DNA from: an uncultured SAR86 cluster bacterium
GTDB lineage: Bacteria > Pseudomonadota > Gammaproteobacteria > Magnimaribacterales > AG-339-G14
Direction: 5' to 3'
Length of the DNA stretch: 64,000 bases
NCBI GenBank assembly: GCA_902563105.1
Contig: CACEVU010000002.1
Coordinates: 10,592 to 74,591, forward strand
This document shows, in pieces, positions 1-64,000 of this stretch. Positions within the stretch are counted from its first letter, which is position 1; every line of letters begins with the position of its first letter. A model generated the notes under the pieces. That model was given only the letters and a program-made list of their open reading frames with translations, searched no databases and was not told the DNA's origin. The position numbers were made by a program, and so were the translations under genes.

Positions 1-2190
1 GATGATATCTAGATAAAAACTACCAAGTTCGTTACTACAAAAATTTAATATTTTTTGATACACCAAGTGGATCTCATAATTTGAATAATCTTCAATAATT
101 TCAGCTTCAAGCTTTTCAGCTCTTTTAAGAATCCATAGGTCTATTTCAACTCTATCTTCATGAGTATTTAATTCATTTGGTGAATTAAAATCGTATAAAT
201 TTGATAACAAAAATCTTATGGTATTTCTAATTCTTCTATAAGAGTCAGAAGTCCGATCAAGAATTTCGTCAGAAAAATAGATCTCGTTTCTAAAATCAGA
301 GGATGCAACCCAAGCTCTGAGAATGTCAGCGCCTTTTTTGTTCCATACAGATTGAGGGGAGACCGTATTACCTAAAGACTTAGATTGCTTTTTTCCCTCG
401 CCATCAACTACAAAACCATGAGTAAGCACAGATCTGAAAGGAGCTTCGTTATTTATTGCCATGCCTGTTAAGAGGGAGGATTGAAACCAACCTCTATGTT
501 GGTCAGAACCTTCTAAATATAAATCTGCAGGATAAGATAAATTTCCCCTGTTTTCTAAAACACAATGATGAGTTACTCCAGAATCGAACCAAACATCAAG
601 GATGTCTGTCGACTTTTCGTAGAGTTCGAAGTCTGCAATTAAAGATTCAGCTTTAAAATCATACCAAGCCTGTATGCCTACCTTTTCAACTTCTTTGGCA
701 ACTTTTTCAATTATTTCTAAAGTATTGGGATGAAGCTCACCAGTTTCTTTCCTAGTAAATAGGGGCAAAGGCACACCCCATGATCTTTGTCTTGAAATAC
801 ACCAGTCAGGTCTACCATGCATCATTCCTTCGATTCTTGATTTTCCCCATTCTGGAAGCCAATTAATTTCATTAATTTTTTCTTCTGCTTTTTGTAAAAG
901 ATCATTATTTTCCATAGAAATAAACCATTGCGGCGTTGCTCTAAAAAAGACAGGAATTTTATGACGCCAACAGTTTGGGTAACTATGTCTGTAAGTGCTC
1001 TTGCTCATCAAAAGAGATTTTTCGGATAGAATCTCTATCACTTTATTATTAGCATCTTCAAGATTTAATCCGCCTACAAATTCTTGGCTATCGTAAAATT
1101 CCCCTTTTTCGTCTACAGGACTAGAAAAATCTAAATCTTCACCTAAACACGCATGATAATCATCCATACCATGAGCTGGAGCCGTATGAACTAAACCTGA
1201 TCCCATTTCCTCAGTAACGTGTGAGCCTGGAATAAAAACTGAATCTCTACCCAAAAAGGGATGCGAAGCCGAAAGACCAACTAATTCCTTTCCAGATTTA
1301 GCACCTAAGACTTCATGATTGCTAATGCCTATTCTTTCAAAAGTTTTGTCCCTTAAAGTTTTTGCTATTAAGACAGATATTTTTTTATTTTCGTGCGAAA
1401 TATTTATCAATTCATATTCAAATGTTGGATTGATGCAAATTGCTTGATTGCTAGGGATTGTCCATGGAGTGGTTGTCCAAGATATAGCGTATGTTGGATA
1501 GGAAATATCTATCGAAAAAAGTTTTTCCACTCTTTTTTTATCTAAAGGAAAAAGAAAATCAATAGCTTTTGATTCTTTGTCGTAATACTCAATTTCGGCC
1601 TCTGCTAACGCAGACTTGCACTCTGGACACCAGTGTACTGGTTTCTCCCCTCTCACTAGATGATCTTCTGCAATTATTTTTCCTAAAGCCCTCATGGTAT
1701 TTGCTTCGAAATCGAATGACATAGTCTTATAAGGATTTTTCCAATCGGCTTGAACTCCAAGCCTTTTGAAATCGTTTCTTTGAATTGCAATTTGTTGATT
1801 GGCATATTCTCTGCATTCTTCTCTGAATTTATCTGCTTGGACCTCGACATTAACTTTTCCAATTTTCTTTTCCACATTCAATTCGATTGGAAGACCGTGA
1901 CAATCCCAACCAGGGATATAAGGAGAATTAAATCCTTGAAGTTGTTTAAATTTTATTATGATGTCTTTGAGAACCTTATTATTTGTAGTTCCCAAGTGAA
2001 TTGGTCCATTTGCGTAAGGTGGGCCATCGTGGAGCAAAAAATTTGGTCCATCACTGTTTTTATCCTGTAATAATTGGTATAAATTTATTTCTTCCCAATA
2101 TTTAATTATCTCTGGTTCTTTTTGAGCCAAGTTTGCTTTCATGGAAAAGCCTGTGTTAGGAAGATTTAATGTATCTTTAATTTTTTTCAT
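1..2190 (-). CDS. ileS: Isoleucyl-tRNA synthetase (3' end runs off the window)
   Basis: Hand translation from ATG at 2190: MKKIKDTLNLPNTGFSMKANLAQKEP..., LHDGPPYANGPIHLGT, HGFVVDGEGKKQSKSLGN. Directly follows ribF. Absent from the ORF track, presumably because its stop lies outside the window. Confidence 0.95.
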   Translation of the reverse strand, partial: MKKIKDTLNLPNTGFSMKANLAQKEPEIIKYWEEINLYQLLQDKNSDGPNFLLHDGPPYANGPIHLGTTNNKVLKDIIIKFKQLQGFNSPYIPGWDCHGLPIELNVEKKIGKVNVEVQADKFREECREYANQQIAIQRNDFKRLGVQADWKNPYKTMSFDFEANTMRALGKIIAEDHLVRGEKPVHWCPECKSALAEAEIEYYDKESKAIDFLFPLDKKRVEKLFSIDISYPTYAISWTTTPWTIPSNQAICINPTFEYELINISHENKKISVLIAKTLRDKTFERIGISNHEVLGAKSGKELVGLSASHPFLGRDSVFIPGSHVTEEMGSGLVHTAPAHGMDDYHACLGEDLDFSSPVDEKGEFYDSQEFVGGLNLEDANNKVIEILSEKSLLMSKSTYRHSYPNCWRHKIPVFFRATPQWFISMENNDLLQKAEEKINEINWLPEWGKSRIEGMMHGRPDWCISRQRSWGVPLPLFTRKETGELHPNTLEIIEKVAKEVEKVGIQAWYDFKAESLIADFELYEKSTDILDVWFDSGVTHHCVLENRGNLSYPADLYLEGSDQHRGWFQSSLLTGMAINNEAPFRSVLTHGFVVDGEGKKQSKSLGNTVSPQSVWNKKGADILRAWVASSDFRNEIYFSDEILDRTSDSYRRIRNTIRFLLSNLYDFNSPNELNTHEDRVEIDLWILKRAEKLEAEIIEDYSNYEIHLVYQKILNFCSNELGSFYLDII

Positions 2191-3133
2191 TTAATAATTG
2201 TTCTTGAGCAGTCTTTACGTCTTTAGCAATTTGTGTCTTAAGTTCTTCCAAACCATCAAATTTTTTTTCGTCTCTTATTTTTTTTACAAATTGTACTTTT
2301 AGACGTTTTCCATAGATGTCTTCTTTGAAATCGAAAATATTTACTTCCAGCACTGGAGAAGTTCCCCCTACTGTTGGTCTAATCCCAATATTAGCAATAC
2401 CATTTAATTCTGACATATCTAACCTGATCTTTACAGAAAAGACGCCTTTTATAGGAAGATTGTTTTTTGGCAGCCAAATATTAGCTGTTGGAAAACCAAT
2501 TGTTCTTCCTAATCTGTTGCCCGGGACTACTTTTCCTTCAAAAGAATAAGGTCTTCCAAGTAAATCTTTTGTCATTTCAAAATCACCTTTAGAAAGAGTC
2601 TCTCTTATCCAGCTACTACTCACTCTCCTCTTTTCAATAGAAAAAGTGGGTAACTTTGAGAGATTGATACCTTTACTGTCACTCCATTTTTGGAGCAAAG
2701 TATAGTCTCCTTTTCTATCTTGGCCGAATCTAAAGTCGTCTCCGATCAACAAGTGACTAATATTAAGTGAATCTAGTACCTCTTTAATAAATACCTCAGG
2801 AACCATTGTTTGTAGAGATATATTAAATTTCAAGAAAAAAGCATAATCGACGCTTTCATTTTCCAACCTTTTGAATTTATCTCTCCAGGGTGAAATTCTT
2901 GTTGGTTGTTCAGTAATATCTTTATTAAAAGAAAAAAATTCTTTTGCATGAGGTTCGGTAAAAATTACCATCGTTTTTGAATTAGAAGATAACGCAACAT
3001 CTTTCATTTTATGAATAATTTTTTTGTGGCCTAAATGAAGTCCATCGAAATTACCTATTGTTACAACGAGTTTTTCTTTCTCAAATCTTTCATTGAAAAG
3101 CGATAGATTTTTTAATCCTCTTATTAAATACAT
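2177..3133 (-). CDS. ribF: Bifunctional riboflavin kinase/FAD synthetase
   Basis: TIGNFDGLHLGH, GDDFRFG, GRTIGFPTAN motifs; murJ-ribF-ileS synteny. Confidence 0.96.
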   Translation of the reverse strand: MYLIRGLKNLSLFNERFEKEKLVVTIGNFDGLHLGHKKIIHKMKDVALSSNSKTMVIFTEPHAKEFFSFNKDITEQPTRISPWRDKFKRLENESVDYAFFLKFNISLQTMVPEVFIKEVLDSLNISHLLIGDDFRFGQDRKGDYTLLQKWSDSKGINLSKLPTFSIEKRRVSSSWIRETLSKGDFEMTKDLLGRPYSFEGKVVPGNRLGRTIGFPTANIWLPKNNLPIKGVFSVKIRLDMSELNGIANIGIRPTVGGTSPVLEVNIFDFKEDIYGKRLKVQFVKKIRDEKKFDGLEELKTQIAKDVKTAQEQLLNEKN

Positions 3134-4690
3134 TTAATTTTTAAAGAAATTTATTCTCAATCCTAAAACAAACATTAAACCGAAGTAAATAATTGACCCT
3201 ATACCAATATTCAGAAATAGATAAATTAATTGCATTTTCAAGTTTGTATCTGCCCAATTAGGATAAATTGATTGAAATGAAATTAAGGCCACTAATAAGC
3301 ATAAAGAACTAAAAAGAATTTTTATCAGAAATAAAATAGATTTATTTTCTAAAATTAAAATAGATCGTCTAATAAGGAAGATCAATAAGACAAAAAAACT
3401 TATTATTGCAGCAATTACACTTCCCATTGCAAGCCCAACATGGCCAAGTCCAAGTTGAAATGCAAAAAACCAATTCAAAATAACGTTAATTATTAAAGAT
3501 GCCAAAGCCACATACATAGGGGTTTTTGGATCCTGTTTTGCGAAAAACCCTACGTTAAGAATTTTTATTGCCATAAATGCAACAAGACCAAAACAGAATG
3601 CTTTGAGACTATAACTAGTTTTTATAGCGTCCAAAGGTATGAATTCTCCCCTTAAAAAAAGAATATTTATAATCTCGAAGCTTAAAAAGTAGAGCCCAAC
3701 GGATGATGGGATGCCAACAAGAAAAACAAATTTTAATGCCCAATTGAAATTTTTGTTAAATTCAGTAGAGTTTTTTTCTGCAGTCGCGTTTGATAAATTT
3801 GGTAAAATTACCGTTGCCGCGGCAATCGCAAAAATTCCTAAGGGCAATTGAATTAACCGATCTGAAAGATAGAGCCAAGTTGGACTCCCTGTTTCTAAAA
3901 GTGAAGCAAAGATAGTGTCGACTAAAATATTTATTTGAATGATTCCTCCGCTTAATATCCCAGGAACTAACAAGATAAAAACTTTTTTTAATCCGGGATG
4001 ATTAAAATCAATTTTAAGTTTTGGTATAAGTTTCAATTTAACTATCGGAATTAAACTCATGAAAATTTGAATGATTCCGGCGAAGAAAACTCCCCAAGCG
4101 ATGGCCAATACAGGAAGGTCAAAATAATCAGTTAGAAATAATGCTCCAAAAATGATGCTTAAATTAAATGCTATAGGTGTTGCTGCGGGAATAGAAAACT
4201 GGTTGAAAGTATTCAATACGGAGCTAAAAAAAGCCACAAGTGATACAAAAAATAAGTAAGGAAATGTAATTCTTAAAATATCAATTGCTAAATATTTTTT
4301 TTCAACATCAAAATAAAAACCTGGAGCAAATACAAAAACTACAAGCGGAGCGAAAATCATAAAGATAATACAAATAGACAAAACTATTGAAGATATTGCG
4401 GTAAATGAAAGATTTAAAAGCTTTTTTAGTTCTTCACTTGATTGATTCGTTTTGTAGTCTGTAAAGATTGGAATAAAGGCTTGACTAAAAGCACCCTCAG
4501 CAAACAACCTTCTAAATAAATTTGGGATTTTCAACATTACAACAAAAACGTCATGTGCAATTCCAGCGCCTAAGATATAAGTTGTAGCAATATCTCGAAA
4601 AACTCCAAAAATTCTTGAGACAAACGTCCAAAAAGAAACTAGAAAAGTTTTACCTGAAATTTTAGTCTTATGACTTGGTGAAGAATCCAA
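3134..4690 (-). CDS. murJ: Lipid II flippase MurJ (MviN)
   Basis: SRIFGVFRD, IPNLFRRLFAEGAFSQAF, DRLIQLPLG; multi-TM; TTG start. Confidence 0.95.
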   Translation of the reverse strand: MDSSPSHKTKISGKTFLVSFWTFVSRIFGVFRDIATTYILGAGIAHDVFVVMLKIPNLFRRLFAEGAFSQAFIPIFTDYKTNQSSEELKKLLNLSFTAISSIVLSICIIFMIFAPLVVFVFAPGFYFDVEKKYLAIDILRITFPYLFFVSLVAFFSSVLNTFNQFSIPAATPIAFNLSIIFGALFLTDYFDLPVLAIAWGVFFAGIIQIFMSLIPIVKLKLIPKLKIDFNHPGLKKVFILLVPGILSGGIIQINILVDTIFASLLETGSPTWLYLSDRLIQLPLGIFAIAAATVILPNLSNATAEKNSTEFNKNFNWALKFVFLVGIPSSVGLYFLSFEIINILFLRGEFIPLDAIKTSYSLKAFCFGLVAFMAIKILNVGFFAKQDPKTPMYVALASLIINVILNWFFAFQLGLGHVGLAMGSVIAAIISFFVLLIFLIRRSILILENKSILFLIKILFSSLCLLVALISFQSIYPNWADTNLKMQLIYLFLNIGIGSIIYFGLMFVLGLRINFFKN

Positions 4691-4692
4691 AA

Positions 4693-5085
4693 TTAAGTTT
4701 CAGATTTTTTAAAGGTCATTGCGACGGAATTCATGCAATACCTTTTTCCAGTTGGCAAAGGGCCATCTGGAAAGACATGCCCTAGATGCGCACCACAATT
4801 TTTGCAATGAACTTCAGTTCTTACCATCCCATGGCTACTGTCCGATTTAAAACCTACGGCATCGTTATCTATTGCATCCCAAAAGCTTGGCCATCCAGTG
4901 CCAGAATCATATTTCGTATCTGATGAAAAAAGATTATTTCCACAACAAATACATGAAAAAACACCTTTTTCCTTTAAATCTAATAAATCTCCTGAAAAAG
5001 GAGCCTCTGTTCCGTGCTCTTGGGTAACTATGTAAGCAGCATCCGAAATTTCTTCTTTGAGGTTTTTTTTATCCATATTAGACAA
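4693..5085 (-). CDS. msrB: Peptide-methionine (R)-S-oxide reductase
   Basis: GTEAPF, CICCG, KYDSGTGWPSF, HLGHVFPDGP, RYCMNS. Confidence 0.96.
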   Translation of the reverse strand: MSNMDKKNLKEEISDAAYIVTQEHGTEAPFSGDLLDLKEKGVFSCICCGNNLFSSDTKYDSGTGWPSFWDAIDNDAVGFKSDSSHGMVRTEVHCKNCGAHLGHVFPDGPLPTGKRYCMNSVAMTFKKSET

Positions 5086-5989
5086 TTACTTTTTTAAAAA
5101 CATTTAAATAGCCTTCCTCAATTTCCAATTCGTCAAAGAAATCTTTTTCTCTGAGCATTTGATGAGCTTTAGGAAGATTGTACCAAGGACAAAACATAAA
5201 AAGATGATGCTCTAAATGATAGTTTACATTCAAAGGTGCAATAAAATATCTTATGATTCCAGGAGATAATGTAGTTCGAGTGTGATTGAAATCATCTTTG
5301 CCAGAAGTACAAGCATGTTCAGCAATATTTCTCAGTCTATAAAAAAAACTGAATACCGTTAACTTAGGTATCCACCATAAAAGAAGGTAAAGCCAAGGCG
5401 AGCCAAAAAGTGTTAACAAAATTAGAATTATGGCTTGGCAAATAAAAAAACCATAAAGTTTCCCAACAAAATGCTGTAAATGATTTATAAATTTATCCTC
5501 TTCCGGGCCCCAAGCAGAGTAGAGATATCCTGCATATCTCCTCATACCCGCTATGCCAGATAAATCCCTAAAAATTTTTCTTGAAAAGCTAAATTTTGTT
5601 ACAGGAAAAGGATCAGTTAAAGTTTTATCAGGATCAGATTCTGTTTCGGTATGCTTATGATGCCTCAAATGGTAACTTCGGTAAGAATGTGTTTCTGTCA
5701 TCATTGGATATGCACACAGCCACTGAGAAATAAAATCGTTGATTTTTTTATTTTTTGAAATAAGATTATGTGCTCCGTCGTGCATCATTATTACTAAAGC
5801 AAATTGTCTTGTGCCGATAATTAAAGATGAAACTAAAAAAGTAATTATGTTAGGCCAAATTGCAAAAATCAAAAAACCTAAAGCAACTTGACTCCAAATA
5901 TTAAAAATAGCTAGATAATTCCTCCAATCTTTAGTTTTTTTAAGTTCAGAGATCTCATGCTCAGATAATAGAGAATTCGGATTTAACAT
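5078..5989 (-). CDS. Membrane fatty-acid desaturase family protein
   Basis: Three His boxes HDGAH, HLRHH, HLEHH plus TM segments. Start placed at ATG 5989, 6 nt after a TATAAT, rather than TTG 6004. Confidence 0.85.
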   Translation of the reverse strand: MLNPNSLLSEHEISELKKTKDWRNYLAIFNIWSQVALGFLIFAIWPNIITFLVSSLIIGTRQFALVIMMHDGAHNLISKNKKINDFISQWLCAYPMMTETHSYRSYHLRHHKHTETESDPDKTLTDPFPVTKFSFSRKIFRDLSGIAGMRRYAGYLYSAWGPEEDKFINHLQHFVGKLYGFFICQAIILILLTLFGSPWLYLLLWWIPKLTVFSFFYRLRNIAEHACTSGKDDFNHTRTTLSPGIIRYFIAPLNVNYHLEHHLFMFCPWYNLPKAHQMLREKDFFDELEIEEGYLNVFKKVIV

Positions 5990-6021
5990 GAAGTTATTAT
6001 ACAAGACAATTTAGATGATTC

Positions 6022-7125
6022 TTAAAGTCTAAATCCAATAAGCTCTAATTTAGATTTAGTCTTAAAACTTAAATTTCCAGCCAACTTGTGACTGTTGAAA
6101 CCTGGTCTTTTTAAAGAAGTTCTTAAGTCTTGGAAGGAAAAGTTGCTTTGTTTGGTGCCAAAGAATTTTTTAAAAATTAAATCATCTCTTTTCACATCAT
6201 AGATTTTTAAAAAAAGAGACGGAGCTATTCCAAAAAAATCTATCTCTTTTTCAATGGATTTATCAACTATAAAGTTAATGTTTTCGAACAGATCCAAAGT
6301 TCTTAATTTCTTATCAAAATAAACATTAAAATCCTTCAAAGCTTTCTCTGTAAAATTATTTTCTGCTCCAATTGTTTTACCAGCAATATGAGGTGTTGCT
6401 AAGTATGGCTTCTGCAATTTTGTAAAATCTATTTCATTTTCATTTGGCCAAACATCAAAAGCAAAATTATCTTTATTTTTCGCAAAATAAAACTCATCTG
6501 ATAATACTTCTCCTCGAGAAGTATTAATCAAAAATTGATTATCTTTTAATTGAGAAAAAATATTTTTGTCTAACAAATGATGAGAAGGATATTTACCCTT
6601 TTTAGAATAAGAGCAATGTATTGAAATTACGTCGCAAGCAAGAACCTTTTCAAAAGAAGAAGAATTTTTTGGCTCATAAGGATCAAAAACAAAACTTGGG
6701 TAATTGATCTCATCTAAAATTGATTTTAACTTTTTTCCAATATTTCCATATCCAATGATTCCTATGCTTGATTCGAAAGGTTTTATTTTATTTCCCATCA
6801 ACAAGTTTGAAATTACACTTAACGTATATTCGATAACTGCTAATGAGTTACCGCCCTTCCCTGTGGAGAGTTGAATACTCATTTCTTTGAGAAATTCATG
6901 ATCTATGTGATCTTCTCCTGATGTCAAAGAAGCAATAAACTTTACTTTAGTATTTTCTAGTAGAGCATTATTTATTCTTGTAACTGATCTTAAAAACAGA
7001 GCATCAGAGTTTTTAATATTCTGGTTTGTTATCTCGTTTGCGGGGAGAATGCTTATTTTGTAATCAGTGTTATTACTAAATACTTTATTTAGCTCTTCTA
7101 AGTCTTTGTCTATAACAACATTCAT
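6022..7125 (-). CDS. pdxB: 4-phosphoerythronate dehydrogenase (PLP biosynthesis)
   Basis: LFLRSVTR, GEDHID, GIIGYGNIG, INTSRG, TPHIAG. Likely start MNVVID at 7125 (TAATG coupling); the ORF track starts at 7164. Confidence 0.85.
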   Translation of the reverse strand: MNVVIDKDLEELNKVFSNNTDYKISILPANEITNQNIKNSDALFLRSVTRINNALLENTKVKFIASLTSGEDHIDHEFLKEMSIQLSTGKGGNSLAVIEYTLSVISNLLMGNKIKPFESSIGIIGYGNIGKKLKSILDEINYPSFVFDPYEPKNSSSFEKVLACDVISIHCSYSKKGKYPSHHLLDKNIFSQLKDNQFLINTSRGEVLSDEFYFAKNKDNFAFDVWPNENEIDFTKLQKPYLATPHIAGKTIGAENNFTEKALKDFNVYFDKKLRTLDLFENINFIVDKSIEKEIDFFGIAPSLFLKIYDVKRDDLIFKKFFGTKQSNFSFQDLRTSLKRPGFNSHKLAGNLSFKTKSKLELIGFRL

Positions 7126-7847
7126 TAATTTTTCTTGTTTGGAAGAAATTTGCTTTTTAACCATCCTAAAAAAGAGTTTTCCTTTAAGCTTATTTGGTCA
7201 ATTTTTAAATACAATGCATCTAATTCTTGTGGAGAAGAAAACATATCTTCGCGCGAAATTATTTTTTCATTTTGATCTAACTCTTTGACGATTTTTGCAG
7301 GATTTCCAGCAACAATTACATTTTTAGGCACGTCTTTAACGACTACGGATCCTGCTCCAACAATACTATTTTTACCGATGGTAACTCCTTTATTGACGAT
7401 TGCACTATCGCCTATCCAGACATTATCTTCTAAAACGACCTGTGATGACTTGCCTACTGGAAGAGCTCTGTCATAAATTCCATGCCAATCAGAATCTGAA
7501 ATGTATACTCCATTTGCAAACATACATGAATCTCCTATCTTTATTGAAGTAGCTGCAGATATCCTGACTCCTGGACTAAATAAACAAAATTTTCCAGCTT
7601 GAATTTTTCCATCATGTTTATCAGCATTCCATGTTGTTAAATGAATGTGAGCATCTGGAGAAGTTATGAAGGTAGCAAAATCTCCAACTGAAATATTTTT
7701 TCCGGAAACGTGAAGATATTTAACACCTAAAATAAGAGGACTGATTCCTAAGCTGTCAAATTGGGGTGCAATTATTTTGTTTATATATTGTTGATCAAAC
7801 CACCAATGAATTCTTTTAAGCCAATATGGTCTATTATCTTTTCTAAT
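7125..7847 (-). CDS. Hexapeptide-repeat (left-handed beta-helix) acyltransferase; probable ATT start
   Basis: Frame stays open upstream of ATG 7523 to a stop near 7866. Upstream part reads IRKDNRPYWLKRIHWWFDQ...PQFDSLG...GNFCLFSPGVRISAA-like LbH sequence; VWIG/VTIG/IVGAGSVV repeats downstream; GGGAG SD upstream of ATT 7847. Confidence 0.75.
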   Translation of the reverse strand: MRKDNRPYWLKRIHWWFDQQYINKIIAPQFDSLGISPLILGVKYLHVSGKNISVGDFATFITSPDAHIHLTTWNADKHDGKIQAGKFCLFSPGVRISAATSIKIGDSCMFANGVYISDSDWHGIYDRALPVGKSSQVVLEDNVWIGDSAIVNKGVTIGKNSIVGAGSVVVKDVPKNVIVAGNPAKIVKELDQNEKIISREDMFSSPQELDALYLKIDQISLKENSFLGWLKSKFLPNKKN

Positions 7848-7892
7848 TTTAGTCTCCCGATATTTTTACATCATGTATGATACAGCGATTCT

Positions 7893-9302
7893 ATGAAAGA
7901 AACTCTTGGCACTCCAACTTACGATGCAGATTTGGCTAAAAGATCACCGGCAGAGGAATTTCGAGAATATTTTAAATTAGCAATTCCAATGCTGCTGACT
8001 CAAATAGCGGCGCACGCAACAGGAATAATTTCTGCCTTGATGACAGGAAATTACAATACTGTTGACCAAGCTGCTGTAGCTATTGGAAATATGCTTTTTT
8101 GGCCAGCATATTTCGGCATAGCTGGAGTCTTGTTCATTGTTACTTCTTTTGTAGCGCAGTTTTATGGAGCAAAAAAAAATGAATTAATTGGCCCTCTGGT
8201 GAAGCAATCTTACTGGCTTGCTGTACCTTTAATTCTGTTATTTATAGTCTATATCTTAAATGCAGATAAGCTTCTTTTTTATTTAGGAACTCCTGCCGAT
8301 GTAAAGATTATTACAGAAGATTATCTTTTCGGACTAATGGTAGGTGCTCCAGCAATGTTTCTTTTCCAACCGTTAAGATCTATGTGTGAAGGTATGAAAA
8401 AACCTCTACCCATAACATACATAAATATAGTGATGGTTTTAATTAACGCATCAGTAAATTATATTTTAATTTTTGGAAAATTTGGATTTCCTGAACTTGG
8501 AGGAAAAGGTTGCGGTATAGCTTTTCTGGTTTCTTCCTGGTCATCTTTATTTATCATTTTGAGTTATATTTATTTCTCTAAATATTTTCAAGATATTAAA
8601 TTTTTTAGTGATTTTGAACTTCCTAATAGAAAGCAAATAACAGAAATAATGAAGTTGGGAATACCAATTGGCGGAACTTTATTTATTGAAATCGCGGTAT
8701 TCAGTGGTGCGGGACTTATTCTCAGCAGTTTAGGTGAAAACGTAATTTCAGCTCATGCTATTGCGATGCAAGTCACAACTCTTACTTTTATGCTGCCTCT
8801 TTCAATTGGCTTGGCAGCAAACGTAAGAGTTGGAAATCTCGTTGGCTCTAATTCATTCGACAAAGCAAGATATTCTGCATTTTTTGCTATGTTTTTTGCA
8901 TTATTTTTAGCAATAATTAATACATTTATTCTCATTGAATTCGGTTATTTTTTTGCAAGTTTTTTTAATCCAGATTCCAGTATTGTTTCTTTAGCTTCAT
9001 CTTTATTGGTTATTGCTGCAATCTTTCAAATTGCTGATGGATTAAACTTTTCTGGTGTTGGAGCCTTAAGGGGTTACAAGGACACTCAAATATTATTTCT
9101 CTTTATGTTCATTGCATACTGGTTAATTGGGATGCCAATTGGATATAGCCTATCTATGACAGATCTTTTTTTTGATCCAATGGGTGCACAAGGAATGTGG
9201 ATAGGGCTGACGGTTGGACTATTTTTTTCAGCTGCTTTTGTTATTGCCAGAGTAAATTATACTACTGGGAGAGGTAGAAATAGATTTGTCTTAAATTCTT
9301 GA
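7893..9302 (+). CDS. MATE family efflux transporter (NorM-like)
   Basis: LAIPM, FGKFGFPELGGKGCGIA, LGIPIG, VRVGNLVG, GALRGYKDT; about 12 TM. Confidence 0.9.
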   Translation: MKETLGTPTYDADLAKRSPAEEFREYFKLAIPMLLTQIAAHATGIISALMTGNYNTVDQAAVAIGNMLFWPAYFGIAGVLFIVTSFVAQFYGAKKNELIGPLVKQSYWLAVPLILLFIVYILNADKLLFYLGTPADVKIITEDYLFGLMVGAPAMFLFQPLRSMCEGMKKPLPITYINIVMVLINASVNYILIFGKFGFPELGGKGCGIAFLVSSWSSLFIILSYIYFSKYFQDIKFFSDFELPNRKQITEIMKLGIPIGGTLFIEIAVFSGAGLILSSLGENVISAHAIAMQVTTLTFMLPLSIGLAANVRVGNLVGSNSFDKARYSAFFAMFFALFLAIINTFILIEFGYFFASFFNPDSSIVSLASSLLVIAAIFQIADGLNFSGVGALRGYKDTQILFLFMFIAYWLIGMPIGYSLSMTDLFFDPMGAQGMWIGLTVGLFFSAAFVIARVNYTTGRGRNRFVLNS

Positions 9303-9524
9303 ATGATTGAAATAGATGCCAAAGGTTTAAAATGTCCTGAGCCAATAATGCTTCTTCATAAATCTATTCATGAAGCTGAAAAAGGTGAAGAAGTAACGCT
9401 TATAGCAACAGATCCTACTTCAATTAAAGATGTTAAAAAGTTCTGCGAGTATCTGAATCATTCATTAATTTCTTTTTCTGATGAAGACGGAATCATTACG
9501 TTTAAAGTAAAAAAGGGAGAATAA
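9303..9524 (+). CDS. tusA: Sulfur carrier protein TusA
   Basis: IDAKGLKCPEP motif, ATDP, FC. Confidence 0.92.
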   Translation: MIEIDAKGLKCPEPIMLLHKSIHEAEKGEEVTLIATDPTSIKDVKKFCEYLNHSLISFSDEDGIITFKVKKGE

Positions 9525-9528
9525 AAAT

Positions 9529-10566
9529 ATGGAAAAAATCAATAAGAGATGGATCTTAGCAAAAAGACCAAAAGGAATGCCCGAAGATGGATGTTGGAAA
9601 TTAGAAGACGTTCCGATAAATGATCTTGATGATAATCAAATCTTAATAAAAGTAATGTGGCTTTCAATTGATCCATATATGCGAGGAAGAATGAATGATA
9701 TGAAGTCATATACCGAACCCGTGGCAATCGGTGAGGTGATGACTGGCGAAAGTGTTGGACAAGTAATTCAATCTAGATCAGAAAAGTTTCAAATTGGAGA
9801 TTATGTTGCAGCCCACTTGGGCTGGCAATCTTTTATAAGATGTGATGATGATAACTCCGCCTTAATGAGAATTCATCCTGACCTAGCGCCAATACAGTCT
9901 TTCTTGGGTCCTGCAGGTATGCCAGGTAGAACCGCATATTTTGGACTTAAAGAGGTAGGAAAAGTCAAAGAAAGCGATACTGTAGTTGTGTCAGCAGCCT
10001 CTGGGGCAGTAGGCTCTGTTGTTGGGCAGATGGCAAAACTTTTCGGTTGTAAAACAGTGGGTATTGCTGGTGGAAAGAAAAAATGTGATTTTGTTAAGGA
10101 CGTCATGGGACTAGACTATGCTATTGACTACAAATCAAATGAATTTAAAAGAAATTTATTTGAGGCTTGTCCGAATGGAATTGACATTTATTTTGAAAAC
10201 GTTGGTGGAGAAGTTTCTAAGGTAGTTGCTGAACTTCTTAATCCTGGAGCAAGAGTTCCTATTTGTGGTTTTATCTCAGCCTATAATTCTTTTAATTCAG
10301 ATATCTCAGAGAGAAGCCAATTGCCAGAGACTCCTTTTGATATTTTTGGAAGTTTAAATCCAGTGCCTGAGCACAGATTTTTCGTGGTAACAGAATTTAA
10401 TAAAAAGTGGGAAGAAGCCACACGCGAATTAGCCGAGTGGATGCGTCAAGGCAAAATTAAATATCAAGAGACTGTTCTAGAAGGTATCGAGAAAGCTCCA
10501 CAAGGTTTAAGAGATGTTTTAAGTGGTAAAAATTTTGGTAAACAACTTATAAAAGTGAGTGACTAA
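9529..10566 (+). CDS. NADP-dependent oxidoreductase (MDR, CurA/YncB/PTGR-like)
   Basis: LSIDPYMRGRM, GMPGRTAYFGL, VSAASGAVGS, YFENVGG, GKNFGK. Confidence 0.9.
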   Translation: MEKINKRWILAKRPKGMPEDGCWKLEDVPINDLDDNQILIKVMWLSIDPYMRGRMNDMKSYTEPVAIGEVMTGESVGQVIQSRSEKFQIGDYVAAHLGWQSFIRCDDDNSALMRIHPDLAPIQSFLGPAGMPGRTAYFGLKEVGKVKESDTVVVSAASGAVGSVVGQMAKLFGCKTVGIAGGKKKCDFVKDVMGLDYAIDYKSNEFKRNLFEACPNGIDIYFENVGGEVSKVVAELLNPGARVPICGFISAYNSFNSDISERSQLPETPFDIFGSLNPVPEHRFFVVTEFNKKWEEATRELAEWMRQGKIKYQETVLEGIEKAPQGLRDVLSGKNFGKQLIKVSD

Positions 10567-12181
10567 AAAACTTTTAATAAAAACTAATCTTCCTTGGTGG
10601 AAAAAGGGAGTTATTTACCAAATCTACCCTCGTTCATTCAATGATACCTCTGGAAATGGTATCGGAGATCTAAATGGAATTTCTAAAAAAATCCCTTACC
10701 TATCTAAGCTGGGAATCGACGCCATTTGGCTTTCTCCAATATTTAACTCTCCGATGAAAGATATGGGATACGATGTTTCTGATTACACTTCAATTGATCC
10801 ATTATTTGGAACCATTCAAGATTTTGAAAAACTTATTGAAAGAGCCAAAAGTAATAAAATCAAAGTAATAATTGACCAGGTCTTATCGCATAGCTCGGAT
10901 GCCCATCCATTTTTCAAGCTTAGCAAATCAAGTACAAATAATTCAAAATCTAATTGGTACGTTTGGGCGAATGCTAAACCCGATGGCTCTCCTCCAAACA
11001 ATTGGCTATCTGTATTCGGGGGTTCTGCATGGGAATGGGACACCACTAGGGAGCAATATTTCTTACATAACTTTTTAAAGTCTCAACCGGACTTTAATTT
11101 TCATAATGAAGAAGTTCAAAATTGGTTACTTTCGACCGTTAAATTTTGGCTTGAAAAAGGTGTTGATGGCTTTAGGCTTGATACTGCTAACTATTATTTT
11201 CATGATCAGAAGCTCAGAGATAATCCTGCTAACAAATCAAAAGCTTCTAAAAAAAATCCTTATTACTATCAGGATTTAAAATATTCAATTAATCAAAAAG
11301 ATAACTATAAATTTTTGGAAAAACTCAGAAATCTTACAGATAAATATGAACAAAAAACAATGATTGGAGAAATTTCAAATACAGAATTACAGGCAAAATA
11401 CACCTCAGGTAATAATAAATTACACATGGCTTATAGTTTTGATCTCCTTAGAGATGAGTTTTCTCCGAGGCATATAAGGAACACTGTTTCCAAGTTTTTT
11501 AAAGAAACTAAAGATGGATGGCCGACTTGGAGTTTTTCTAATCACGATGTAGTAAGACATTTATCTAGATGGAATGAATCTAAAAGAGGTAGGCAAAAAT
11601 TTGCAAGATTAACCTGCGCATTGCTCATGTCATTAAAAGGGACTCCATGTATCTATCAGGGAGAAGAGCTGGGTCAAACACAAACCAAAATTGAGTTTGA
11701 TGAAATCAAAGATCCACCAGGAAAAAAATTCTGGCCTATGGACTTTGGAAGAGATGGATGCAGAACACCAATGACTTGGGATCACAATAAAAAATTTGCT
11801 GGCTTTTCAGTAAAGAAACCCTGGCTTCCAATCAAAAAAGAGCAAATTGTCAACTCTGCTAAAAAGCAATTAAAAGATAAGAACTCTATTTATTATTTTT
11901 ATAAAGAATTTATATCTTTAAGAAAAAAAATACCCTTCTTTAATGAAGAAATTTATTTTTTAAAAAATGATGATGTTTTGATTTTCTATAGAGGAAACAA
12001 AAAAGAAATTTGTTGTGTTTTTAATTTGTCAAAAAAAGAAATTGTTATCGAAAATGATTTTGGAAAAAAAATGCCCTTTCTTCCCTCTCAGCATATCAAG
12101 CAAGATTCTAAAAAAATAAAAATCTCTTCTTATGGATTTTGTTTCTTTTCGAAAATAGATTTTGAAAAATCAAAACGATAA
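10559..12181 (+). CDS. GH13 alpha-glucosidase (AglA-like)
   Basis: WWKKGVIYQIYPRSF, DMGYDVSDY, catalytic DGFRLD / GE / SNHD, YQGEELG, RDGCRTPM. Confidence 0.92.
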   Translation: MTKKLLIKTNLPWWKKGVIYQIYPRSFNDTSGNGIGDLNGISKKIPYLSKLGIDAIWLSPIFNSPMKDMGYDVSDYTSIDPLFGTIQDFEKLIERAKSNKIKVIIDQVLSHSSDAHPFFKLSKSSTNNSKSNWYVWANAKPDGSPPNNWLSVFGGSAWEWDTTREQYFLHNFLKSQPDFNFHNEEVQNWLLSTVKFWLEKGVDGFRLDTANYYFHDQKLRDNPANKSKASKKNPYYYQDLKYSINQKDNYKFLEKLRNLTDKYEQKTMIGEISNTELQAKYTSGNNKLHMAYSFDLLRDEFSPRHIRNTVSKFFKETKDGWPTWSFSNHDVVRHLSRWNESKRGRQKFARLTCALLMSLKGTPCIYQGEELGQTQTKIEFDEIKDPPGKKFWPMDFGRDGCRTPMTWDHNKKFAGFSVKKPWLPIKKEQIVNSAKKQLKDKNSIYYFYKEFISLRKKIPFFNEEIYFLKNDDVLIFYRGNKKEICCVFNLSKKEIVIENDFGKKMPFLPSQHIKQDSKKIKISSYGFCFFSKIDFEKSKR

Positions 12182-12183
12182 TT

Positions 12184-13056
12184 TTATGTGGTCATTTCTT
12201 CTAAAATAGATTTTCCTATTTCAGATGGGCTTTTGACAGTTCTCACACCAGCATTTTCAAGGGAATTAAATTTATCTTCTGCAGTTCCCTTACCACCAGA
12301 AATTATTGCGCCTGCATGGCCCATTCTTTTTCCTGGAGGTGCGCTTACTCCTGCAATATAACCAACCACAGGTTTTGAGACATTTTTCTTTATAAATTCA
12401 GCAGCTTCTTCTTCAGCCGATCCTCCTATTTCTCCTACCATGACAATACCCTCAGTTTGAGAGTCCTCCTCAAATAATTTTAAAACATCTATAAAGCTTG
12501 TACCTGGAAGTGGATCTCCACCAATACCTACACAAGTTGATTGTCCAAGGCCGACTTTGGATGTTTGATCAACTGCTTCGTAAGTGAGAGTTCCTGATCT
12601 TGATACTATTCCCACCTTGCCAGGTTTATGGATGAAACCAGGCATAATACCTAGTTTACATTCACCAGGAGTTATTATCCCAGGGCAATTTGGTCCAATA
12701 ATTCTGATGCCCTCCTTATCTGCTAATTCTTTAACTTCTAGCATATCCAAAGTTGGGATCCCTTCAGTTATGCAAATTATCAATTCAATTCCACTTTCTA
12801 TCGCCTCAATTATTGAAGGTTTGCAAAACTTAGCAGGTACAAAAATTATGCTGGCATTAGCCTCAGTGGCTTGTTTAGCCTCAAGGACAGAGTTATAAAC
12901 CGGAAGATCTAAATGAGTTTGGCCTCCTTTTCCAGGAGTGACTCCACCTAAAATATTAGTTCCGTACTCTATAGCTTGACTGCAATGCAAAGTGCCTTGC
13001 GAACCAGTAAACCCCTGACAAATTACTCTAGTCTCTTTATTGATTAAGATGCTCAT
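12184..13056 (-). CDS. sucD: Succinyl-CoA synthetase alpha subunit
   Basis: [31 protein letters not shown]. Confidence 0.98.
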
Positions 13057-14210
13057 ACCGAATTTTTCACTGCTAATTCAGCAGCTTCTGATAGCTCATC
13101 CGCAGAAATAATATTTAAATCACTTTCAGAAAGAATTTGTTTTGCCTCTTCTGAATTATTGCCTTTCAGTCTAACAATGACTGGAATATCCACGCCTACT
13201 TCCGAGACTGCTGAAACTATCCCCAAGGCAACAACATCGCATCTTACAATACCTCCAAAAATATTTATCAAGATTGACTTAACTTTTTCATCAGAAAGAA
13301 TTATCTTAAACGCTTCAGCTACTCGTTCTTTATCTACGGTACCTCCGACATCTAAAAAATTAGCCGGAAATCCTCCAGAAAGTTTAATTATGTCCATTGT
13401 TGCCATTGCAAGACCAGCTCCATTTACCATACACCCGATATTTCCATCCAAAGCTACGTAGTTAAGATCCCACTTTGCTGCTTCAATTTCTTTTTGATTT
13501 TCTTGTGAAGGATCTCGAAGTTTCAGAAGATCTTCTTGTCTAAATAAGGCATTTTCATCGATATTAATCTTTGCATCCAAACACTTTAGGGAGTCATTTT
13601 GATCAACAACAAGAGGGTTGATTTCTATCAACGAAAGGTCTTTTTCAAAAAATAAATTTATCAACCCTCTAACTATCTTTTTAAATTCAATGATTTGATC
13701 TGAAGATAATTTAAGGCCATTAGCCAAAGGCATAATATCAAAATTATTTTTTTTGTTTTTATTGATTTTGATCTTATAAATCTTTTCTGGACTATCTGCT
13801 GCAACTTTTTCTATATCCATTCCACCTTCAGGCGATGCCATTACAACAAGAGACTGAGTGCTTCTATCTATTACAGCTCCTAGATAAAATTCTTTTTTTA
13901 TAGAAGTACTCTCTGCAATCATAATTGCAGAAACAGGTTTCCCTTCTTCGCCCGTCTGATTATTTATGAATTTTTTACTGAGCCAATCTTTAGCAAAATT
14001 TTCAATTTCTTGAAGATCTTTAGTGATTTTCACTCCACCAACTTTTCCTCGTCCTCCAGCATGAACTTGAACCTTTACAACGAACTCGGGGCCTTCTAAT
14101 TTTGTTATTAAGCTGTGTACCTCTTCATGAGAAAATACAACCACGTATTTAGGCGTGGGTAAGCCAAAATTTTCTAGTAATTTTCTGGATTGATATTCGT
14201 GTAAGTTCAA
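13053..14210 (-). CDS. sucC: Succinyl-CoA synthetase beta subunit
   Basis: MNLHEYQ (TTG start), [29 protein letters not shown]. Confidence 0.98.
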
Positions 14211-14220
14211 AGCTTTAATA

Positions 14221-14961
14221 TTATAAAGCTCTTTTCACCAACATTTTTTTTATTTCGCCAATTGCTTTAGTAGGATTAAGTCCTTTAGGACATACAGATA
14301 CACAATTCATTATTCCATGACATCTGAAAACACTAAACGCATCTTCGAGTTGTTCTAATCTTTCTTCGGTTGCCGTATCTCTGCTATCGGCAATGAACCT
14401 ATAAGCTTGTAATAAGGCTGCAGGACCAAGAAATTTATCAGGATTCCACCAGAAAGATGGGCAAGCAGTGGAACAACAGCCGCACATTATACATTCGTAA
14501 AGACCATCTAGTTTTTCCCTTTCTTGCACCGTTTGAGGAATAGCTTCTCTGGTGTCAACTTTTTTATCAGTTATTAAGTAAGGCTTTACTTTTTTATATT
14601 GATCAACAAACTGCTTCATATCTACTATCAAATCTTTAATAACGGGTAAGCCAGGTAAAGGTCTTATTGATAGTTTGTTGGATCTCACAGCATCAGATAA
14701 AGGAGTAATACAACCTAAACCATTTTTTCCATTTATGTTTAATCCATCTGAACCGCAAACTCCTTCTCTGCAGGACCTTCTAAAGGAAATTGAAGGATCT
14801 TTTTCTTTAGCAAGCATTAAAACATCAAGAACCATTAAATCCTTTTCTAGGGGGATATCTATATCAAAGTCCTGCATATAAGGCTTTTCTTTTTTCAAAG
14901 GGTCGTAGCGATAAATACTCAATTTGAGAGTTTTTATTTCGTTTGCTGCTATAGAATTCAT
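14221..14961 (-). CDS. sdhB: Succinate dehydrogenase iron-sulfur subunit
   Basis: RRSCREGVCGSD, CIMCGCCSTACPSFWWN, CHGIMNCVSVCPKG. Confidence 0.98.
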   Translation of the reverse strand: MNSIAANEIKTLKLSIYRYDPLKKEKPYMQDFDIDIPLEKDLMVLDVLMLAKEKDPSISFRRSCREGVCGSDGLNINGKNGLGCITPLSDAVRSNKLSIRPLPGLPVIKDLIVDMKQFVDQYKKVKPYLITDKKVDTREAIPQTVQEREKLDGLYECIMCGCCSTACPSFWWNPDKFLGPAALLQAYRFIADSRDTATEERLEQLEDAFSVFRCHGIMNCVSVCPKGLNPTKAIGEIKKMLVKRAL

Positions 14962-16766
14962 TAGTAAGTTCTTACTATGGGTTGAAAAGCTTGAACTTGC
15001 TTAGGTCTAAAGTTTACTTCTCTTTTGGAAACTTGCTTAGAATCAGCATAATAAATTGAATGTTTAAGCCAATTATCATCATCTCTTTCAGGATAGTCTT
15101 CTCTTGAATGAGCTCCTCTACTTTCTTTCCTTTCATTTGCACTAATCGCCGTAGCTTCAGCCACCTCAATCAAGTTCAATAATTCTAAGGCTTCAACTCT
15201 TGCTGTGTTGAACTGAGATGACTTATCAGCTAAATGAATGTTTTGGGACTTTTCTCTCAGATTAGATACCTCTTTAATGCCGTTGACCATTAATTCTTCC
15301 GTTCTAAAAACCCCAAAGTTCATTTGCATTGTTTTTTGGAGATCTTTTTTGACCTCAACGAAGTTTTCACCAGATTGACTTACGTTTACTCGATTTAAGT
15401 TTCTTAAAGCGTAATCTATGTCTCCAGAAGACGGGTTATCTAATTCAATGCCCGATTTAAAGGTTTCTTCAATATGGAGACCTGCTGATCTGCCAAAAAC
15501 AATTAAGTCAAGAAGTGAATTTCCTCCAAGTCTATTTCCTCCATGGACAGAAACACAAGCAGCCTCTCCGGCGGCATAAAGGCCATCAATAATTTTATCT
15601 GTACCATCAGGGTTCTGGGATATCACTTGTCCATGAACGTTAGTGGGTATTCCTCCCATAGCATAGTGACATGTAGGAACCACTGGGATTGGGTGTTCGG
15701 CTGGATCAACGTGTGCGAATCTTTTGGAAAGTTCTGTTACTCCAGGAAGTCTTTTGTGAACAATTTCGGGTCCTAAGTGGTCAAGTTTAAGAAAGACATG
15801 ATCTGCATCTGGTCCGCAACCTCTTCCTTCTAAAATCTCAGTAAACATTGATCTAGCGACTACGTCTCTGCTGGCGAGATCCTTATAATTTGGCGCATAT
15901 CTTTCCATGAACCTCTCACCATCTTTGTTAATTAAGTAGCCGCCTTCTCCTCTACAACCTTCAGTAACTAAGGTTCCATGACCATGAATTCCAGTAGGAT
16001 GAAATTGCCACATTTCCATATCTTGTACAGGGTAACCTGCTCTCAAGGCCATACCTGTTCCATCGCCAGTATTAATCAAAGCATTTGATGTGGTCTGGTA
16101 AATACGTCCCGCGCCTCCAGTAGCTAGTACAGTTGCCTTAGATTTAAGAAAGAAAGGCTCTCCAGATTCTATTTCAAAAGCAATAACTCCAACTACTTGG
16201 TCATTTTGATTTTTGACAAGATCTACTGCAAACCACTCAGAAAGAAAGTTTGTTCCTGCTTTAACATTGGCCTGAAATAAAGTATGCAAAAGTGCGTGAC
16301 CTGTTCTATCAGCTGCAGCGCAGGTCCTTTCAGCTTGTCCGCCCTTGCCATAATCTTTTGATTGACCTCCAAAAGCTCTTTGGTAAATCTTTCCTTCATC
16401 TGTTCTTGAAAATGGCAAGCCCATGTTCTCGAGTTCGAAAATGGCTTCTGGCCCTTCTTTACACATATATTCAATAGAATCTTGGTCGCCGATAAAATCT
16501 GAGCCTTTAACGGTGTCATACATATGCCATCTCCAATCATCGTCTGGATCAGCACTTTGAATTGAACAAGTAATACCCCCTTGGGCAGAAACGGTATGAG
16601 ACCTTGTTGGAAAAACTTTTGAAACAACAGCGGTATTTAATCCAGATTTAGCTAATTGGAGGGAAGCCATCATTCCTGAACCTCCGCCGCCAACAATAAT
16701 ACCGTCGAACTCCTTCACTGGAAGTGAAGCTGCATCTAATAAAGTACCTTTTCCATTCATTGCCAT
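14961..16766 (-). CDS. sdhA: Succinate dehydrogenase flavoprotein subunit
   Basis: [35 protein letters not shown]. Confidence 0.98.
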
Positions 16767-16768
16767 AA

Positions 16769-17134
16769 CTAGTTACCTAAAATATAAAAACTACAAATAA
16801 TTAACCCAGAAGCTTGAAACCAACTAAAGCCGATAACCAATGGTCTCAGGACTTTCGCGGATACACCTATCTGCGCATGGGTAAGGTAATCTGTTGCAAT
16901 GTTCCATATTCCCTGTATTGAATGATAAGCAATTGAAAACGCAACTATTACCGTAAATATTTCTATAAGGAGAATATCAAAAAAGCTTGTTAGTTGTTCA
17001 TAATTAAAGCTTCTATTCACTAACCAATAGAAGGTTATAACTGAAAAATATACTGCTTGAATGACGGCAGTTACTCTGACAAAGACATAATCAAAAACTC
17101 CTGTTTTTTTTAATTTATAAAGCTTAGTTACCAT
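16769..17134 (-). CDS. sdhD: Succinate dehydrogenase membrane anchor
   Basis: [13 protein letters not shown]...GIW...TDY; lies between sdhC and sdhA. Confidence 0.88.
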
Positions 17135-17496
17135 GTCAGCATCAAAAAAATAATAAGAAAAAAGGCAGTTGCAAAGAAAGTAGAGATAGCTGAAAGTCTT
17201 CCAGCACGAAGAGTTTCCCAGTATCCAAAATCCATTACAAGATGTCTCAAACCTGAAACAAAATGATAAAAAATTGCAGTTATAAAAATTGTGAATATGA
17301 TCTTAAAAAAAGGATTTTCGTAAATAATAAGAAAAAGGCTGTAATTATTTTTCGAGCTAAGCGCAAAGACAAGTAATGCCATCATTGGAAGGGATAAAAC
17401 AAAAATTGCTACTGCAGAAAGTCTATGCAAAATTGATGAAACACCTGCAGCAGGTAATGCAATCTTAAACAAGTTTAAATATCTTGGTGAATTCAT
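17128..17496 (-). CDS. sdhC: Succinate dehydrogenase cytochrome b556 subunit
   Basis: SILHRLS, YHFVSGLRHLVMD. Confidence 0.93.
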   Translation of the reverse strand: MNSPRYLNLFKIALPAAGVSSILHRLSAVAIFVLSLPMMALLVFALSSKNNYSLFLIIYENPFFKIIFTIFITAIFYHFVSGLRHLVMDFGYWETLRAGRLSAISTFFATAFFLIIFLMLTW

Positions 17497-17533
17497 CTCA
17501 ATCGTTACAAATTATATTTCAAATAATAGGAAT

Positions 17534-18919
17534 TCAATGTCTTGCTATTCTTTTTCTCTTAGCTAATTGCTTTTTTGTAAGTTTATTCTTTTTATACTTA
17601 AAGGGATTTGTATTGTTCTTAAAAATCATTTTTATGGGGATTCCATGAAAATTCATTTTTTTTCTCAGAAAATTTTCTAAATATTTTTGATACTGTTTTG
17701 TTAACTTATCCAAATTATTTCCTTGTATTTTCAAAATAGTAGGTTGAGTTGAAATTAGATTTGCATACTTAATTTTGGGTCTAAATCTTCCCGACATTTG
17801 TGGTGGATTTACACTATAGGCTTCCACAAGAAAATCATTTAATTGAGAAGTATCAATTTTTTTACTGCTTTTTTTGATTAAACTAATAAGTTCTTTAAAA
17901 GTCTTTGAAGTACCTTTGTTTAATTTTGCAGAAATGTAATTGATATTTATACCGGAAACGAATGATAATTTCCTATTAATTGATCTTGTTAAGTTTGATT
18001 TATCGTATTGAGAAAGTTTATCTGACTTATTTATCGCAATAACTATAGGCTTTCCATAAGAGATTGTGAGGGAGATAAGATGGAGATCTTGATCAGTTAT
18101 AGCTTCTTTTCCGTCAATTAAATATAAAACACCTGAAGATGCTCGCATACTAGAAATTGCTTTTGAGACAGAGAATTTTTCTATGTTTTGATCTATTCTT
18201 GATTTTTTTCTCAGTCCTGCTGTATCAAATATTTCAATCTGATTCATTTTGAATATTAAATCTTTAGAGACTGTATCTCTCGTAGTGCCAGCCTTGCTTG
18301 ATACTATGGATCTATTTTCTTTTATGATTGAATTAAAAAGAGTTGATTTTCCTGCATTTGGTTTTCCTAAAATACTTATCTTTATTTTGTCTTGAATTTG
18401 GTTGCTTGAAAATTCATGAAATTCATCATTTTTAAAATTACTATATATTTCATCCTTTAGGCTCTTTAATCCTAGACCGTTTTTGGCAGATATCTTTATA
18501 AATTGTTTCAAGCCCAATTGATAATAATCATTAAAATTTTGTTCAGAAGTTTTCAGCTCAGATTTGTTTAGGGCAAGAATGTATTTTTTCCCTGATTTTC
18601 TTAAGATATCATTTATTTCGTAATCTTCTTGGCAAAGACCAAAATTGGCATCTACCAAAAAAATAAATCCATCGGCTTCTTGGATCGCCTTATCTATTTC
18701 TTTAAGAATAAGCTGATTAAGCTCTTCTTTGTCTTTAGACACTCCTCCAGTATCAACTAAAGAAAAATTTTTTGAAAAGATAGAGAAATTTCCATAAAGT
18801 CTATCTCTGGTAAGTCCTGAAAAGTCTGCAACAATCGCTCTATCCTCGCCAATAAGTTTATTAAAAAGGGACGATTTTCCAACGTTTGGTCTTCCAATTA
18901 TTGCGATTATAGGTCCCAT
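17534..18919 (-). CDS. der: Ribosome biogenesis GTPase Der (EngA)
   Basis: Tandem G domains GRPNVGKS/DTGG and GKPNAGKS/DTAG; C-terminal KH-like domain. Confidence 0.96.
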   Translation of the reverse strand: MGPIIAIIGRPNVGKSSLFNKLIGEDRAIVADFSGLTRDRLYGNFSIFSKNFSLVDTGGVSKDKEELNQLILKEIDKAIQEADGFIFLVDANFGLCQEDYEINDILRKSGKKYILALNKSELKTSEQNFNDYYQLGLKQFIKISAKNGLGLKSLKDEIYSNFKNDEFHEFSSNQIQDKIKISILGKPNAGKSTLFNSIIKENRSIVSSKAGTTRDTVSKDLIFKMNQIEIFDTAGLRKKSRIDQNIEKFSVSKAISSMRASSGVLYLIDGKEAITDQDLHLISLTISYGKPIVIAINKSDKLSQYDKSNLTRSINRKLSFVSGININYISAKLNKGTSKTFKELISLIKKSSKKIDTSQLNDFLVEAYSVNPPQMSGRFRPKIKYANLISTQPTILKIQGNNLDKLTKQYQKYLENFLRKKMNFHGIPIKMIFKNNTNPFKYKKNKLTKKQLAKRKRIARH

Positions 18920-18932
18920 ATTTGGGACAATA

Positions 18933-20066
18933 TCATTGGAGCGTGAAGAGTGAAAGTTTTCCTTTAGAATCTAACGCTAACACTGTCTCTTCTTCGACAG
19001 AAACAGAAATAATCTTTGATCTTGATATTCTTTGCCTCGCTACTTGCTCTCCTTGATTAGTATCCAATACATGAAGATAGCCTTGAAAGTCTCCATAAAC
19101 TATTAGGGATTTTATTTTTTTTGGAGAAGTTAGTTCTCTCAAATAAAAATCTTTATTGAGCCACTCTAAATCCCCATTATTTTGTGAATAGGCTATAACC
19201 TGATCCTTTTCGTCTATTAAAATTACCTTGCCCCTTGAAGATAGTAGGTCGTTTGCTGTAGAAGTCTTTTCTTTCCAAATGAATCTTCCTGACCTAGCGT
19301 CCAAAGCAGCAATGTCACCTTGAAAAGTTGCAACAAAAGCTATTCCGCCAGAAAAAACAAAATTTCCGTCTATATCAACTATTCTTCCAATCTCAGAAGT
19401 TTCTTTAGATGTGGTAATAGGTATTTCCCATTGGGTAACCCCAGATCTAGGTTCGATCTTTGCCAAATTTCCGTTTGAAAATCCTACAAATAAGAAGCCC
19501 TCATAAAATGATGGTTCAGATGTACCTCTAAGAGTTAAATTTGGTATGACGCTCCTGTAATCCCATCTGAATTTTCCGGTATCTAAGTCTAAAGCTGTAA
19601 CCCTTCCATCAATATTTTGAATAGCAACAATATCGCCATCAGTAGCAGGTGGAGCTAAGATCTCTCCTTCGGTTGAATACTGCCAGAGAATCTCTCCGGA
19701 ACTTTTTTCCAAACAAAAGACATTTCCGTCTGAAGAGCTCAATAACAGTTTATTAAAACCCAATGTAATACCAGTTGAAATATTTGTATCTAACTTATTA
19801 CTCCAAGTTTTCTTTCCATTTTTAGAAATTGATTTTATCTCTCCTTTTGAGTCGAAAACGTAAATGTTTTTATCATCAGAAGAAATTCTCACCTTGCCAG
19901 AAGGCATTGATTTAAAAACATTTAAAGACCAACTTTTATCTAAAGAAAATTTCTCTGAAAATTCTTTAGTTAATTCGTTTGGTTTTTCCTCTTCTTTTGC
20001 CCCAGTTTCGCAAGCAACAAGAAAAATAAAGAATATTAAAAGAACATATTTTTTTTGATACATCAT
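18933..20066 (-). CDS. bamB: Outer membrane protein assembly factor BamB
   Basis: Lipobox LVAC; PQQ-like propeller repeats; LTLRGTS, VDIDG; yfgM-bamB-der synteny. Confidence 0.9.
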   Translation of the reverse strand: MMYQKKYVLLIFFIFLVACETGAKEEEKPNELTKEFSEKFSLDKSWSLNVFKSMPSGKVRISSDDKNIYVFDSKGEIKSISKNGKKTWSNKLDTNISTGITLGFNKLLLSSSDGNVFCLEKSSGEILWQYSTEGEILAPPATDGDIVAIQNIDGRVTALDLDTGKFRWDYRSVIPNLTLRGTSEPSFYEGFLFVGFSNGNLAKIEPRSGVTQWEIPITTSKETSEIGRIVDIDGNFVFSGGIAFVATFQGDIAALDARSGRFIWKEKTSTANDLLSSRGKVILIDEKDQVIAYSQNNGDLEWLNKDFYLRELTSPKKIKSLIVYGDFQGYLHVLDTNQGEQVARQRISRSKIISVSVEEETVLALDSKGKLSLFTLQ

Positions 20067-20686
20067 TCTGTTAAAGCTGAAATCTTAAGATTAATAATAT
20101 TTTTTTGGGTTTCATTTTCAGATATCATCAGTGCCTCTTTGAAAGATTTTTTTGCATCTTGAAATTTGTTTTCTAAAGCAAGAATATCTCCTTCGAAGAT
20201 TAATTTATTGGCTCTATAAATTGTAAAATCATCTTTTAATAAATTTTTAGCTCTATCTAAATCTTCTAAATCAATCAAAATACTTATGATTCTCAAATTA
20301 ACTATTTCTTTTAGAAAATTAAACTCTTCTCCCTTATTGCTTAAGATCTCTTTTGCTTTGACCAGCTCAAATAGACCTTCCTGCATTTCATTTTTACTAA
20401 TAAATTCTGCTGCGCGTAAAGATTTAAGCATAGCCAAATAGATGGATTCTTCATTAATTTTAGATATTTTATTAAAAGCCAACAAATACTCTTCTTCATC
20501 AAAGTTCAATTCTGAGTAAGAGCTATAAAACTTTAAGAAAGAATCTCCAGTTTCTTGATCTCTTTTTTGAGCTGAAATCGTGTAATAAAAATAAATTCCA
20601 TATAGAAAAACGAAAGTAGTAATAAATAAGATCACTTTCACATAATTTTCTATAACCCAATCATAAATGCTTTTAAAAATAATCAT
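20063..20686 (-). CDS. yfgM: YfgM-like membrane-anchored TPR protein
   Basis: N-terminal TM segment, EGDILA TPR-like motif, position between hisS and bamB; divergent. Confidence 0.7.
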   Translation of the reverse strand: MIIFKSIYDWVIENYVKVILFITTFVFLYGIYFYYTISAQKRDQETGDSFLKFYSSYSELNFDEEEYLLAFNKISKINEESIYLAMLKSLRAAEFISKNEMQEGLFELVKAKEILSNKGEEFNFLKEIVNLRIISILIDLEDLDRAKNLLKDDFTIYRANKLIFEGDILALENKFQDAKKSFKEALMISENETQKNIINLKISALTE

Positions 20687-20693
20687 TATTAGT

Positions 20694-21956
20694 TCATTGG
20701 ATGTTTTCGTTTAAATTATTTATCAAGGCTTCAAATCCATTTACTTGAAGTTCTAAATTTTTAGGAAGATTTTTCAAAGTATATGAATTACTGTCAATTT
20801 CCTTTTTTCCAATTATAACCATGAAATCTGTGTTCTTTTTGTTAGCTTTCTTTAAAAGAGATTTTAAATTTTTTTCTTTTCCTAAAAATTGAACAGAAAA
20901 ATTATTTAATTTATTTCTTAATGATGTAGCTAATTTTAAAGCATCTAAAAAATAAGAATCCTCTAGAGAAATTATCATTAAAGATTTTTGTTTAGGAATG
21001 ATCGAATCTTCAACCAAAAGCGATAATCTGTCCAAACCAATGGAAAAACCGATAGCACTCGTTTCTCTGCCGCCAATAATTTTTGACAATGAATCGTATC
21101 TTCCTCCACCACAGACTGTATCTTGAGAGCCTAGCTCATTTGACTTCCACTCAAAAACCAAGTCATTGTAATAATCCAAACCCCTAACTAAGAATGGATT
21201 TTCTATGTATTTAATTTGCAGTTTTTCAAGAAAATCTTTAATTTTTGAATAATTCTCTTTTGATTTGGTTGAAATTGAATCGTAAATTTTTGGCGCTCCC
21301 TCAATTAAATTAAACAGTTTTTCGTTTTTTGAATCAAGAATTCTAAGAGGATTTTTTTCTAATCTCTTCAAGCTATCTTCATCTAAATCTTTTTTAAAAT
21401 TACTGAAATAATCTTTAAGCTTTGTGGAATAAATTTTCTGATCTTTTTGGGTGCCTATTGAATTTATTTCTAAAAATATTTTTTCTCCTAATGATAATTT
21501 CGTGAAAAATTCTTTACAAATTTCAAGAATTTCAAGGTCTATGGAATAATCATCAAAGCCATATGCTTCAAGGCTCAATTGTTGGAATTGACGGCTTCTA
21601 CCTTTTTGAGGTCTTTCATACCTAAACATTGGTCCTTTGTATGAAATTCTTTGTTGTCCTGAATCAAGCAGGCCATTCTCAATAGCCATTCGCATAGACC
21701 CGGCTGTTCCTTCAGGTCTCATCGTCATAGACTTACCACTCTTACTTTCGAAAGTGAACATTTCTTTATTAACAATGTCCGATTCATCACCAACTGATCT
21801 TTCAAATAGTTCCGTGTTTTCCAAAATTGGAAATCTTACTTCATCATAGCCATATGATTTTGAAATAGAATTAAATTCCATTTCTATAAAGTCATATTTT
21901 TTTGCTTGAAGAGGTTCAATATCTTGCATTCCTCTTAATTTGGAAATTTTTTTCAT
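20694..21956 (-). CDS. hisS: Histidyl-tRNA synthetase
   Basis: RGMQD, MRPEGTA, FRYERPQKGR, LVRGLDYY, GGGRYD. Confidence 0.97.
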   Translation of the reverse strand: MKKISKLRGMQDIEPLQAKKYDFIEMEFNSISKSYGYDEVRFPILENTELFERSVGDESDIVNKEMFTFESKSGKSMTMRPEGTAGSMRMAIENGLLDSGQQRISYKGPMFRYERPQKGRSRQFQQLSLEAYGFDDYSIDLEILEICKEFFTKLSLGEKIFLEINSIGTQKDQKIYSTKLKDYFSNFKKDLDEDSLKRLEKNPLRILDSKNEKLFNLIEGAPKIYDSISTKSKENYSKIKDFLEKLQIKYIENPFLVRGLDYYNDLVFEWKSNELGSQDTVCGGGRYDSLSKIIGGRETSAIGFSIGLDRLSLLVEDSIIPKQKSLMIISLEDSYFLDALKLATSLRNKLNNFSVQFLGKEKNLKSLLKKANKKNTDFMVIIGKKEIDSNSYTLKNLPKNLELQVNGFEALINNLNENIQ

Positions 21957-21961
21957 AAAAA

Positions 21962-23074
21962 TTAGACCTCTTTAATTGAAAGCTTACTTTGTGATTGCCT
22001 TATTTTTTTTGCTTGCTTTCGAATTAATTTTTCAAGAGAATCTAATAATTCCTCATTGGAAAGTTTGTGATCAGGTTTTCCATCTACGTAAACTAAATTT
22101 TTTGGAGAGGCTCCAGTCAAACCGATGTGTGCAGCTTTTGATTCTCCAGGACCATTTACATAGCAACCAATAACTGCAATATCTAAATTTTCAGTAACAT
22201 CTTCAAGTCTTGATTCAAGGGCATTCATAGTTTTTATAACATCAAAGTTTTGTCTTGCGCAACTTGGACATGCAATGAAATTTATCCCTTTCTTTCTAAG
22301 TTTTAATGACCTTAAAATATCGAACCCTACCTTAATTTCATCACATGGATTTGATGCCAAGGATACTCTTATAGTGTCTCCTATTCCTTCGGAAAGAAGT
22401 TGACCTATGGCTATTGACGATTTAATAGTTCCACTTCTTAACCCTCCGGCTTCTGTTAATCCAAGGTGCAATGGCTGCTCTATTAATTTACTAATCTTTC
22501 TATAACTTTCGGTCATCATAAAAATATCTGAGGCTTTGATGCTCAACTTAAAATTTTCAAAATTTAATTTTTTTAAAATATTCACATGATTCATTGCAGA
22601 CTCAACAAGCGCATCTGAATTAGGTTCTCCATATTTTTTTTGTAATTTTTTTTCAAGGGATCCTGCATTCACTCCAATTCTTATAGGAATGCCAAAATGA
22701 TCAGCGCAAGAAATTACTTCTTTTACTTTCTTTTCGTTTCCGATATTTCCAGGATTTATCCTTAAGCAGTCTGCTCCATGCTCAGCAACTTGTATTGCTA
22801 TTTTATAGTCAAAATGTATATCAGCAATTAAAGGAACTTTGGTCTGACTCTTTATCTCCTTGAAAGCTTTGACAGAATCAACATCTGGTACAGATATCCT
22901 TACTAAATCAGCACCAACCTTTTCTAATTCTTTTACCTGATTGACAGTTTCCATAACATTTGTAGTTAAAGTGTTTGTCATGCTTTGGACGGATATTTCT
23001 GAATCTCCTCCCACAGGGAGGTTGCCTACATAAATAAGCTTACTTTTTCTGCGTTTAATCTCTGATTGATTCAA
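21962..23074 (-). CDS. ispG: 4-hydroxy-3-methylbut-2-enyl diphosphate synthase
   Basis: [37 protein letters not shown]. Confidence 0.97.
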
Positions 23075-23897
23075 CCTTGTTCTCCTCGTTTAACCAAAAG
23101 TGAGCATAGTTTGTAGAGCCCTTAATTGCTCTTGAAAAAATAATTTTTTTTCCATCTATAAATAAATTTGTTGCTGGAGCATAACCTATTTTAAATCTTA
23201 ACGGAGGTACTCCTGTAAATTCATAACTTCCTGTTTGCATTAGTTCATAGAGAAGCCTTCCATATTTATCAAAAACTACGATCCAGCTTTCACCTTCAAT
23301 TATTATTTCAATATTTCTAATGATATCAACAGTTTCGGTAATGGGATTTTCTTTTTCTTTTTTTATACTCAAGGATGTATCTTTTTCTGAATAATTTTCA
23401 GTAAATTCTGAACTACTAGCTTCATAATTGATCGGTTCTAAGGTATCAACTTTCATCTTAGTAATAGCAGAGATATTTTCTTTATTATTAATATCCTGAT
23501 AAGACTGAGTGATAAAAAAAATGCTCAATGAAAAGATACTTAATATCATTCCTCCCAAAATATAGAGATATTGTTTTGACTTAAAAAAGTTAAAAAAAAC
23601 TAAAAAACTTTTTAAATAAAGATCTTTTCTTCCGTCTTCCATTTGATCTAGTGGCTCTTCTGGCGGGGAAAGAAAATTTTCATAATCAGCCAAAATATCT
23701 TTTGTTTCTATTTTCAGAAATTTACAGAGCCTATCTATTTGTGATTTAGCAAATATCTCTGGAGGAAGAGATTCAAAATCACCTATTATTATTGCTTGAA
23801 TGTATCTTGCGGGAACTTTTGTTTGGTCAGAAATTTCTTTTATAGAAAAGCCCGATTCTTTTAAACTATTCTCTAGCTGATTTTTCCAGCTGTTCAT
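23055..23897 (-). CDS. rodZ: Cytoskeleton protein RodZ
   Basis: N-terminal HTH, central TM, C-terminal SWI...DG domain (DUF4115-like); upstream of ispG. Confidence 0.8.
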
Positions 23898-23907
23898 GGA
23901 TAATAAA

Positions 23908-24315
23908 CTAAAACAAAGATGACATTATTTCAATTTCTCTTTCTGCAGAGTCTTTAGAATCCGAACCGTGAACGGCGTTTTTTGAAGTTGATTCGGCATA
24001 CTTTTTTCTAATTGTTCCTTCTTTGGCTTCAGCAGGATTGGTTGCCCCCATAAGATCTCTATAATTACTAATGCAACTTTCGCCTTGAAGTATCTGAACA
24101 ATAGCAGGGCCAGAGGTTATAAAGTCCACCAAGTCATTAAAAAAAGGTTTTTTTGAATGCTCTGCATAGAAATTTTCCGCTATTTCTTTTGATATGTTTG
24201 TCTTTACACTATTTAAAATGATTAAATCTTTGGAACTAATCATTTCATTAATTTCTTCGACATAGTTGTTGGCTACTGCATCTGGTTTAATTATGCATAA
24301 AGTTTTTTCATTCAT
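23908..24315 (-). CDS. ndk: Nucleoside diphosphate kinase
   Basis: TLCIIKPDAV, GATNP, NAVHGSDS. Confidence 0.97.
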   Translation of the reverse strand: MNEKTLCIIKPDAVANNYVEEINEMISSKDLIILNSVKTNISKEIAENFYAEHSKKPFFNDLVDFITSGPAIVQILQGESCISNYRDLMGATNPAEAKEGTIRKKYAESTSKNAVHGSDSKDSAEREIEIMSSLF

Positions 24316-24509
24316 TAATCTTTCTCCTCAATCCAAATAGCTTGAATAGCCTCTAAAATCTTTTCATTACAGTTTTCTTCCTTACCCTCAAAACCTTCAA
24401 GGGATGTAACCATATTCATAAGGTCAATAAAAAGCAACTTTTCAGGATTTTTATCTGGAAATTTTTCACAAAGATTATCTACAATCTCGTACGTATCTGA
24501 CCAATCCAT
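24315..24509 (-). CDS. iscX: Fe-S cluster assembly protein IscX
   Basis: MDWSD...NEKILEAIQAIWIEE; last isc gene. Confidence 0.92.
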   Translation of the reverse strand: MDWSDTYEIVDNLCEKFPDKNPEKLLFIDLMNMVTSLEGFEGKEENCNEKILEAIQAIWIEEKD

Positions 24510-24514
24510 TTTGA

Positions 24515-25243
24515 TTATTTAGCTGACAGATCTTTCGCTAAGTTTTCTTCAAAATTAAAACTTTCTCCACAACCACATTCAGCTGACACATTAGGATTAA
24601 TAAAAACCAACTCCTGATTGAGGTTTTTTTTGATGAAATCAAGTTTTGTGCCTTTGAGAAAGATAAAGCTTTTGTCTTGAATAGAAAGATTTATACCATT
24701 GATTAGACCATTAAAATCGTTTTTATCAATTTCTGATATCAAATCTAGTTTATATGCAAAACCTGAGCATCCTGAGTCTACCAACGAAATTTTTATGCCT
24801 TTTGAATTTCCTATTTCAATCATTGAAGAAAGATGATTGGCAGCATTATTTGAAATATCAAAATCCTTAGAAGAAATATCTTTATCTGAAGCTTTTGAGT
24901 TTTTTGGGTGATTTTCTGAAACCATATTTATTGTATATTTAGGTATTTCAATTTCTAAGTCAGAATCTTTAACAATAGTCTGACAACTAAGCCTAGATCT
25001 GGATTCTAATCCCCATGCTTTGTCCAATAAATCTTCCTCATCATCTGTAGATTCGTTTAAGGAATCAAATCCTTCAGTGAAAATGACATGACATGTCGTA
25101 CAAGCACACGAAAGTTCGCAGGCATGTTCAATATCTATATCCTGATTAAGTAGGTTTTCACAAACAGACATGCCAGAGACTGCCTCAAACTCAGCACCAT
25201 CTGGACATAAATCAACATGTGGTTTTACCTTTATTTTTGGCAT
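24515..25243 (-). CDS. fdx: ISC [2Fe-2S] ferredoxin fused to a C-terminal IscA/HesB domain
   Basis: N-half HACELSCACTTCH...LDKAWGLE..SRLSCQ; C-half SGCSG...NPN..ECGCGESF; one continuous frame. Confidence 0.9.
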   Translation of the reverse strand: MPKIKVKPHVDLCPDGAEFEAVSGMSVCENLLNQDIDIEHACELSCACTTCHVIFTEGFDSLNESTDDEEDLLDKAWGLESRSRLSCQTIVKDSDLEIEIPKYTINMVSENHPKNSKASDKDISSKDFDISNNAANHLSSMIEIGNSKGIKISLVDSGCSGFAYKLDLISEIDKNDFNGLINGINLSIQDKSFIFLKGTKLDFIKKNLNQELVFINPNVSAECGCGESFNFEENLAKDLSAK

Positions 25244-25665
25244 CAGTCATTGTTTCTTAGGCTTTTAAAATCATCAATGGCTCTGTGAATAGCCTCTTCA
25301 GCTAAAACGCTGCAGTGAATCTTAATAGCAGGTAATTCAAGGATGTCGACAATCTCTTGATTGGAAATTTTTTGTGCTTCCTCGAGTGTTTTTCCTTTTA
25401 GCATATCTATTAATTCTCCACTAGATGCAATTGCTGAACCACAACCATAAGTTTTAAATTTTGCGTCAACGATTTTATTAGTACCATCTACATTCTCACA
25501 TTTAATTTGAAGTTTCATGACGTCTCCGCAAGCAGGAGCGCCAACAATACCAGTTCCAACCCTGTGGAAATCTTTATCACCTGGTTTCCATCTACCTACG
25601 CTAGCTCCCTCAGGATTTTTGAGTGTTTCTTCGAATTTATCTACTACTTTCTGTGAATAAGCCAT
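25243..25665 (-). CDS. iscU: Fe-S scaffold IscU
   Basis: MAYS, GAPACGDVM, FKTYGCGSAIASS, KIHCSVLAE. Confidence 0.95.
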   Translation of the reverse strand: MAYSQKVVDKFEETLKNPEGASVGRWKPGDKDFHRVGTGIVGAPACGDVMKLQIKCENVDGTNKIVDAKFKTYGCGSAIASSGELIDMLKGKTLEEAQKISNQEIVDILELPAIKIHCSVLAEEAIHRAIDDFKSLRNND

Positions 25666-25692
25666 TTTTACCTCACAATTGCTAAAACTATT

Positions 25693-27117
25693 TTATGCCC
25701 AAACTATTTTATCTAAATCTATTCCGTCTTGATACATTTCCCACAAAGGAGAAATCTCTCTCAGTCTATTTACTGAATCCTTTACTAAATTTACAGTTTC
25801 TCTAACTTCTTCTTCGCGTGTAAATCTTCCGAATGAAAATCTTATCGAGCTGTGAGCCAGTTCGTCTTTTCTACCGAGAGCCCTCAAGACATATGAAGGT
25901 TCAAGACTTGCAGAAGTGCAAGCAGAACCAGATGAAACTGCGATGTTCTTCAAAGCCATAATCAAGGACTCTCCTTCAACAAAGTTAAATGACATATTAA
26001 ATATGCCTGGAAAAGAATTATCTTGGGCCCCGTTTACGTAAACTTCTTCCATATCCTTTAAGCCGTTCCAAAGAATATCTCTATACTTTGAAAGGTTAGA
26101 GTAATCTTCGTCCATTTTTTCTTTAGCGAGCTTAAAAGCCTCACCCATCCCAACAATTTGATGTGTAGGAAGCGTACCTGCTCTAATGCCTCTTTCTTGT
26201 CCGCCTCCGTGGAACAACGGCTGAAGTCTAACTCTGGGTTTTCTTCTTATATAAAGCGCGCCTATACCCTTTGGCCCATATATTTTATGAGCTGAAAATG
26301 ACATTAAATCTACATCAAGATCCGTTAAGTCGATTTGAATTTTACCTGCACTTTGTGCAGCATCAACGTGAAAAATAATTCCATTTTCTCTTGTAATCTT
26401 TCCTATTGAACGGATATCGTTAATAACTCCGATCTCGTTGTTTATATGCATAAGTGATACAAGGACAGTGTCTTCGCGAATCGCTTCTTGAACAGCCTCT
26501 GGCGTTATCAAGCCATTTTTGTTTGGTTCTAGATAAGTAACCTCGTAAGATTCATTTTCTAGTTGACGGCAAACGTCTAAAACAGCCTTGTGTTCTATTT
26601 TAGAAGTAATGATATGTTTTCCTTTTTTTGAATAGAAATATGAAGCGCCTTTGATTGCTAAATTATCTGATTCTGTAGCTCCAGAAGTCCAGATGATCTC
26701 TCTCGGATCACAATTTAGTAAGTTAGAAACATTTGAACGTGCTTCTTCGACAAGTTCTTCTGCTTTCCAGCCATAGATATGAGATCTGGATCCAGAATTT
26801 CCGAAAGCACCTTCAAATGATAAACACTCTTTCATTTTATCAATTACCCTTTCGTCCACTGGAGTTGTAGATGCATAATCAAAATAAGTTGTTTTTCTGG
26901 GTAGAATAGATTTTATATTTGAGCTCTCAGGGCTTCCTTCAGAAAAATTAGATTTAAGATCATTTAAAATAATGTCTCTTTTCAAAAGAGCTTTATCAAG
27001 GGTCTTTTCCCCAGTGGATTTTCTTAGATCGAAGCCAAGTTTGTCCCTTAAATGTAAAGGTACAGCTAATTTCACCCACCAAACGTTGTTTCTTTTAAAT
27101 AAATATTTCTTGTCCAT
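25693..27117 (-). CDS. iscS: Cysteine desulfurase IscS with an extra N-terminal DUF6538/integrase-arm-like domain
   Basis: [34 protein letters not shown]-terminus; about 70 extra N-terminal residues from ATG 27117 (ORF track uses TTG 27138). Confidence 0.93.
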
Positions 27118-27126
27118 TTTCTTTAA

Positions 27127-27160
27127 ATTGTACCACAATTTACTGATAAATTAAGGTACA
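27127..27160 (-). promoter_or_regulatory. Extended -10 promoter (TGnTACAAT) overlapped by a 32-bp inverted repeat; candidate isc operator
   Basis: Plus strand 27129-27160: tgtacc-ac-aattta-ctga-taaatt-aa-ggtaca. Minus strand TG-G-TACAAT ends 9 nt before the iscS ATG. Confidence 0.55.
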
Positions 27161-27357
27161 GTATTTTTTTATAATAATTTTTATAAACTTATTATTTTTT
27201 TATAAAAAAAAATTATAAAGGAAATGTTTTTGAATTTAGATTTTAGATTAAGTAATCAAAAAATATTAGTTACTAGTTTTATTAAAGTCAGGAAAAAGGA
27301 GAGTTCTTTTTAAGTAAGCAAAATAATTACATAAAAGTTAACGATATCAGTTAAACA

Positions 27358-28746
27358 TCAAGCCCAGATTTCGTCATCTGTAGGTACTTTCTTATCAGAA
27401 ATAACCTTGCCAATTCTAGATACATTCATAAGATGCTTATAATCCAAGTTCTCAGAAATCGAGTTTCCTCCCCAAGAACCACAACCAAGTGTAGTTGTTG
27501 GAGCAAAGCCATTTGTAAGAGAGCCGCCTGCTGAAGTAGAACTTGGTTGGTTTATAACAAGTCGACTAATAGGTAATTCCAACCCTGCTTTTTGAATATT
27601 TTGATCATTGTTAGAGTGTAATGCTGCAGAATGACCCGCTCCTTCTACAAGAAGGTTTGCTTTAGCCATTTTAACTGCGTCCTCAAAAGTAGAGTAAGGA
27701 ACAATTGCTATCACAGGACAAAGCTTTTCTTTTGCAAGAACATCTTCAGTACCAGATCCGTCGGCTGGTAAAAGTATTAGTCTTGATGAATCAGGAATTT
27801 CAATGCCTGCTAATTCACCTACGTAACTAGCAGATTTACCAACGATATCTTTGTTCAAGTTCCCGTCCAGAAAAACAACTTCACGTAGCTTTTGTATTTT
27901 ATCTTGATCATTTGTGAACCAGACTTTCCCAGTGTTAGTAAATAATTCAATTGTTTCGTCAAAGTTTTCTTCTGGAGCAAATACAAATTGTTCATGAGAA
28001 CAAATAATTCCATGATCGAATGATGCTCCGTCGACTATTTTTTCAATAGCTTCTTTTAAATCTATGTTTCTATCTATTATTACTGGAACATTTCCTGCCC
28101 CAACTCCAAAAGAGGGTTTACCTGAAGAGTATGCGGACTTAACCATAGCCCCTCCTCCGGTTGCAACAACTACATCTGCTGATTGCATAAGTTCTTGAGT
28201 CTTTTCAACGGATCCATTTGTAACAACTTGAATAAGATCATCTGGACCGTTATGAGATTTAACAATTTTCATAAATTCTTTTGTCAAATATTCAGCGCAG
28301 TTTTGAGCCTTAGGATGAGATGCAAAAATTACTGCATTGCCAGTCTTTAGAGCAAACATGCCATTACACATTGGAGTAACAATAGGATTTGTTACAGGAG
28401 TTACTGCAGCAACTACTCCCATGGGCTTAGCAACAAAAACAAGATTACTGTCCCTATCTTCACCGATTACTCCTCGAGACTTCTTACCTTTTAAATTATT
28501 CCAAATGACACGTGCTTTACTTTTGTTTTTCAAGATTTTGTCTTCATAGGAACCCATTTCTGTCTCATCAACAGCCATTCTCGAAAGTGGTTCAGCATTA
28601 TCGTAAACAAATTTGCCAATATCGCGAACAACCGCATCTACTTTTTCTTGTGTGAAAGATTCAAAATTTTTTTGAGCTATACGTGCTTTTCTTACTAGCT
28701 CTTGAACTGATACATCTATAGAGTCAGATGACTTTACCTTGGTCAT
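27358..28746 (-). CDS. CoA-acylating aldehyde dehydrogenase, succinyl-CoA reductase/succinate-semialdehyde dehydrogenase (Clostridium kluyveri-type)-like
   Basis: TPVTNPIVTPMCN, VATGG, AYSSGKP, DHGIICSHEQ (catalytic Cys), KEKLCPV, EGAGH, PTTTLGCGSWG.NSISENL, VP..DEIW C-terminus; stand-alone with no ADH domain; strong AAGGAG SD. Confidence 0.85.
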   Translation of the reverse strand: MTKVKSSDSIDVSVQELVRKARIAQKNFESFTQEKVDAVVRDIGKFVYDNAEPLSRMAVDETEMGSYEDKILKNKSKARVIWNNLKGKKSRGVIGEDRDSNLVFVAKPMGVVAAVTPVTNPIVTPMCNGMFALKTGNAVIFASHPKAQNCAEYLTKEFMKIVKSHNGPDDLIQVVTNGSVEKTQELMQSADVVVATGGGAMVKSAYSSGKPSFGVGAGNVPVIIDRNIDLKEAIEKIVDGASFDHGIICSHEQFVFAPEENFDETIELFTNTGKVWFTNDQDKIQKLREVVFLDGNLNKDIVGKSASYVGELAGIEIPDSSRLILLPADGSGTEDVLAKEKLCPVIAIVPYSTFEDAVKMAKANLLVEGAGHSAALHSNNDQNIQKAGLELPISRLVINQPSSTSAGGSLTNGFAPTTTLGCGSWGGNSISENLDYKHLMNVSRIGKVISDKKVPTDDEIWA

Positions 28747-28866
28747 TGTTTTGCTCCTTTTTTAATAAGCTTAACTTCTAATTATTATATTCTAGACCAA
28801 GTTATCTATACTTTTAATATTTTTTATTTAGATAATTTATAAATAATGACAGAATCGAAATGCGAT

Positions 28867-30537
28867 TTATAATTTAGAACTAATTCTTTTTAAATCTTTA
28901 TTTAAGATTTTATCGTTTTCGCTATAATCAACAGGACAATCTATTAAATGGACTCCCGAAGTATCCAAGCATTTTTCTAAAGTATTTTTAAGTTGTTTTG
29001 AATCATCTATTCGATAACCTTTTGCGCCATATGCATCTGCATACTTAACAAAATCTGGATTTTCAAAACTCAATCCAAAATCAGAAAATTTCATATTTTC
29101 CTGTTTCCACTTTACCATCCCATAAGCTTTATCATTTAAGATTATGACTGTGAGATTGACGCCCAATCTTACTGCTGTTTCCAACTCTTGACTGTTCATC
29201 ATAAAACCTCCATCTCCGCAGACAGATATTACTTTTTTATCTGGGTAAATCATTGCTGCTGTTATAGCTGACGGGAGACCAGCTCCCATACTTGCAAGAG
29301 CATTATCTAAAATAACGGTATTTTGTTCTAATGCTGGATAACCTCTCGCAAACCAAAGTTTATAAACTCCATTATCCAAAGTAATTATTCCATCATCTGG
29401 CATGACATTTCTTATTTGGCGAACCAAATAAGGTGGGAAAATGGGAAATCTGTCATCTTCTCTTATTTTTTCAGAATGTTCCAGGTGGGCCTGTCTTGTA
29501 AGAAGCATTTTTGAAAAATCCCAATGAGCCTGAACTTTAATTTTTTCTTTTATCTGCCAAATAGCGTTTGCTATGTCGCCGGTGACCATCAATTGAGGAA
29601 AGTAAATTCCGTTAACATTAGCAGCTATATGATCAATATGAATTACCTTTGTCCCTTCTTTTTCGCTCATTATAAAAGGTGGTTTTTCAAAGTTTTCTTG
29701 ACCAACTGTGACTATCTGATCTGATTCTTCTAGAGCTCTATGAACAAAGTCTCCATTTGTTAGAGCAGCACATCCAAGAAAGTTTTGGTGTCTCTCATTG
29801 AGGGCTCCCTTTCCAAGTTGAGTAGTTATAAATGGAATTTTTGTCTTTTCGACAAACTCTAAAAGCATTTTGCTCGTGCTTGTTCTATTTGCCCCACCGC
29901 CCAAGACTAAAATGGGTCTCTTAGCTTTTTCTATTAAATCTACAGCTTGATTAATTGATTTTTCATCAGGTATTGGTCTACGGATGATGCTTTTCAATAA
30001 AGGTTTTCTTCTTGTTACCTCACTTGCAATATCTTCAGGAAGTTCAAGATGCACAGCTCCTGGTCTCTCTTCTTCTGCTAGTCTGAAGGCTTCCCTTACT
30101 TCAGGTGCAATCATATTTGCAGAAGATATTTGATGAGTATATTTTGTAATTGGCTGCATGAGATCTACAACATCTAAAATTTGAAATTTTCCTTGTTTTG
30201 TATTTTTTATGGGTTTCTGTCCTGTAATCATGACCAAAGGCATTCCGCCTAATTGAGCATAAGCTGCAGAAGTAACCAAATTTGTTGCCCCCGGACCGAG
30301 GGTGGTTAAGCATACGCCAGCTTTTCCTGTAAGTCTTCCGTAAGTAGCTGCCATAAATCCAGCTCCTTGCTCATGCCTTGTAAGAATTAATTTAATTTTA
30401 TTTGACTTGCAAAGACATTCAAGAAAATCGAGATTCTCCTCGCCAGGAAGTCCAAAAACAAATTCGACTCCTTCTTCTTCCAGGCATTTAATAAAAAGTT
30501 CGGCTCCTTTAATTTTTTTACTATCAAAAATACTCAT
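28867..30537 (-). CDS. ThDP-dependent acetolactate-synthase-like enzyme (possible 2-oxoacid decarboxylase)
   Basis: FGLPGEEN, TRHEQGAGF, TLGPGATN, GDGGFMMNSQELETA...LND; no ilvH or ilvC nearby; starts immediately after the purC stop. Confidence 0.85.
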   Translation of the reverse strand: MSIFDSKKIKGAELFIKCLEEEGVEFVFGLPGEENLDFLECLCKSNKIKLILTRHEQGAGFMAATYGRLTGKAGVCLTTLGPGATNLVTSAAYAQLGGMPLVMITGQKPIKNTKQGKFQILDVVDLMQPITKYTHQISSANMIAPEVREAFRLAEEERPGAVHLELPEDIASEVTRRKPLLKSIIRRPIPDEKSINQAVDLIEKAKRPILVLGGGANRTSTSKMLLEFVEKTKIPFITTQLGKGALNERHQNFLGCAALTNGDFVHRALEESDQIVTVGQENFEKPPFIMSEKEGTKVIHIDHIAANVNGIYFPQLMVTGDIANAIWQIKEKIKVQAHWDFSKMLLTRQAHLEHSEKIREDDRFPIFPPYLVRQIRNVMPDDGIITLDNGVYKLWFARGYPALEQNTVILDNALASMGAGLPSAITAAMIYPDKKVISVCGDGGFMMNSQELETAVRLGVNLTVIILNDKAYGMVKWKQENMKFSDFGLSFENPDFVKYADAYGAKGYRIDDSKQLKNTLEKCLDTSGVHLIDCPVDYSENDKILNKDLKRISSKL

Positions 30538-31257
30538 TTAAGGCTTATTTAGATTGATACCGATTCTGTAAGCAATTTCTTGGTAAGACTTCACTACGTC
30601 ACCCAAACCTAGTCTAAATCTGTCCTTATCAAGCTTTTCTTTAGTTTCTTTATCCCATACCCTGCAACCATCGGGTGTAAACTCATCACCTAAAAAAATC
30701 TTATTATTATTTTTTCCAAATTCTAATTTGAAATCTACTAAGATTAAATCGGCTGAGTCGAATAATTCTAGAAGATGTTTGTTAATTTCTAAAGTAAGAC
30801 CTTCAAGGATTTTTATGTCCTCTCTATTTGCCCAACCAAAAGCTACTATGTGATTATCATTGATCATAGGATCGCCTAAATCATCATCTTTGTAGAAAAA
30901 TTCAAATATAGGATTTTCAAATTTCATACCTTCTTCAAGGCCTAATCTTTTGCAAATACTTCCCGCTGCATAATTTCTTACAACACATTCAATGGGAAAC
31001 ATATCTAAAGATAATACTAAACTCTCTCTATCGCTTAATTCATCTAGTAGATGGCAAGCAATGCCTTTTGAATCTAAATATTTCATTATGAAATTGTTAA
31101 AGCGATTATTTACAGTTCCTTTTCCAGCCAATTGTTCGATTTTTTTTCCGTCAAAAGCAGACGTATCGTCTGTAAAATCCATGATTAACTTAGAATCATC
31201 AGAGGTTCTGTAAAGCTCTTTCGCTTTACCTTTTGTTAACAGATCTTTTTTTTCCAT
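30538..31257 (-). CDS. purC: SAICAR synthase
   Basis: GKAK, FTDDTSAFDG, ECVVRN, LVDFKLEFG, DKDRFR. Confidence 0.97.
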   Translation of the reverse strand: MEKKDLLTKGKAKELYRTSDDSKLIMDFTDDTSAFDGKKIEQLAGKGTVNNRFNNFIMKYLDSKGIACHLLDELSDRESLVLSLDMFPIECVVRNYAAGSICKRLGLEEGMKFENPIFEFFYKDDDLGDPMINDNHIVAFGWANREDIKILEGLTLEINKHLLELFDSADLILVDFKLEFGKNNNKIFLGDEFTPDGCRVWDKETKEKLDKDRFRLGLGDVVKSYQEIAYRIGINLNKP

Positions 31258-31263
31258 TTTTAC

Positions 31264-32235
31264 CTAAGATAGTGATTGGTTTATTTGAGAAATTATTTCC
31301 TCAGATAATTCTATATTTTCTTCGTCTAAATTTGTGGAAATTAAACACTCTTTTGAGCTAAGTTCTTCGACTAAAATTTCAACGCTTGTGATATCCGGCC
31401 TTCGATCAAGCAATGACCTCTTTAGAGAGTATTCTAGAAAAAATTTTCCACCGTTTCTATCTTCATCTAGTATTTTGTATCCTGCAATCAGCAAAGATCT
31501 TCTAAGAGCAGCCCAAGCTCTAGCAAAGTTAATTTTTAGTTTTATTTTAGACATTCCTGAAAATTCGTCTGAAATAACCTCTGTCTTATTGCTTGCATTT
31601 AAGTTAAGCGCTACTAGAGAAGTTCCCGTAGAAGGACCTGCTTCTGATAAGTAGTTATAAAATTTATTTATTAAGTTATCCAATTGACTTTCTTTTGAAG
31701 AAACAATGACCCAATTATTGTTTACTCTTTTTAATTGAGAAACAAAAATTTCTGAACTTGATTGTTGTAATCCCCTTTCAATTTTAAAAACAAATTTTGA
31801 GTCAGAGTTGTTTAGTTCATAAATTTTAGAATTTATGGTCCCTTGACTAACATCATATGTACCTAAATCAATTTCTTCATTGTTCTCAATAAACTGAATT
31901 GTCATTGGCCAAGCGGCACTCGGCTCTAGCCCTAAGTAAACCCACCTAATTTCGCCAAGTTTATGGAGTCTAATTTCACTGGAAGATAACGCAGAAAAAA
32001 GTTGTTTAGGTCTTGCAGTTTCAAAATCTTCATCATTTTCAAAAATTTCCACTTCGCCGGGAATTGGATACTTATCTAAAATAAATGAGGAATCTTCAAT
32101 TACAGATCCATCAAGTAAAGCCAGAGAATTTTCTGAAGTATTGATAACTCTTTTTTCTTTGAAATCTGTTTCCTCTTTAATAGTTAAAGTACAGGACAAA
32201 AAAGTCAATGAAATCAAAAGTACTGAAAGTTTCAT
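31264..32235 (-). CDS. bamC: Outer membrane assembly lipoprotein BamC (NlpB/DapX)
   Basis: Lipobox FLSC, RW, FARAW motifs; dapA-bamC-purC synteny. Confidence 0.75.
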   Translation of the reverse strand: MKLSVLLISLTFLSCTLTIKEETDFKEKRVINTSENSLALLDGSVIEDSSFILDKYPIPGEVEIFENDEDFETARPKQLFSALSSSEIRLHKLGEIRWVYLGLEPSAAWPMTIQFIENNEEIDLGTYDVSQGTINSKIYELNNSDSKFVFKIERGLQQSSSEIFVSQLKRVNNNWVIVSSKESQLDNLINKFYNYLSEAGPSTGTSLVALNLNASNKTEVISDEFSGMSKIKLKINFARAWAALRRSLLIAGYKILDEDRNGGKFFLEYSLKRSLLDRRPDITSVEILVEELSSKECLISTNLDEENIELSEEIISQINQSLS

Positions 32236-32238
32236 TAT

Positions 32239-33129
32239 TTATAATAACTTAAGCTCGTTTAGGTTTTGCTCTAAATCTTTTTTAAAGATGTCATTCAATT
32301 CAATCAAAGGCAATCTGATACCTTTATCAATAAACCCCATTTTATATAGACACCATTTTACAGGAATTGGATTTGATTCACAGAATAGGTTTTTATTGAG
32401 TTGTTGCAAGCTCTCGTCCAGTTTTTTTGCTTTAGTAAAATCTGAATTTACCAAATCACAGATTTCTGAGACGATATTTGGAACTAGATTAGATGTAACA
32501 GAAATGGTCCCATGCCCTCCTTTTTGGAGAAATTCCAAAGAGGAAAAATCATCCCCAGAATAAAGGAGAAAGTTACCTGAATTTATTTCTTCCGCACATA
32601 AATTTAATACCTCAGAATGATTTTTCATATCTCCAGTGGCATCTTTTATTCCTATGATATTTTTATGACAAGATAGCTTGAAAACTGTTTCTGGTTCAAT
32701 AAAACTTGCTGTCCTAGAAGGGACATTATATAAAATTTGGGGCAAATCAATTTCATCAGCAATTTTTATGTGATGTTTATAAATTCCTTCTTGAGGAGGC
32801 TTGTTGTAATAAGGAGATACCAATAATGCAGCATCTGCACCAGACTCCTTAGCTCCCTTTGTTAAATGGAGAGCCTCATCAGTTGAATTAGCTCCAGTTC
32901 CAGCAATGATTGGAATTCTTCCTGAGGCTGTTTTAACGAAAAATTCTATTAATTTGATGTGATCTTTAAAATCAATAGTTGCTGACTCTCCTGTTGTACC
33001 GACTGCAACCAAAGCAGAAATCCCAGAATCAATTTGAAAATTAATAAGTTTTTCAAGAGCGCTATAGTCAAGTTCTCCATTTTCTTTCATTGGAGTAACT
33101 AAAGCGGTAATTGAGCCTTTTATAGACAT
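32239..33129 (-). CDS. dapA: 4-hydroxy-tetrahydrodipicolinate synthase
   Basis: GTTGES, PYYNKP, LYNVPSRT, GIKDATG, ESNPIPVK. Confidence 0.97.
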   Translation of the reverse strand: MSIKGSITALVTPMKENGELDYSALEKLINFQIDSGISALVAVGTTGESATIDFKDHIKLIEFFVKTASGRIPIIAGTGANSTDEALHLTKGAKESGADAALLVSPYYNKPPQEGIYKHHIKIADEIDLPQILYNVPSRTASFIEPETVFKLSCHKNIIGIKDATGDMKNHSEVLNLCAEEINSGNFLLYSGDDFSSLEFLQKGGHGTISVTSNLVPNIVSEICDLVNSDFTKAKKLDESLQQLNKNLFCESNPIPVKWCLYKMGFIDKGIRLPLIELNDIFKKDLEQNLNELKLL

Positions 33130-33196
33130 TAAAGTTTTGAAAAATTTTTTTTATTGATGATATTATTTCATAAGATAACAAATATTGATTAAAAAA

Positions 33197-33649
33197 ATGA
33201 AAGTTGGAAATAAGATAAAAAATTTCAAAGCAGAAATGACTGGTGAAAAAAACTTTAATCTATCTGATTATAGTGGACAGCATATCGTTATATATTTTTA
33301 TCCTCGAGATAACACGCCTGGATGTACTTCTGAAGGAGAGGATTTTAGAGATAACTTTAAAATCTTTACTAAAAAGAAAACTAAAATATTTGGGGTATCA
33401 AAAGATTCTTTGAAATCTCATGATGGATTCAAAGATAAATTTAATTTTCCTTTCGAATTAATCTCAGACCCCGATGAAAAAATATGTAAGCTTTTCGACG
33501 TTATTAAAGAAAAAAGTATGTATGGAAAAAAATATATGGGGATTGAAAGAAGTACTTTTCTAATTGGCCCAGATGGTAAGCTTTTAAAAGAATGGAGAAA
33601 AGTAAAAGTGAAAGGCCATGTGACAGAAGTCATTTCTTCAATTAATTAA
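33197..33649 (+). CDS. bcp: Thioredoxin-dependent peroxiredoxin Bcp/PrxQ
   Basis: YFYPRDNTPGCT, GIERSTFLI, VKVKGH; ATG 33197 preferred over TTG 33185. Confidence 0.93.
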   Translation: MKVGNKIKNFKAEMTGEKNFNLSDYSGQHIVIYFYPRDNTPGCTSEGEDFRDNFKIFTKKKTKIFGVSKDSLKSHDGFKDKFNFPFELISDPDEKICKLFDVIKEKSMYGKKYMGIERSTFLIGPDGKLLKEWRKVKVKGHVTEVISSIN

Positions 33650-34698
33650 GTTACTAAATCATCTTTTGCTGGCCAAGCAATTAAAATTGCTCTCAAGAAA
33701 GTAGCTATTGGAATAGCAAGTAATAGTCCCCAAAATCCCCAAATTCCTCCAAAAATTAATACTGCAATAATGATTAATACAGGATGAAGATTTACCTCTC
33801 TTCCAAGTAATAAAGGCATGAGGACATTCCCATCCAAGGCTTGAATAATTAAATAACTTACAATAAAAATATAAAAGTTAGTGTCTAATCCCCATTGAAA
33901 GAGTCCTATTAAAACAACTGGAATTGTGACTAGTATAGCTCCAACATAAGGAATCAAAACCGATAGCCCCACTAAAATGGCAAGTATTATCGAATAATTT
34001 ACGTTCTGTAAATAAAAGACCAATCCAGTAACTAAAGCTACAATTATCATCTCTAATCCCTTGCCTCTTAAATATCCATAAAGCTGAAGATTAACGTCTT
34101 TCCAAATTTTTGAAAGTAATTCTCTTTTTTCCGGCAATAGGATTTTTGCATAGCCAATAAAAATATCTCTGTCTTTTAATAAGAAAAAAACCAAAAAAGG
34201 CACAATAATTAAAAAAAGTAAGGCATTCATAACGGCAGCGAATCCAGAATTGAGTTGTAATAGAGCATTCTGAAATAACGTAGGAATATAAGAAAATGCG
34301 TTTACAAGAGCTTCATCGAGTTGATTAGAGGATATTGTATATTCTGCTAGTTGATTGGATAGAAATAAGTTAACGGACTCGTAAATTTGTGGGATGTCTG
34401 ATACCAGCAAAAGAATTTGTCTCGATAAAAAAGGTAGGAACAAAAATATTGATAGATAGAACAGGCTAAAGACAAACAAAGTTGCAGAAAGTGATAAAAC
34501 CCTACTATTACCTTTATCTTCCAAAAAGCTCATCAATCCATTTAGAATATATGCAATCAAAATACTAACAAGCACTGGAGCCAGAATGTCTCCTAAAAAA
34601 TAAAGAATAACTACACTGATTGTTAAAAAAAATAATGCTGCATAATGCTCATCATCATAAAAATAATTTTCAAAAAAGCTTTTTAAAAAATTTAACAT
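33646..34698 (-). CDS. perM: AI-2E family transporter (PerM-like)
   Basis: GYLRGK, VLIPYVGA, IQALDGNVL.P, LHP; divergent from bepA. Confidence 0.85.
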   Translation of the reverse strand: MLNFLKSFFENYFYDDEHYAALFFLTISVVILYFLGDILAPVLVSILIAYILNGLMSFLEDKGNSRVLSLSATLFVFSLFYLSIFLFLPFLSRQILLLVSDIPQIYESVNLFLSNQLAEYTISSNQLDEALVNAFSYIPTLFQNALLQLNSGFAAVMNALLFLIIVPFLVFFLLKDRDIFIGYAKILLPEKRELLSKIWKDVNLQLYGYLRGKGLEMIIVALVTGLVFYLQNVNYSIILAILVGLSVLIPYVGAILVTIPVVLIGLFQWGLDTNFYIFIVSYLIIQALDGNVLMPLLLGREVNLHPVLIIIAVLIFGGIWGFWGLLLAIPIATFLRAILIAWPAKDDLVT

Positions 34699-34734
34699 CT
34701 GTTTACGTTGTTATATATCAATTATACTTTCTAA

Positions 34735-36177
34735 ATGATAAATAAATTAAATTTATTACTATTTGTATTATTTTTTTCACCGCTTTTTCATTCTGTAGTA
34801 GATGAAGATCCGCTCCCTTCTTTAGGTGATTATTCATCTGCATCTATATCTTTGTCCGGCGAATACAATATGGGAAGGCTTTGGCTTGCCATGTACAGAG
34901 GTTCTACTAAAGAACATTCCGACCCGTTAATGAGAACTTATCTAGAAGATTTAATTTACCGTTTATCAGAGACAAGTGAAGTTAGAGATAGACGTTTTGA
35001 ATTTATAATCCTTGAAGATAAAACAATAAACGCCTTTGCTGCTCCTGGAGGAATAATTGGTATAAATTTGGGTATGTTTTTAAATACTCAGAAGGAAGGC
35101 GAATTGGCTTCGGTAATGTGTCATGAATTGGCTCATTTAAGCCAAAGACATTTTGCTAGATCTCAAAATAGAAACTCTCCCTTAGCAAATGCATTGATGA
35201 TTTTAGGGAGCATAGCAGTAGCAGCAGCATCTAGAAATCCTGAAGCTATTTTAATTGCCCCAGCTGCAATGCAACAAATGTCAATTAACTATACAAGAAG
35301 TAATGAAAAGGAGGCAGATAGGATAGGTTTTAATAATTTAGTTAAGGCAGGTTTTAATCCTGATGACATGACTATGATGTTTCAAAGAATGCAAGATAAG
35401 TACCAAAACGAAGACTCGGAACAATTTTCATATTTGATGACGCATCCCCTTCCTAGTGAACGATTAACAGATATGAGGATTCGCGCTGATAGTCTGGAAA
35501 AAGCTTCAAAAGATAATTACAGAGACAATTTAGATTTTTATTTCATGCAAAAAAGAGCTGAAGTCTGGGCAGAAAAAGATACAGAAAAATTAGTTATAAA
35601 ATATAAAAAAGATTCAAAATCTCAGATAAATAATACCTCTTTAGCAGCTAAATATGGGTTGTCTCTTGCATTGAAGCAAACAAATAATTTTGAAGAAGGC
35701 TTTTCTATTCTTAGAGAACTTATTAGGGAAATACCTAATAATCTTGTCTTAGAATCAAGCTTAATGGAACTCCATGTAGCTGCTGAAAATTATTATGAGG
35801 CAATTTCTCTTGGGAAAAATATTTTAGAAATTCATGATAATAACTACGCGGCTTCAATACTTCTAGCAGATGCCTATATAGAAGATGGGCAATCTGAGGT
35901 TGCAGAAAAATTATTGAAAGACCTTGCCAAAGAAAGACAAACCGATCCAAACATATGGTACAAACTTGCTGAAGCCCAAGGATTATCTGGAAATATTCTT
36001 GAATTACATAGATCAAGGGCAGAATTTTTTATTCTCACTGGAAGACATGATGCTGCAGTTTTTCAACTAAAAGAGGCCCTTTCATTGTCGCAAAATTTAT
36101 TTGAAGTTAGGGAGAGTATTATCCGTAGACTGGAACAAATCTTTGCAGCAAAAAGAGCTCTTTCAGAATTATCCTAA
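34735..36177 (+). CDS. bepA: Beta-barrel assembly-enhancing M48 protease BepA (YfgC)
   Basis: Signal peptide, INAFAAPGG, HELAH, EKEADRIG, THP, C-terminal TPRs. Confidence 0.9.
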   Translation: MINKLNLLLFVLFFSPLFHSVVDEDPLPSLGDYSSASISLSGEYNMGRLWLAMYRGSTKEHSDPLMRTYLEDLIYRLSETSEVRDRRFEFIILEDKTINAFAAPGGIIGINLGMFLNTQKEGELASVMCHELAHLSQRHFARSQNRNSPLANALMILGSIAVAAASRNPEAILIAPAAMQQMSINYTRSNEKEADRIGFNNLVKAGFNPDDMTMMFQRMQDKYQNEDSEQFSYLMTHPLPSERLTDMRIRADSLEKASKDNYRDNLDFYFMQKRAEVWAEKDTEKLVIKYKKDSKSQINNTSLAAKYGLSLALKQTNNFEEGFSILRELIREIPNNLVLESSLMELHVAAENYYEAISLGKNILEIHDNNYAASILLADAYIEDGQSEVAEKLLKDLAKERQTDPNIWYKLAEAQGLSGNILELHRSRAEFFILTGRHDAAVFQLKEALSLSQNLFEVRESIIRRLEQIFAAKRALSELS

Positions 36178-36518
36178 CCTGGAAAAATATCAGAAAAATT
36201 TCTTCCTGCAAGAAGGTGAATATGCAAGTGAAATACTGTCTGGCCAGCTTCTTTTCCATTATTTATAACGACATTAAAAGCATTTTCTACATTTAATTGC
36301 TCTGCAATTTTTTTTGTGACCATCATAAGGTGGCCCAGTAATTCTTTGTCATCTTCTTTTGCATCAGATAATTTCTTTATTGGTTTTTTGGGAATCACCA
36401 GTAGGTGTATTGGAGCTTTAGGAGCAATGTCTTCAATAACAATACAATGTTCATCTTCATGAATAATTTTTGAGGGTAATTCTTTATCTATGATTTTTTC
36501 GAAAATTGATTTTTCCAT
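36174..36518 (-). CDS. hinT: HIT family nucleotide-binding protein
   Basis: SIFEKII, DIAPKAP.H, AGQTVFHLHIHLL; start MEKSIF at 36518. Confidence 0.92.
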   Translation of the reverse strand: MEKSIFEKIIDKELPSKIIHEDEHCIVIEDIAPKAPIHLLVIPKKPIKKLSDAKEDDKELLGHLMMVTKKIAEQLNVENAFNVVINNGKEAGQTVFHLHIHLLAGRNFSDIFPG

Positions 36519-36519
36519 T

Positions 36520-36876
36520 TCAAGAAAATAATTTATACCCCATAAAAGTAGAGAATACACAAAGTGATGAAATTATTAAAGCGAGTATATATGCGGCAAG
36601 TATTCCATTTGTATTTGAAAATACAAAAATTTCTTTTGTAAAAGCTGAAAAAGTTGTGAAAGACCCTAAAAAACCAATGACTATCAATGGAGACATTAAT
36701 TCCTTATTATTCGTATTTATTGCTAAAAAAATACCAATTAAAAAGCAGCCCAATAAATTTACTATAACCGTACCTATGGGAAATCCAAAAATAACGGTTT
36801 TAAGTAAAATGAAGCTTACTAAATACCTTGATATTGCACCAGCGGATGCTCCTATTCCGATGAGAAGATAAACCAT
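36520..36876 (-). CDS. crcB: Fluoride channel Fluc (CrcB)
   Basis: GAISRY, FPIGTVIVNLLGCF, GFLGSFTTFSAF. Confidence 0.93.
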   Translation of the reverse strand: MVYLLIGIGASAGAISRYLVSFILLKTVIFGFPIGTVIVNLLGCFLIGIFLAINTNNKELMSPLIVIGFLGSFTTFSAFTKEIFVFSNTNGILAAYILALIISSLCVFSTFMGYKLFS

Positions 36877-36883
36877 AAATTTT

Positions 36884-36959
36884 TGGTGGGTCGTATAGGA
36901 TTCGAACCTATGACCAATTGATTAAAAGCCAACTGCTCTACCAACTGAGCTAACGACCC
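36884..36959 (-). tRNA. tRNA-Lys (anticodon TTT)
   Basis: GGGTCGTTAGCTCAGTTGGTAGAGCAGTTGGCTTTTAATCAATTGGTCATAGGTTCGAATCCTATACGACCCACCA; 76-nt cloverleaf with encoded CCA; TATAAT just upstream. Confidence 0.97.
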
Positions 36960-36978
36960 AGAAAAAAAGATTATACCT

Positions 36979-37680
36979 TTATTGAGGATTTAGTTTAATT
37001 AAATCTTGTTCTGCAAGTAAAGCAGCACCAGAATTTGGATAATTACTTATAACTTCTTGTAAAAAATTCTCTGCAAGATCAAATTTTTCAAGGTTTATAT
37101 AAACTTCGGCAATTTTATAAAGTGCATCTGGTATCCTTGAATGATCATCAAACTTTGTTACAAAAGAATTAAAAATTTCTAATGAATCCTCAAGCATTTC
37201 TTGAACCAAATAAATTTCTCCTAGCCAAAAATATGCATCGCCAGTGTAGCTACCTTCAGGATATGAAAGTATGAGGAGTCTTAAATTTTCTGCAGCCTCG
37301 GAATATCTTGAATTATCTAAAAGCCTCATTGAATTTGACCATAATTCAAATTCTCCTGAATCAATTTCTTCCTCCACAAGACCAGAGAGAGGATTAATGG
37401 ATTGAACAAGCTCTTCTTGCTCCTGTGTTTCTTCAAAAAGTAATTTAGTTTCTAAAAGATGAATTCTTTTATCTAAATCAACATATCTAATTTGATTTGC
37501 TTCATCCAGCCTTGATAGAGCTAAATTATTTGTTTCAACTGAAGCGGTAAGTTCCATAATTTCTTTTTTTAGAAGATTTATTTTTTCGAGAAGAAGTTCA
37601 ATGGGCTCATCATTTTGCGAATAAGCTAAAGGAGAAGATCCAATTAATAAAACTAAGAAAAAATTTTTAAAAATATTCAA
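36979..37680 (-). CDS. cpoB: Tol-Pal system protein CpoB (YbgF)
   Basis: Signal peptide, coiled coil with YVDLDKRI, TPR AYFWLGE / PDALYK / YPNS; follows pal. Confidence 0.88.
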   Translation of the reverse strand: MNIFKNFFLVLLIGSSPLAYSQNDEPIELLLEKINLLKKEIMELTASVETNNLALSRLDEANQIRYVDLDKRIHLLETKLLFEETQEQEELVQSINPLSGLVEEEIDSGEFELWSNSMRLLDNSRYSEAAENLRLLILSYPEGSYTGDAYFWLGEIYLVQEMLEDSLEIFNSFVTKFDDHSRIPDALYKIAEVYINLEKFDLAENFLQEVISNYPNSGAALLAEQDLIKLNPQ

Positions 37681-37681
37681 T

Positions 37682-38146
37682 CTAATAAAGTGAAATTTCT
37701 ACTCTTCTGTTTTCTGACCAAGCTTTTTCATTAGATGCTCTTTTAAGTGGTTTTTCTTCTCCAAAACTTACTACTCTAATTTTTTTTCCTGAAATACCTT
37801 TAACAATCAAATAGTCTCTTACTTCAAGAGCTCGTCTTTCTCCTAAAGCAAGATTATATTCTCGTGTTCCTCTTTCATCGCAATGACCTTCTAAACGAAC
37901 AATTTTTGCTTCTTCAATGAAAGGTAAATATTCATCTATAAGTCCTTTATCTTTTGCATCAAGTATAGCCTTATCAAAATCAAAATAGACTTTGTCTTCG
38001 AGGTTGGTAACTATCTTTTCGCCTTGCAAATATTCTTCTCCCGCTACAGAAGCATAAGACATTTGATCTACTGAATCTGATACATTCGATGCACATGAAT
38101 ATAGTTGACATACCATAGCTAAAATAAAAATTCCTATTGGTTCCAT
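37682..38146 (-). CDS. pal: Peptidoglycan-associated lipoprotein Pal
   Basis: VYFDFD, EGHCDERGTREYNLALGERRA, VSFGEEKP, NRRVE; GAGGAG SD before ATG 38146. Confidence 0.95.
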   Translation of the reverse strand: MEPIGIFILAMVCQLYSCASNVSDSVDQMSYASVAGEEYLQGEKIVTNLEDKVYFDFDKAILDAKDKGLIDEYLPFIEEAKIVRLEGHCDERGTREYNLALGERRALEVRDYLIVKGISGKKIRVVSFGEEKPLKRASNEKAWSENRRVEISLY

Positions 38147-38233
38147 AAATAATCTCCTCATTTAATAACGCCTCCACATAGGTGGATGATTATAATACTT
38201 TTTATTAGACAAGAAATTTTTAATTAAGTTTTT

Positions 38234-39517
38234 CTAATTTGCTAAGGGTGACCAAGCTGGTTCTCTTACAGAACCATTTTTTACTGGCAGTGAAAATCTA
38301 GATTTACCATCAAGAGTAATTCCACCAAGATAACCATTAGCGCCATCTTTTGTTGCATAAATAATAATATTTCCGTTAGGAGAGATCGTAGGTGATTCGT
38401 CTAAGGAAGTAGACGTCAATGTCTCTATAAACCTACTGGAAAGTTTTTTTGTAGCTATTTGAAAGTTTCCATTATTCCCATGAACAAAAAAGATTGATCT
38501 TCCATCTGGGAAATACTTTCCCCTGGCATTATAATTTCCATCCTTAGTGAGTCTTTTTTTTCTTTTTGTTTGAGTATTTATTTCATATAGTTGAGGTCCA
38601 CCAGATCTATCTGATGTAAAAATTATTTTTTTTGAATCTGGAGACCATGATGGCTCTGTATCTATTGCGTAATGATCTGTTAATCTAATGAGTCTTTTGC
38701 TATTGATAGAGTATGAGAAAATATCTGGATTACCAGAAAAGGAAACTACCAAAGCTAATTTTTTTCCATCAGGAGACCATACAGGAGCACTATTTGTCAT
38801 TCCTAGAGCTTGAATTGCTTCTCTTTTTCCAGAAATCAGGTCTTGAATAAAAATTTCCGCAAATCCATTTTCAAAAGATACGTAAGCAATTTTTTTTCTA
38901 TCTGGAGACCAATCCGGTGACATTATTGGTGATTTTGAAGTAAACAATACCTTTTCATTTTGACCATCGATATCTGAGATGCACATTTGATAGGTATTTG
39001 AATCAGAATTAATGACATATGCCAATTTAGTATCGAATATACCTTTTAGGCCGGTAATTTTTTCATAAACCCGATTACTTATTATTTTTGAAATTCTATC
39101 AATATCTTCTTCATTGCCGTTTATCTCTCCTTCCAAAATTTTTATTCTTCTATTTACATTAAATAAAGAGTAGGAAATATTTAGGTTCCCAAGTGCATTC
39201 AAAGAATTAATTTTTCCAATTAATGAAAAATCAACTCCTTGAACTTTCCAATCTCTATAGAAAAAATCTTCTTCCTTTGCTGGATAAGACAACATTTCTG
39301 ACTTGTCGAGATTTTCGAATTCAGCAAACAACAACATATTTTTTTCTATGAGATTAGAAATTTGAATTCCATAATCTTCATCTATATCGTCTTCTACGCC
39401 AAAAGGTACGAATGCAATTTTTGAAAGATTATCGCTGCCTTTAAGGATTTCTATTTCCAAGATAGAAAAGATATTGCTTGATACTAGAAGAAAAACTATC
39501 GCTATAGTTTTTTTCAC
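38234..39517 (-). CDS. tolB: Tol-Pal periplasmic protein TolB
   Basis: WSPD propeller repeats, IDTEPSWSPD, FTSDRSG.PQLY, EPAWSP. Confidence 0.95.
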   Translation of the reverse strand: MKKTIAIVFLLVSSNIFSILEIEILKGSDNLSKIAFVPFGVEDDIDEDYGIQISNLIEKNMLLFAEFENLDKSEMLSYPAKEEDFFYRDWKVQGVDFSLIGKINSLNALGNLNISYSLFNVNRRIKILEGEINGNEEDIDRISKIISNRVYEKITGLKGIFDTKLAYVINSDSNTYQMCISDIDGQNEKVLFTSKSPIMSPDWSPDRKKIAYVSFENGFAEIFIQDLISGKREAIQALGMTNSAPVWSPDGKKLALVVSFSGNPDIFSYSINSKRLIRLTDHYAIDTEPSWSPDSKKIIFTSDRSGGPQLYEINTQTKRKKRLTKDGNYNARGKYFPDGRSIFFVHGNNGNFQIATKKLSSRFIETLTSTSLDESPTISPNGNIIIYATKDGANGYLGGITLDGKSRFSLPVKNGSVREPAWSPLAN

Positions 39518-40134
39518 TCAATATCTCCTGAAGATTTAAATACCAATTTAAAATTTCTAAAATTTGACTCAAATAAATTTCTATCCAAGTTTGAAACTTC
39601 TTCAAAAAAATTAATTTTTTCCATTGTTATGAGAATTGAATCATTGAAAGCTTTATTCGAACTAAGCTCTATAAGTTCAAATTTAAAAACTTCGCCTGAA
39701 GGAGCTAAGTTTATTAGAACTTTAGCTGTGAGTATTTGACTCAAGGAATTAGGTTTTATCCAAATTGAGGAAATTTTATCTTGAATGGAAGCAGAAACCC
39801 TAACAATACTCTCTCTTTCTTTTGAAAGTTTTATTTTACTAATTTCTTTTTTTATATCTTTTTTATCTATAGAGAATTTCTGATTTTTAAGTTTAGTTCC
39901 TGAATCATCAATTTTTTTATTTACATTAGCTTTATCAAAATTTTCTTTTTTGCTAGATGGAAAACTTGAAGAATTTTTTGATGATCTTTTAATTTGATCT
40001 AATTCATAAAAATTTATTTTGATAGTTTCTTCATCGCTTATTTCAAGTTTAGGTATTGAATAAACAGAAAATATTAAGGTTAGAAATAAAATAATTAAAA
40101 AAACAGTATTTAAACTGACAAATACTTTATTCAT
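39514..40134 (-). CDS. tolA: Short TolA / TonB-C-domain protein
   Basis: N-terminal TM, Lys-rich linker, C-terminal W..P...LAPSGEV...SS.N..F domain; between tolR and tolB. Confidence 0.75.
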   Translation of the reverse strand: MNKVFVSLNTVFLIILFLTLIFSVYSIPKLEISDEETIKINFYELDQIKRSSKNSSSFPSSKKENFDKANVNKKIDDSGTKLKNQKFSIDKKDIKKEISKIKLSKERESIVRVSASIQDKISSIWIKPNSLSQILTAKVLINLAPSGEVFKFELIELSSNKAFNDSILITMEKINFFEEVSNLDRNLFESNFRNFKLVFKSSGDIE

Positions 40135-40558
40135 TCTTAGAAGGTTCAGTTATTAAGTTTATGGAATCTGATTTATAACGTTTAATAAGAGACATTATTT
40201 GTACAACGTTGTCATACTTAGTTTCTTTATCAGCTCTTACAAAAATTTCAAGGTTAGAATTATTTTTTACTATTTTCTCAAACTGCTCTGAAAATTCTTT
40301 AAAAGTTTTAAATATCTTATCTTTTTCTCCTAAATCGAGTGAATAAAAACCTTTTTTGTTTATGGAAATAGTTAAGTTTTCACTTTTAGATTTATTCAGG
40401 GCTTGAGATTCAGATTTAGGAAGATCTAAATCTATGCCTTGGATCATAAAAGGAGTTGCTACCATAAAAATCACAAGCAGGACTAATGAAACGTCTACGT
40501 AAGGAATAACATTTATTTCTGTTAAGAGCTTTCTATTTTTTAGTCTTTTCTTGGTCAT
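40127..40558 (-). CDS. tolR: TolR
   Basis: EINVIPYVDVSLVLLVIFMVATP. Confidence 0.93.
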   Translation of the reverse strand: MTKKRLKNRKLLTEINVIPYVDVSLVLLVIFMVATPFMIQGIDLDLPKSESQALNKSKSENLTISINKKGFYSLDLGEKDKIFKTFKEFSEQFEKIVKNNSNLEIFVRADKETKYDNVVQIMSLIKRYKSDSINLITEPSKNE

Positions 40559-41204
40559 TGAGTTCTTCGTAAGTTATGAGAAGCTCAGAAGAAAAATTTT
40601 CGTAACTCCTAATAATCGCGTCAATTGACTTTACACTCCAGTTATAAGAAATAAGGGCTGGAATAGCCGCAAAAAGTCCTAATGCAGTAGCTATTAAAGC
40701 TTCCGCGATGCCTGGAGCTACGGCATTTATTGAAACCTGAGTAACTTTGGCTAATCCACTAAAAGCGTTCATCACGCCCCATACTGTTCCAAACAAACCA
40801 ATAAAAGGACTTACAGATGCTACTGTGGATAAAAAAGAAAGGCCATTTTCTAGGCTTTCTTCTTGTCGACTTATAATTATTTCGGTTGCTTTATTAATTC
40901 GCTTTTCAGACTTTTCTAAACTACTATTTTTAAGGAACTCTTCATATGAAATTATGAATATTTGAGAAAGTCCGGAAATATCTTGTTTTCTCTTCAAATC
41001 ATTAAATATATTATCGATATTTTTTGAATTCCAAAATTCATTTTCAAAAATAAATATATCTTTTTTCGCACGACTTAAAGTCAACCATTTATCAAAAATA
41101 AACCACCATGATATTCCTGCAAGAATAAACAAAATTACCATTACCAATTGAACTAGAAAACTTGCCCCTAATATCAAGTCTAAAAAACTTAGTTCAGCCT
41201 GCAT
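40533..41204 (-). CDS. tolQ: TolQ
   Basis: SPFIGLFGTVWGVM, APGIAEALIATALGLFAAIPA. Confidence 0.96.
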   Translation of the reverse strand: MQAELSFLDLILGASFLVQLVMVILFILAGISWWFIFDKWLTLSRAKKDIFIFENEFWNSKNIDNIFNDLKRKQDISGLSQIFIISYEEFLKNSSLEKSEKRINKATEIIISRQEESLENGLSFLSTVASVSPFIGLFGTVWGVMNAFSGLAKVTQVSINAVAPGIAEALIATALGLFAAIPALISYNWSVKSIDAIIRSYENFSSELLITYEELNDQEKTKK

Positions 41205-41601
41205 TTTGTTTTACCAGCATTTTATTTCTTAATTTTTCTGGAAGAGCGATAGGTTTTTTACTTTTTAAATCAACACACCCGCACAACACACTAGCATCAC
41301 ACATTACCTCAGAGTTTGAAATAACTTTTTGATGAAAACTAAAGCTAGCGTTTTTAACTTCTTTTAAGGAAGATTCTATTTGAACTATTTGATCTAACAA
41401 AACAGGCTTTTTGTAATGAACATTTAATTTGTTTACTATAAAAACAATTCCTTTTTTTAGTAAATCATTTTGCACATAACCACATTCTCTGAGAAATTCT
41501 GTTCTTCCTCTCTCAAAGTACTTAAGATAATTTGCATAAAAGACGACACCTTGAGCATCAGTATCTTCATAATAAATTCTTACTTCTATCGAATCTGACA
41601 T
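41194..41601 (-). CDS. ybgC: Tol-pal-associated acyl-CoA thioesterase
   Basis: RIYYEDTDAQGVVFYANYLKYFERGRTE. Confidence 0.95.
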   Translation of the reverse strand: MSDSIEVRIYYEDTDAQGVVFYANYLKYFERGRTEFLRECGYVQNDLLKKGIVFIVNKLNVHYKKPVLLDQIVQIESSLKEVKNASFSFHQKVISNSEVMCDASVLCGCVDLKSKKPIALPEKLRNKMLVKQNAG

Positions 41602-42011
41602 TAGAGATGAGTTTCAATATCTTCTTTATAAAGAGATTTCAGTAATACAATAAAGCTTTCTAAAGAAAAATCACATGTATTATTAAAATCTAATGGTAAA
41701 TTTTTGTTTATGGTGTGAATGGGAATTCTTACTTTAATAGGCCTATGATTGAACTTATAAATTAATGCAGGATAACTGTCTTCAGGAGTAGCTTTAATTA
41801 CTTGATCCCACCAACTTTCTAGGGGTTCTGCGCCTTGTCCATACCTTTTACATTCTAAAAACCATTTCCCCAAAATTAAGTCAGGAAGATGCTTTTCTCT
41901 TGTTTGTTCTAGTATTCTTTTTAAAGGTTTTTTTAGTCCCAAAGACTCATTGATAATATTAGCGATTTCTCTTTCAAAAGATGCTCCTTTGTTTCTAGAA
42001 TTGGTCATCAA
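41601..42011 (-). CDS. PD-(D/E)XK nuclease, Hjc/phage-type Holliday junction resolvase-like
   Basis: NSRNKGASFERE...PD...LECKRY...WWDQ...PALIYK; no RuvC (RNase H fold) motifs; overlaps both neighbours. Confidence 0.75.
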   Translation of the reverse strand: MMTNSRNKGASFEREIANIINESLGLKKPLKRILEQTREKHLPDLILGKWFLECKRYGQGAEPLESWWDQVIKATPEDSYPALIYKFNHRPIKVRIPIHTINKNLPLDFNNTCDFSLESFIVLLKSLYKEDIETHL

Positions 42012-42742
42012 GTAAAGCTTCCTAAAGAAAATTCTGCATTTGAGTGAACGTTTTGTACATCATCAAGATCTTCCAAACTTTCCAAAAGTTTTATTACTTT
42101 TTCAGAAGCTTCATCGTCAAGTTCTACACTATTTGCAGCTTTCATAATGAGTTCATACTCAATTATATTAATGTCTTTTTCTTCTAGAATATTTTTTAAG
42201 TTATGAAATTCTTCAACTTCCGCAGAAATAATAAGATTGCTTTCATCGCCTTTCTCGATTTCTTCTGCGCCATTTGAAACAGAAATGTCAAAAATCTTTT
42301 CTTCATCTGTATTTTGTACAACGATTTGTCCAACTTTAGTGAAAAGGTACGCCACCGAACCATCCGTACCAAGACTTCCACCATACTTTGAAAAAGCATG
42401 TCTTACTTCAGCAACAGTTCTATTTTTGTTGTCCGTTAAAGTTTCAACAATTATTGCAACTCCATTAGGCCCATAACCCTCGTAAATAGTTTCCTCTAAA
42501 TTATCTGTTTCTTGATCTCCCGAGCCCCTAGCAATTGCTCTTTCAATGGTATCTTTAGGCATATTGGCTCCAAGAGCTTTATCTAAAGCTAATCTGAGTC
42601 TTGGATTGTCTGTGGGCTCTGGACCTCCAAGTTTTGATGCTACTGTAAGTTCTCTAATGAGTTTAGAAAAAATTTTTTGTCTTTTCTCATCTTGACGACC
42701 TTTGCGATGTTTTATATTTGCCCACTTGGAATGACCTGCCAT
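42008..42742 (-). CDS. yebC: YebC/PmpR family protein
   Basis: MAGHSKWANIKHRK, YEGYGP.G, TDNKNRT, LEDLDDVQNV. Confidence 0.97.
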   Translation of the reverse strand: MAGHSKWANIKHRKGRQDEKRQKIFSKLIRELTVASKLGGPEPTDNPRLRLALDKALGANMPKDTIERAIARGSGDQETDNLEETIYEGYGPNGVAIIVETLTDNKNRTVAEVRHAFSKYGGSLGTDGSVAYLFTKVGQIVVQNTDEEKIFDISVSNGAEEIEKGDESNLIISAEVEEFHNLKNILEEKDINIIEYELIMKAANSVELDDEASEKVIKLLESLEDLDDVQNVHSNAEFSLGSFT

Positions 42743-44505
42743 TAAGAGTCCTCTTCAATAACTTTTATAGAAAGCATGTCCAATTGATCTTGATCAATTA
42801 AACTTGGCGCATCTGAAAGCAAACACGTAGCCGACTGAGTTTTAGGAAAAGCAATCACATCTCTTATAGATTCTTGTTTACAAAGAAGCATGATCAGTCT
42901 GTCTAATCCAAAGGCTATTCCTCCATGAGGTGGACAACCATAGGTCAGAGCTTCTAAAAAGAAACCAAATTTTTCTTGAGCTTCTTTTTTATTTATTCCT
43001 AGGATTGAAAATATTTCTAACTGCTCTTGAAGATTGTTTATTCTTAGTGAACCGCCACCTATTTCACTTCCATTTAGAATTAAATCATATGCCCTAGCAA
43101 TAGCATTAATAGGATCTTTTTTAAGTGAATCAATACCTCCATTTGTCGCTGTAAAAGGATGATGCGATGGTGATAAATTTCCTTTGATATCTTCCTCAAA
43201 TAAAGGAAAATCAGTTATCCATCCAAATTTGTATTCTTCTTGGTCTATTAGTTGTAAGTCGTGCCCTAGTTTTTCTCTTAATGCACTCATTGAATCATTT
43301 ACTATATTTCTATGATCTGCCCCAAAAAAAACAGTATCTCCAGCGGAAAAGTCTAGTGTTTTCGAAAGATTGGAGATTTCTTCTGTTGAAAGGAACTTAA
43401 GGATAGGAGACTGAAGACCTTTATCTAAATCATTGGAATCATTTACTTTAATGTATGCCAAACCTTTAGCACCAAAATTTCCTACGAATTTAGTGTACTC
43501 ATCGATTTTATTTCTGCTTATTTCTTGATTAATTTTTAGAGCAACAATTCTAGACTTCTCATTTTTAGCTGGATCAGCAAAAACTTTAAAGGTTGAGTTT
43601 TTAAAAATATCTTTTACATCTATCAATTTTAAGGGATTTCTCAAATCTGGCTTATCAGAGCCATAATCCATTATTGCATCTTGGTATTTTATCCTTTGAA
43701 AATCTTTAAATTCTAGTTTTAAAATTTTTTGAAATATTGCTTTTATTAGGCTTTCCGAGATTTTTAAAATCTGTTCTTCATCGATGAAAGAAAGTTCTAT
43801 ATCTAATTGAGTAAATTCAGGTTGCCTATCTTTTCTTGTATCTTCATCACGAAAACATCTAACGATTTGAAAATATTTTTCAAACCCTCCTATCATAAGC
43901 ATTTGCTTAAATAATTGAGGTGACTGAGTCAACGCATAAAACTTTTGATTATAGAGCCTGCTAGGAATAAGAAAATCTCTTGCTCCTTCAGGAGTTGCTC
44001 TAGCCATCATTGGAGTTTCTATTTCTATAAAGTCTTCATCGACAAGCTTATTTCTTAAAATATGATTCACCTCAGATCTAATTTTTAAATTTTCCTGCAT
44101 TTCAGGTCTTCTTAAGTCCAAATATCGGTATTTAAGCCTTACTTCTTCGCCAGCATTTGCATGCTCATCGAGCTGAAAAGGTAAAGGCTTGCTTATAGAA
44201 AGAATATTTACCTTCTTAGAAATGAGTTCAAGCTCTCCTGAAGGTAAAGATTTATTTATAGTCCCTTCTGGTCTTTTTCTAAGCTCGCCAATAATTTCTA
44301 AAACGTAAGACATTCTTATTGACTCTGATTTTTTAAAAAGTTCTTGATCTTCGGGTTCAACAACAACCTGAATCAGTCCTGAAGAATCCCTAATATCAAG
44401 AAAAATTACTCCGCCATGATCTCTAACTTTTTCAACCCAACCAGAAATAGTAAACGTGGAGTTAATGTCTTTAGAGGAAATCTTATGTATTAGAGTGCGT
44501 TTCAT
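42742..44505 (-). CDS. aspS: Aspartyl-tRNA synthetase (probably non-discriminating)
   Basis: RDHGGVIF, TPEGARDF, QSPQLFKQ, CFRDED, PPHGGIAFGLDR. Confidence 0.97.
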   Translation of the reverse strand: MKRTLIHKISSKDINSTFTISGWVEKVRDHGGVIFLDIRDSSGLIQVVVEPEDQELFKKSESIRMSYVLEIIGELRKRPEGTINKSLPSGELELISKKVNILSISKPLPFQLDEHANAGEEVRLKYRYLDLRRPEMQENLKIRSEVNHILRNKLVDEDFIEIETPMMARATPEGARDFLIPSRLYNQKFYALTQSPQLFKQMLMIGGFEKYFQIVRCFRDEDTRKDRQPEFTQLDIELSFIDEEQILKISESLIKAIFQKILKLEFKDFQRIKYQDAIMDYGSDKPDLRNPLKLIDVKDIFKNSTFKVFADPAKNEKSRIVALKINQEISRNKIDEYTKFVGNFGAKGLAYIKVNDSNDLDKGLQSPILKFLSTEEISNLSKTLDFSAGDTVFFGADHRNIVNDSMSALREKLGHDLQLIDQEEYKFGWITDFPLFEEDIKGNLSPSHHPFTATNGGIDSLKKDPINAIARAYDLILNGSEIGGGSLRINNLQEQLEIFSILGINKKEAQEKFGFFLEALTYGCPPHGGIAFGLDRLIMLLCKQESIRDVIAFPKTQSATCLLSDAPSLIDQDQLDMLSIKVIEEDS

Positions 44506-44519
44506 GGCTTAAAGACTTA

Positions 44520-44789
44520 TTAGTCTTTTTTAGAGGGCTTAGAATTTTCAGTTTTTTTTTGTTCCTTAGATGGTTTGTTGCTTTTACTATCTGATTGTAC
44601 AAGATTTTTTTTATTTCCTGTTTTAAAGTCTGTTTCATACCATCCGGATCCCTCTAATCTAAAAGATGGAGCTGATATTTCTGATATCCATTCTGGATTT
44701 TCCTGCAGAAACTTTTGTTTTTGATCATAACTGCAGAACATCTCTTTTACTTCGCCAGTCTTTTTATTTTTTAAATTGTAAATTGGCAT
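44520..44789 (-). CDS. FmdB-family small protein lacking the zinc-ribbon CxxC pairs
   Basis: MPIY...ISAPSFRLEGSGWYETDFK; usual position upstream of aspS. Confidence 0.75.
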   Translation of the reverse strand: MPIYNLKNKKTGEVKEMFCSYDQKQKFLQENPEWISEISAPSFRLEGSGWYETDFKTGNKKNLVQSDSKSNKPSKEQKKTENSKPSKKD

Positions 44790-44859
44790 TATTCCTCACT
44801 GTGCTCTTCTTTTTTTAGTATTATTGAATTTAAAAAGCGAATATTAATTTATTTTTTAA

Positions 44860-46134
44860 ATGAAAGCTTCCTCATTTCACTATAAAACACTCAAAGAAGC
44901 CCCTAAAGATGCTGAACTTGTAAGTCACAAACTTATGGTGAGGGCTAATATGATAAAACCATTAGCTTCTGGTATTTATTCCTGGCTTCCTTTAGGTTTA
45001 AAAATTTTAAATAAAGTTGAAGAAATCATTCGAAAAAATATGAATGAATATGGATGTTTAGAAGTTCTTATGCCTATGGTACAACCAAAATCTTTGTGGG
45101 ATGAGACTGGAAGATCAGAAATGATGGGGCAAGAGCTTTTAGGCTTCTCAGATAGAAATGATAGAAAATTTTATCTTGGCCCAACGCATGAAGAAGTAAT
45201 TACAGATATATGTAGACAAGAACTACAAAGCCATAAAGATTTACCAAAAACCTTTTATCAGATTCAAACAAAATTCAGAGACGAAATAAGACCAAGATTT
45301 GGAATTATGAGAGGAAGGGAATTCTTGATGAAAGATGCCTATTCTTTTGACATTGATGAAAACGGCATGAATAAAAGTTATGCGGCTATGAAAGAGTGCT
45401 ATAAAAAAATTTTTGATGAAATAGGATTTGATTACAAAATTGTTAAAGCAGATTCAGGAGCCATTGGAGGAAATATGTCAGAAGAATTCCATGTTTTAGC
45501 AAATTCTGGTGAAGACACCCTTGTATTTAATGAGAAGGATTTTTCTTCCAATTTAGAATTATTAGAAGAAGATCTTAAAAAGCAAATAGAAGACAAAATT
45601 AATAATAATGACTTTTCAGACATAGAATCTAAACATGGAAAACTTTCAATTATGAAGGGTATTGAGGTTGGACATATTTTTGAATTGGGAAATAAATACA
45701 GTGAATCTATGGGGTTAAGTGTTCAATACAATAATGTACAAAAAATTTTAGAGATGGGCTGTTATGGTATTGGAGTGTCAAGAATTGTTGCTGCTACTAT
45801 TGAGCAAAATCATGACGATCATGGGATAATTTTTCCAAGAAGTATTTCACCATTTGATTGTTCATTGATATCAATAAATGAAAATAAATCAAATAAAGTA
45901 AAAGAAAAATCCTTAGAAATTTACAATCTGCTTATAACAAACAATATTGAGGTCTTTTACGACGATAGAGACGTATCTTTGGGTGTGAAATTTTCTGATG
46001 CTAATTTAATGGGAAATCCATATCAAATTGTAATAAGTGAGGGTAACATTCAAGAAAACTTAATTGAAGTAATTGATAGAAGAGACCAATTAAAATCCAA
46101 AATTAAAGAGACTGAATTACTGGGTCTCTTTTAA
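44860..46134 (+). CDS. proS: Prolyl-tRNA synthetase, short form without the INS editing domain
   Basis: [46 protein letters not shown]; 424 aa. Confidence 0.96.
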
Positions 46135-47142
46135 AGAATCAGTAATTTGTTTTTCTATCTTTTTAGCTACAGAAGGATTATCTTTTAGAAACTGACTAGC
46201 ATTGATTTTTCCTTGGCCTATTTTCTCTCCTTCGTAGGCGTACCAGGCTCCAGCTTTTTCAACAATCTTTTTCTCAACGCCTATATCAATTAATTCACCA
46301 GCTCGATTAATTCCTTTGTTATAAAGAATTTGAAATTCTGCTTGTCTGAATGGAGGTGATACTTTATTTTTTACTACCTTCACTCTAGTTTCATTTCCAG
46401 CGACCTCATCACCATCCTTCACAGTACCTATTCTTCTTATATCTAATCTAACTGAAGAATAAAATTTCAATGCGTTTCCGCCGGATGTTGTTTCTGGACT
46501 TCCAAACATGACTCCGATTTTCATTCGAATTTGATTTATAAAGATGACAAGCGTATTTGATTTTTTAATATTTCCTGTAATTTTTCTAAGAGCTTGTGAC
46601 ATTAATCTCGCCTGAAGCCCTACGTGGTGATCGCCCATTTCACCCTCAATTTCAGCTCGAGGGACTAAAGCTGCAACAGAATCAATCACTAAGACGTCTA
46701 TTCCTCCAGATTTAACCATAATATCTGCAACTTCCAAGGCCTGTTCCCCAGTATCTGGTTGAGATAGAAGCAGATCATCTATTTTTACCCCTATTTTTTC
46801 GGCATATACAGGATCTAATGCGTGTTCAGCATCTATAAATGCAGCCGTTCCGCCTTGTTTCTGGCACTCAGCTATAACTTGCAAAGTTAGAGTTGTTTTT
46901 CCTGAAGATTCGGGACCAAAAATCTCCACTACTCTTCCTTTGGGTAAGCCCATAATACCGAGTGCCAAATCTAATCCTAATGAACCTGTTGAAATGCTGG
47001 GAATGCTCTGAACCTCTCTTTCGCCCATTCTCATTATGGTTCCAGGACCAAATTGTGTCTCTATCTGAGAAATTGCATTTTCTAAAGATTTTCCTTTTTC
47101 AGGCGACTTTAGATCATCTTTTTTTGTTTTTCTTGTTGGCAT
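46117..47142 (-). CDS. recA: Recombinase RecA
   Basis: [39 protein letters not shown]. Confidence 0.99.
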
Positions 47143-47149
47143 AATTAAA

Positions 47150-47165
47150 CTGTATATTTATACAG
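47150..47165. promoter_or_regulatory. LexA (SOS) box upstream of recA
   Basis: CTGTATATTTATACAG matches the CTGT-N8-ACAG gammaproteobacterial consensus, 7 nt from the recA ATG. Confidence 0.88.
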
Positions 47166-47183
47166 TATTAAACAACATAATAA

Positions 47184-47675
47184 TTATTTTTGCAAACAAA
47201 TTAATATTTCTTTTAAAGCAAAAGTAACGCTTTGTTGTCTAACTTGGTTTCGATCTCCTTCAAAATATTTTGTATGGCAATTTATATTATTAATCGAGCC
47301 AATTCCAAAACACACAGTTCCGACAGGTTTTTCTTCAGTCCCTCCAGAGGGACCCGCAATTCCACTTATTGAAATTGCAAAATCAGAGCCTGATTTATTT
47401 AAAGCGCCTTCTGCCATTTCTTTGACTACAGTCTCACTTACAGCGCCCTCCTTTAATAAAGAGTCTTTTGAAACATCAAGAACTTTTAATTTTGCTTTAT
47501 TTGAGTATGTTATAAATCCAAAACCATACCACTTCGAACTTCCGGGCACTGCTGTAAATTCTTTTCCGACCCAGCCTCCTGTACATGATTCAGCAGTTGA
47601 AATACTTTTTTTAGATTCAGAAAGTAGACGGCCTATCTTTATAGCTAAATCTTGTACATCTCCATTGGAATTCAT
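47184..47675 (-). CDS. pncC: NMN deamidase PncC (CinA C-terminal domain)
   Basis: TAESCTGG, YSNKAK, GAVSE, SGIAGPSGG..KPVGTV. Confidence 0.93.
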   Translation of the reverse strand: MNSNGDVQDLAIKIGRLLSESKKSISTAESCTGGWVGKEFTAVPGSSKWYGFGFITYSNKAKLKVLDVSKDSLLKEGAVSETVVKEMAEGALNKSGSDFAISISGIAGPSGGTEEKPVGTVCFGIGSINNINCHTKYFEGDRNQVRQQSVTFALKEILICLQK

Positions 47676-47683
47676 AAATTTAA

Positions 47684-47691
47684 ATTATAAT
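47684..47691. promoter_or_regulatory. Candidate bidirectional -10 element (ATTATAAT) serving pncC and fdxA
   Basis: TATAAT on both strands within a 22-bp divergent gap; 6 nt to the fdxA ATG and 8 nt to the pncC ATG; no SD sequence. Confidence 0.55.
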
Positions 47692-47697
47692 TGAATT

Positions 47698-48024
47698 ATG
47701 ACTTTTATTGTTGGCCAAGGTTGCATCAACTGCAAGCATACTGATTGTGTTGAAGTTTGTCCTGTGGATTGTTTTTACGAAGGAGAAAATACTCTAGTAA
47801 TTAATCCTGATGAGTGTATTGATTGTGGATTGTGCGAACCAGAATGTCCTATTGATGCAATTTATGCAGAAGATGAAGTTCCAGCAGATCAAATTGAATT
47901 TATTGAAATAAATGAAAAATACTCAAAGGTCTGGCCGAACATAACTGAAGCAAAAGAACCAATGACAAACCACGAGGATTGGAAAGAAAAAGAAAACAAA
48001 ATAGATGTTTTAATTCTTGAATAG
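47698..48024 (+). CDS. fdxA: 7Fe ferredoxin FdxA
   Basis: [35 protein letters not shown]. Confidence 0.95.
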
Positions 48025-48026
48025 TC

Positions 48027-48683
48027 TTATTCAGATACCTTGTCTTTTAACATTGGAACAAATAATACCGAATCCAAAACTGTTTCAGTGAACTCATGTT
48101 TAGATTTTTTTTCCAATAACAATAAATGTTGTTTTTTTGCATCCCCTACAGGACAAATTAACTTGCCGCCTAATTCAAGTTGAGTTTTTAGTTTTAGAGG
48201 AATTTGTGAGATTGCGGCAGTGCAAAGGATTGCATCAAATTTTTTTGGGGTTGGCCATCCTAAAGTACCGTCTGACCAGCGCAACTGGTAATTAGTTATG
48301 CCAATTTTTTTAAGATTTTTTTCAGCTCTCAATGATAGTGCCTTTATTCTTTCTAAAGAAAATATTTTTCTACAAAATCTTGAAATAACAGCAGTTTGAT
48401 AGCCACAGCCAGTTCCAATTTCTAAGACTGCTCCTAACGGCTTTTCTTCTAAGACATTACCTTGAATTAAAATTTCTGTCATTTTAGCAACCACATAAGG
48501 TTGAGAAATAGTTTGCTGGAAGCCAATCGGTAACGACATATCTTGATAAGCTCTTGATGTAAATGTTACATCGACAAACTCATGTCTTGGGGTTTGATAT
48601 AGGGCTTCTAAAACTCTTGGATCTTTAATTCCTTTTTTAGAAAGGTCTTTTATTAGTTCTGTTCTGGCAAATTTAAAATTCAA
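48027..48683 (-). CDS. pcm: Protein-L-isoaspartate O-methyltransferase
   Basis: PRHEF, QTISQPY, VLEIGTGCGYQ, FVPM; TTG start. Confidence 0.95.
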   Translation of the reverse strand: MNFKFARTELIKDLSKKGIKDPRVLEALYQTPRHEFVDVTFTSRAYQDMSLPIGFQQTISQPYVVAKMTEILIQGNVLEEKPLGAVLEIGTGCGYQTAVISRFCRKIFSLERIKALSLRAEKNLKKIGITNYQLRWSDGTLGWPTPKKFDAILCTAAISQIPLKLKTQLELGGKLICPVGDAKKQHLLLLEKKSKHEFTETVLDSVLFVPMLKDKVSE

Positions 48684-48684
48684 A

Positions 48685-49368
48685 TTAGAGTGAAATTTTA
48701 GACCAATCTTCTACAGCTTGATATTCAGAGTTAGAATGCATATCTATTTTTATCGGTGAAATTGAAATATTTCCATCTTCCAAATTTTTTCTATCTGACG
48801 AATCATAATTTCTTTCACAATCTTCTTCATTGAGGAAAGTTTTTGTAATTTTAATTTTTGGATCAGGAAATTTATTATGATCTGGCACATTGATATTAAG
48901 AATTTGAAAATTCTCTAATTTTAAATTATCTAGATTATCCAATACCTTCGATATAAATTTTGCTGCAAACGAAAAATCAACTATTTCAAAAGATGCAACT
49001 GATACTGCTATTGAAGGGTATTTTAAATTTCTACCGTCTAAAGCGGCCCCAACTGTTCCAGACAAAATAGCATCGGATCCTAAATTAGGCCCAGGATTAA
49101 TTCCTGAAATTACAATTTCTGGCTCAAAAGGACACAATAAGTTCCTTGCTATCTTTACACAATCAACTGGAGTTCCATTTAAACTATAAAAATTCTCAGC
49201 GAACTTTTTATGCTTTAAAGGAGTTAAGAAAGTAATTGCGCTACTAAATCCACTTCTATTTTGATCCGGTCCAATTAGAAAAACTTCGTGATTTTCTTTT
49301 AATTCATTAAAAAGTGCTGAAATACCTGGATGGTCAAATCCATCATCATTAGTAAGAATAATTTTCAT
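48685..49368 (-). CDS. surE: 5'/3'-nucleotidase SurE
   Basis: MKIILTNDDG, GTPVDCV, SGIN.G.NLG, SGTVGAA; likely start 49368. Confidence 0.94.
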   Translation of the reverse strand: MKIILTNDDGFDHPGISALFNELKENHEVFLIGPDQNRSGFSSAITFLTPLKHKKFAENFYSLNGTPVDCVKIARNLLCPFEPEIVISGINPGPNLGSDAILSGTVGAALDGRNLKYPSIAVSVASFEIVDFSFAAKFISKVLDNLDNLKLENFQILNINVPDHNKFPDPKIKITKTFLNEEDCERNYDSSDRKNLEDGNISISPIKIDMHSNSEYQAVEDWSKISL

Positions 49369-49373
49369 ATTAT

Positions 49374-49856
49374 TTATGTTTTTATTACTAATGCCACTGC
49401 CTGAGCGCTTATCCCTTCTAGTGCACCTTCGTATCCCAAACCATCGGTTGTAGTAGCCTTGCATGAAATATCTTTTGGATTCATTTTCAGTGCCTTGGCT
49501 AAACTCGCTCCAATAATTTCCTTATATTTTTCTAGCCTTGGTTCTTCTCCAACATAAGTAAAATCAATGTTTATAATTTTAAAGCCTGCTTTAGAGATAA
49601 TTTCTGAAACTTTTGACAGAAGCTTGATACTTGAAATATCTTTGTTTTGTTCATTAGAGGGAGCTAACTCTCCAATATCTCCTAAATTACATGCTCCCAG
49701 AAGTGCATCTATTATTGCGTGACAAACAATATCGCCATCGGAATGTGCTATTACTTCATAGTTAGAGTCAATTTGAATGCCTCCTAAAACAAAGTCTTTT
49801 GTCCCTTTTATGATTTTATGTGCGTCAAAACCTTGTCCAATCCTGAAATTGCTCAC
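49374..49856 (-). CDS. ispF: MEcPP synthase IspF
   Basis: RIGQGFDAH, HSDGD, DALLGA, KATT. Confidence 0.96.
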   Translation of the reverse strand: MSNFRIGQGFDAHKIIKGTKDFVLGGIQIDSNYEVIAHSDGDIVCHAIIDALLGACNLGDIGELAPSNEQNKDISSIKLLSKVSEIISKAGFKIINIDFTYVGEEPRLEKYKEIIGASLAKALKMNPKDISCKATTTDGLGYEGALEGISAQAVALVIKT

Positions 49857-50566
49857 TAAATTCTGCCGGCAAGTTTCAAATATTGTTCTACTGTCTCCAG
49901 ATCCTCTTTTTTAGTTACCTTAATGTTAGTCTTGTTACAGGGGAAGATAGAAATTTCTTTTTTAAAAAAATGCAACATTGCACTCACTTCATCAGTGAAT
50001 ACCTTTTCTTCGTCAGTTGCTTTAATTAGTGCAGACAATAAATCCTCCAAACAAAAAACCTGAGGAGTAGCAGATAACCAAACATCATTTCGATCAAGAG
50101 ATTCTTGAACCTTTTCGTCTTTAATTAAATTTACACTTTCACTTGGTTGATAAGACAAATAACACCCTTGCCCATCTTCTTTAATTTCATCACGAGCCTT
50201 CTCCATTAATCCTAGGAGATCTTTTAGGTCTAAACAAGGTCGAGCTGCGTCATGAACAGCAACCAAGATAGACTTATCTTCATCTTCCTTTATAGCCTGG
50301 AGGCCATTAAGCACTGAAAGCATTCTTGAAGAAGCTCCAAAGCAAGTTTTGATTTTGTTATGTTGCGAAATAGGCAATGCTTCCCATGCGTCAGTATCTT
50401 CGTTTACAACTACATATACTGTTTTACATTTTTCATCTTTTAAAAATGGATCAACTGCAAATTCTATTATGGTTTTTTTTCCAACTATATTAAATTGCTT
50501 CGCTAACTTGAGCTGCGCTCTAGCACCAACTCCAGCGGCAGGTATCAAAGCAACATATTCACTCAT
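49856..50566 (-). CDS. ispD: MEP cytidylyltransferase IspD
   Basis: IPAAGVG, KQ, VHDAARP, TPQVF, NIKVT. Confidence 0.94.
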   Translation of the reverse strand: MSEYVALIPAAGVGARAQLKLAKQFNIVGKKTIIEFAVDPFLKDEKCKTVYVVVNEDTDAWEALPISQHNKIKTCFGASSRMLSVLNGLQAIKEDEDKSILVAVHDAARPCLDLKDLLGLMEKARDEIKEDGQGCYLSYQPSESVNLIKDEKVQESLDRNDVWLSATPQVFCLEDLLSALIKATDEEKVFTDEVSAMLHFFKKEISIFPCNKTNIKVTKKEDLETVEQYLKLAGRI

Positions 50567-50861
50567 TAGGAACCAGTTCTAGAAGAACTTCTCCTTTTTT
50601 AATTAAATTGAGTTCACTTCGAGCATAACCTTCTAGTGCTTCGGGATCAGAGGTAAAGCTATCAAGTTCCATTCCTGCAATTTTATTTTCTTCCTTGAGT
50701 TTGATTATTTTATTCTCCAAGATTTTTTTTTCCTGATTCATTTTAGTCAATTTACCTAAGCTATTTTCCCCATAAAATATTCCTATAATATAAAATAATA
50801 TTAAAAAAGTAAGTATCACTAAAATACTATTTAAAAAGAAATTTTTAACTTTTTCTATCAT
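50559..50861 (-). CDS. ftsB: Cell division protein FtsB
   Basis: TM segment, coiled coil, ARSELNLIKKGE; eno-ftsB-ispD synteny. Confidence 0.88.
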   Translation of the reverse strand: MIEKVKNFFLNSILVILTFLILFYIIGIFYGENSLGKLTKMNQEKKILENKIIKLKEENKIAGMELDSFTSDPEALEGYARSELNLIKKGEVLLELVPNE

Positions 50862-52144
50862 TTCTCAAGTTCCTTCATGCCTAGAAAATTTAGATCTTCC
50901 ATAGCATCTATCATTAAAAGTCTATTATATTTCGAGGTTCTATCTGATCTAGAGGGAGCGCCTGTCTTGATTTGCCCTGCACCAGTACCAATAGCTAAAT
51001 CTGCAATAAAATTGTCCTCTGTCTCACCCGAGCGATGAGAAATTACACATTTGTAATTATGTTGATAGGCTAAGTTAATAGTTTGATAAGTTTCAGAAAT
51101 TGTTCCTATTTGATTTATTTTTACTAAAACTGAATTTGCAATACGCCTATCAATTCCATCTTGAAGAACATCCTTATTTGTTACAAATAAATCATCTCCA
51201 ACTAATTGAATCTTTTTTCCAAGTTTATTAGTAAGGGTTTCCCACCCTTGCCAGTCGTTTTCATCAAGCCCGTCCTCTATTGAAGTAATGGGGTATTCTT
51301 TAACTAACTTATCAAGATAATCTGTCAACGCATTGGATGATAACTTCTCTGAATTTGAAAAAATATATTCATTTTTCTTAAATAATTCAGTTGAAGCACA
51401 ATCCAAAGCGAAAGTTACATCTTCTCCAACCTTGTAACCAGCTTTTTCAATAGAACTTGATATTAAATCTAATGCTTCTTCAGCAGAATCTATTTCAGGA
51501 GCAAATCCTCCTTCGTCGCCTACTGCTGTAGAAAAACCTTTATGGTTTAAAGTTTTTTTTAAAAAGTTAAAAACTTCTACGCCGCATATGAGACTTTCCT
51601 TGAAGGAACAAAATCCAACAGGCTGAATCATAAACTCTTGGAAATCTAACTTATTATTAGCATGCGCTCCCCCGTTTAATATATTCATCATGGGCAAGGG
51701 CATTTTCATTTCAATTTCTGAAGAAAAATGTTTTAAAAAATAATCATGAATATATTTGTAGAGAGGTTTTTTCTCTTTACTTGCTGATAACTTGCAATAA
51801 GCTAAAGACAACCCTAATAAGACATTAGCTCCAAAGTTTTTTTTATTTTTTGTCCCATCAAGTTCAATCATTCTCGAGTCAAATTCTTCCTGCATTCCAA
51901 TTTCCATACCAATGAGCTCAGGAAATAAATTTTCCTCTGCGGTTTTGATTACCTGTGAAACTCCCATACCATTGAAACTATTTCCATTGTCTCTTTTCTC
52001 TATGGCTTCCCTAGACCCAGTAGATGCACCGGAAGGAACAAAACCGACCTCTTTCAAAAAATTATCTGTTTCTATCAAAGTCGCAATTGTTGGTGTACCT
52101 CTAGAATCAAGAATCTCAAATGATTTGATTTCTTTAATTTTCAT
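50858..52144 (-). CDS. eno: Enolase
   Basis: EILDSRG.PT, VPSGASTG, VGDEGGFAP, SHRSGETED, QIKTG. Confidence 0.98.
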   Translation of the reverse strand: MKIKEIKSFEILDSRGTPTIATLIETDNFLKEVGFVPSGASTGSREAIEKRDNGNSFNGMGVSQVIKTAEENLFPELIGMEIGMQEEFDSRMIELDGTKNKKNFGANVLLGLSLAYCKLSASKEKKPLYKYIHDYFLKHFSSEIEMKMPLPMMNILNGGAHANNKLDFQEFMIQPVGFCSFKESLICGVEVFNFLKKTLNHKGFSTAVGDEGGFAPEIDSAEEALDLISSSIEKAGYKVGEDVTFALDCASTELFKKNEYIFSNSEKLSSNALTDYLDKLVKEYPITSIEDGLDENDWQGWETLTNKLGKKIQLVGDDLFVTNKDVLQDGIDRRIANSVLVKINQIGTISETYQTINLAYQHNYKCVISHRSGETEDNFIADLAIGTGAGQIKTGAPSRSDRTSKYNRLLMIDAMEDLNFLGMKELEK

Positions 52145-52148
52145 TTTT

Positions 52149-52970
52149 TCATAAACCTTTTACAGCCTTATCTACAACATTGACTCTTTCTAATAGACTT
52201 TCAAATTCATCTAAAGGTGTTGCTGAAGGACCATCGCAAAGCGCTTCTTTGGGATTAGGATGAACTTCAATGAATAAACCAGCTATACCTATGGATACTC
52301 CCGCCTTTGCTAAGTCCTCAGCTTGATCTCCCCTTCCTCCTGCAAAAGATTTCCCTGCTCCGGGTAATTGTAAAGAATGAGTCACGTCAAAAATTACAGG
52401 GCGATTAAAAGACTTAAGTTTTGATATGCCAAGCATATCTACTACTAAATTATCATAGCCAAATGATGTGCCTCTTTCGCATAACATAACTTCATCATTG
52501 CCAAAATGATTGCATTTTTCAATAATATTTCTCATTTGATCAGGAGATAAAAATTGACCTTTTTTTATATTTAATGGTTTTTTAGATTGGCAAACTTCTT
52601 TAATGAGGTCAGTTTGTCTTGATAAGAAAGCGGGAACCTGAATGACATCAACGACTTCTGAAATTTTTTCTACTTGCTTAATTTCATGTACATCAGTAAT
52701 GAGTCGATGACCATTTTTTTTTAATTCTTTAAAAATTTCTAAGCCTTTTTCTAAACCAGGTCCGCGATAGGAATCTACAGAAGATCTATTAGCTTTATCG
52801 AAAGACGCTTTAAATATAAAAGAATTTCCTTTAGATTCGGTGACATTTTTTAACTTATTTGCAACTTCAAACGCAAGTTCATAATTTTCAAGAACGTTCA
52901 AACCAGCTATAACAGTAAGTTTTTTAGAATTTGAAATTTCTATATTAGATATTTTTACATTTTCTGACAT
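52149..52970 (-). CDS. kdsA: KDO8P synthase (Asn-type, probably metal-independent)
   Basis: AGLNVLE, KASFDKANRSS, PAFLSRQTDL, KKGQF, FDVTHS. Confidence 0.96.
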   Translation of the reverse strand: MSENVKISNIEISNSKKLTVIAGLNVLENYELAFEVANKLKNVTESKGNSFIFKASFDKANRSSVDSYRGPGLEKGLEIFKELKKNGHRLITDVHEIKQVEKISEVVDVIQVPAFLSRQTDLIKEVCQSKKPLNIKKGQFLSPDQMRNIIEKCNHFGNDEVMLCERGTSFGYDNLVVDMLGISKLKSFNRPVIFDVTHSLQLPGAGKSFAGGRGDQAEDLAKAGVSIGIAGLFIEVHPNPKEALCDGPSATPLDEFESLLERVNVVDKAVKGL

Positions 52971-52971
52971 A

Positions 52972-54618
<1,647 letters not shown>

Positions 54619-54670
54619 CTAAGTATATCAGATTAGTTGGGAACTATTGGTAAAACTAATATGGATTATT

Positions 54671-55783
54671 TTATACAGACATAAATTGTCCTTGTTCTAC
54701 CTCTTCGGTTTTATCAAGAGGTCTTTCTAAAGACGCCCAATCTATTTCTCCATCGGTAGGCCAGTCTTGGTATTCAAGAACACCTAATTTGTCATATAGA
54801 GGCTTAACTTTATCGGTAAGAAGACCAATTCTAGCTAGGTTTGGGACTACCCTAGTAAATAGAAGATGTTGAAAATTGTTCGTTATGTCAGATTTACTTT
54901 GAAAAGCCACTGCATCGTCAATATCCCAACCAAAATGTTCGTAGACTTCTGATGACATAAGTCTTCCTCTCATAACAAGACAGGCTTCGTAAGCGAATTG
55001 AGCTCTTTCCTCTCTTTCTTCATCAGAAAGAGTCTTAATAAATTCTTCTAGGTAATTTACTCCAAAAGTAACATGCCTTGCTTCATCTCTTATTACTAAA
55101 TACAACAAGTCTTTAAATACTGGATCGAAAGTTCCTTGTCTTGCCAGATTGAAAGCTGCAAGAGCTAATCCCTCAATTATTATTTGCATTCCAATAAATT
55201 TTAAATCCCATCTTGGATCGGTAAGAATTTTATCTAGTAAAGACTTTAAACCTGTCCCGACAGGGTACATTACACCTACTCTAGATTGAATGTACTTATT
55301 GAATGCTTCTACATGTCTAGCTTCATCAAAAGTTTGAGAAGCGGCATAGAGTTTTGCGTTGAATGTTGGCGCACAAGAAACTAACTGAGAGGCTACAAGT
55401 AAAGCGCCTTGTTCCCCATGCAAAAATTGACTGAGCGACCAAGCTCCTCTGTGCTGCATGAAAGTAAATTTCTCTTCTCGGGACAACTTTTGATAAGGCT
55501 CATATTCATCCCAAAATATTGGAGGAGGATTTTCACCCCTTTCAGGTAAAGGACGATCCCAGTCAATATCTTGTTCTACATTCCAGTTAAGCTCTTTACC
55601 AAGTTCATAAAGTCTCTTAATTCTATTATCTTGAACGGTGTAGTCCCAATTATAAGATCCTGTAAGGGGGGTTTTAAAAAGCTCAGCAATATCCTCAACT
55701 TCTTTTTTTGATAATTTATACTCGTTTTCAACAGGAAATTCTTTGATTGATCTTGGCGTTTCGTTAAGAACTTTAATTTTCAT
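54671..55783 (-). CDS. Ferritin-like diiron protein (AurF/oxygenase-like)
   Basis: HGEQGA...DEARH and EGLA...DEARH diiron ligand pattern; 4-nt overlap with alr. Confidence 0.75.
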   Translation of the reverse strand: MKIKVLNETPRSIKEFPVENEYKLSKKEVEDIAELFKTPLTGSYNWDYTVQDNRIKRLYELGKELNWNVEQDIDWDRPLPERGENPPPIFWDEYEPYQKLSREEKFTFMQHRGAWSLSQFLHGEQGALLVASQLVSCAPTFNAKLYAASQTFDEARHVEAFNKYIQSRVGVMYPVGTGLKSLLDKILTDPRWDLKFIGMQIIIEGLALAAFNLARQGTFDPVFKDLLYLVIRDEARHVTFGVNYLEEFIKTLSDEEREERAQFAYEACLVMRGRLMSSEVYEHFGWDIDDAVAFQSKSDITNNFQHLLFTRVVPNLARIGLLTDKVKPLYDKLGVLEYQDWPTDGEIDWASLERPLDKTEEVEQGQFMSV

Positions 55784-56844
55784 AATTTATATACTTTTTT
55801 TACTCTGTTAGTAACTCCCGTCATAAGGGAATAAGAACTATTATCTGCAAATTTAGCAACAGTGTCTATATCATGTCCCTTACCCCAAATAATGATTTCG
55901 TCTTTATAACCAATTTTACTAAAATGAGATAAATCAATTGCAGTCATGTCCATAGAAATTTTGCCGATTATGGGTGCCAATTTACCTTTTATTTTTACTT
56001 TACCGCAATTGCTCATATTCAAAGGCAAGCCATCGCCATAGCCAATTGGTAAAATTCCTATTTTTGTTCTTTTTGGAGCTCTCCAAGTTCCTTCGTAACC
56101 AACTTTCTCACCTTTTTCAATTTCTTTAATAGATATAAATTTTGATTTAAGAGTCATTACAGGTTTTAACTTTACTAAATTTTTCTTTAAATTTGATTTA
56201 CTGCCAAAAAGGCTAATTCCTGGCCTTGCAATATCTTTCTGTGAAGAAGGAAAATTTATCATTCCGCCAGAATTACACAAACTTTTTTTTATATTTAATT
56301 TTTCTTTAGAAAGGATATTTTCAAATTTATTAATCTGCTGAACATTTCCCTTAAAGTTAGAAAAGTGACTCATTAAAACAATTTGGTTAGCTTTATTTTC
56401 AAATTCTTTTAATATTTTTTGAATATCTTCAATTGGAAATCCCAATCGATTCATTCCGGAATCAAACTTTAACCAAATAGGCTGAGATGAGTAAAAATTT
56501 TTTATTTTTCTTAAAAAATTTATTTGTCGACTTGAATGAACAACAAATTGTATTTTGTTTCTTAGCAGTTCTTTTGCATCTAATAAATCATATGGTCCTT
56601 CTAAATCTAAAATGGATTTTTTTGTAGAAGACCTTAAATTTATTGCCTCTTCTGAAGTAGCAACACAAAAACCGTTTATATCTTGATTACGGTTGAGATG
56701 CTTGACTACCTTTTTTAAGCCGTGACCATAAGCATTAGCTTTTACTACTGAATAAAATTTAGCAGATCTAACATTTTTTTTTAAATTTTTAACATTGATA
56801 TCTAAAGCCTTAAGATCAATTTCAGCTAATGTGGGGCGATTCAA
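55780..56844 (-). CDS. alr: Alanine racemase
   Basis: VVKANAYGHG, DSGMNRLG, RPGISLFG, GYGDG, SMDM; TTG start. Confidence 0.95.
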   Translation of the reverse strand: MNRPTLAEIDLKALDINVKNLKKNVRSAKFYSVVKANAYGHGLKKVVKHLNRNQDINGFCVATSEEAINLRSSTKKSILDLEGPYDLLDAKELLRNKIQFVVHSSRQINFLRKIKNFYSSQPIWLKFDSGMNRLGFPIEDIQKILKEFENKANQIVLMSHFSNFKGNVQQINKFENILSKEKLNIKKSLCNSGGMINFPSSQKDIARPGISLFGSKSNLKKNLVKLKPVMTLKSKFISIKEIEKGEKVGYEGTWRAPKRTKIGILPIGYGDGLPLNMSNCGKVKIKGKLAPIIGKISMDMTAIDLSHFSKIGYKDEIIIWGKGHDIDTVAKFADNSSYSLMTGVTNRVKKVYKL

Positions 56845-56845
56845 T

Positions 56846-58225
56846 TTAGTCGTCTTCTGTAAAATCAGGATTTCTTAGTGCAGGATCATCGAGGGCTAGA
56901 TCTTGGAACTTTGTGTATTTGTCAGAAAAATGTAGTTTAACGCTGCCTGTTGGTCCATTTCTATGTTTTGCAACATCAATAATTGCTAATCCTTTATTTT
57001 CTATGTCTTGTTCATATTTTTCGGCACGAAAAACGAAAGTAACAATATCGGCATCTTGCTCTATTGCTCCTGAATCTTTTAAATCTGCTAACACAGGTCT
57101 TTTCCCAGTTCGTGTTTCGGGAGCTCTGTTAAGTTGAGAAAGAGCAATTACAGGAACATCTATTTCCTTTGCTAATGCCTTTAGAGATCTTGAAATTTCA
57201 TTCATTTCAGAAACTCTATTATCGTTTCTTGTATCAGCCCTCATCAATTGCATATAGTCAATGATGATTAATCCAAGATCAGGATTCTCTCTTTTAAGCT
57301 TTCTAGATCTTGAGAGTATTTCAGAAGGAGATAAAGAAGAGGTATCGTCGATGAAAAACTTAGACCTACTGAGTAAAGAAAGAGAATTTTCAATTTCATT
57401 AAAATCGCTATCTGAAAGATTTTTGGCTTCAAAAAGTTTTTTTAACTCAATTTTTCCCAATAAGGAAATCAATCTATACATTATAGATCTGGCTGACATT
57501 TCTAAGCTAAATAAAACTGATGGAATGCCATCATTTACAAGTTGTCCAGCAATGCTAAGAGCAAATGCGGTTTTACCCATACTTGGCCTTCCTGCAATAA
57601 TAAATAGATCTCCCTGCTGAAGACCCATGGTAAGTTTATCTAAATCTCTGAAGCCAGTACTTATTCCAACTAAATCCCCATCAGATCTCATTGTCTCGTC
57701 GATCTTGTCATATACTGGTTTTATAAGGTCTTTTGCAAGCAAAGGTCCTGAACTCCTTTGAATTGAGTCTCTTAACTTATAAAGTTTCTCTTCTGCTTCA
57801 CTTAAAGCATTTTCACTTTCAAACGTATCTGATTCTTTTGCTAAAGAAGAAATATCTGCTGCAGTTGAAATTAATTTCCTGAGCGAAGAAGACTGTTTAA
57901 TTATATTAGTGTAATTAGAGAAATTAGCTGTTCCTGGAGTATCTTGAACCAGGTTTTTTACATAATTTACTTTGTCAAAGTTAGATAAAGAAGATATTTC
58001 TTTATCGCTTGAAAGAGATTCTATCAAAGTAACTGTATCTATTTCGGATCCTAAGTTTATGAGTTTTTTTATACCTCTAAAAATAACTTTGTGCTCATTA
58101 GAAATAAAGTCATTCTCGTCAATTTCTACTGACAAGGAGTCCCAAAGAGTTGGCTCGAGAATAATGCTTCCTAGAACTGCTTTTTCTGCCTCAATGGATG
58201 AAGGTAACTCATTTTCTTTTCTCAT
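56846..58225 (-). CDS. dnaB: Replicative DNA helicase
   Basis: AGRPSMGKT, FSLEMS, IDYMQLM, LSQLNR, SGAIEQDAD, KHRNGPTG; no intein. Confidence 0.98.
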   Translation of the reverse strand: MRKENELPSSIEAEKAVLGSIILEPTLWDSLSVEIDENDFISNEHKVIFRGIKKLINLGSEIDTVTLIESLSSDKEISSLSNFDKVNYVKNLVQDTPGTANFSNYTNIIKQSSSLRKLISTAADISSLAKESDTFESENALSEAEEKLYKLRDSIQRSSGPLLAKDLIKPVYDKIDETMRSDGDLVGISTGFRDLDKLTMGLQQGDLFIIAGRPSMGKTAFALSIAGQLVNDGIPSVLFSLEMSARSIMYRLISLLGKIELKKLFEAKNLSDSDFNEIENSLSLLSRSKFFIDDTSSLSPSEILSRSRKLKRENPDLGLIIIDYMQLMRADTRNDNRVSEMNEISRSLKALAKEIDVPVIALSQLNRAPETRTGKRPVLADLKDSGAIEQDADIVTFVFRAEKYEQDIENKGLAIIDVAKHRNGPTGSVKLHFSDKYTKFQDLALDDPALRNPDFTEDD

Positions 58226-58273
58226 AGTAAGATTTTTATTCTCCCACTAGAAAAGACTAAAGACAATTAGATT

Positions 58274-58726
58274 TTAAGATTCTTCGGGAACTATTTCTAA
58301 ATTAATTTTAGCAATGACATCTGGATGAAGTTCTATATCAATTTCGAATGAACCAAGTGATTTCAAAGAACCCTCTGGAAGTCTTATCGAGCTTCTTTCA
58401 ATCACAAAATTATCTTCTTCTAACAGCTCAGAAATTTCTTTTGTCCCTATAGAGCCATACATTGAGCCTTCCTCGGAAATAGCAACTTTTTGGGATATTG
58501 ATAAGCCATTTAATTTTTCATAAATTGCTTTAGAGCTTTCCAATCTTTTTTCTTCTTGAAGTTTTAATTCTTCTTGCCTGGCTTCATAAACTTTCATGTT
58601 CTCTTCATTTGCTACAATTGCTTTTCCCGATGGTAAAAGATAATTACGACCATAACCAGATTTTACTTGGACCAAATCTCCCGGATTACCAAGTCCTGTG
58701 ATACTTTCCTGTAAAATTAATTTCAT
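58274..58726 (-). CDS. rplI: 50S ribosomal protein L9
   Basis: LGNPGD.V.VKSGYGRNYLLP.GKA, YGSI, LHPDV. Confidence 0.97.
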   Translation of the reverse strand: MKLILQESITGLGNPGDLVQVKSGYGRNYLLPSGKAIVANEENMKVYEARQEELKLQEEKRLESSKAIYEKLNGLSISQKVAISEEGSMYGSIGTKEISELLEEDNFVIERSSIRLPEGSLKSLGSFEIDIELHPDVIAKINLEIVPEES

Positions 58727-58730
58727 TTAT

Positions 58731-58994
58731 TTAATGACTATCTGTAAAAGGCAATAGCGCAAGAAGCCTTGCCCTTTTGATCGCTCTTGTTAGTTGTCGT
58801 TGGTATTTAGCACTTGTTCCAGTCATTCTTGCTGGAATTATCTTTCCATTTTCTGTAACGAATTTTTTAAGTAGTTCCACATCCTTATAATCAATTTCCT
58901 CTACCCCAGCAGCGGTGAATTGACAGGCTCTTTTTGGCTTTAAAAAGTTATCTTGATTTTGCTTTTTTCTTTTATTATCTTTTTGTCTTCTCAT
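58731..58994 (-). CDS. rpsR: 30S ribosomal protein S18
   Basis: [32 protein letters not shown]. Confidence 0.97.
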
Positions 58995-59008
58995 ATCAAA
59001 CCCTAACT

Positions 59009-59881
59009 CTAATCTGATTTAAAAACATTTTTGACCTTAGCAAATACACCTTTTGCTTTTTCTTTAGCATCATCAACTACCTCTTCAGTTGCCTTAGCAA
59101 CTTTTTCAGCTGTTTCTTTTACTTCTTCAACAACTTCTTCAACGACTTCTGCTGCAGTTTCTGCAACCTCTTCTACTTTTTCTTTAACTTCTTCAACGAC
59201 TTCTGCTGCAGTTTCTGCAACCTCTTCTACTTTTTCTTTAACTTCTTCAACGACTTCTGCTGCAGTTTCTGCAACCTCTTCTACTTTTTCTTTAACTTCT
59301 TCAACGACTTCTGCTGCAGTTTCTGCAACCTCTTCTACTTTTTCTTTAACTTCTTCAACGACTTCTGCTGCAGTTTCTGCAACCTCTTCTACTTTTTCTT
59401 TAACTTCTTCAACGACTTCTGCTGCAGTTTCTGCAACCTCTTCTACTTTTTCTTTAACTTCTTCAACGACTTCTTTAGTATGAGAGATCTCTTCTTTAGC
59501 AGATTTAGAAACTTTTTTATCGGAAACTACATCTTTTGTATCCTCTTCGGTTGAGTATCGAGTTGTTTGTTCAAATAATGCTGATTTAGATGTTTCTGCT
59601 TTTTTCTTTGCTAATACAGAAGTTCTCAAAACATTTTCATTAAATTTAAAAAGCTCTGTAATTTTTGAAATATCTTTTGAATTACATTCAATATTTAGTA
59701 AAAAGTATTCGCCTTTGAAAAAATTTTTAATCGGATAAGTGAGTCTTCGGGATCCGATTTCTTCAGATCTATGAACTTTGCCTTTGATGGATTTTGTTGT
59801 CTCTTTTATTTTTTCTAACAAAGATTTTCCTGACTGTTTTTCATCAGGATTAAATATAAAAACTAACTCATAATGGTTCAT
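59009..59881 (-). CDS. rpsF: 30S ribosomal protein S6 with a C-terminal repetitive extension of about 190 aa
   Basis: [29 protein letters not shown]; then ([18 protein letters not shown])x6. Confidence 0.93.
59132..59474. repeat. Perfect in-frame tandem repeat, 54 bp x about 6.3, within rpsF
   Basis: Unit aacttcttcaacgacttctgctgcagtttctgcaacctcttctactttttcttt starts at 59132, 59186, 59240, 59294, 59348 and 59402, with a partial copy at 59456; no mismatches seen. Confidence 0.97.
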
Positions 59882-59883
59882 TT

Positions 59884-59927
59884 TGCCTCCTTACGGGTAT
59901 GAATCTAATGTGAAAGACTCAAGAAAA
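59884..59927 (-). promoter_or_regulatory. S6:S18 ribosomal protein leader (autoregulatory RNA)
   Basis: mRNA UUUCUU-GAGUCU-uucacauu-AGAUUC-auaCCCgu-AAGGAG: inner hairpin, unpaired CCC, outer helix pairing with the SD. Confidence 0.65.
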
Positions 59928-59952
59928 CTTGCGCAGTCTAAGTTAAAACATA

Positions 59953-60870
59953 TTAATTATCAATAGAATCTAATATTATTTTCTCTATGAGATCAAAAAA
60001 ACTAAAACCTTCTCTTTTAGCCGCCTTAGGCACCAAACTTGTCTCTGTCATACCAGGAACTGTATTCGCTTCTATAAAATAAAACGAATTTTCTTTTTCT
60101 ATCAAATCAACTCTACCCCATTTTTCACAATCCAATAAAGTAAATGCATTTTTTGCTAAATTTTTTAAATCTTTTAATTTATTTTTTTTAAATTCAGGAA
60201 AGGAATATGAAGTATCTCCACGATTGTACTTAGCTTCAAAGTTATAAAATTCCTCTTTAGCAATAATTTCAATAGGATCACAAACTAGATTCCCCAAAAT
60301 AGATACTGTAAGTTCTCTTCCGGAAATAAATTCTTCTATAATTGGAACTCCTTCATATTCACTTGCAAAATTTATGGCCTCTGTAAGATTTTTTGAATTA
60401 TTTTCTATAATTGAAACTCCGAGGCTTGAACCTTCCTTGCTCGGTTTTACCACGAGTTTGGGTACATCTTTAAGAGAATTTGGTAAATCTGTCCAGGAAG
60501 AAATATCGGAGGTGTAGTTCGGAGTATTTATTTTATTTTTTAACCAGATCTCCTTAGTAATAACTTTATCAAAAGAATTCTTGAGGCCTGAAATACCACT
60601 CCCAGAAAATGGGATGTTCAATTCTGATAGAATTTTTTGAATACTTCCATCTTCTCCGCCCTTACCGTGAATCATGACAAAGGCGAAGTCTAAGTTTGAA
60701 TAAGTTTTTGCTTCGAGCATATCTCTTTGATTTTTTATATCAATTAATTTTGAGTCAATATTTTTTCTAATTAATTCCTCATTTATTGCTTTTGCACCTC
60801 TTAGAGAAATTTCTCTTTCATTAGAAAATCCTCCGCATAAGACACCAATTTTTAAAGTATTTATGTTCAT
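59953..60870 (-). CDS. ddl: D-alanine--D-alanine ligase
   Basis: GG.SNEREISL, HGKGGEDG, EGSSLGV, Y.FEAKY, EANTVPGMTETSLVP. Confidence 0.96.
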   Translation of the reverse strand: MNINTLKIGVLCGGFSNEREISLRGAKAINEELIRKNIDSKLIDIKNQRDMLEAKTYSNLDFAFVMIHGKGGEDGSIQKILSELNIPFSGSGISGLKNSFDKVITKEIWLKNKINTPNYTSDISSWTDLPNSLKDVPKLVVKPSKEGSSLGVSIIENNSKNLTEAINFASEYEGVPIIEEFISGRELTVSILGNLVCDPIEIIAKEEFYNFEAKYNRGDTSYSFPEFKKNKLKDLKNLAKNAFTLLDCEKWGRVDLIEKENSFYFIEANTVPGMTETSLVPKAAKREGFSFFDLIEKIILDSIDN

Positions 60871-62240
60871 TTATTTTTAAATTTTTCAGCTAATAAAGAA
60901 GTATTTCCTGCACCTTGAGTAAGAAATACAAAATTATCTTCAATAAAATCTGACATTGCCTCATAAGCTTCTTCAATACCAGTAACTAATACGGCAGAAG
61001 GATTTTTTTTATGAATCTCCCTTATCAAATTTTCACTTTCATAATTAGGAATTGGGCTTTCACTTGCAGGGTAAACCTCTAAAAGAATTAAATTTTCGCA
61101 TGACGCCAAGATATCTATAAATTCTTGAAACAAAGCTTTTGTTCTGGTGTATCTATGGGGTTGAAAAACTACTAATAGCTTTCTTTCAGGCCAAACTTCT
61201 TTAACTGTATTAATAGAAACACCCAATTCATTTGGGTGGTGGCCATAATCGTCTATTAAAACAATATCCTTATTGAATACTTTCTCTGAGATAAGCTGAA
61301 ACCTTCTCTCTATAACGATAAACTTTTCTAAAGAATCTTTAATATCTTCATAAGAGATGCCTTCATCCAGAGCTACTATTATTGCCGCTACAGTATTTGA
61401 AACATTATGTCGACCAATCATATTGGTTTTGAATTTCATTTTCTTTTTATTGCTTTTATTTGATAAAGAAAATTCAGAGCCATTTTTATTTTGACTAAAG
61501 TCTGAAATTTGGAAATCATTTATTTCAGAAAATCCGTAGGAAGTTATATTTCTAGGAAGATTTTCTATTACATCTAATACTTCTGAAGAATCACCATTTG
61601 CAAATATTCTGCCGTGAAAAGGAATGTTAAGACAAAAATTTTTAAAAGACTTCTTAAGCTCCTCAATATTATTGTTATATGTTTCTAAGTGATCATTATC
61701 TATATTTGCAATCACTGCCTTTCGAGGTCTCAACAATAGAAAAGATCCATCACTTTCATCTGCTTCAGTGAAGATGTGATCTCCTTTGCCTAATTTTGCA
61801 TTTGAGGCAAAAGACTCCACTTTTCCACCAATGATGTAAGTAGGATCTAATTTGTTAAAACTAAAAATGTGAGCAAGTATGCAAGTAATTGTAGTCTTAC
61901 CATGACTCCCTGCTATTGCTACGCTTTCTTTTAACATCATTAAATTAGCTAACATTTCAGCTCTTTTAATAATGGGTATTTTTAACCTTTTAGCTTCAAT
62001 TACTTCAGGATTTTTTTTTAAAATTGCAGAAGAAACTACAATGAGATCTTTATTTAAAACGTTCTTTGATCCATGCTTGAAAGAAATCTTTGCTCCGAGA
62101 GAGACTAATCTTTCAGTTATAGGAGTTTTGGCGAGGTCTGATCCAGAAACTATATAACCTAAATTTATTAAAATTTCTGCTATGCCGCTCATTCCGGCTC
62201 CTCCAATTCCTATGAGGTGGATTTTTTTTATATCATTCAT
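60867..62240 (-). CDS. murC: UDP-N-acetylmuramate--L-alanine ligase
   Basis: GIGGAGMSGIA, AGSHGKTT, EADESDGSF, DDYGHHP, FQPHRYTRT; ATG 62240 (track uses 62258). Confidence 0.97.
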   Translation of the reverse strand: MNDIKKIHLIGIGGAGMSGIAEILINLGYIVSGSDLAKTPITERLVSLGAKISFKHGSKNVLNKDLIVVSSAILKKNPEVIEAKRLKIPIIKRAEMLANLMMLKESVAIAGSHGKTTITCILAHIFSFNKLDPTYIIGGKVESFASNAKLGKGDHIFTEADESDGSFLLLRPRKAVIANIDNDHLETYNNNIEELKKSFKNFCLNIPFHGRIFANGDSSEVLDVIENLPRNITSYGFSEINDFQISDFSQNKNGSEFSLSNKSNKKKMKFKTNMIGRHNVSNTVAAIIVALDEGISYEDIKDSLEKFIVIERRFQLISEKVFNKDIVLIDDYGHHPNELGVSINTVKEVWPERKLLVVFQPHRYTRTKALFQEFIDILASCENLILLEVYPASESPIPNYESENLIREIHKKNPSAVLVTGIEEAYEAMSDFIEDNFVFLTQGAGNTSLLAEKFKNK

Positions 62241-63330
62241 TAGAGAGAATGTTTTCAAGAATTATATTTTGATTATCACCCAAAGAAACTTTAGAAATAT
62301 TTTTTTTCATTTTTGTTATCAATTTGGGTTCTTTAATTATTTTGTATATCAGTTCTTTTAAATTATTTTCTAAGTTATTTTCATTACAAATAAAAGCTGA
62401 ATTTTTTTCTTCTAGAAATTTTGCATTCTCATATTGATGATTATCTATAGAATCTTTTAAGGGAACAAATATCGCAATATTATTTGTTTCACATACCTCT
62501 GATACTGATAGAGCTCCCGCGCGCGAAATGAGAAGATCGCAATTTGAATAAAATTTTTCCATACTCTCAGCAAATTCAAAAATTTCAATTTCATAATTTA
62601 TTATAAGAGATTCATATAAAGACTTTGTCTTTTTAAGATTTCCTTTGCCACATTGATGGTGAATGGATATTTGTGCTTCAGGAAAGTCTAAAGAAACCTT
62701 TTTAAAAATTTTTGGAAGACAATTATTTATTACTCTAGCTCCTTGACTACCTCCCATTATCTTAAATTGTAATTTTTTTGGGTTAAGAGTTTTGTTAAAA
62801 ACTTCACCAATATTTAGGTTAATAAGATTTCCAGTAAAAATAGCGTTATTTTCTTTAAAAAACTCGAGAGCATTAGGAAATCCACAAAAAATTTTCCTTA
62901 CGTTCTTATATTTAGCAAGATACCTGTTTGCAGTTCCAGGTATTGAGTTTTGCTCTTGTATATAAATGGGACCTGCAAAATGAAATAATCCTAGTAAAGA
63001 AATGTATCCTCCAAAACAGATTAAAATATTTTTTTTATCAAATAAATTTTTTAATTGGAATTCAAAAAAAAATCTTATTGCAGAATATATGAGGCTTATT
63101 AAGCTTATTATTTTCAAGAAAAGTGTTTTGCCTCTAAAACCCATTAAAGGGTAACTGTAAAACTCTATTCCTAATTGCTCACAAATTTTTTCTTCAGGAC
63201 CTCTTGAAGAGCCTATCCATTTTATTTTGTAATCTTCCTCGATGAGTAATTCGCATAATTTTTTTGCAGGAAATACATGTCCTCCTGTCCCTCCTGCACA
63301 GATAATTATGTTTTTCTTTTTATCCGACAT
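62233..63330 (-). CDS. murG: MurG glycosyltransferase
   Basis: GGTGGHVFP, EQNSIPG.AN, GGSQGA, SRAGA, HQYENA. Confidence 0.96.
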   Translation of the reverse strand: MSDKKKNIIICAGGTGGHVFPAKKLCELLIEEDYKIKWIGSSRGPEEKICEQLGIEFYSYPLMGFRGKTLFLKIISLISLIYSAIRFFFEFQLKNLFDKKNILICFGGYISLLGLFHFAGPIYIQEQNSIPGTANRYLAKYKNVRKIFCGFPNALEFFKENNAIFTGNLINLNIGEVFNKTLNPKKLQFKIMGGSQGARVINNCLPKIFKKVSLDFPEAQISIHHQCGKGNLKKTKSLYESLIINYEIEIFEFAESMEKFYSNCDLLISRAGALSVSEVCETNNIAIFVPLKDSIDNHQYENAKFLEEKNSAFICNENNLENNLKELIYKIIKEPKLITKMKKNISKVSLGDNQNIILENILSNE

Positions 63331-63335
63331 TCTTT

Positions 63336-64000
63336 TTATAATGAGATTTTATTGGAAAAATTTATTTCTAACTTTATTTTTTGTACCAGGGCAATTAAAA
63401 CAAACATCAACATCAAATTAGATCCTCCAAAACTTATAAAAGGCAAAGTTATTCCCTTGGTAGGTAATAATCCTGTGGCAACTCCAATATTTATAAATAC
63501 GTGAAGTGCTATAAGAACGCCAACGCCATAAGATATCAAACTGCCAAAAGAAAAATCATTTTGTCTTGCAGATCTTCCTATTAAAAAACATCTGAGCACT
63601 AAATATGAAAAAGCTAAAATTAGTAAAATTCCAAAAATGATTCCTAATTCTTCAACAATAATTGCAAAGATGAAATCTGTCTGAGCATCCGACAAGAATC
63701 CCTCTTTCATTTTACTCTCGCCCATACCTACTCCAAACCATTGGCCATTACTAATTGCACTTAAAGAAGTCCTTAACTGTTCTGAAAACTCATTATTCCA
63801 AGGATCTAGATAACCCATGATTCTTTTTATCCTATAGCTTGCGGTAAATATCAAACCTATGAAAGTCAGCAAACCAACAAAAAAAATTGATAACAGATGT
63901 TTAAGTGGCGCCCCAGCAATGAATAAAATTGAGAAAGACACTATGAATATTACGACTGAAGAACCTAAATCTGGTTCAAGCAAAATAAGCAATATAGAAA
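63336..64000 (-). CDS. ftsW: Cell division SEDS protein FtsW (5' end outside the window)
   Basis: EPDLG, YRIKRI..YLDPW, TDFIFAII.EELG, LPTKGITLPFISFGGS; precedes murG. Confidence 0.93.
   Translation of the reverse strand, partial: SILLILLEPDLGSSVVIFIVSFSILFIAGAPLKHLLSIFFVGLLTFIGLIFTASYRIKRIMGYLDPWNNEFSEQLRTSLSAISNGQWFGVGMGESKMKEGFLSDAQTDFIFAIIVEELGIIFGILLILAFSYLVLRCFLIGRSARQNDFSFGSLISYGVGVLIALHVFINIGVATGLLPTKGITLPFISFGGSNLMLMFVLIALVQKIKLEINFSNKISL

What the first reader, a model, noticed from the sequence alone, without database searches (positions are those of the whole stretch)
27358..30537. Candidate new TCA variant: ThDP decarboxylase plus CoA-acylating semialdehyde dehydrogenase replacing 2-oxoglutarate dehydrogenase
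Seen: a ThDP enzyme (GLPGEEN, RHEQ, GDG..N) with no IlvH/IlvC partner lies directly upstream of a stand-alone CoA-acylating aldehyde dehydrogenase, and the sdh-suc operon in this window has no sucAB-lpd. Known: cyanobacterial 2-oxoglutarate decarboxylase is a GLPGEEN-type 'acetolactate synthase' that works with a non-acylating SSA dehydrogenase and so bypasses succinyl-CoA. The ALDH here matches, by my recall, Clostridium kluyveri succinyl-CoA reductase (VYDNAE, TNP.VTPMCN, GIICS.EQ, EGAGH, LPISRLV.NQP, VP..EIW), an enzyme known from anaerobes. Inference: 2-OG -> succinic semialdehyde -> succinyl-CoA + NAD(P)H -> SucCD. This would be a lipoate-free, two-gene substitute that keeps substrate-level phosphorylation, unlike the known shunts. 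Alternative routes are pyruvate -> acetaldehyde -> acetyl-CoA, or sulfopyruvate -> sulfoacetaldehyde -> sulfoacetyl-CoA (SauS-like).
Basis: partly seen in the sequence, partly recalled or inferred. Interest (0 to 1): 0.87.

Follow-up and report, generated by a model that had tools for sequence, protein, structure and literature searches.

The report
Two-enzyme bypass replaces 2-oxoglutarate oxidoreductase
In some members of a small-genome marine bacterial family, a thiamine-dependent decarboxylase and a CoA-acylating aldehyde dehydrogenase sit in the chromosomal slot where relatives keep an iron-sulfur 2-oxoglutarate oxidoreductase, which points to an undescribed iron-free way of running that step of the citric acid cycle.

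Summary
Window 28867-30537 (-) encodes a ThDP enzyme and 27358-28746 (-) a close relative of Clostridium kluyveri succinyl-CoA reductase. sdhCDAB runs straight into sucCD.

The pair replaces a 2-oxoacid:ferredoxin oxidoreductase (KOR), not the dehydrogenase complex.

- The window's family has 50 genomes. I searched 25 of them and found no sucA and no E2. I searched only the window's genome for E3, and found none.
- 12 genomes carry the SucD-like gene and the ThDP orthologue. 34 carry KorA. None carries both. The 4 with neither are 60-78% complete.
- All 29 genomes at least 80% complete have exactly one of the two.
- In 4 of 4 KOR genomes examined, korA, korB and a Fe-S flavoprotein gene lie between purC and iscS. 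That is the slot the ThDP gene occupies in carriers.
- In other bacteria, ThDP homologues are usually followed by an ALDH21-type succinic semialdehyde dehydrogenase.
- The carboxylate-binding residues of the clostridial enzyme are conserved here.

No enzyme assay exists. Pyruvate or sulfopyruvate remain possible substrates. My literature searches found no report of this variant.

The parts
28867..30537 (-). ThDP-dependent enzyme P0001 (556 aa), proposed 2-oxoglutarate decarboxylase
   Evidence: Three ThDP Pfam domains. NCBIfam NF006187 scores 851.9 against a cut-off of 509; the AHAS model TIGR00118 (384.6 vs 538.35) and the AlsS models fail. It is 59-73% identical to homologues in 80 loci of other bacteria. 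In 42 of those 80 an ALDH21-like gene follows within 400 nt. Orthologues occur only in the 12 KOR-less family genomes.
27358..28746 (-). CoA-acylating aldehyde dehydrogenase P0002 (462 aa), proposed acylating succinic semialdehyde dehydrogenase (SucD-like)
   Evidence: 532 bits to C. kluyveri SucD (8cei) against 316 bits for the next class. CkSucD residues K66, K70, T112, C242, S243 and H364 correspond to P0002 K73, K77, T119, C249, S250 and H372; T365 is S373. The SauS model (395.8 vs 600) and the EutE model (376.7 vs 620.1) fail.
28747..28866 (-). 120-nt spacer between the two genes
   Evidence: ORF coordinates. The promoter and terminator scan found no more sites than shuffled sequence gives.
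30538..31257 (-). purC, upstream edge of the slot; its stop codon abuts the ThDP start codon
   Evidence: TIGR00081 scores 229.6 against a cut-off of 189.9. Junction sequence read. purC flanks the KOR cassette in G011, G019, G021 and G037.
25693..27138 (-). iscS, downstream edge of the slot (the family match begins at residue 83 of the ORF)
   Evidence: TIGR02006 scores 679.5. iscS flanks the KOR cassette in relatives.
12184..14210 (-). sucC and sucD (succinate-CoA ligase), proposed consumer of the succinyl-CoA
   Evidence: NF001913 scores 530.8 and NF004230 scores 471.5.
14221..17496 (-). sdhCDAB, joined directly to sucCD with no sucAB
   Evidence: The sdhB-sucC gap is 10 nt. In 6 of 6 sucA loci of sister families, sdhA and sdhB lie directly upstream of sucA.

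Best explanation
The two genes form a two-step, iron-sulfur-free and ferredoxin-free route for the 2-oxoglutarate-to-succinyl-CoA step of the citric acid cycle.

Step 1 (inferred): the ThDP enzyme decarboxylates 2-oxoglutarate irreversibly to succinic semialdehyde and CO2.

Step 2 (inferred): the SucD-like enzyme runs in the oxidative direction. It oxidises the aldehyde through a thiohemiacetal/thioester on Cys249 and transfers the succinyl group to CoA, giving succinyl-CoA and NAD(P)H.

Step 3 (the genes are present in the window): SucCD converts succinyl-CoA to succinate with substrate-level phosphorylation, and SDH carries on.

The net reaction is 2-OG + CoA + NAD(P)+ -> succinyl-CoA + CO2 + NAD(P)H. 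A KorAB module coupled to its GltD-like Fe-S flavoprotein would give the same net reaction if that flavoprotein passes the electrons to NAD(P)+, which is itself an inference.

What is shown: this three-gene KOR module occupies the same purC-iscS slot in relatives, and it is never found together with the pair.

What is inferred: the substrates, the direction of SucD, and the nicotinamide cofactor.
For: (1) Mutual exclusion. All 50 genomes of the family were searched. 12 have the SucD-like gene, and the same 12 have a ThDP orthologue at 81-100% identity to P0001. 34 have KorA. None has both. The 4 with neither are 60-78% complete. All 29 genomes at least 80% complete have exactly one (8 pair, 21 KOR). 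Fisher's exact test on the raw counts gives p = 1.5e-8, but related genomes are not independent. Both states occur in all four genera.

(2) Same slot. In G011, G019 and G021 (three genera of the family) and in G037 (sister family), korB, korA (TIGR03710 583 bits against 482.75) and a 676-aa GltD-like flavoprotein with Fe-S domains lie between purC and iscS. In G000, G014, G022, G024, G439, G455, G457 and G459 the ThDP gene directly follows purC.

(3) No other route. In 25 family genomes searched, sucA was found in 0 and E2 in 0. The window's own genome has no E3 above cut-off and no aceE.

(4) Partner identity. P0002 scores 532 bits to C. kluyveri SucD, and the residues that bind the distal carboxylate (K70, S243) and do catalysis (C242, H364) are conserved. 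In PduP, which takes a neutral acyl group, the residues that align with K70, T395 and S243 are Leu158, Leu483 and Val331 (PMC10249356, passages read).

(5) An independent second partner. In 80 loci of ThDP homologues from other bacteria, an ALDH follows within 400 nt in 42; counting gaps under 800 nt gives 46. That ALDH scores 578 bits to moss ALDH21 (PDB 5mz5). ALDH21 is an NADP-dependent succinic semialdehyde dehydrogenase (review passage in PMC7823795). One family genome, G456, carries such a ThDP + ALDH21-like pair.

(6) Tree. The 11 family ThDP sequences used form one clade (support 0.984) nested among ALDH21-partnered sequences. This fits a switch of partner.

(7) P0001 has Lys393 and Lys478 where the Microcystis 2-OG decarboxylase has K386 and K471, which docking places against 2-OG. 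B. subtilis AlsS has Ala and Gln at those columns.

(8) Two 50%-cluster representatives are single proteins of 1016 and 1019 aa that join this ThDP family to an ALDH.

(9) Supply of substrate. Icd-like and ICL-like genes are present.
Against: No activity has been measured for either protein or for any close relative of the ThDP enzyme.

The KOR alpha subunit passes only a subfamily model (2-oxoacid:acceptor oxidoreductase). Its own substrate could be pyruvate or several 2-oxoacids. Since no pyruvate dehydrogenase was found in the family either, the displaced function is not pinned to 2-oxoglutarate.

SucD homologues are known that act on sulfoacetaldehyde (PMC10413351).

P0002 is only about 52% identical to CkSucD.

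P0001 matches only 11 of 17 published Microcystis KGD residues, and I could not align it to a confirmed cyanobacterial sequence.

25 of the 80 ThDP homologue loci from other bacteria have no ALDH nearby. In Pseudomonas sp. VLB120 the gene lies on a plasmid beside a monooxygenase, so the ThDP family need not have one function.

Exclusion could partly reflect competition for one insertion slot rather than function. Against that, three carriers keep the SucD-like gene elsewhere in the genome and still lack KOR.

A glyoxylate-shunt enzyme is present, so the step may not be essential.
Confidence: 0.72

Rival explanations
1. The pair oxidises pyruvate: pyruvate -> acetaldehyde -> acetyl-CoA. It would replace the pyruvate-oxidising activity of a broad-specificity 2-oxoacid:ferredoxin oxidoreductase in a family with no pyruvate dehydrogenase.
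For: In 25 family genomes searched no E2 was found, and the window's own genome lacks aceE and E3. KOR is therefore the only 2-oxoacid oxidiser found in the relatives. KorA passes only the broad subfamily model TIGR03710. The nearest solved ThDP relatives after 13bb are pyruvate-using AlsS enzymes. P0002 scores 446 bits to the AdhE aldehyde-dehydrogenase half and 377 bits to EutE.
Against: P0002 is far closer to SucD (532 bits) than to AdhE or acetaldehyde dehydrogenases (316 bits or less). It keeps the Lys and Ser that bind a distal carboxylate. CkSucD has a relative catalytic efficiency below 2% for most CoA esters tested (PMC10249356). The usual partner of the ThDP family is an ALDH21-type succinic semialdehyde dehydrogenase. 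The EutE model cut-off is not reached.
Confidence: 0.09
2. The pair handles sulfonates: sulfopyruvate -> sulfoacetaldehyde -> sulfoacetyl-CoA, a SauS-like step, with a succinate-CoA-ligase homologue making ATP and sulfoacetate.
For: [quoted passage not shown] P0002 scores 395.8 bits to the SauS model. An anionic pocket would also fit a sulfonate.
Against: The SauS cut-off of 600 bits is not reached. The only succinate-CoA-ligase genes I saw are those inside the sdh operon; I did not search the genome for a second copy. Nothing about sulfonates explains the exclusion with KOR or the shared slot. I did not search the genome for sulfonate genes such as Xsc, ComDE or a sulfite exporter.
Confidence: 0.05
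3. The two enzymes are not a linear pathway. SucD runs reductively as in Clostridium (succinyl-CoA -> succinic semialdehyde), and the ThDP enzyme either also supplies the semialdehyde or ligates it. Both would feed another product such as 4-hydroxybutyrate.
For: The characterised SucD enzymes work reductively with NADPH (PMC10249356). The genome has one Fe-ADH family gene of unknown specificity at G000:C4:30421-30918. In 3 of 12 carriers the two genes are unlinked.
Against: This does not explain why KOR is lost whenever the pair is present. No GabT above cut-off was found. No 4-hydroxybutyrate genes lie beside the unlinked SucD-like copies that I examined. I did not test whether the Fe-ADH gene is specific to carriers.
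Confidence: 0.05
4. The ThDP enzyme is what its automatic name says, an acetolactate synthase or other carboligase, and its position beside the ALDH is incidental.
For: It passes the NCBIfam model named 'acetolactate synthase large subunit'. Sources name the homologues the same way.
Against: It fails the curated AHAS and AlsS models. A complete ilvI-ilvH-ilvC cluster exists elsewhere in the genome. In 51 of 80 homologue loci from other bacteria an aldehyde dehydrogenase follows within 400 nt (42 ALDH21-like, 9 more distant), and fusions to an ALDH exist. Both point to an aldehyde product.
Confidence: 0.03

Closest known systems
Cyanobacterial 2-oxoglutarate decarboxylase + succinic semialdehyde dehydrogenase shunt (OgdA/SsaD; Microcystis KGD)
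   Same: A ThDP enzyme of the acetolactate-synthase-like superfamily makes succinic semialdehyde from 2-oxoglutarate in an organism without the dehydrogenase complex, and a dehydrogenase removes the aldehyde (PMC7133116 passage; PMC10418658 sections 9 and 10). Lys393, Lys478, Tyr472, Met417 and Tyr538 of P0001 sit at a constant +7 offset from published KGD residues.
   Different: The cyanobacterial second enzyme is non-acylating and gives succinate plus one NADPH, with no nucleotide triphosphate (PMC7133116). Here the second enzyme is CoA-acylating, so succinyl-CoA and the SucCD phosphorylation step are kept. Orthology to the cyanobacterial enzyme was not shown: 11 of 17 residues match. The representative that best fitted the published residues (P0262, 16 of 17) belongs to methanogen-type proteins and is 42% identical to P0001.
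KOR-based citric acid cycle (2-oxoglutarate:ferredoxin oxidoreductase), as reported for two SAR86 families and for Mycobacterium tuberculosis
   Same: It serves the same metabolic step with the same product, succinyl-CoA. It sits in the same chromosomal slot in the window's relatives. PMC11582366 (passages) reports KOR in 'an alternative TCA cycle' in two of four SAR86 families. PMC2773412 was seen only as a search listing and the start of its abstract.
   Different: KOR needs Fe-S clusters and a low-potential acceptor. Here that acceptor is a 676-aa flavoprotein with Fer4_20 and dicluster domains. The pair has no Fe-S domain and passes through a free aldehyde.
Clostridium kluyveri / C. difficile succinyl-CoA reductase (SucD, PDB 8cei-8cek)
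   Same: The best solved relative, at 532 bits. The catalytic Cys and His and the carboxylate-binding Lys and Ser are conserved.
   Different: The clostridial enzymes run reductively in anaerobic fermentation. Here the oxidative direction is proposed, in an aerobe-type genome with SDH. Identity is about 52%, against 58% between the two characterised clostridial enzymes. No homologue above 41% identity was found in 399 other genomes of the same class.
ThDP enzyme + ALDH21-like gene pair of Sphingomonadales, Alteromonas, Burkholderia and others (uncharacterised as far as my searches show)
   Same: The same ThDP family at 59-73% identity, with a dehydrogenase directly downstream. The family clade nests inside it. 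One family genome (G456) has this form.
   Different: The partner there is a non-acylating ALDH related to moss ALDH21. Some named hosts, such as Pseudomonas putida and Burkholderia, are by general knowledge organisms with the dehydrogenase complex; I did not test this. There it would be a side shunt, not the only route.
SauS / SauCD sulfoacetaldehyde-sulfoacetyl-CoA system
   Same: An acylating ALDH of the same broad clade is coupled to an ADP-forming CoA ligase for ATP gain (PMC10413351).
   Different: P0002 misses the SauS model cut-off, and its genomic logic ties it to KOR loss.

Membership tests
Acylating succinic semialdehyde dehydrogenase / succinyl-CoA reductase (SucD, C. kluyveri type) | Full-length similarity to a characterised member that clearly exceeds similarity to other acylating ALDH classes | tested here: met
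   8cei scores 532.4 bits over residues 10-461. AdhE, EutE and PduP-type chains score 316 bits or less. About 52% identity by my count of the printed alignment.
Acylating succinic semialdehyde dehydrogenase / succinyl-CoA reductase (SucD, C. kluyveri type) | Catalytic Cys242 and His364, and carboxylate-binding Lys70 and Ser243 | tested here: met
   P0002 has C249, H372, K77 and S250. K66 corresponds to K73 and T112 to T119. T365 is replaced by S373.
Acylating succinic semialdehyde dehydrogenase / succinyl-CoA reductase (SucD, C. kluyveri type) | Activity on succinyl-CoA / succinic semialdehyde with NAD(P) | not testable with these tools
   Needs an enzyme assay.
Acylating sulfoacetaldehyde dehydrogenase SauS (NCBIfam NF047625) | Score above the curated cut-off of 600 bits | tested here: not met
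   395.8 bits.
Acetaldehyde dehydrogenase (acetylating) EutE (TIGR02518) | Score above the curated cut-off of 620.1 bits | tested here: not met
   376.7 bits.
NCBIfam NF006187 (PRK08322, labelled 'acetolactate synthase large subunit') | Score above the curated cut-off of 509 bits | tested here: met
   851.9 bits over the full length. The label is a name, not a tested function.
Biosynthetic acetohydroxyacid synthase large subunit (TIGR00118) | Score above 538.35 bits and a small regulatory subunit gene alongside | tested here: not met
   384.6 bits, with neighbours purC and the SucD-like gene. The true ilvI (798.6 bits)-ilvH-ilvC cluster lies elsewhere.
Catabolic acetolactate synthase AlsS (NF006378, TIGR02418) | Score above 510 and 551.1 bits | tested here: not met
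   461.7 and 418.5 bits.
Cyanobacterial 2-oxoglutarate decarboxylase (OgdA / KGD) | ThDP motif GDG-X27-(N)D, the activating Glu, and the Lys residues placed against 2-oxoglutarate (K386, K471 in MaKGD) | tested here: met
   P0001 has E56, G441-D442-G443, D469, K393 and K478. This rests on a constant offset from published residue numbers, not on an alignment. The MaKGD contacts themselves come from docking into a model.
Cyanobacterial 2-oxoglutarate decarboxylase (OgdA / KGD) | Orthology: grouping with characterised cyanobacterial sequences in a tree | tested here: inconclusive
   No confirmed cyanobacterial sequence could be obtained. P0001 matches 11 of 17 published residues. The best-matching representative (16 of 17) proved to be of methanogen type.
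Cyanobacterial 2-oxoglutarate decarboxylase (OgdA / KGD) | Strict 2-oxoglutarate decarboxylase activity | not testable with these tools
   Needs an enzyme assay.
2-oxoacid:acceptor oxidoreductase (the displaced cassette in relatives) | Alpha subunit above the TIGR03710 cut-off of 482.75 bits, and a beta subunit with a ThDP-binding domain | tested here: met
   G011 KorA scores 583.1 bits. The beta subunit has PF02775, but it scores 186 bits against a 261.9 cut-off for TIGR02177. 29 of 50 family genomes exceed the alpha cut-off, and 5 more have partial or split matches.

The most novel reading that the evidence does not exclude
The family keeps two interchangeable cassettes for one citric-acid-cycle step at a single chromosomal slot: an Fe-S-rich KorAB + ferredoxin-reductase module, and an Fe-S-free ThDP decarboxylase + acylating dehydrogenase module. 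Both states occur in all four genera. The second module would be a previously undescribed natural solution for 2-oxoglutarate -> succinyl-CoA that keeps the ATP-yielding SucCD step. The polymorphism would be maintained by selection on iron supply or oxygen exposure in the surface ocean.
Probability: 0.3. Interest if true: 0.9.

Novelty: new variant of a known kind. Interest (0 to 1): 0.82.

Why it matters
Known ways to pass 2-oxoglutarate onward are:
- the lipoate-dependent dehydrogenase complex;
- the ferredoxin-dependent oxidoreductase;
- the decarboxylase + non-acylating dehydrogenase shunt, which skips succinyl-CoA and loses the phosphorylation step;
- the GABA shunt.

A decarboxylase + CoA-acylating dehydrogenase route would add a fifth. 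It needs no lipoate, no ferredoxin and no Fe-S cluster, yet still yields succinyl-CoA, NAD(P)H and ATP.

It appears in a streamlined marine lineage. Near-identical genes fill the best 120 metagenome protein clusters listed, and parts of this stretch occur in marine or seawater runs of 11 studies.

The evidence is an in-place swap that can be tested directly with two recombinant proteins.

It also gives a candidate function to a widespread family now auto-named 'acetolactate synthase large subunit'. And it offers synthetic biology a two-gene, oxygen-tolerant replacement for the dehydrogenase complex.

Tried and rejected
Steps that led nowhere or were corrected:

- My first neighbour analysis used a greedy ORF filter and failed to index the ThDP gene in 18 of 80 loci. 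I replaced it with tblastn counts.
- The protein atlas search returned only clusters auto-named acetolactate synthase.
- Plasmid records with homologues showed mixed contexts that do not fix a substrate: a monooxygenase and solvent-efflux genes in Pseudomonas sp. VLB120, and unrelated genes in Tistrella.
- The second ALDH type found beside some ThDP homologues is a distant ALDH21 relative, not the cyanobacterial SSADH type.
- I tried to identify a cyanobacterial KGD among the 150 representatives by matching the 17 residue positions published for MaKGD. The best match, P0262 (16 of 17), turned out to belong to Methanoperedens/Methanolobus-type proteins. No direct comparison with a confirmed cyanobacterial enzyme was made.
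- The promoter and terminator scan found no more than chance.
- RNA libraries: short contigs with 0-3 differences from both genes occur in four RNA-library runs of four studies. One contig spans the purC/ThDP junction. These are assembled contigs from libraries that can hold DNA, so this is only a weak hint of transcription.
- In one search my iscS query was cut out of frame and matched nothing. I used iscU as the downstream marker instead.
- Counting the printed alignment gives about 52%.
- The other ALDH of the genome (G000:C1:310591-311952) passes no equivalog model. It sits with enoyl-CoA hydratase and carboxyltransferase genes. I did not pursue it as a succinic semialdehyde dehydrogenase.

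Literature. I found no description of a natural 2-oxoglutarate decarboxylase + acylating succinic semialdehyde dehydrogenase route in the paper search. The main text of the SAR86 paper has no occurrence of 'acetolactate', 'semialdehyde' or 'succinyl'. Its supplementary tables, which list gene content, were closed and may bear on this.

The assignment of the window's order to SAR86 is my inference. It rests on the match of pattern: four families, two of them with KOR, genome sizes, and a marine source. No tool named the organism.

Full report
WHAT IS THERE

On the minus strand the window reads dapA (32239-33129), an NlpB/DapX-like lipoprotein gene (31264-32235), purC (30538-31257), a ThDP enzyme (P0001, 28867-30537), an acylating aldehyde dehydrogenase (P0002, 27358-28746), then iscS, iscU, a fused fdx-iscA ORF, ndk and ispG. 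The purC stop codon abuts the ThDP start codon. Further along lie sdhC, sdhD, sdhA and sdhB, followed after 10 nt by sucC and sucD, with no sucA or sucB.

THE TWO PROTEINS

P0001 has the three ThDP-enzyme domains. It passes NCBIfam NF006187 (851.9 bits against 509). It fails the curated models for biosynthetic acetohydroxyacid synthase (384.6 against 538.35) and for AlsS (461.7 against 510; 418.5 against 551.1). The genome has a regular ilvI-ilvH-ilvC cluster elsewhere.

P0002's best solved relative is C. kluyveri succinyl-CoA reductase (8cei): 532 bits over residues 10-461, against 316 bits or less for AdhE, EutE and PduP-type chains. I count about 52% identity in the printed alignment.

The paper on that structure (PMC10249356, passages read) names several residues. 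Cys242 and His364/Thr365 are catalytic. Lys70 and Ser243 hold the distal carboxylate. In PduP, the aligned positions (for Lys70, Thr395 and Ser243) are Leu158, Leu483 and Val331. P0002 has C249, H372/S373, K77 and S250. It misses the cut-offs of the SauS model (395.8 against 600) and the EutE model (376.7 against 620.1).

THE GENOME AND ITS RELATIVES

The window's genome is 1.20 Mb in 8 contigs and 93.9% complete. It gave no match to sucA and none to any E2. For aceE it gave only a 30.6-bit match (cut-off 859.9), and for lipoamide dehydrogenase only matches up to 55.4 bits (cut-off 408.8). It gave no match to KorA or POR_N.

I searched 41 genomes of the order:
- sucA occurs in 0 of 25 genomes of the window's family (f1) and 0 of 6 of family f2.
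- sucA occurs in 10 of 10 genomes of families f3 and f4.
- E2 follows the same split, except for 2 of 6 in f2.
- In 6 of 6 sucA loci examined, sdhA and sdhB lie directly upstream of sucA. So the sdh-sucCD junction in the window looks like a clean loss of sucAB.

THE DECISIVE COMPARISON

The family holds 50 genomes in four genera.
- 12 have the SucD-like gene at 86-100% identity.
- The same 12, and only they, have a ThDP orthologue at 81-100% identity.
- 34 have KorA. 29 of these are above the TIGR03710 cut-off and 5 are partial or split.
- None has both.
- The 4 with neither are 60, 70, 76 and 78% complete.
- All 29 genomes at least 80% complete have exactly one of the two (8 pair, 21 KOR).

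Fisher's exact test on the raw counts gives p = 1.5e-8. Related genomes are not independent, so this overstates the case. However, both states occur in every one of the four genera.

In three KOR genomes of three genera (G011, G019, G021) and in one genome of the sister family (G037), three genes lie between purC and iscS on the opposite strand. These are korB, korA, and a 676-aa GltD-like flavoprotein with Fer4_20, pyridine-nucleotide oxidoreductase and 2x[4Fe-4S] domains. None of the three has a counterpart in the window's genome beyond a 29% identical paralogue of the flavoprotein.

In 8 carriers examined, the ThDP gene directly follows purC. In 9 of 12 carriers the SucD-like gene follows it. 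In G014, G457 and G459 the SucD-like gene lies elsewhere, yet those genomes still keep both genes and lack KOR.

The KOR arrangement is shared with the sister family. So KOR is the older state at this slot, and the ThDP/SucD pair is the replacement.

WHAT THE ThDP FAMILY DOES ELSEWHERE

Homologues at 59-73% identity are widespread: Sphingomonadales, Alteromonas, Paraglaciecola, Pseudomonas putida, Burkholderia, Woeseiaceae, Verrucomicrobiota and others.
- None of 80 such loci has a SucD-like neighbour.
- 42 of 80 have an ALDH within 400 nt downstream on the same strand. Counting gaps under 800 nt gives 46.
- 9 more have a more distant ALDH there.

The common ALDH scores 773 bits to a Burkholderia structure and 578 bits to moss ALDH21. 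A review describes ALDH21 as an NADP-dependent succinic semialdehyde dehydrogenase (PMC7823795, passage read).

One family genome, G456, is KOR-positive and 64% complete. It carries a 71% identical ThDP gene followed by such an ALDH21-like gene at another place.

I built a FastTree of 93 ThDP sequences rooted on the genome's own IlvI. The family's 11 sequences form one clade (support 0.984). It is sister to a Woeseiaceae sequence, then to the G456 copy, and it nests among ALDH21-partnered sequences.

Two cluster representatives, of 1016 and 1019 aa, join this ThDP family to an ALDH in one protein.

So two unrelated dehydrogenases that both act on succinic semialdehyde are the partners of this ThDP family. 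That is the main reason to take the aldehyde as succinic semialdehyde and the acid as 2-oxoglutarate.

COMPARISON WITH THE CYANOBACTERIAL ENZYME

The Microcystis KGD paper (PMC10418658, sections 9 and 10 and further passages) reports strict specificity for 2-oxoglutarate. By docking into a model, it places contacts of the substrate with K386 and K471.

At a constant +7 offset, P0001 has K393 and K478. It also has the GDG motif, D469, Y472, M417 and Y538 in register. That makes 11 of 17 published positions. B. subtilis AlsS has Ala and Gln at the two Lys columns.

I could not obtain a confirmed cyanobacterial sequence, so orthology is untested.

MECHANISM PROPOSED

2-oxoglutarate is decarboxylated on ThDP to succinic semialdehyde. 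The SucD-like enzyme then oxidises the aldehyde on Cys249 with NAD(P)+ and releases succinyl-CoA. SucCD makes succinate and a nucleoside triphosphate.

Because the decarboxylation is irreversible, the step being replaced must run oxidatively. The net reaction equals that of KorAB coupled to its flavoprotein, if that flavoprotein hands the electrons to NAD(P)+. The pair, however, has no Fe-S domain.

Icd-like and ICL-like genes are present. So 2-oxoglutarate is made, and a glyoxylate bypass also exists.

CAVEATS

- KorA passes only a subfamily model. No pyruvate dehydrogenase was found in the family, so the displaced enzyme might also, or instead, oxidise pyruvate.
- SucD homologues acting on sulfoacetaldehyde are known (PMC10413351).
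- 25 of the 80 ThDP loci from other bacteria have no ALDH nearby.
- The shared slot could contribute to the exclusion for positional reasons.
- Nothing has been assayed.

WHAT IS KNOWN

The decarboxylase plus non-acylating dehydrogenase shunt is established in cyanobacteria (PMC7133116 passage; PMC5160925 abstract). A KOR-based cycle is reported for two of the four SAR86 families (PMC11582366). The window's order matches that description in number of families, in which families have KOR, in genome sizes and in habitat. This is my inference only.

Four literature searches found no natural route through an acylating succinic semialdehyde dehydrogenase to succinyl-CoA. Engineered 1,4-butanediol strains use both enzyme types, but there both make the aldehyde; this last point is from my own recall.

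VERDICT

The enzyme it replaces is KOR rather than the dehydrogenase complex. It is a new variant of a known kind of citric-acid-cycle bypass, and two recombinant proteins suffice to test it.

Noticed in passing
window 24515-25243 (-): One ORF joins an ISC-type 2Fe-2S ferredoxin (residues 2-111) to an IscA-like domain (130-230). In G019 the two are separate ORFs in the opposite order. No ORF large enough for hscA or hscB lies in this isc cluster.
   Followed up: partly
window 14210-14221: sdhB and sucC are 10 nt apart, so sucAB is cleanly absent. In 6 of 6 sucA loci of sister families, sdhA and sdhB lie directly upstream of sucA.
   Followed up: yes
L133 4275-7398 (G456:C1); the insertion point corresponds to window about 41583-41607: A KOR-positive family genome carries a 71% identical ThDP gene plus an ALDH21-like gene (75% identical to a sphingomonad one). 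They are inserted between two genes that are adjacent in the window.
   Followed up: partly
P0242 (1016 aa), P0256 (1019 aa): Two cluster representatives join a PRK08322-type ThDP enzyme to an aldehyde dehydrogenase in one protein. I could not check whether they are real fusions or gene-calling merges.
   Followed up: partly
whole genome G000 and the 24 other family genomes searched: No E2 was found in 25 family genomes. The window's genome has no E3 above cut-off and no aceE. So there is no pyruvate, 2-oxoglutarate or branched-chain dehydrogenase complex. Where acetyl-CoA comes from in carriers of the pair is not explained by any gene I looked at.
   Followed up: partly
G004:C2:185987-187742; G438:C30:2144-3830: korA is split into two frames in G004 and holds a stop codon in G438. 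This may be decay of KOR or an assembly error. Neither genome has the pair.
   Followed up: no
P0262 and its relatives: Proteins of Methanoperedens, Methanolobus and Methanosarcinaceae named 'acetolactate synthase' match 16 of 17 residues published for the Microcystis 2-oxoglutarate decarboxylase at a constant offset. They may be 2-oxoglutarate decarboxylases.
   Followed up: no
window 25693-27138 (-): The iscS ORF starts at a TTG 82 codons before the family match begins. The true start is probably further downstream, which leaves roughly 450 nt of non-coding DNA after the SucD-like gene.
   Followed up: no
L103 (Pseudomonas sp. VLB120 plasmid pSTY) 6995-8638: A 62% identical ThDP homologue lies on a conjugative plasmid between a FAD-dependent monooxygenase gene and the srp solvent-efflux genes, with no ALDH beside it.
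   Followed up: no
family-wide identities: The SucD-like protein is 86-90% identical across all four genera, while flanking purC is 63-87% and dapA 50-77% identical. Either the constraint is strong or the cassette spread among genera after they diverged.
   Followed up: no

Follow-up and report, generated by a model that had tools for sequence, protein, structure and literature searches.

In the order Magnimaribacterales (SAR86), the slot that holds ruvC-ruvA-ruvB in outgroups is occupied by one small nuclease gene, and RuvA, RuvB, RuvC and RusA were not found; this swap is fixed in the order. The gene studied here lies in a window of 64,000 nucleotides (the whole stretch of DNA analysed) from an uncultured SAR86 cluster bacterium. 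We consider it likely that its product is a domesticated phage Hjc-like Holliday-junction resolvase, a homodimer, that replaced RuvC in the ancestor of the order. Junction cleavage, a partnership with RecG and the direction of transfer, from phage to cell, are the parts of this reading that we infer.

The nuclease gene (Hjc-like PD-(D/E)XK, Pfam PF24608/PDDEXK_15) is located at 41601..42011 on the minus strand and encodes 136 amino acids when read from a TTG at 42011. The motifs named in the original prediction (SRNKG, FERE, PD within LPDL, ECKR, WWDQ and PALIYK) are all present in the translation. Orthologues start with MTNSR (alignment A2), so translation probably begins with the ATG at 42008-42006, which would give a protein of 135 amino acids. 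The yebC stop and this ATG share the sequence TGATG and overlap by 1 nt (4 nt with the TTG start), and TAATG (41603-41599) combines the nuclease stop with the ybgC start, again with a 1-nt overlap, so that the gene does overlap both of its neighbours, as had been claimed. The ORF is no chance frame, as evidenced by 609 homologues in the protein collection searched. For the nuclease, comparison with same-genus orthologues yielded an estimate in 7 of 10 pairs, with a median dN of 0.086, similar to that of yebC (0.068), and values for ybgC, tolQ and tolR were higher (0.124-0.139). Because dS exceeded 1 and was saturated, dN alone is informative and the dN/dS of ~0.03 is rough. Judging by these comparisons and by the tree described below, strong constraint has acted on the gene ever since the ancestor of the order. 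Contigs from RNA libraries (four runs, three studies) cover the gene and span both junctions with 1-4 mismatches; they report presence in RNA libraries only, not strand, level or transcript ends, and bins left uncovered are uninformative. These contigs hint weakly at transcription, DNA carry-over being a possible source.

The neighbours predicted from the sequence were confirmed by Pfam. Upstream, with zero gap, lies yebC (42008..42742, minus strand; TACO1/YebC family, PF01709 181 bits and PF20772 114.5 bits), whose start is overlapped by 1 nt by aspS (aspartyl-tRNA synthetase, 42742..44505, minus strand), the gene that heads this tightly packed row. The downstream side is abutted, also with zero gap, by a ybgC-type 4HBT thioesterase gene (41194..41601, minus strand; 4HBT 63 bits). 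It is followed, in the same orientation, by the tol-pal block (37682..41204), which consists of tolQ (40533-41204), tolR (40127-40558), a tolA-like gene (39514-40134), tolB (38234-39517) and pal (37682-38161), all on the minus strand, the genes from tolQ to tolB being mutually overlapping. The gene of the strand-exchange protein RecA, which makes junctions, is found 4 kb upstream of the nuclease (46117..47142, minus strand) and is preceded by cinA (47184-47675).

The gene order named in the original prediction, yebC-ruvCAB-ybgC-tol-pal, was borne out in the class. In eight of the ten best RuvC loci ruvC is directly preceded by yebC, and seven of the eight longer outgroup loci have yebC, a gap of 2.3-2.6 kb and then ybgC-tolQ-tolR-(tolA)-tolB-pal. 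The yebC-ybgC gap of outgroup locus L059 encodes RuvC, RuvA and RuvB (Pfam). Outgroups thus have yebC directly upstream of ruvC and ybgC after ruvB, and it is this very slot that the nuclease gene fills in 14 of 14 loci inspected, from four families of the order.

In the source genome (1.2 Mb, 93.9% complete, 8 contigs) ruvA, ruvB, ruvC and rusA were not found, and the RusA model PF05866 had no match anywhere in it. The order was sampled across four families and 21 genera, with genomes of 0.7-1.8 Mb from marine sources and a GC content of 32-40% per contig. RuvC was detected in none of 41 relatives and in none of 151 genomes of the order, as against 387 of the 401 class genomes searched (383 of 397 without G346, G180, G079 and G334, which are flagged as unpublished and count only in the class tallies of the nuclease and of RuvC). 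None of the 41 relatives had RuvB or RuvA above the cut-off, the best scores being 29 bits vs. 299 and 21.9 bits vs. 85, respectively. Six one-contig genomes (G017, G029, G030, G031, G033 and G034) had no RuvC match and nothing above cut-off for RuvA and RuvB, and tblastn with outgroup RuvC, RuvA and RuvB reached best E-values of only 4.7, 0.036 and 2.8e-4. Since ruvABC was found neither in the genome nor in its relatives, the one genomic observation that the original prediction had named as decisive against it, intact ruvABC elsewhere, was not made. According to the available part of PMC3403352, RuvAB is missing from less than 2% of bacteria, mostly parasites, and among 117 species the RecA-bearing genomes without RuvAB reported in the accessible text of PMC1193525 are those of Wigglesworthia and Aquifex only. 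A literature search returned no paper joining SAR86 with ruvC or with the Holliday junction, and the main text of PMC11582366 contains neither "ruv" nor "Holliday"; Table S1 of that paper may already tabulate part of the "loss" half of the finding.

The nuclease matches PF24608 (PDDEXK_15, phage putative PDDEXK endonuclease) over residues 4-100 with 37.1 bits (cut-off 27, E 3.9e-9), and the same family was found in all of the best 120 of the 609 homologues. It also matches PHROG 244 (E 3e-13), so the phage-type affiliation that had been proposed holds. Such sequences are labelled "RusA-like" in PHROG and "Holliday junction resolvase" by JGI; both annotations are unverified and are not used as evidence. 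In Pfam searches at E up to 1, PF24608 was the only match; the Hjc model was unmatched, as were PF05866 (RusA), PF02075 (RuvC) and PF03838 (RecU). NCBIfam has no family for the nuclease, and phmmer against PDB chains returned no match at E up to 10. The family profile reached 1gef (Hjc) with E 0.13, a value that is not significant alone. A literature search yielded no paper on PDDEXK_15/PF24608, and hence no assayed member. In the ESM Atlas, the stored homologue P0059 retrieved only PF24608 clusters.

A structural model of the nuclease (pLDDT 90.3, pTM 0.85; helices 4-24 and 65-74, strands 45-47, 50-57 and 80-87) was compared with solved structures. VIA-align against 48,161 chains gave just three chains with Z of at least 8, all of them archaeal junction resolvases: Hje 1ob8 (Z 9.8, rmsd 3.1 over 104 residues), Hjc 1gef (Z 9.2, rmsd 3.4 over 106 residues) and Hjc 2wcw (Z 9.0, rmsd 3.1 over 105 residues). 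The best unrelated nuclease had Z 7.0, and restriction enzymes and NucC scored below Hjc/Hje; as models that lack a true match often reach a best Z of 7-8, Z 9-10 is good, not overwhelming. In Foldseek the top 14 matches listed were Hjc, Hje or ST1444, with E-values from 1e-3 to 1.6e-2 and TM-scores of 0.45-0.57, no PDB match being below 0.001 (best 1.0e-03). Every fold match found by either program was a PD-(D/E)XK protein, a fold with many functions. The nuclease itself carries the E...D...ExK residues of this superfamily on an alpha-beta-beta-beta-alpha-beta core.

In the profile alignment to 1gef (E 0.13), residues E13, R14, R32, D44, E53, K55 and K86 pair with E9, R10, R25, D33, E46, K48 and K81 of Pyrococcus furiosus Hjc, which are listed as essential in the available part of a review (PMC10956419). 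Conservation in an 86-row alignment was 86 rows for E13, 76 for R14, 85 for R32, 84 for D44, 85 for E53, 85 for K55 and 84 for K86 (K or R). We regard these seven as putative catalytic and essential residues; with the nearest solved folds (Foldseek among the tools), their alignment agrees with the Hjc-type layout noticed at the outset.

A symmetric homodimer was predicted with a score of 0.68, compared to 0.08 for the best of three controls; contacts agreed by at least 94% between runs, with a partner pLDDT of at least 83. Among proteins with solved structures, 20 of 30 one-chain pairs and 1 of 23 single chains attained the mark, counts that hold only roughly because the author's own alignment was used. 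The predicted interface is formed by residues 98-127 (C-terminal strand and helix), outside the Pfam-matched core. The pass may reflect the model's memory of solved Hjc dimers.

Of the 41 relatives, 40 carry the nuclease, and so do 143 of the 151 order genomes. These carriers comprise 55 of the 57 high-quality genomes and represent 21 of 21 genera, and 142 of the 143 have a single copy. Outside the order it is rare: a class search retrieved eight matching genomes of 400 scored, four of them from outside the order, and a phylum search (401 genomes) found eight carriers other than the order's own. None of 13 non-order loci that were checked had yebC, ybgC or tolQ nearby. A divergent 111-aa copy in G226 and G385 was considered as a parallel case and rejected, since it is below the Pfam cut-off and both genomes have RuvC.

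PF24608 is mainly a phage family, and its phage members sit in replication and recombination modules, next to genes for a primase/helicase, SSB, an annealing protein and an exonuclease-like nuclease. At one prophage-like locus a homologue follows a YbcO-domain gene; in DLP12, in parallel, rusA comes after ybcO. In the phylogenetic tree 14 sequences of the order formed a single clade (SH-aLRT 100) within a phage/metagenome radiation. Alignment A1 comprised 77 of 150 listed representatives of ~120-160 aa, covering most of the query, and eight close ones; the tree left out the latter (P0005, P0017, P0027, P0034, P0059, P0123, P0126 and P0127) and contained the 14 genome-derived orthologues in their place.

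As for the rest of the recombination machinery, the source genome has RecA, RecR, XerD/XerC and RecG, the last being a gene whose search the original prediction had called for, and RecB, RadA and RecQ were not found in it. Since RecQ was also not found in 40 of the 41 relatives, a RecQ-based route of junction dissolution is unlikely. Retention of XerCD suggests that crossovers still arise. RuvX/YqgF, which has been proposed as a resolvase, is present in the source genome. One family includes five genera, sampled with 45 genomes, that keep the nuclease and in which the search for RecG was negative; five of these 45 genomes were tested for RadA, likewise with a negative result.

The retention of the gene in the subclade without detected RecG fits a more general role than junction resolution, namely that of a broad structure-specific "debranching" enzyme acting on forks, flaps, D-loops and junctions and kept for replication-fork rescue. 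Such a role would also suit a family found mainly in phages, whose resolvases tend to be less selective than those of cells, as the available text of PMC3864405 has it. We nevertheless think it unlikely, since Hjc/Hje, to which the nearest folds and the seven matched residues belong, are junction-specific, the gene has been strongly constrained from the ancestor of the order onwards, and a constitutive unselective nuclease in a housekeeping operon would be a hazard. Quite improbable, in our opinion, is the view that the nuclease is unrelated to the loss of RuvABC and serves a different purpose, for instance Mrr-like restriction or the processing of RNA or DNA ends; under this view RecG-driven reversal or RuvX would clear the junctions, or nothing would. 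Co-location with the old slot does not by itself prove the same function, RuvX is present, and the Atlas assigns the automatic name [quoted passage not shown]. Yet the 136-aa protein has no DNA-recognition or partner domain, it is encoded in single copy in a housekeeping operon at the exact ruvCAB slot rather than in a defence island, restriction enzymes and NucC match its fold less well than Hjc/Hje do, and XerCD is kept. Finally, an assembly artefact, with ruvABC hidden in the unassembled 6% of a 93.9% complete, 8-contig genome, is effectively refuted by the RuvC count of the order, the one-contig genomes, the tblastn results and the gap-free junctions of the nuclease with yebC and ybgC.

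Under the resolvase reading, the ancestor of the order would have acquired the nuclease gene from a phage; the gene would have taken the place of ruvC-ruvA-ruvB, translationally coupled to yebC and ybgC, and the RuvAB motor would have been lost with no like-for-like substitute. RecFOR would load RecA, and RecA would make junctions, which RecG, where present, would move, branch migration being most likely left to it. The nuclease, which would be a homodimeric Mg2+-dependent PD-(D/E)XK endonuclease of the archaeal Hjc/Hje type, would cut across the junction with a pair of nicks, and the resulting chromosome dimers would be resolved by XerCD. There are precedents in E. coli, where RusA together with RecG suppresses ruv mutations and a ruvC strain regains repair when it is given Hjc (PMC10956419, available part). 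Displacement of the whole RuvABC resolvasome, as originally proposed, thus stands for the locus and only partly for the functions, because a 15-kDa nuclease can substitute for cutting by RuvC, not for the RuvAB motor. A wider claim, plausible though we stop just short of favouring it, is that the order runs recombination on a minimal post-synaptic kit, in which RuvABC has given way to a 15-kDa phage-derived Hjc-like dimer and the genera in which RecG was not found cut junctions without a dedicated branch-migration motor. Junction cutting without such a motor is undescribed for free-living bacteria in the literature surveyed.

The closest known enzymes are archaeal Hjc/Hje (1gef, 2wcw, 1hh1 and 1ob8), the nearest solved folds. 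Like the nuclease, they are small PD-(D/E)XK proteins (~120-140 aa) with the same KG..ER / D / ExK layout; the seven essential residues of Pfu Hjc are matched, and a homodimer is predicted for the nuclease. Unlike them, the nuclease has its predicted interface in a C-terminal strand and helix, has a bacterial host and belongs to a phage family, its sequence similarity to Hjc/Hje is below significance with the Hjc Pfam model unmatched, and it has conserved motifs of its own, R32-x-L-x-Q and WW-x-Q.

The logic of the system is that of RusA with RecG, as in the rus suppressors of E. coli and in Aquifex aeolicus, which is without RuvAB and has RecG; the prophage-like copy of the nuclease in a rusA-like slot after ybcO and the "RusA-like" label of the PHROG are further points of likeness. 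The fold differs, as RusA is presumably not a PD-(D/E)XK enzyme, and here the swap is fixed across an abundant free-living order, in the ruv locus and not in a cryptic prophage. RusA acts without RuvAB, needs RecG in E. coli and substitutes for RuvABC (PMC10956419 and PMC1193525, parts available). RecU of Firmicutes and Mollicutes is the textbook case in which a non-orthologous PD-(D/E)XK resolvase has displaced RuvC (PMC3403352 and PMC1193525, in the accessible text). However, RecU lineages keep RuvAB and have recU far from ruvAB (PMC3403352, same portion), while here RuvAB is gone and the new gene occupies the old slot. RecU structures also matched less well (1y1o, Z 6.0; 1rzn, Foldseek E 0.097). 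The Hjc-like resolvase of Thermus phage Tth15-6 (7bgs) is a phage-encoded enzyme of Hjc type (PMC10956419, available part), in contrast to the nuclease, which would be a domesticated cellular gene; its match is distant (Z 5.7, rmsd 3.0 over 84 residues) and was missed by the family profile.

RuvAB is near-universal. The order described here, marine, free-living and abundant worldwide, seems to manage without RuvA, RuvB and RuvC. A cultured SAR86 isolate exists, and the completeness of SAR86 genomes is underestimated by standard gammaproteobacterial marker sets (both from the available part of PMC11582366). If the nuclease is a resolvase, it would add, after RecU and RusA, a third independent case of bacteria replacing RuvC, here with an archaeal-type fold and in the old locus, and PF24608, a widespread phage family of unassigned function, would gain a testable role. 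The finding would then also bear on how genome streamlining trims DNA repair, and would partly explain these completeness underestimates.

The putative nuclease is encoded by a 136-aa ORF (41601-42011, minus strand) within a tightly packed minus-strand gene row composed of aspS (42742-44505), yebC (42008-42742), the ORF itself, a 4HBT thioesterase gene of the ybgC kind (41194-41601), and then tolQ, tolR, a tolA-like gene, tolB and pal. The motifs quoted in the original prediction are present in its translation. Since orthologues in the alignment begin with MTNSR, translation probably starts at the ATG at 42008. The predicted overlaps with both neighbours were seen in the junction sequences, TGATG (yebC stop and nuclease ATG) and TAATG (nuclease stop and ybgC start), which, as read from the DNA, is a classic translational-coupling layout. 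RNA-library contigs from three studies match the nuclease gene with 1-4 mismatches and span the yebC-nuclease (41834-42055 and 41928-42078) and nuclease-ybgC (41515-41684) junctions; being contigs, with no silent stretch as control and with DNA carry-over possible, they give a weak hint of co-transcription with yebC and ybgC.

The ORF is a real gene, because it matches Pfam PF24608 (PDDEXK_15, “phage putative PDDEXK endonuclease”; 37.1 bits, cut-off 27) and PHROG 244 (E 3e-13), has 609 homologues in a large protein collection (PF24608 was found in all of the best 120 of the 609), and has a low median dN within genus (0.086), similar to that of yebC (0.068) and below those of ybgC, tolQ and tolR. 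Upstream of the row (44860-46134, plus strand) lies a gene for a class-II aminoacyl-tRNA synthetase that has only 424 aa and consists of the core and an HGTP anticodon domain; its N-terminus looks ProRS-like, and if the enzyme is a ProRS, the insertion (editing) domain known from the E. coli type is missing. The nuclease gene and the cinA-recA pair (46117-47675, minus strand) are only 4 kb apart, and RecA-like frames also occur 6-11 kb from the nuclease gene in four relatives (G026, G029, G032 and G035).

The order yebC-ruvC-ruvA-ruvB-ybgC-tol had been given as conserved in Pseudomonas-like gammaproteobacteria, and the outgroups bear this out. In 8/10 outgroup loci ruvC lies directly downstream of yebC; in seven of the eight longer loci yebC is followed by a 2.3-2.6 kb gap and then by ybgC-tolQ...pal, and in locus L059 this gap encodes RuvC, RuvA and RuvB. 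Thus, the outgroup loci show the former content of the slot now occupied by the nuclease gene. As sampled, the order comprises four families and 21 genera with genomes of 0.7-1.8 Mb (32-40% GC per contig in the genome under study), figures that fit those published for SAR86 (Magnimaribacterales; four families, 18-22 genera, genomes of 1.05-1.66 Mb and 31-40% GC; PMC11582366), so that the order is likely SAR86. The nuclease was found in 40/41 relatives and in 143 of the 151 genomes of the order sample (55/57 high-quality genomes, 21/21 genera). The row aspS-yebC-nuclease-(ybgC)-tolQRAB-pal was present in all 14 mapped loci, covering all four families; family f4 lacks ybgC in the row and keeps the nuclease, tolQ following it directly in two loci of genus g7 (L034 and L035).

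Searches for ruvA, ruvB, ruvC and rusA were negative. In the genome under study (1.20 Mb, 8 contigs, 93.9% complete), no match to the RuvC, RuvA_N or RusA profiles was detected. RuvB_N gave four weak AAA+ matches, each scoring 18.7-24.6 bits and lying in a frame of 421-799 aa; one of them reaches 31.2 bits (cut-off 27) only when summed with neighbours in the same frame. The best tblastn matches of outgroup RuvC, RuvA and RuvB had E values of only 4.7, 0.036 and 2.8e-4, respectively. The relatives (41 genomes from 4 families and 12 genera, including several one-contig assemblies) agree with these searches: RuvC was found in none, and none gave RuvB (best 29 bits versus 299) or RuvA (best 21.9 bits versus 85) above cut-off. 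RuvC was likewise found in 0/151 genomes of the even order sample (completeness of 80% or more; 4 families and 21 genera). Across the class, RuvC was found in 387/401 genomes (341/349 of high quality); of the 14 without it, 4 belong to the order, and six of the remaining ten have a completeness below 85%.

Outside the order, the nuclease family is rare. PF24608-type nucleases were detected in 8 of the 400 class genomes scored (4 of them outside the order) and in 9 of the 401 genomes searched across the phylum (8 besides the genome under study), and in none of the 13 loci checked outside the order does the family adjoin yebC. A tree of 98 sequences was built with phage homologues; in it, 14 sequences of the order form one clade (SH-aLRT 100), within which families f2, f3 and f4 are each monophyletic, and which is nested among metagenome and phage sequences. 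The simplest history is one capture in the ancestor of the order followed by vertical descent. Relatives with 28-41% identity were found in 29 phage records, the closest being marine (Phage C72C1 and Roseobacter phages CRP-701, -811, -821, -822 and -406). The phage homologues sit in replication/recombination modules, where the neighbouring gene codes for a primase/helicase, SSB, a Sak-like annealing protein or an exonuclease-like PD-(D/E)XK protein; the names “RusA-like” and “putative resolvase” that these records carry are annotation labels rather than test results. A 3.6-Mb gammaproteobacterium has a prophage-like locus in which the homologue follows a YbcO-domain gene, just as rusA comes after ybcO in E. 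coli DLP12.

Several individual cases were observed. The closest phage homologue (Phage C72C1, OQ984150.1, about 4001-4417, plus strand; 33% identity) is an unannotated 144-aa frame, its site being annotated instead with a short opposite-strand “hypothetical protein”. One genome (G441, family f3, genus g11) has two nuclease copies (C1:343371-343775 and C4:52016-52411), the sole such case among the order genomes sampled. A divergent PDDEXK_15-like gene of 111 codons' product length (111 aa; 25.7 bits, just below the cut-off) lies among housekeeping genes in G226 (L041, 1483-1818) and G385 (L042), 1.1-Mb genomes of family f190, a small-genome gammaproteobacterial lineage retaining RuvC. Homologues in PAWD01000035.1 (61% identity) and JAYOXR010000047.1 (43%) come from bins labelled Thaumarchaeota or Nitrosopumilus and are probably mis-binned bacterial or phage contigs.

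The nuclease had been assigned a KG..E/PD/ExK layout of the Hjc type, and both residues and fold point the same way. In an 86-row alignment G9 and E13 are invariant, and R6, K8, R32, L34, Q36, D44, E53, K55, W67, W68, Q70 and P81 show at least 90% conservation across the rows; the pattern is that of a PD-(D/E)XK active site. The family profile matches P. furiosus Hjc (1gef) weakly (E 0.13; Hjc chains make up 4/9 weak matches), its alignment pairing E13, R14, R32, D44, E53, K55 and K86 with Hjc E9, R10, R25, D33, E46, K48 and K81, exactly the seven listed as essential in a review (PMC10956419). Each of these positions is conserved in 76-86 rows of the 86-row alignment, K86 as K or R. The confident AlphaFold model (pLDDT 90.3, pTM 0.85) was aligned, without Foldseek, to 48,161 representative PDB chains, and only three, all archaeal junction resolvases, reached Z of at least 8: Hje 1ob8 (Z 9.8, rmsd 3.1 over 104 residues), Hjc 1gef (9.2, 3.4 over 106) and Hjc 2wcw (9.0, 3.1 over 105). 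S. solfataricus Hjc followed at 7.2, generic nucleases from 7.0 down and RecU at 6.0. With Foldseek, each of the top 14 among the matches listed was Hjc, Hje or ST1444, although the scores were modest (E 1e-3 to 1.6e-2, TM 0.45-0.57), and among 32 predicted viral structures matched at E of at most 0.001 the few named ones were labelled Holliday junction resolvase or Hjc. The homodimer prediction scored 0.68 versus 0.08 for the best of three controls (contacts agreeing by at least 94% between runs, pLDDT at least 83); the mark was reached by 20/30 proteins solved as one-chain pairs and 1/23 solved as single chains, counts that apply only approximately here because the prediction used our own alignment. 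The score may also stem from resemblance to Hjc dimers of solved structure.

The recombination kit of the genome is very small. RecA (46117-47142 in the window), RecR, RecG, RuvX/YqgF, XerD and an XerC-like gene are present; therefore, junctions can form and chromosome dimers are still provided for. RecB and RadA/Sms were not found in this genome, nor RecQ in 40/41 relatives, and there is no sign of a dissolution route based on RecQ. RecG alone is recognisable as a branch-migration motor. Aquifex aeolicus has RecG and lacks RuvAB (PMC1193525). A pairing of nuclease and RecG would follow the same genetic logic as in E. coli, where RusA, aided by RecG, suppresses ruv mutants and archaeal Hjc restores repair in ruvC cells (PMC10956419). 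RecG, called at E 1e-130 or lower, a threshold separating it from Mfd, was found in 102/151 genomes of the order sample. Five f3 genera (g6, g9, g11, g12 and g332; e.g., G026, G029, G032, G035 and G038) gave no RecG in any of their 45 genomes, against 25/27 genomes with RecG in the remaining f3 genera. The nuclease is present in 42 of the 45 genomes of the five genera; in the five of them tested for RadA (93-96% complete), RadA was not found and RecA-like frames were present. If the absence of RecG is real, junctions in this subclade would be resolved without any known motor. In the two-contig genome G008, both recG and an Mfd-like gene are broken into a pair of adjacent frames (C2:93825-95745 and 823976-825228), which may be assembly frameshift errors rather than pseudogenes.

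The observation behind the original prediction is confirmed, and the prediction itself, that RuvABC was displaced at the same operon slot by a domesticated phage nuclease, is supported as far as computation goes. We consider it probable that the protein is a domesticated phage Hjc-like resolvase: a phage nuclease would have been captured into the ruv slot and domesticated in the ancestor of the order, RecA would make junctions, RecG would move them where present, and the Hjc-like dimer would cut them. That the enzyme is instead a nuclease with broader debranching activity appears unlikely, and an unrelated role more doubtful still; an assembly artefact can practically be dismissed. The main text of PMC11582366 makes no mention of ruv or Holliday junctions. 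The loss of RuvABC may already be partly on record; no report of its replacement was found in the literature searched. For the putative Hjc-like resolvase, the principle is known, as non-orthologous resolvase replacement has been seen before with RecU and RusA. What would be new is the fold family of the replacing resolvase, its capture into the ruv locus itself, and the fact that a free-living and abundant lineage has lost RuvAB.
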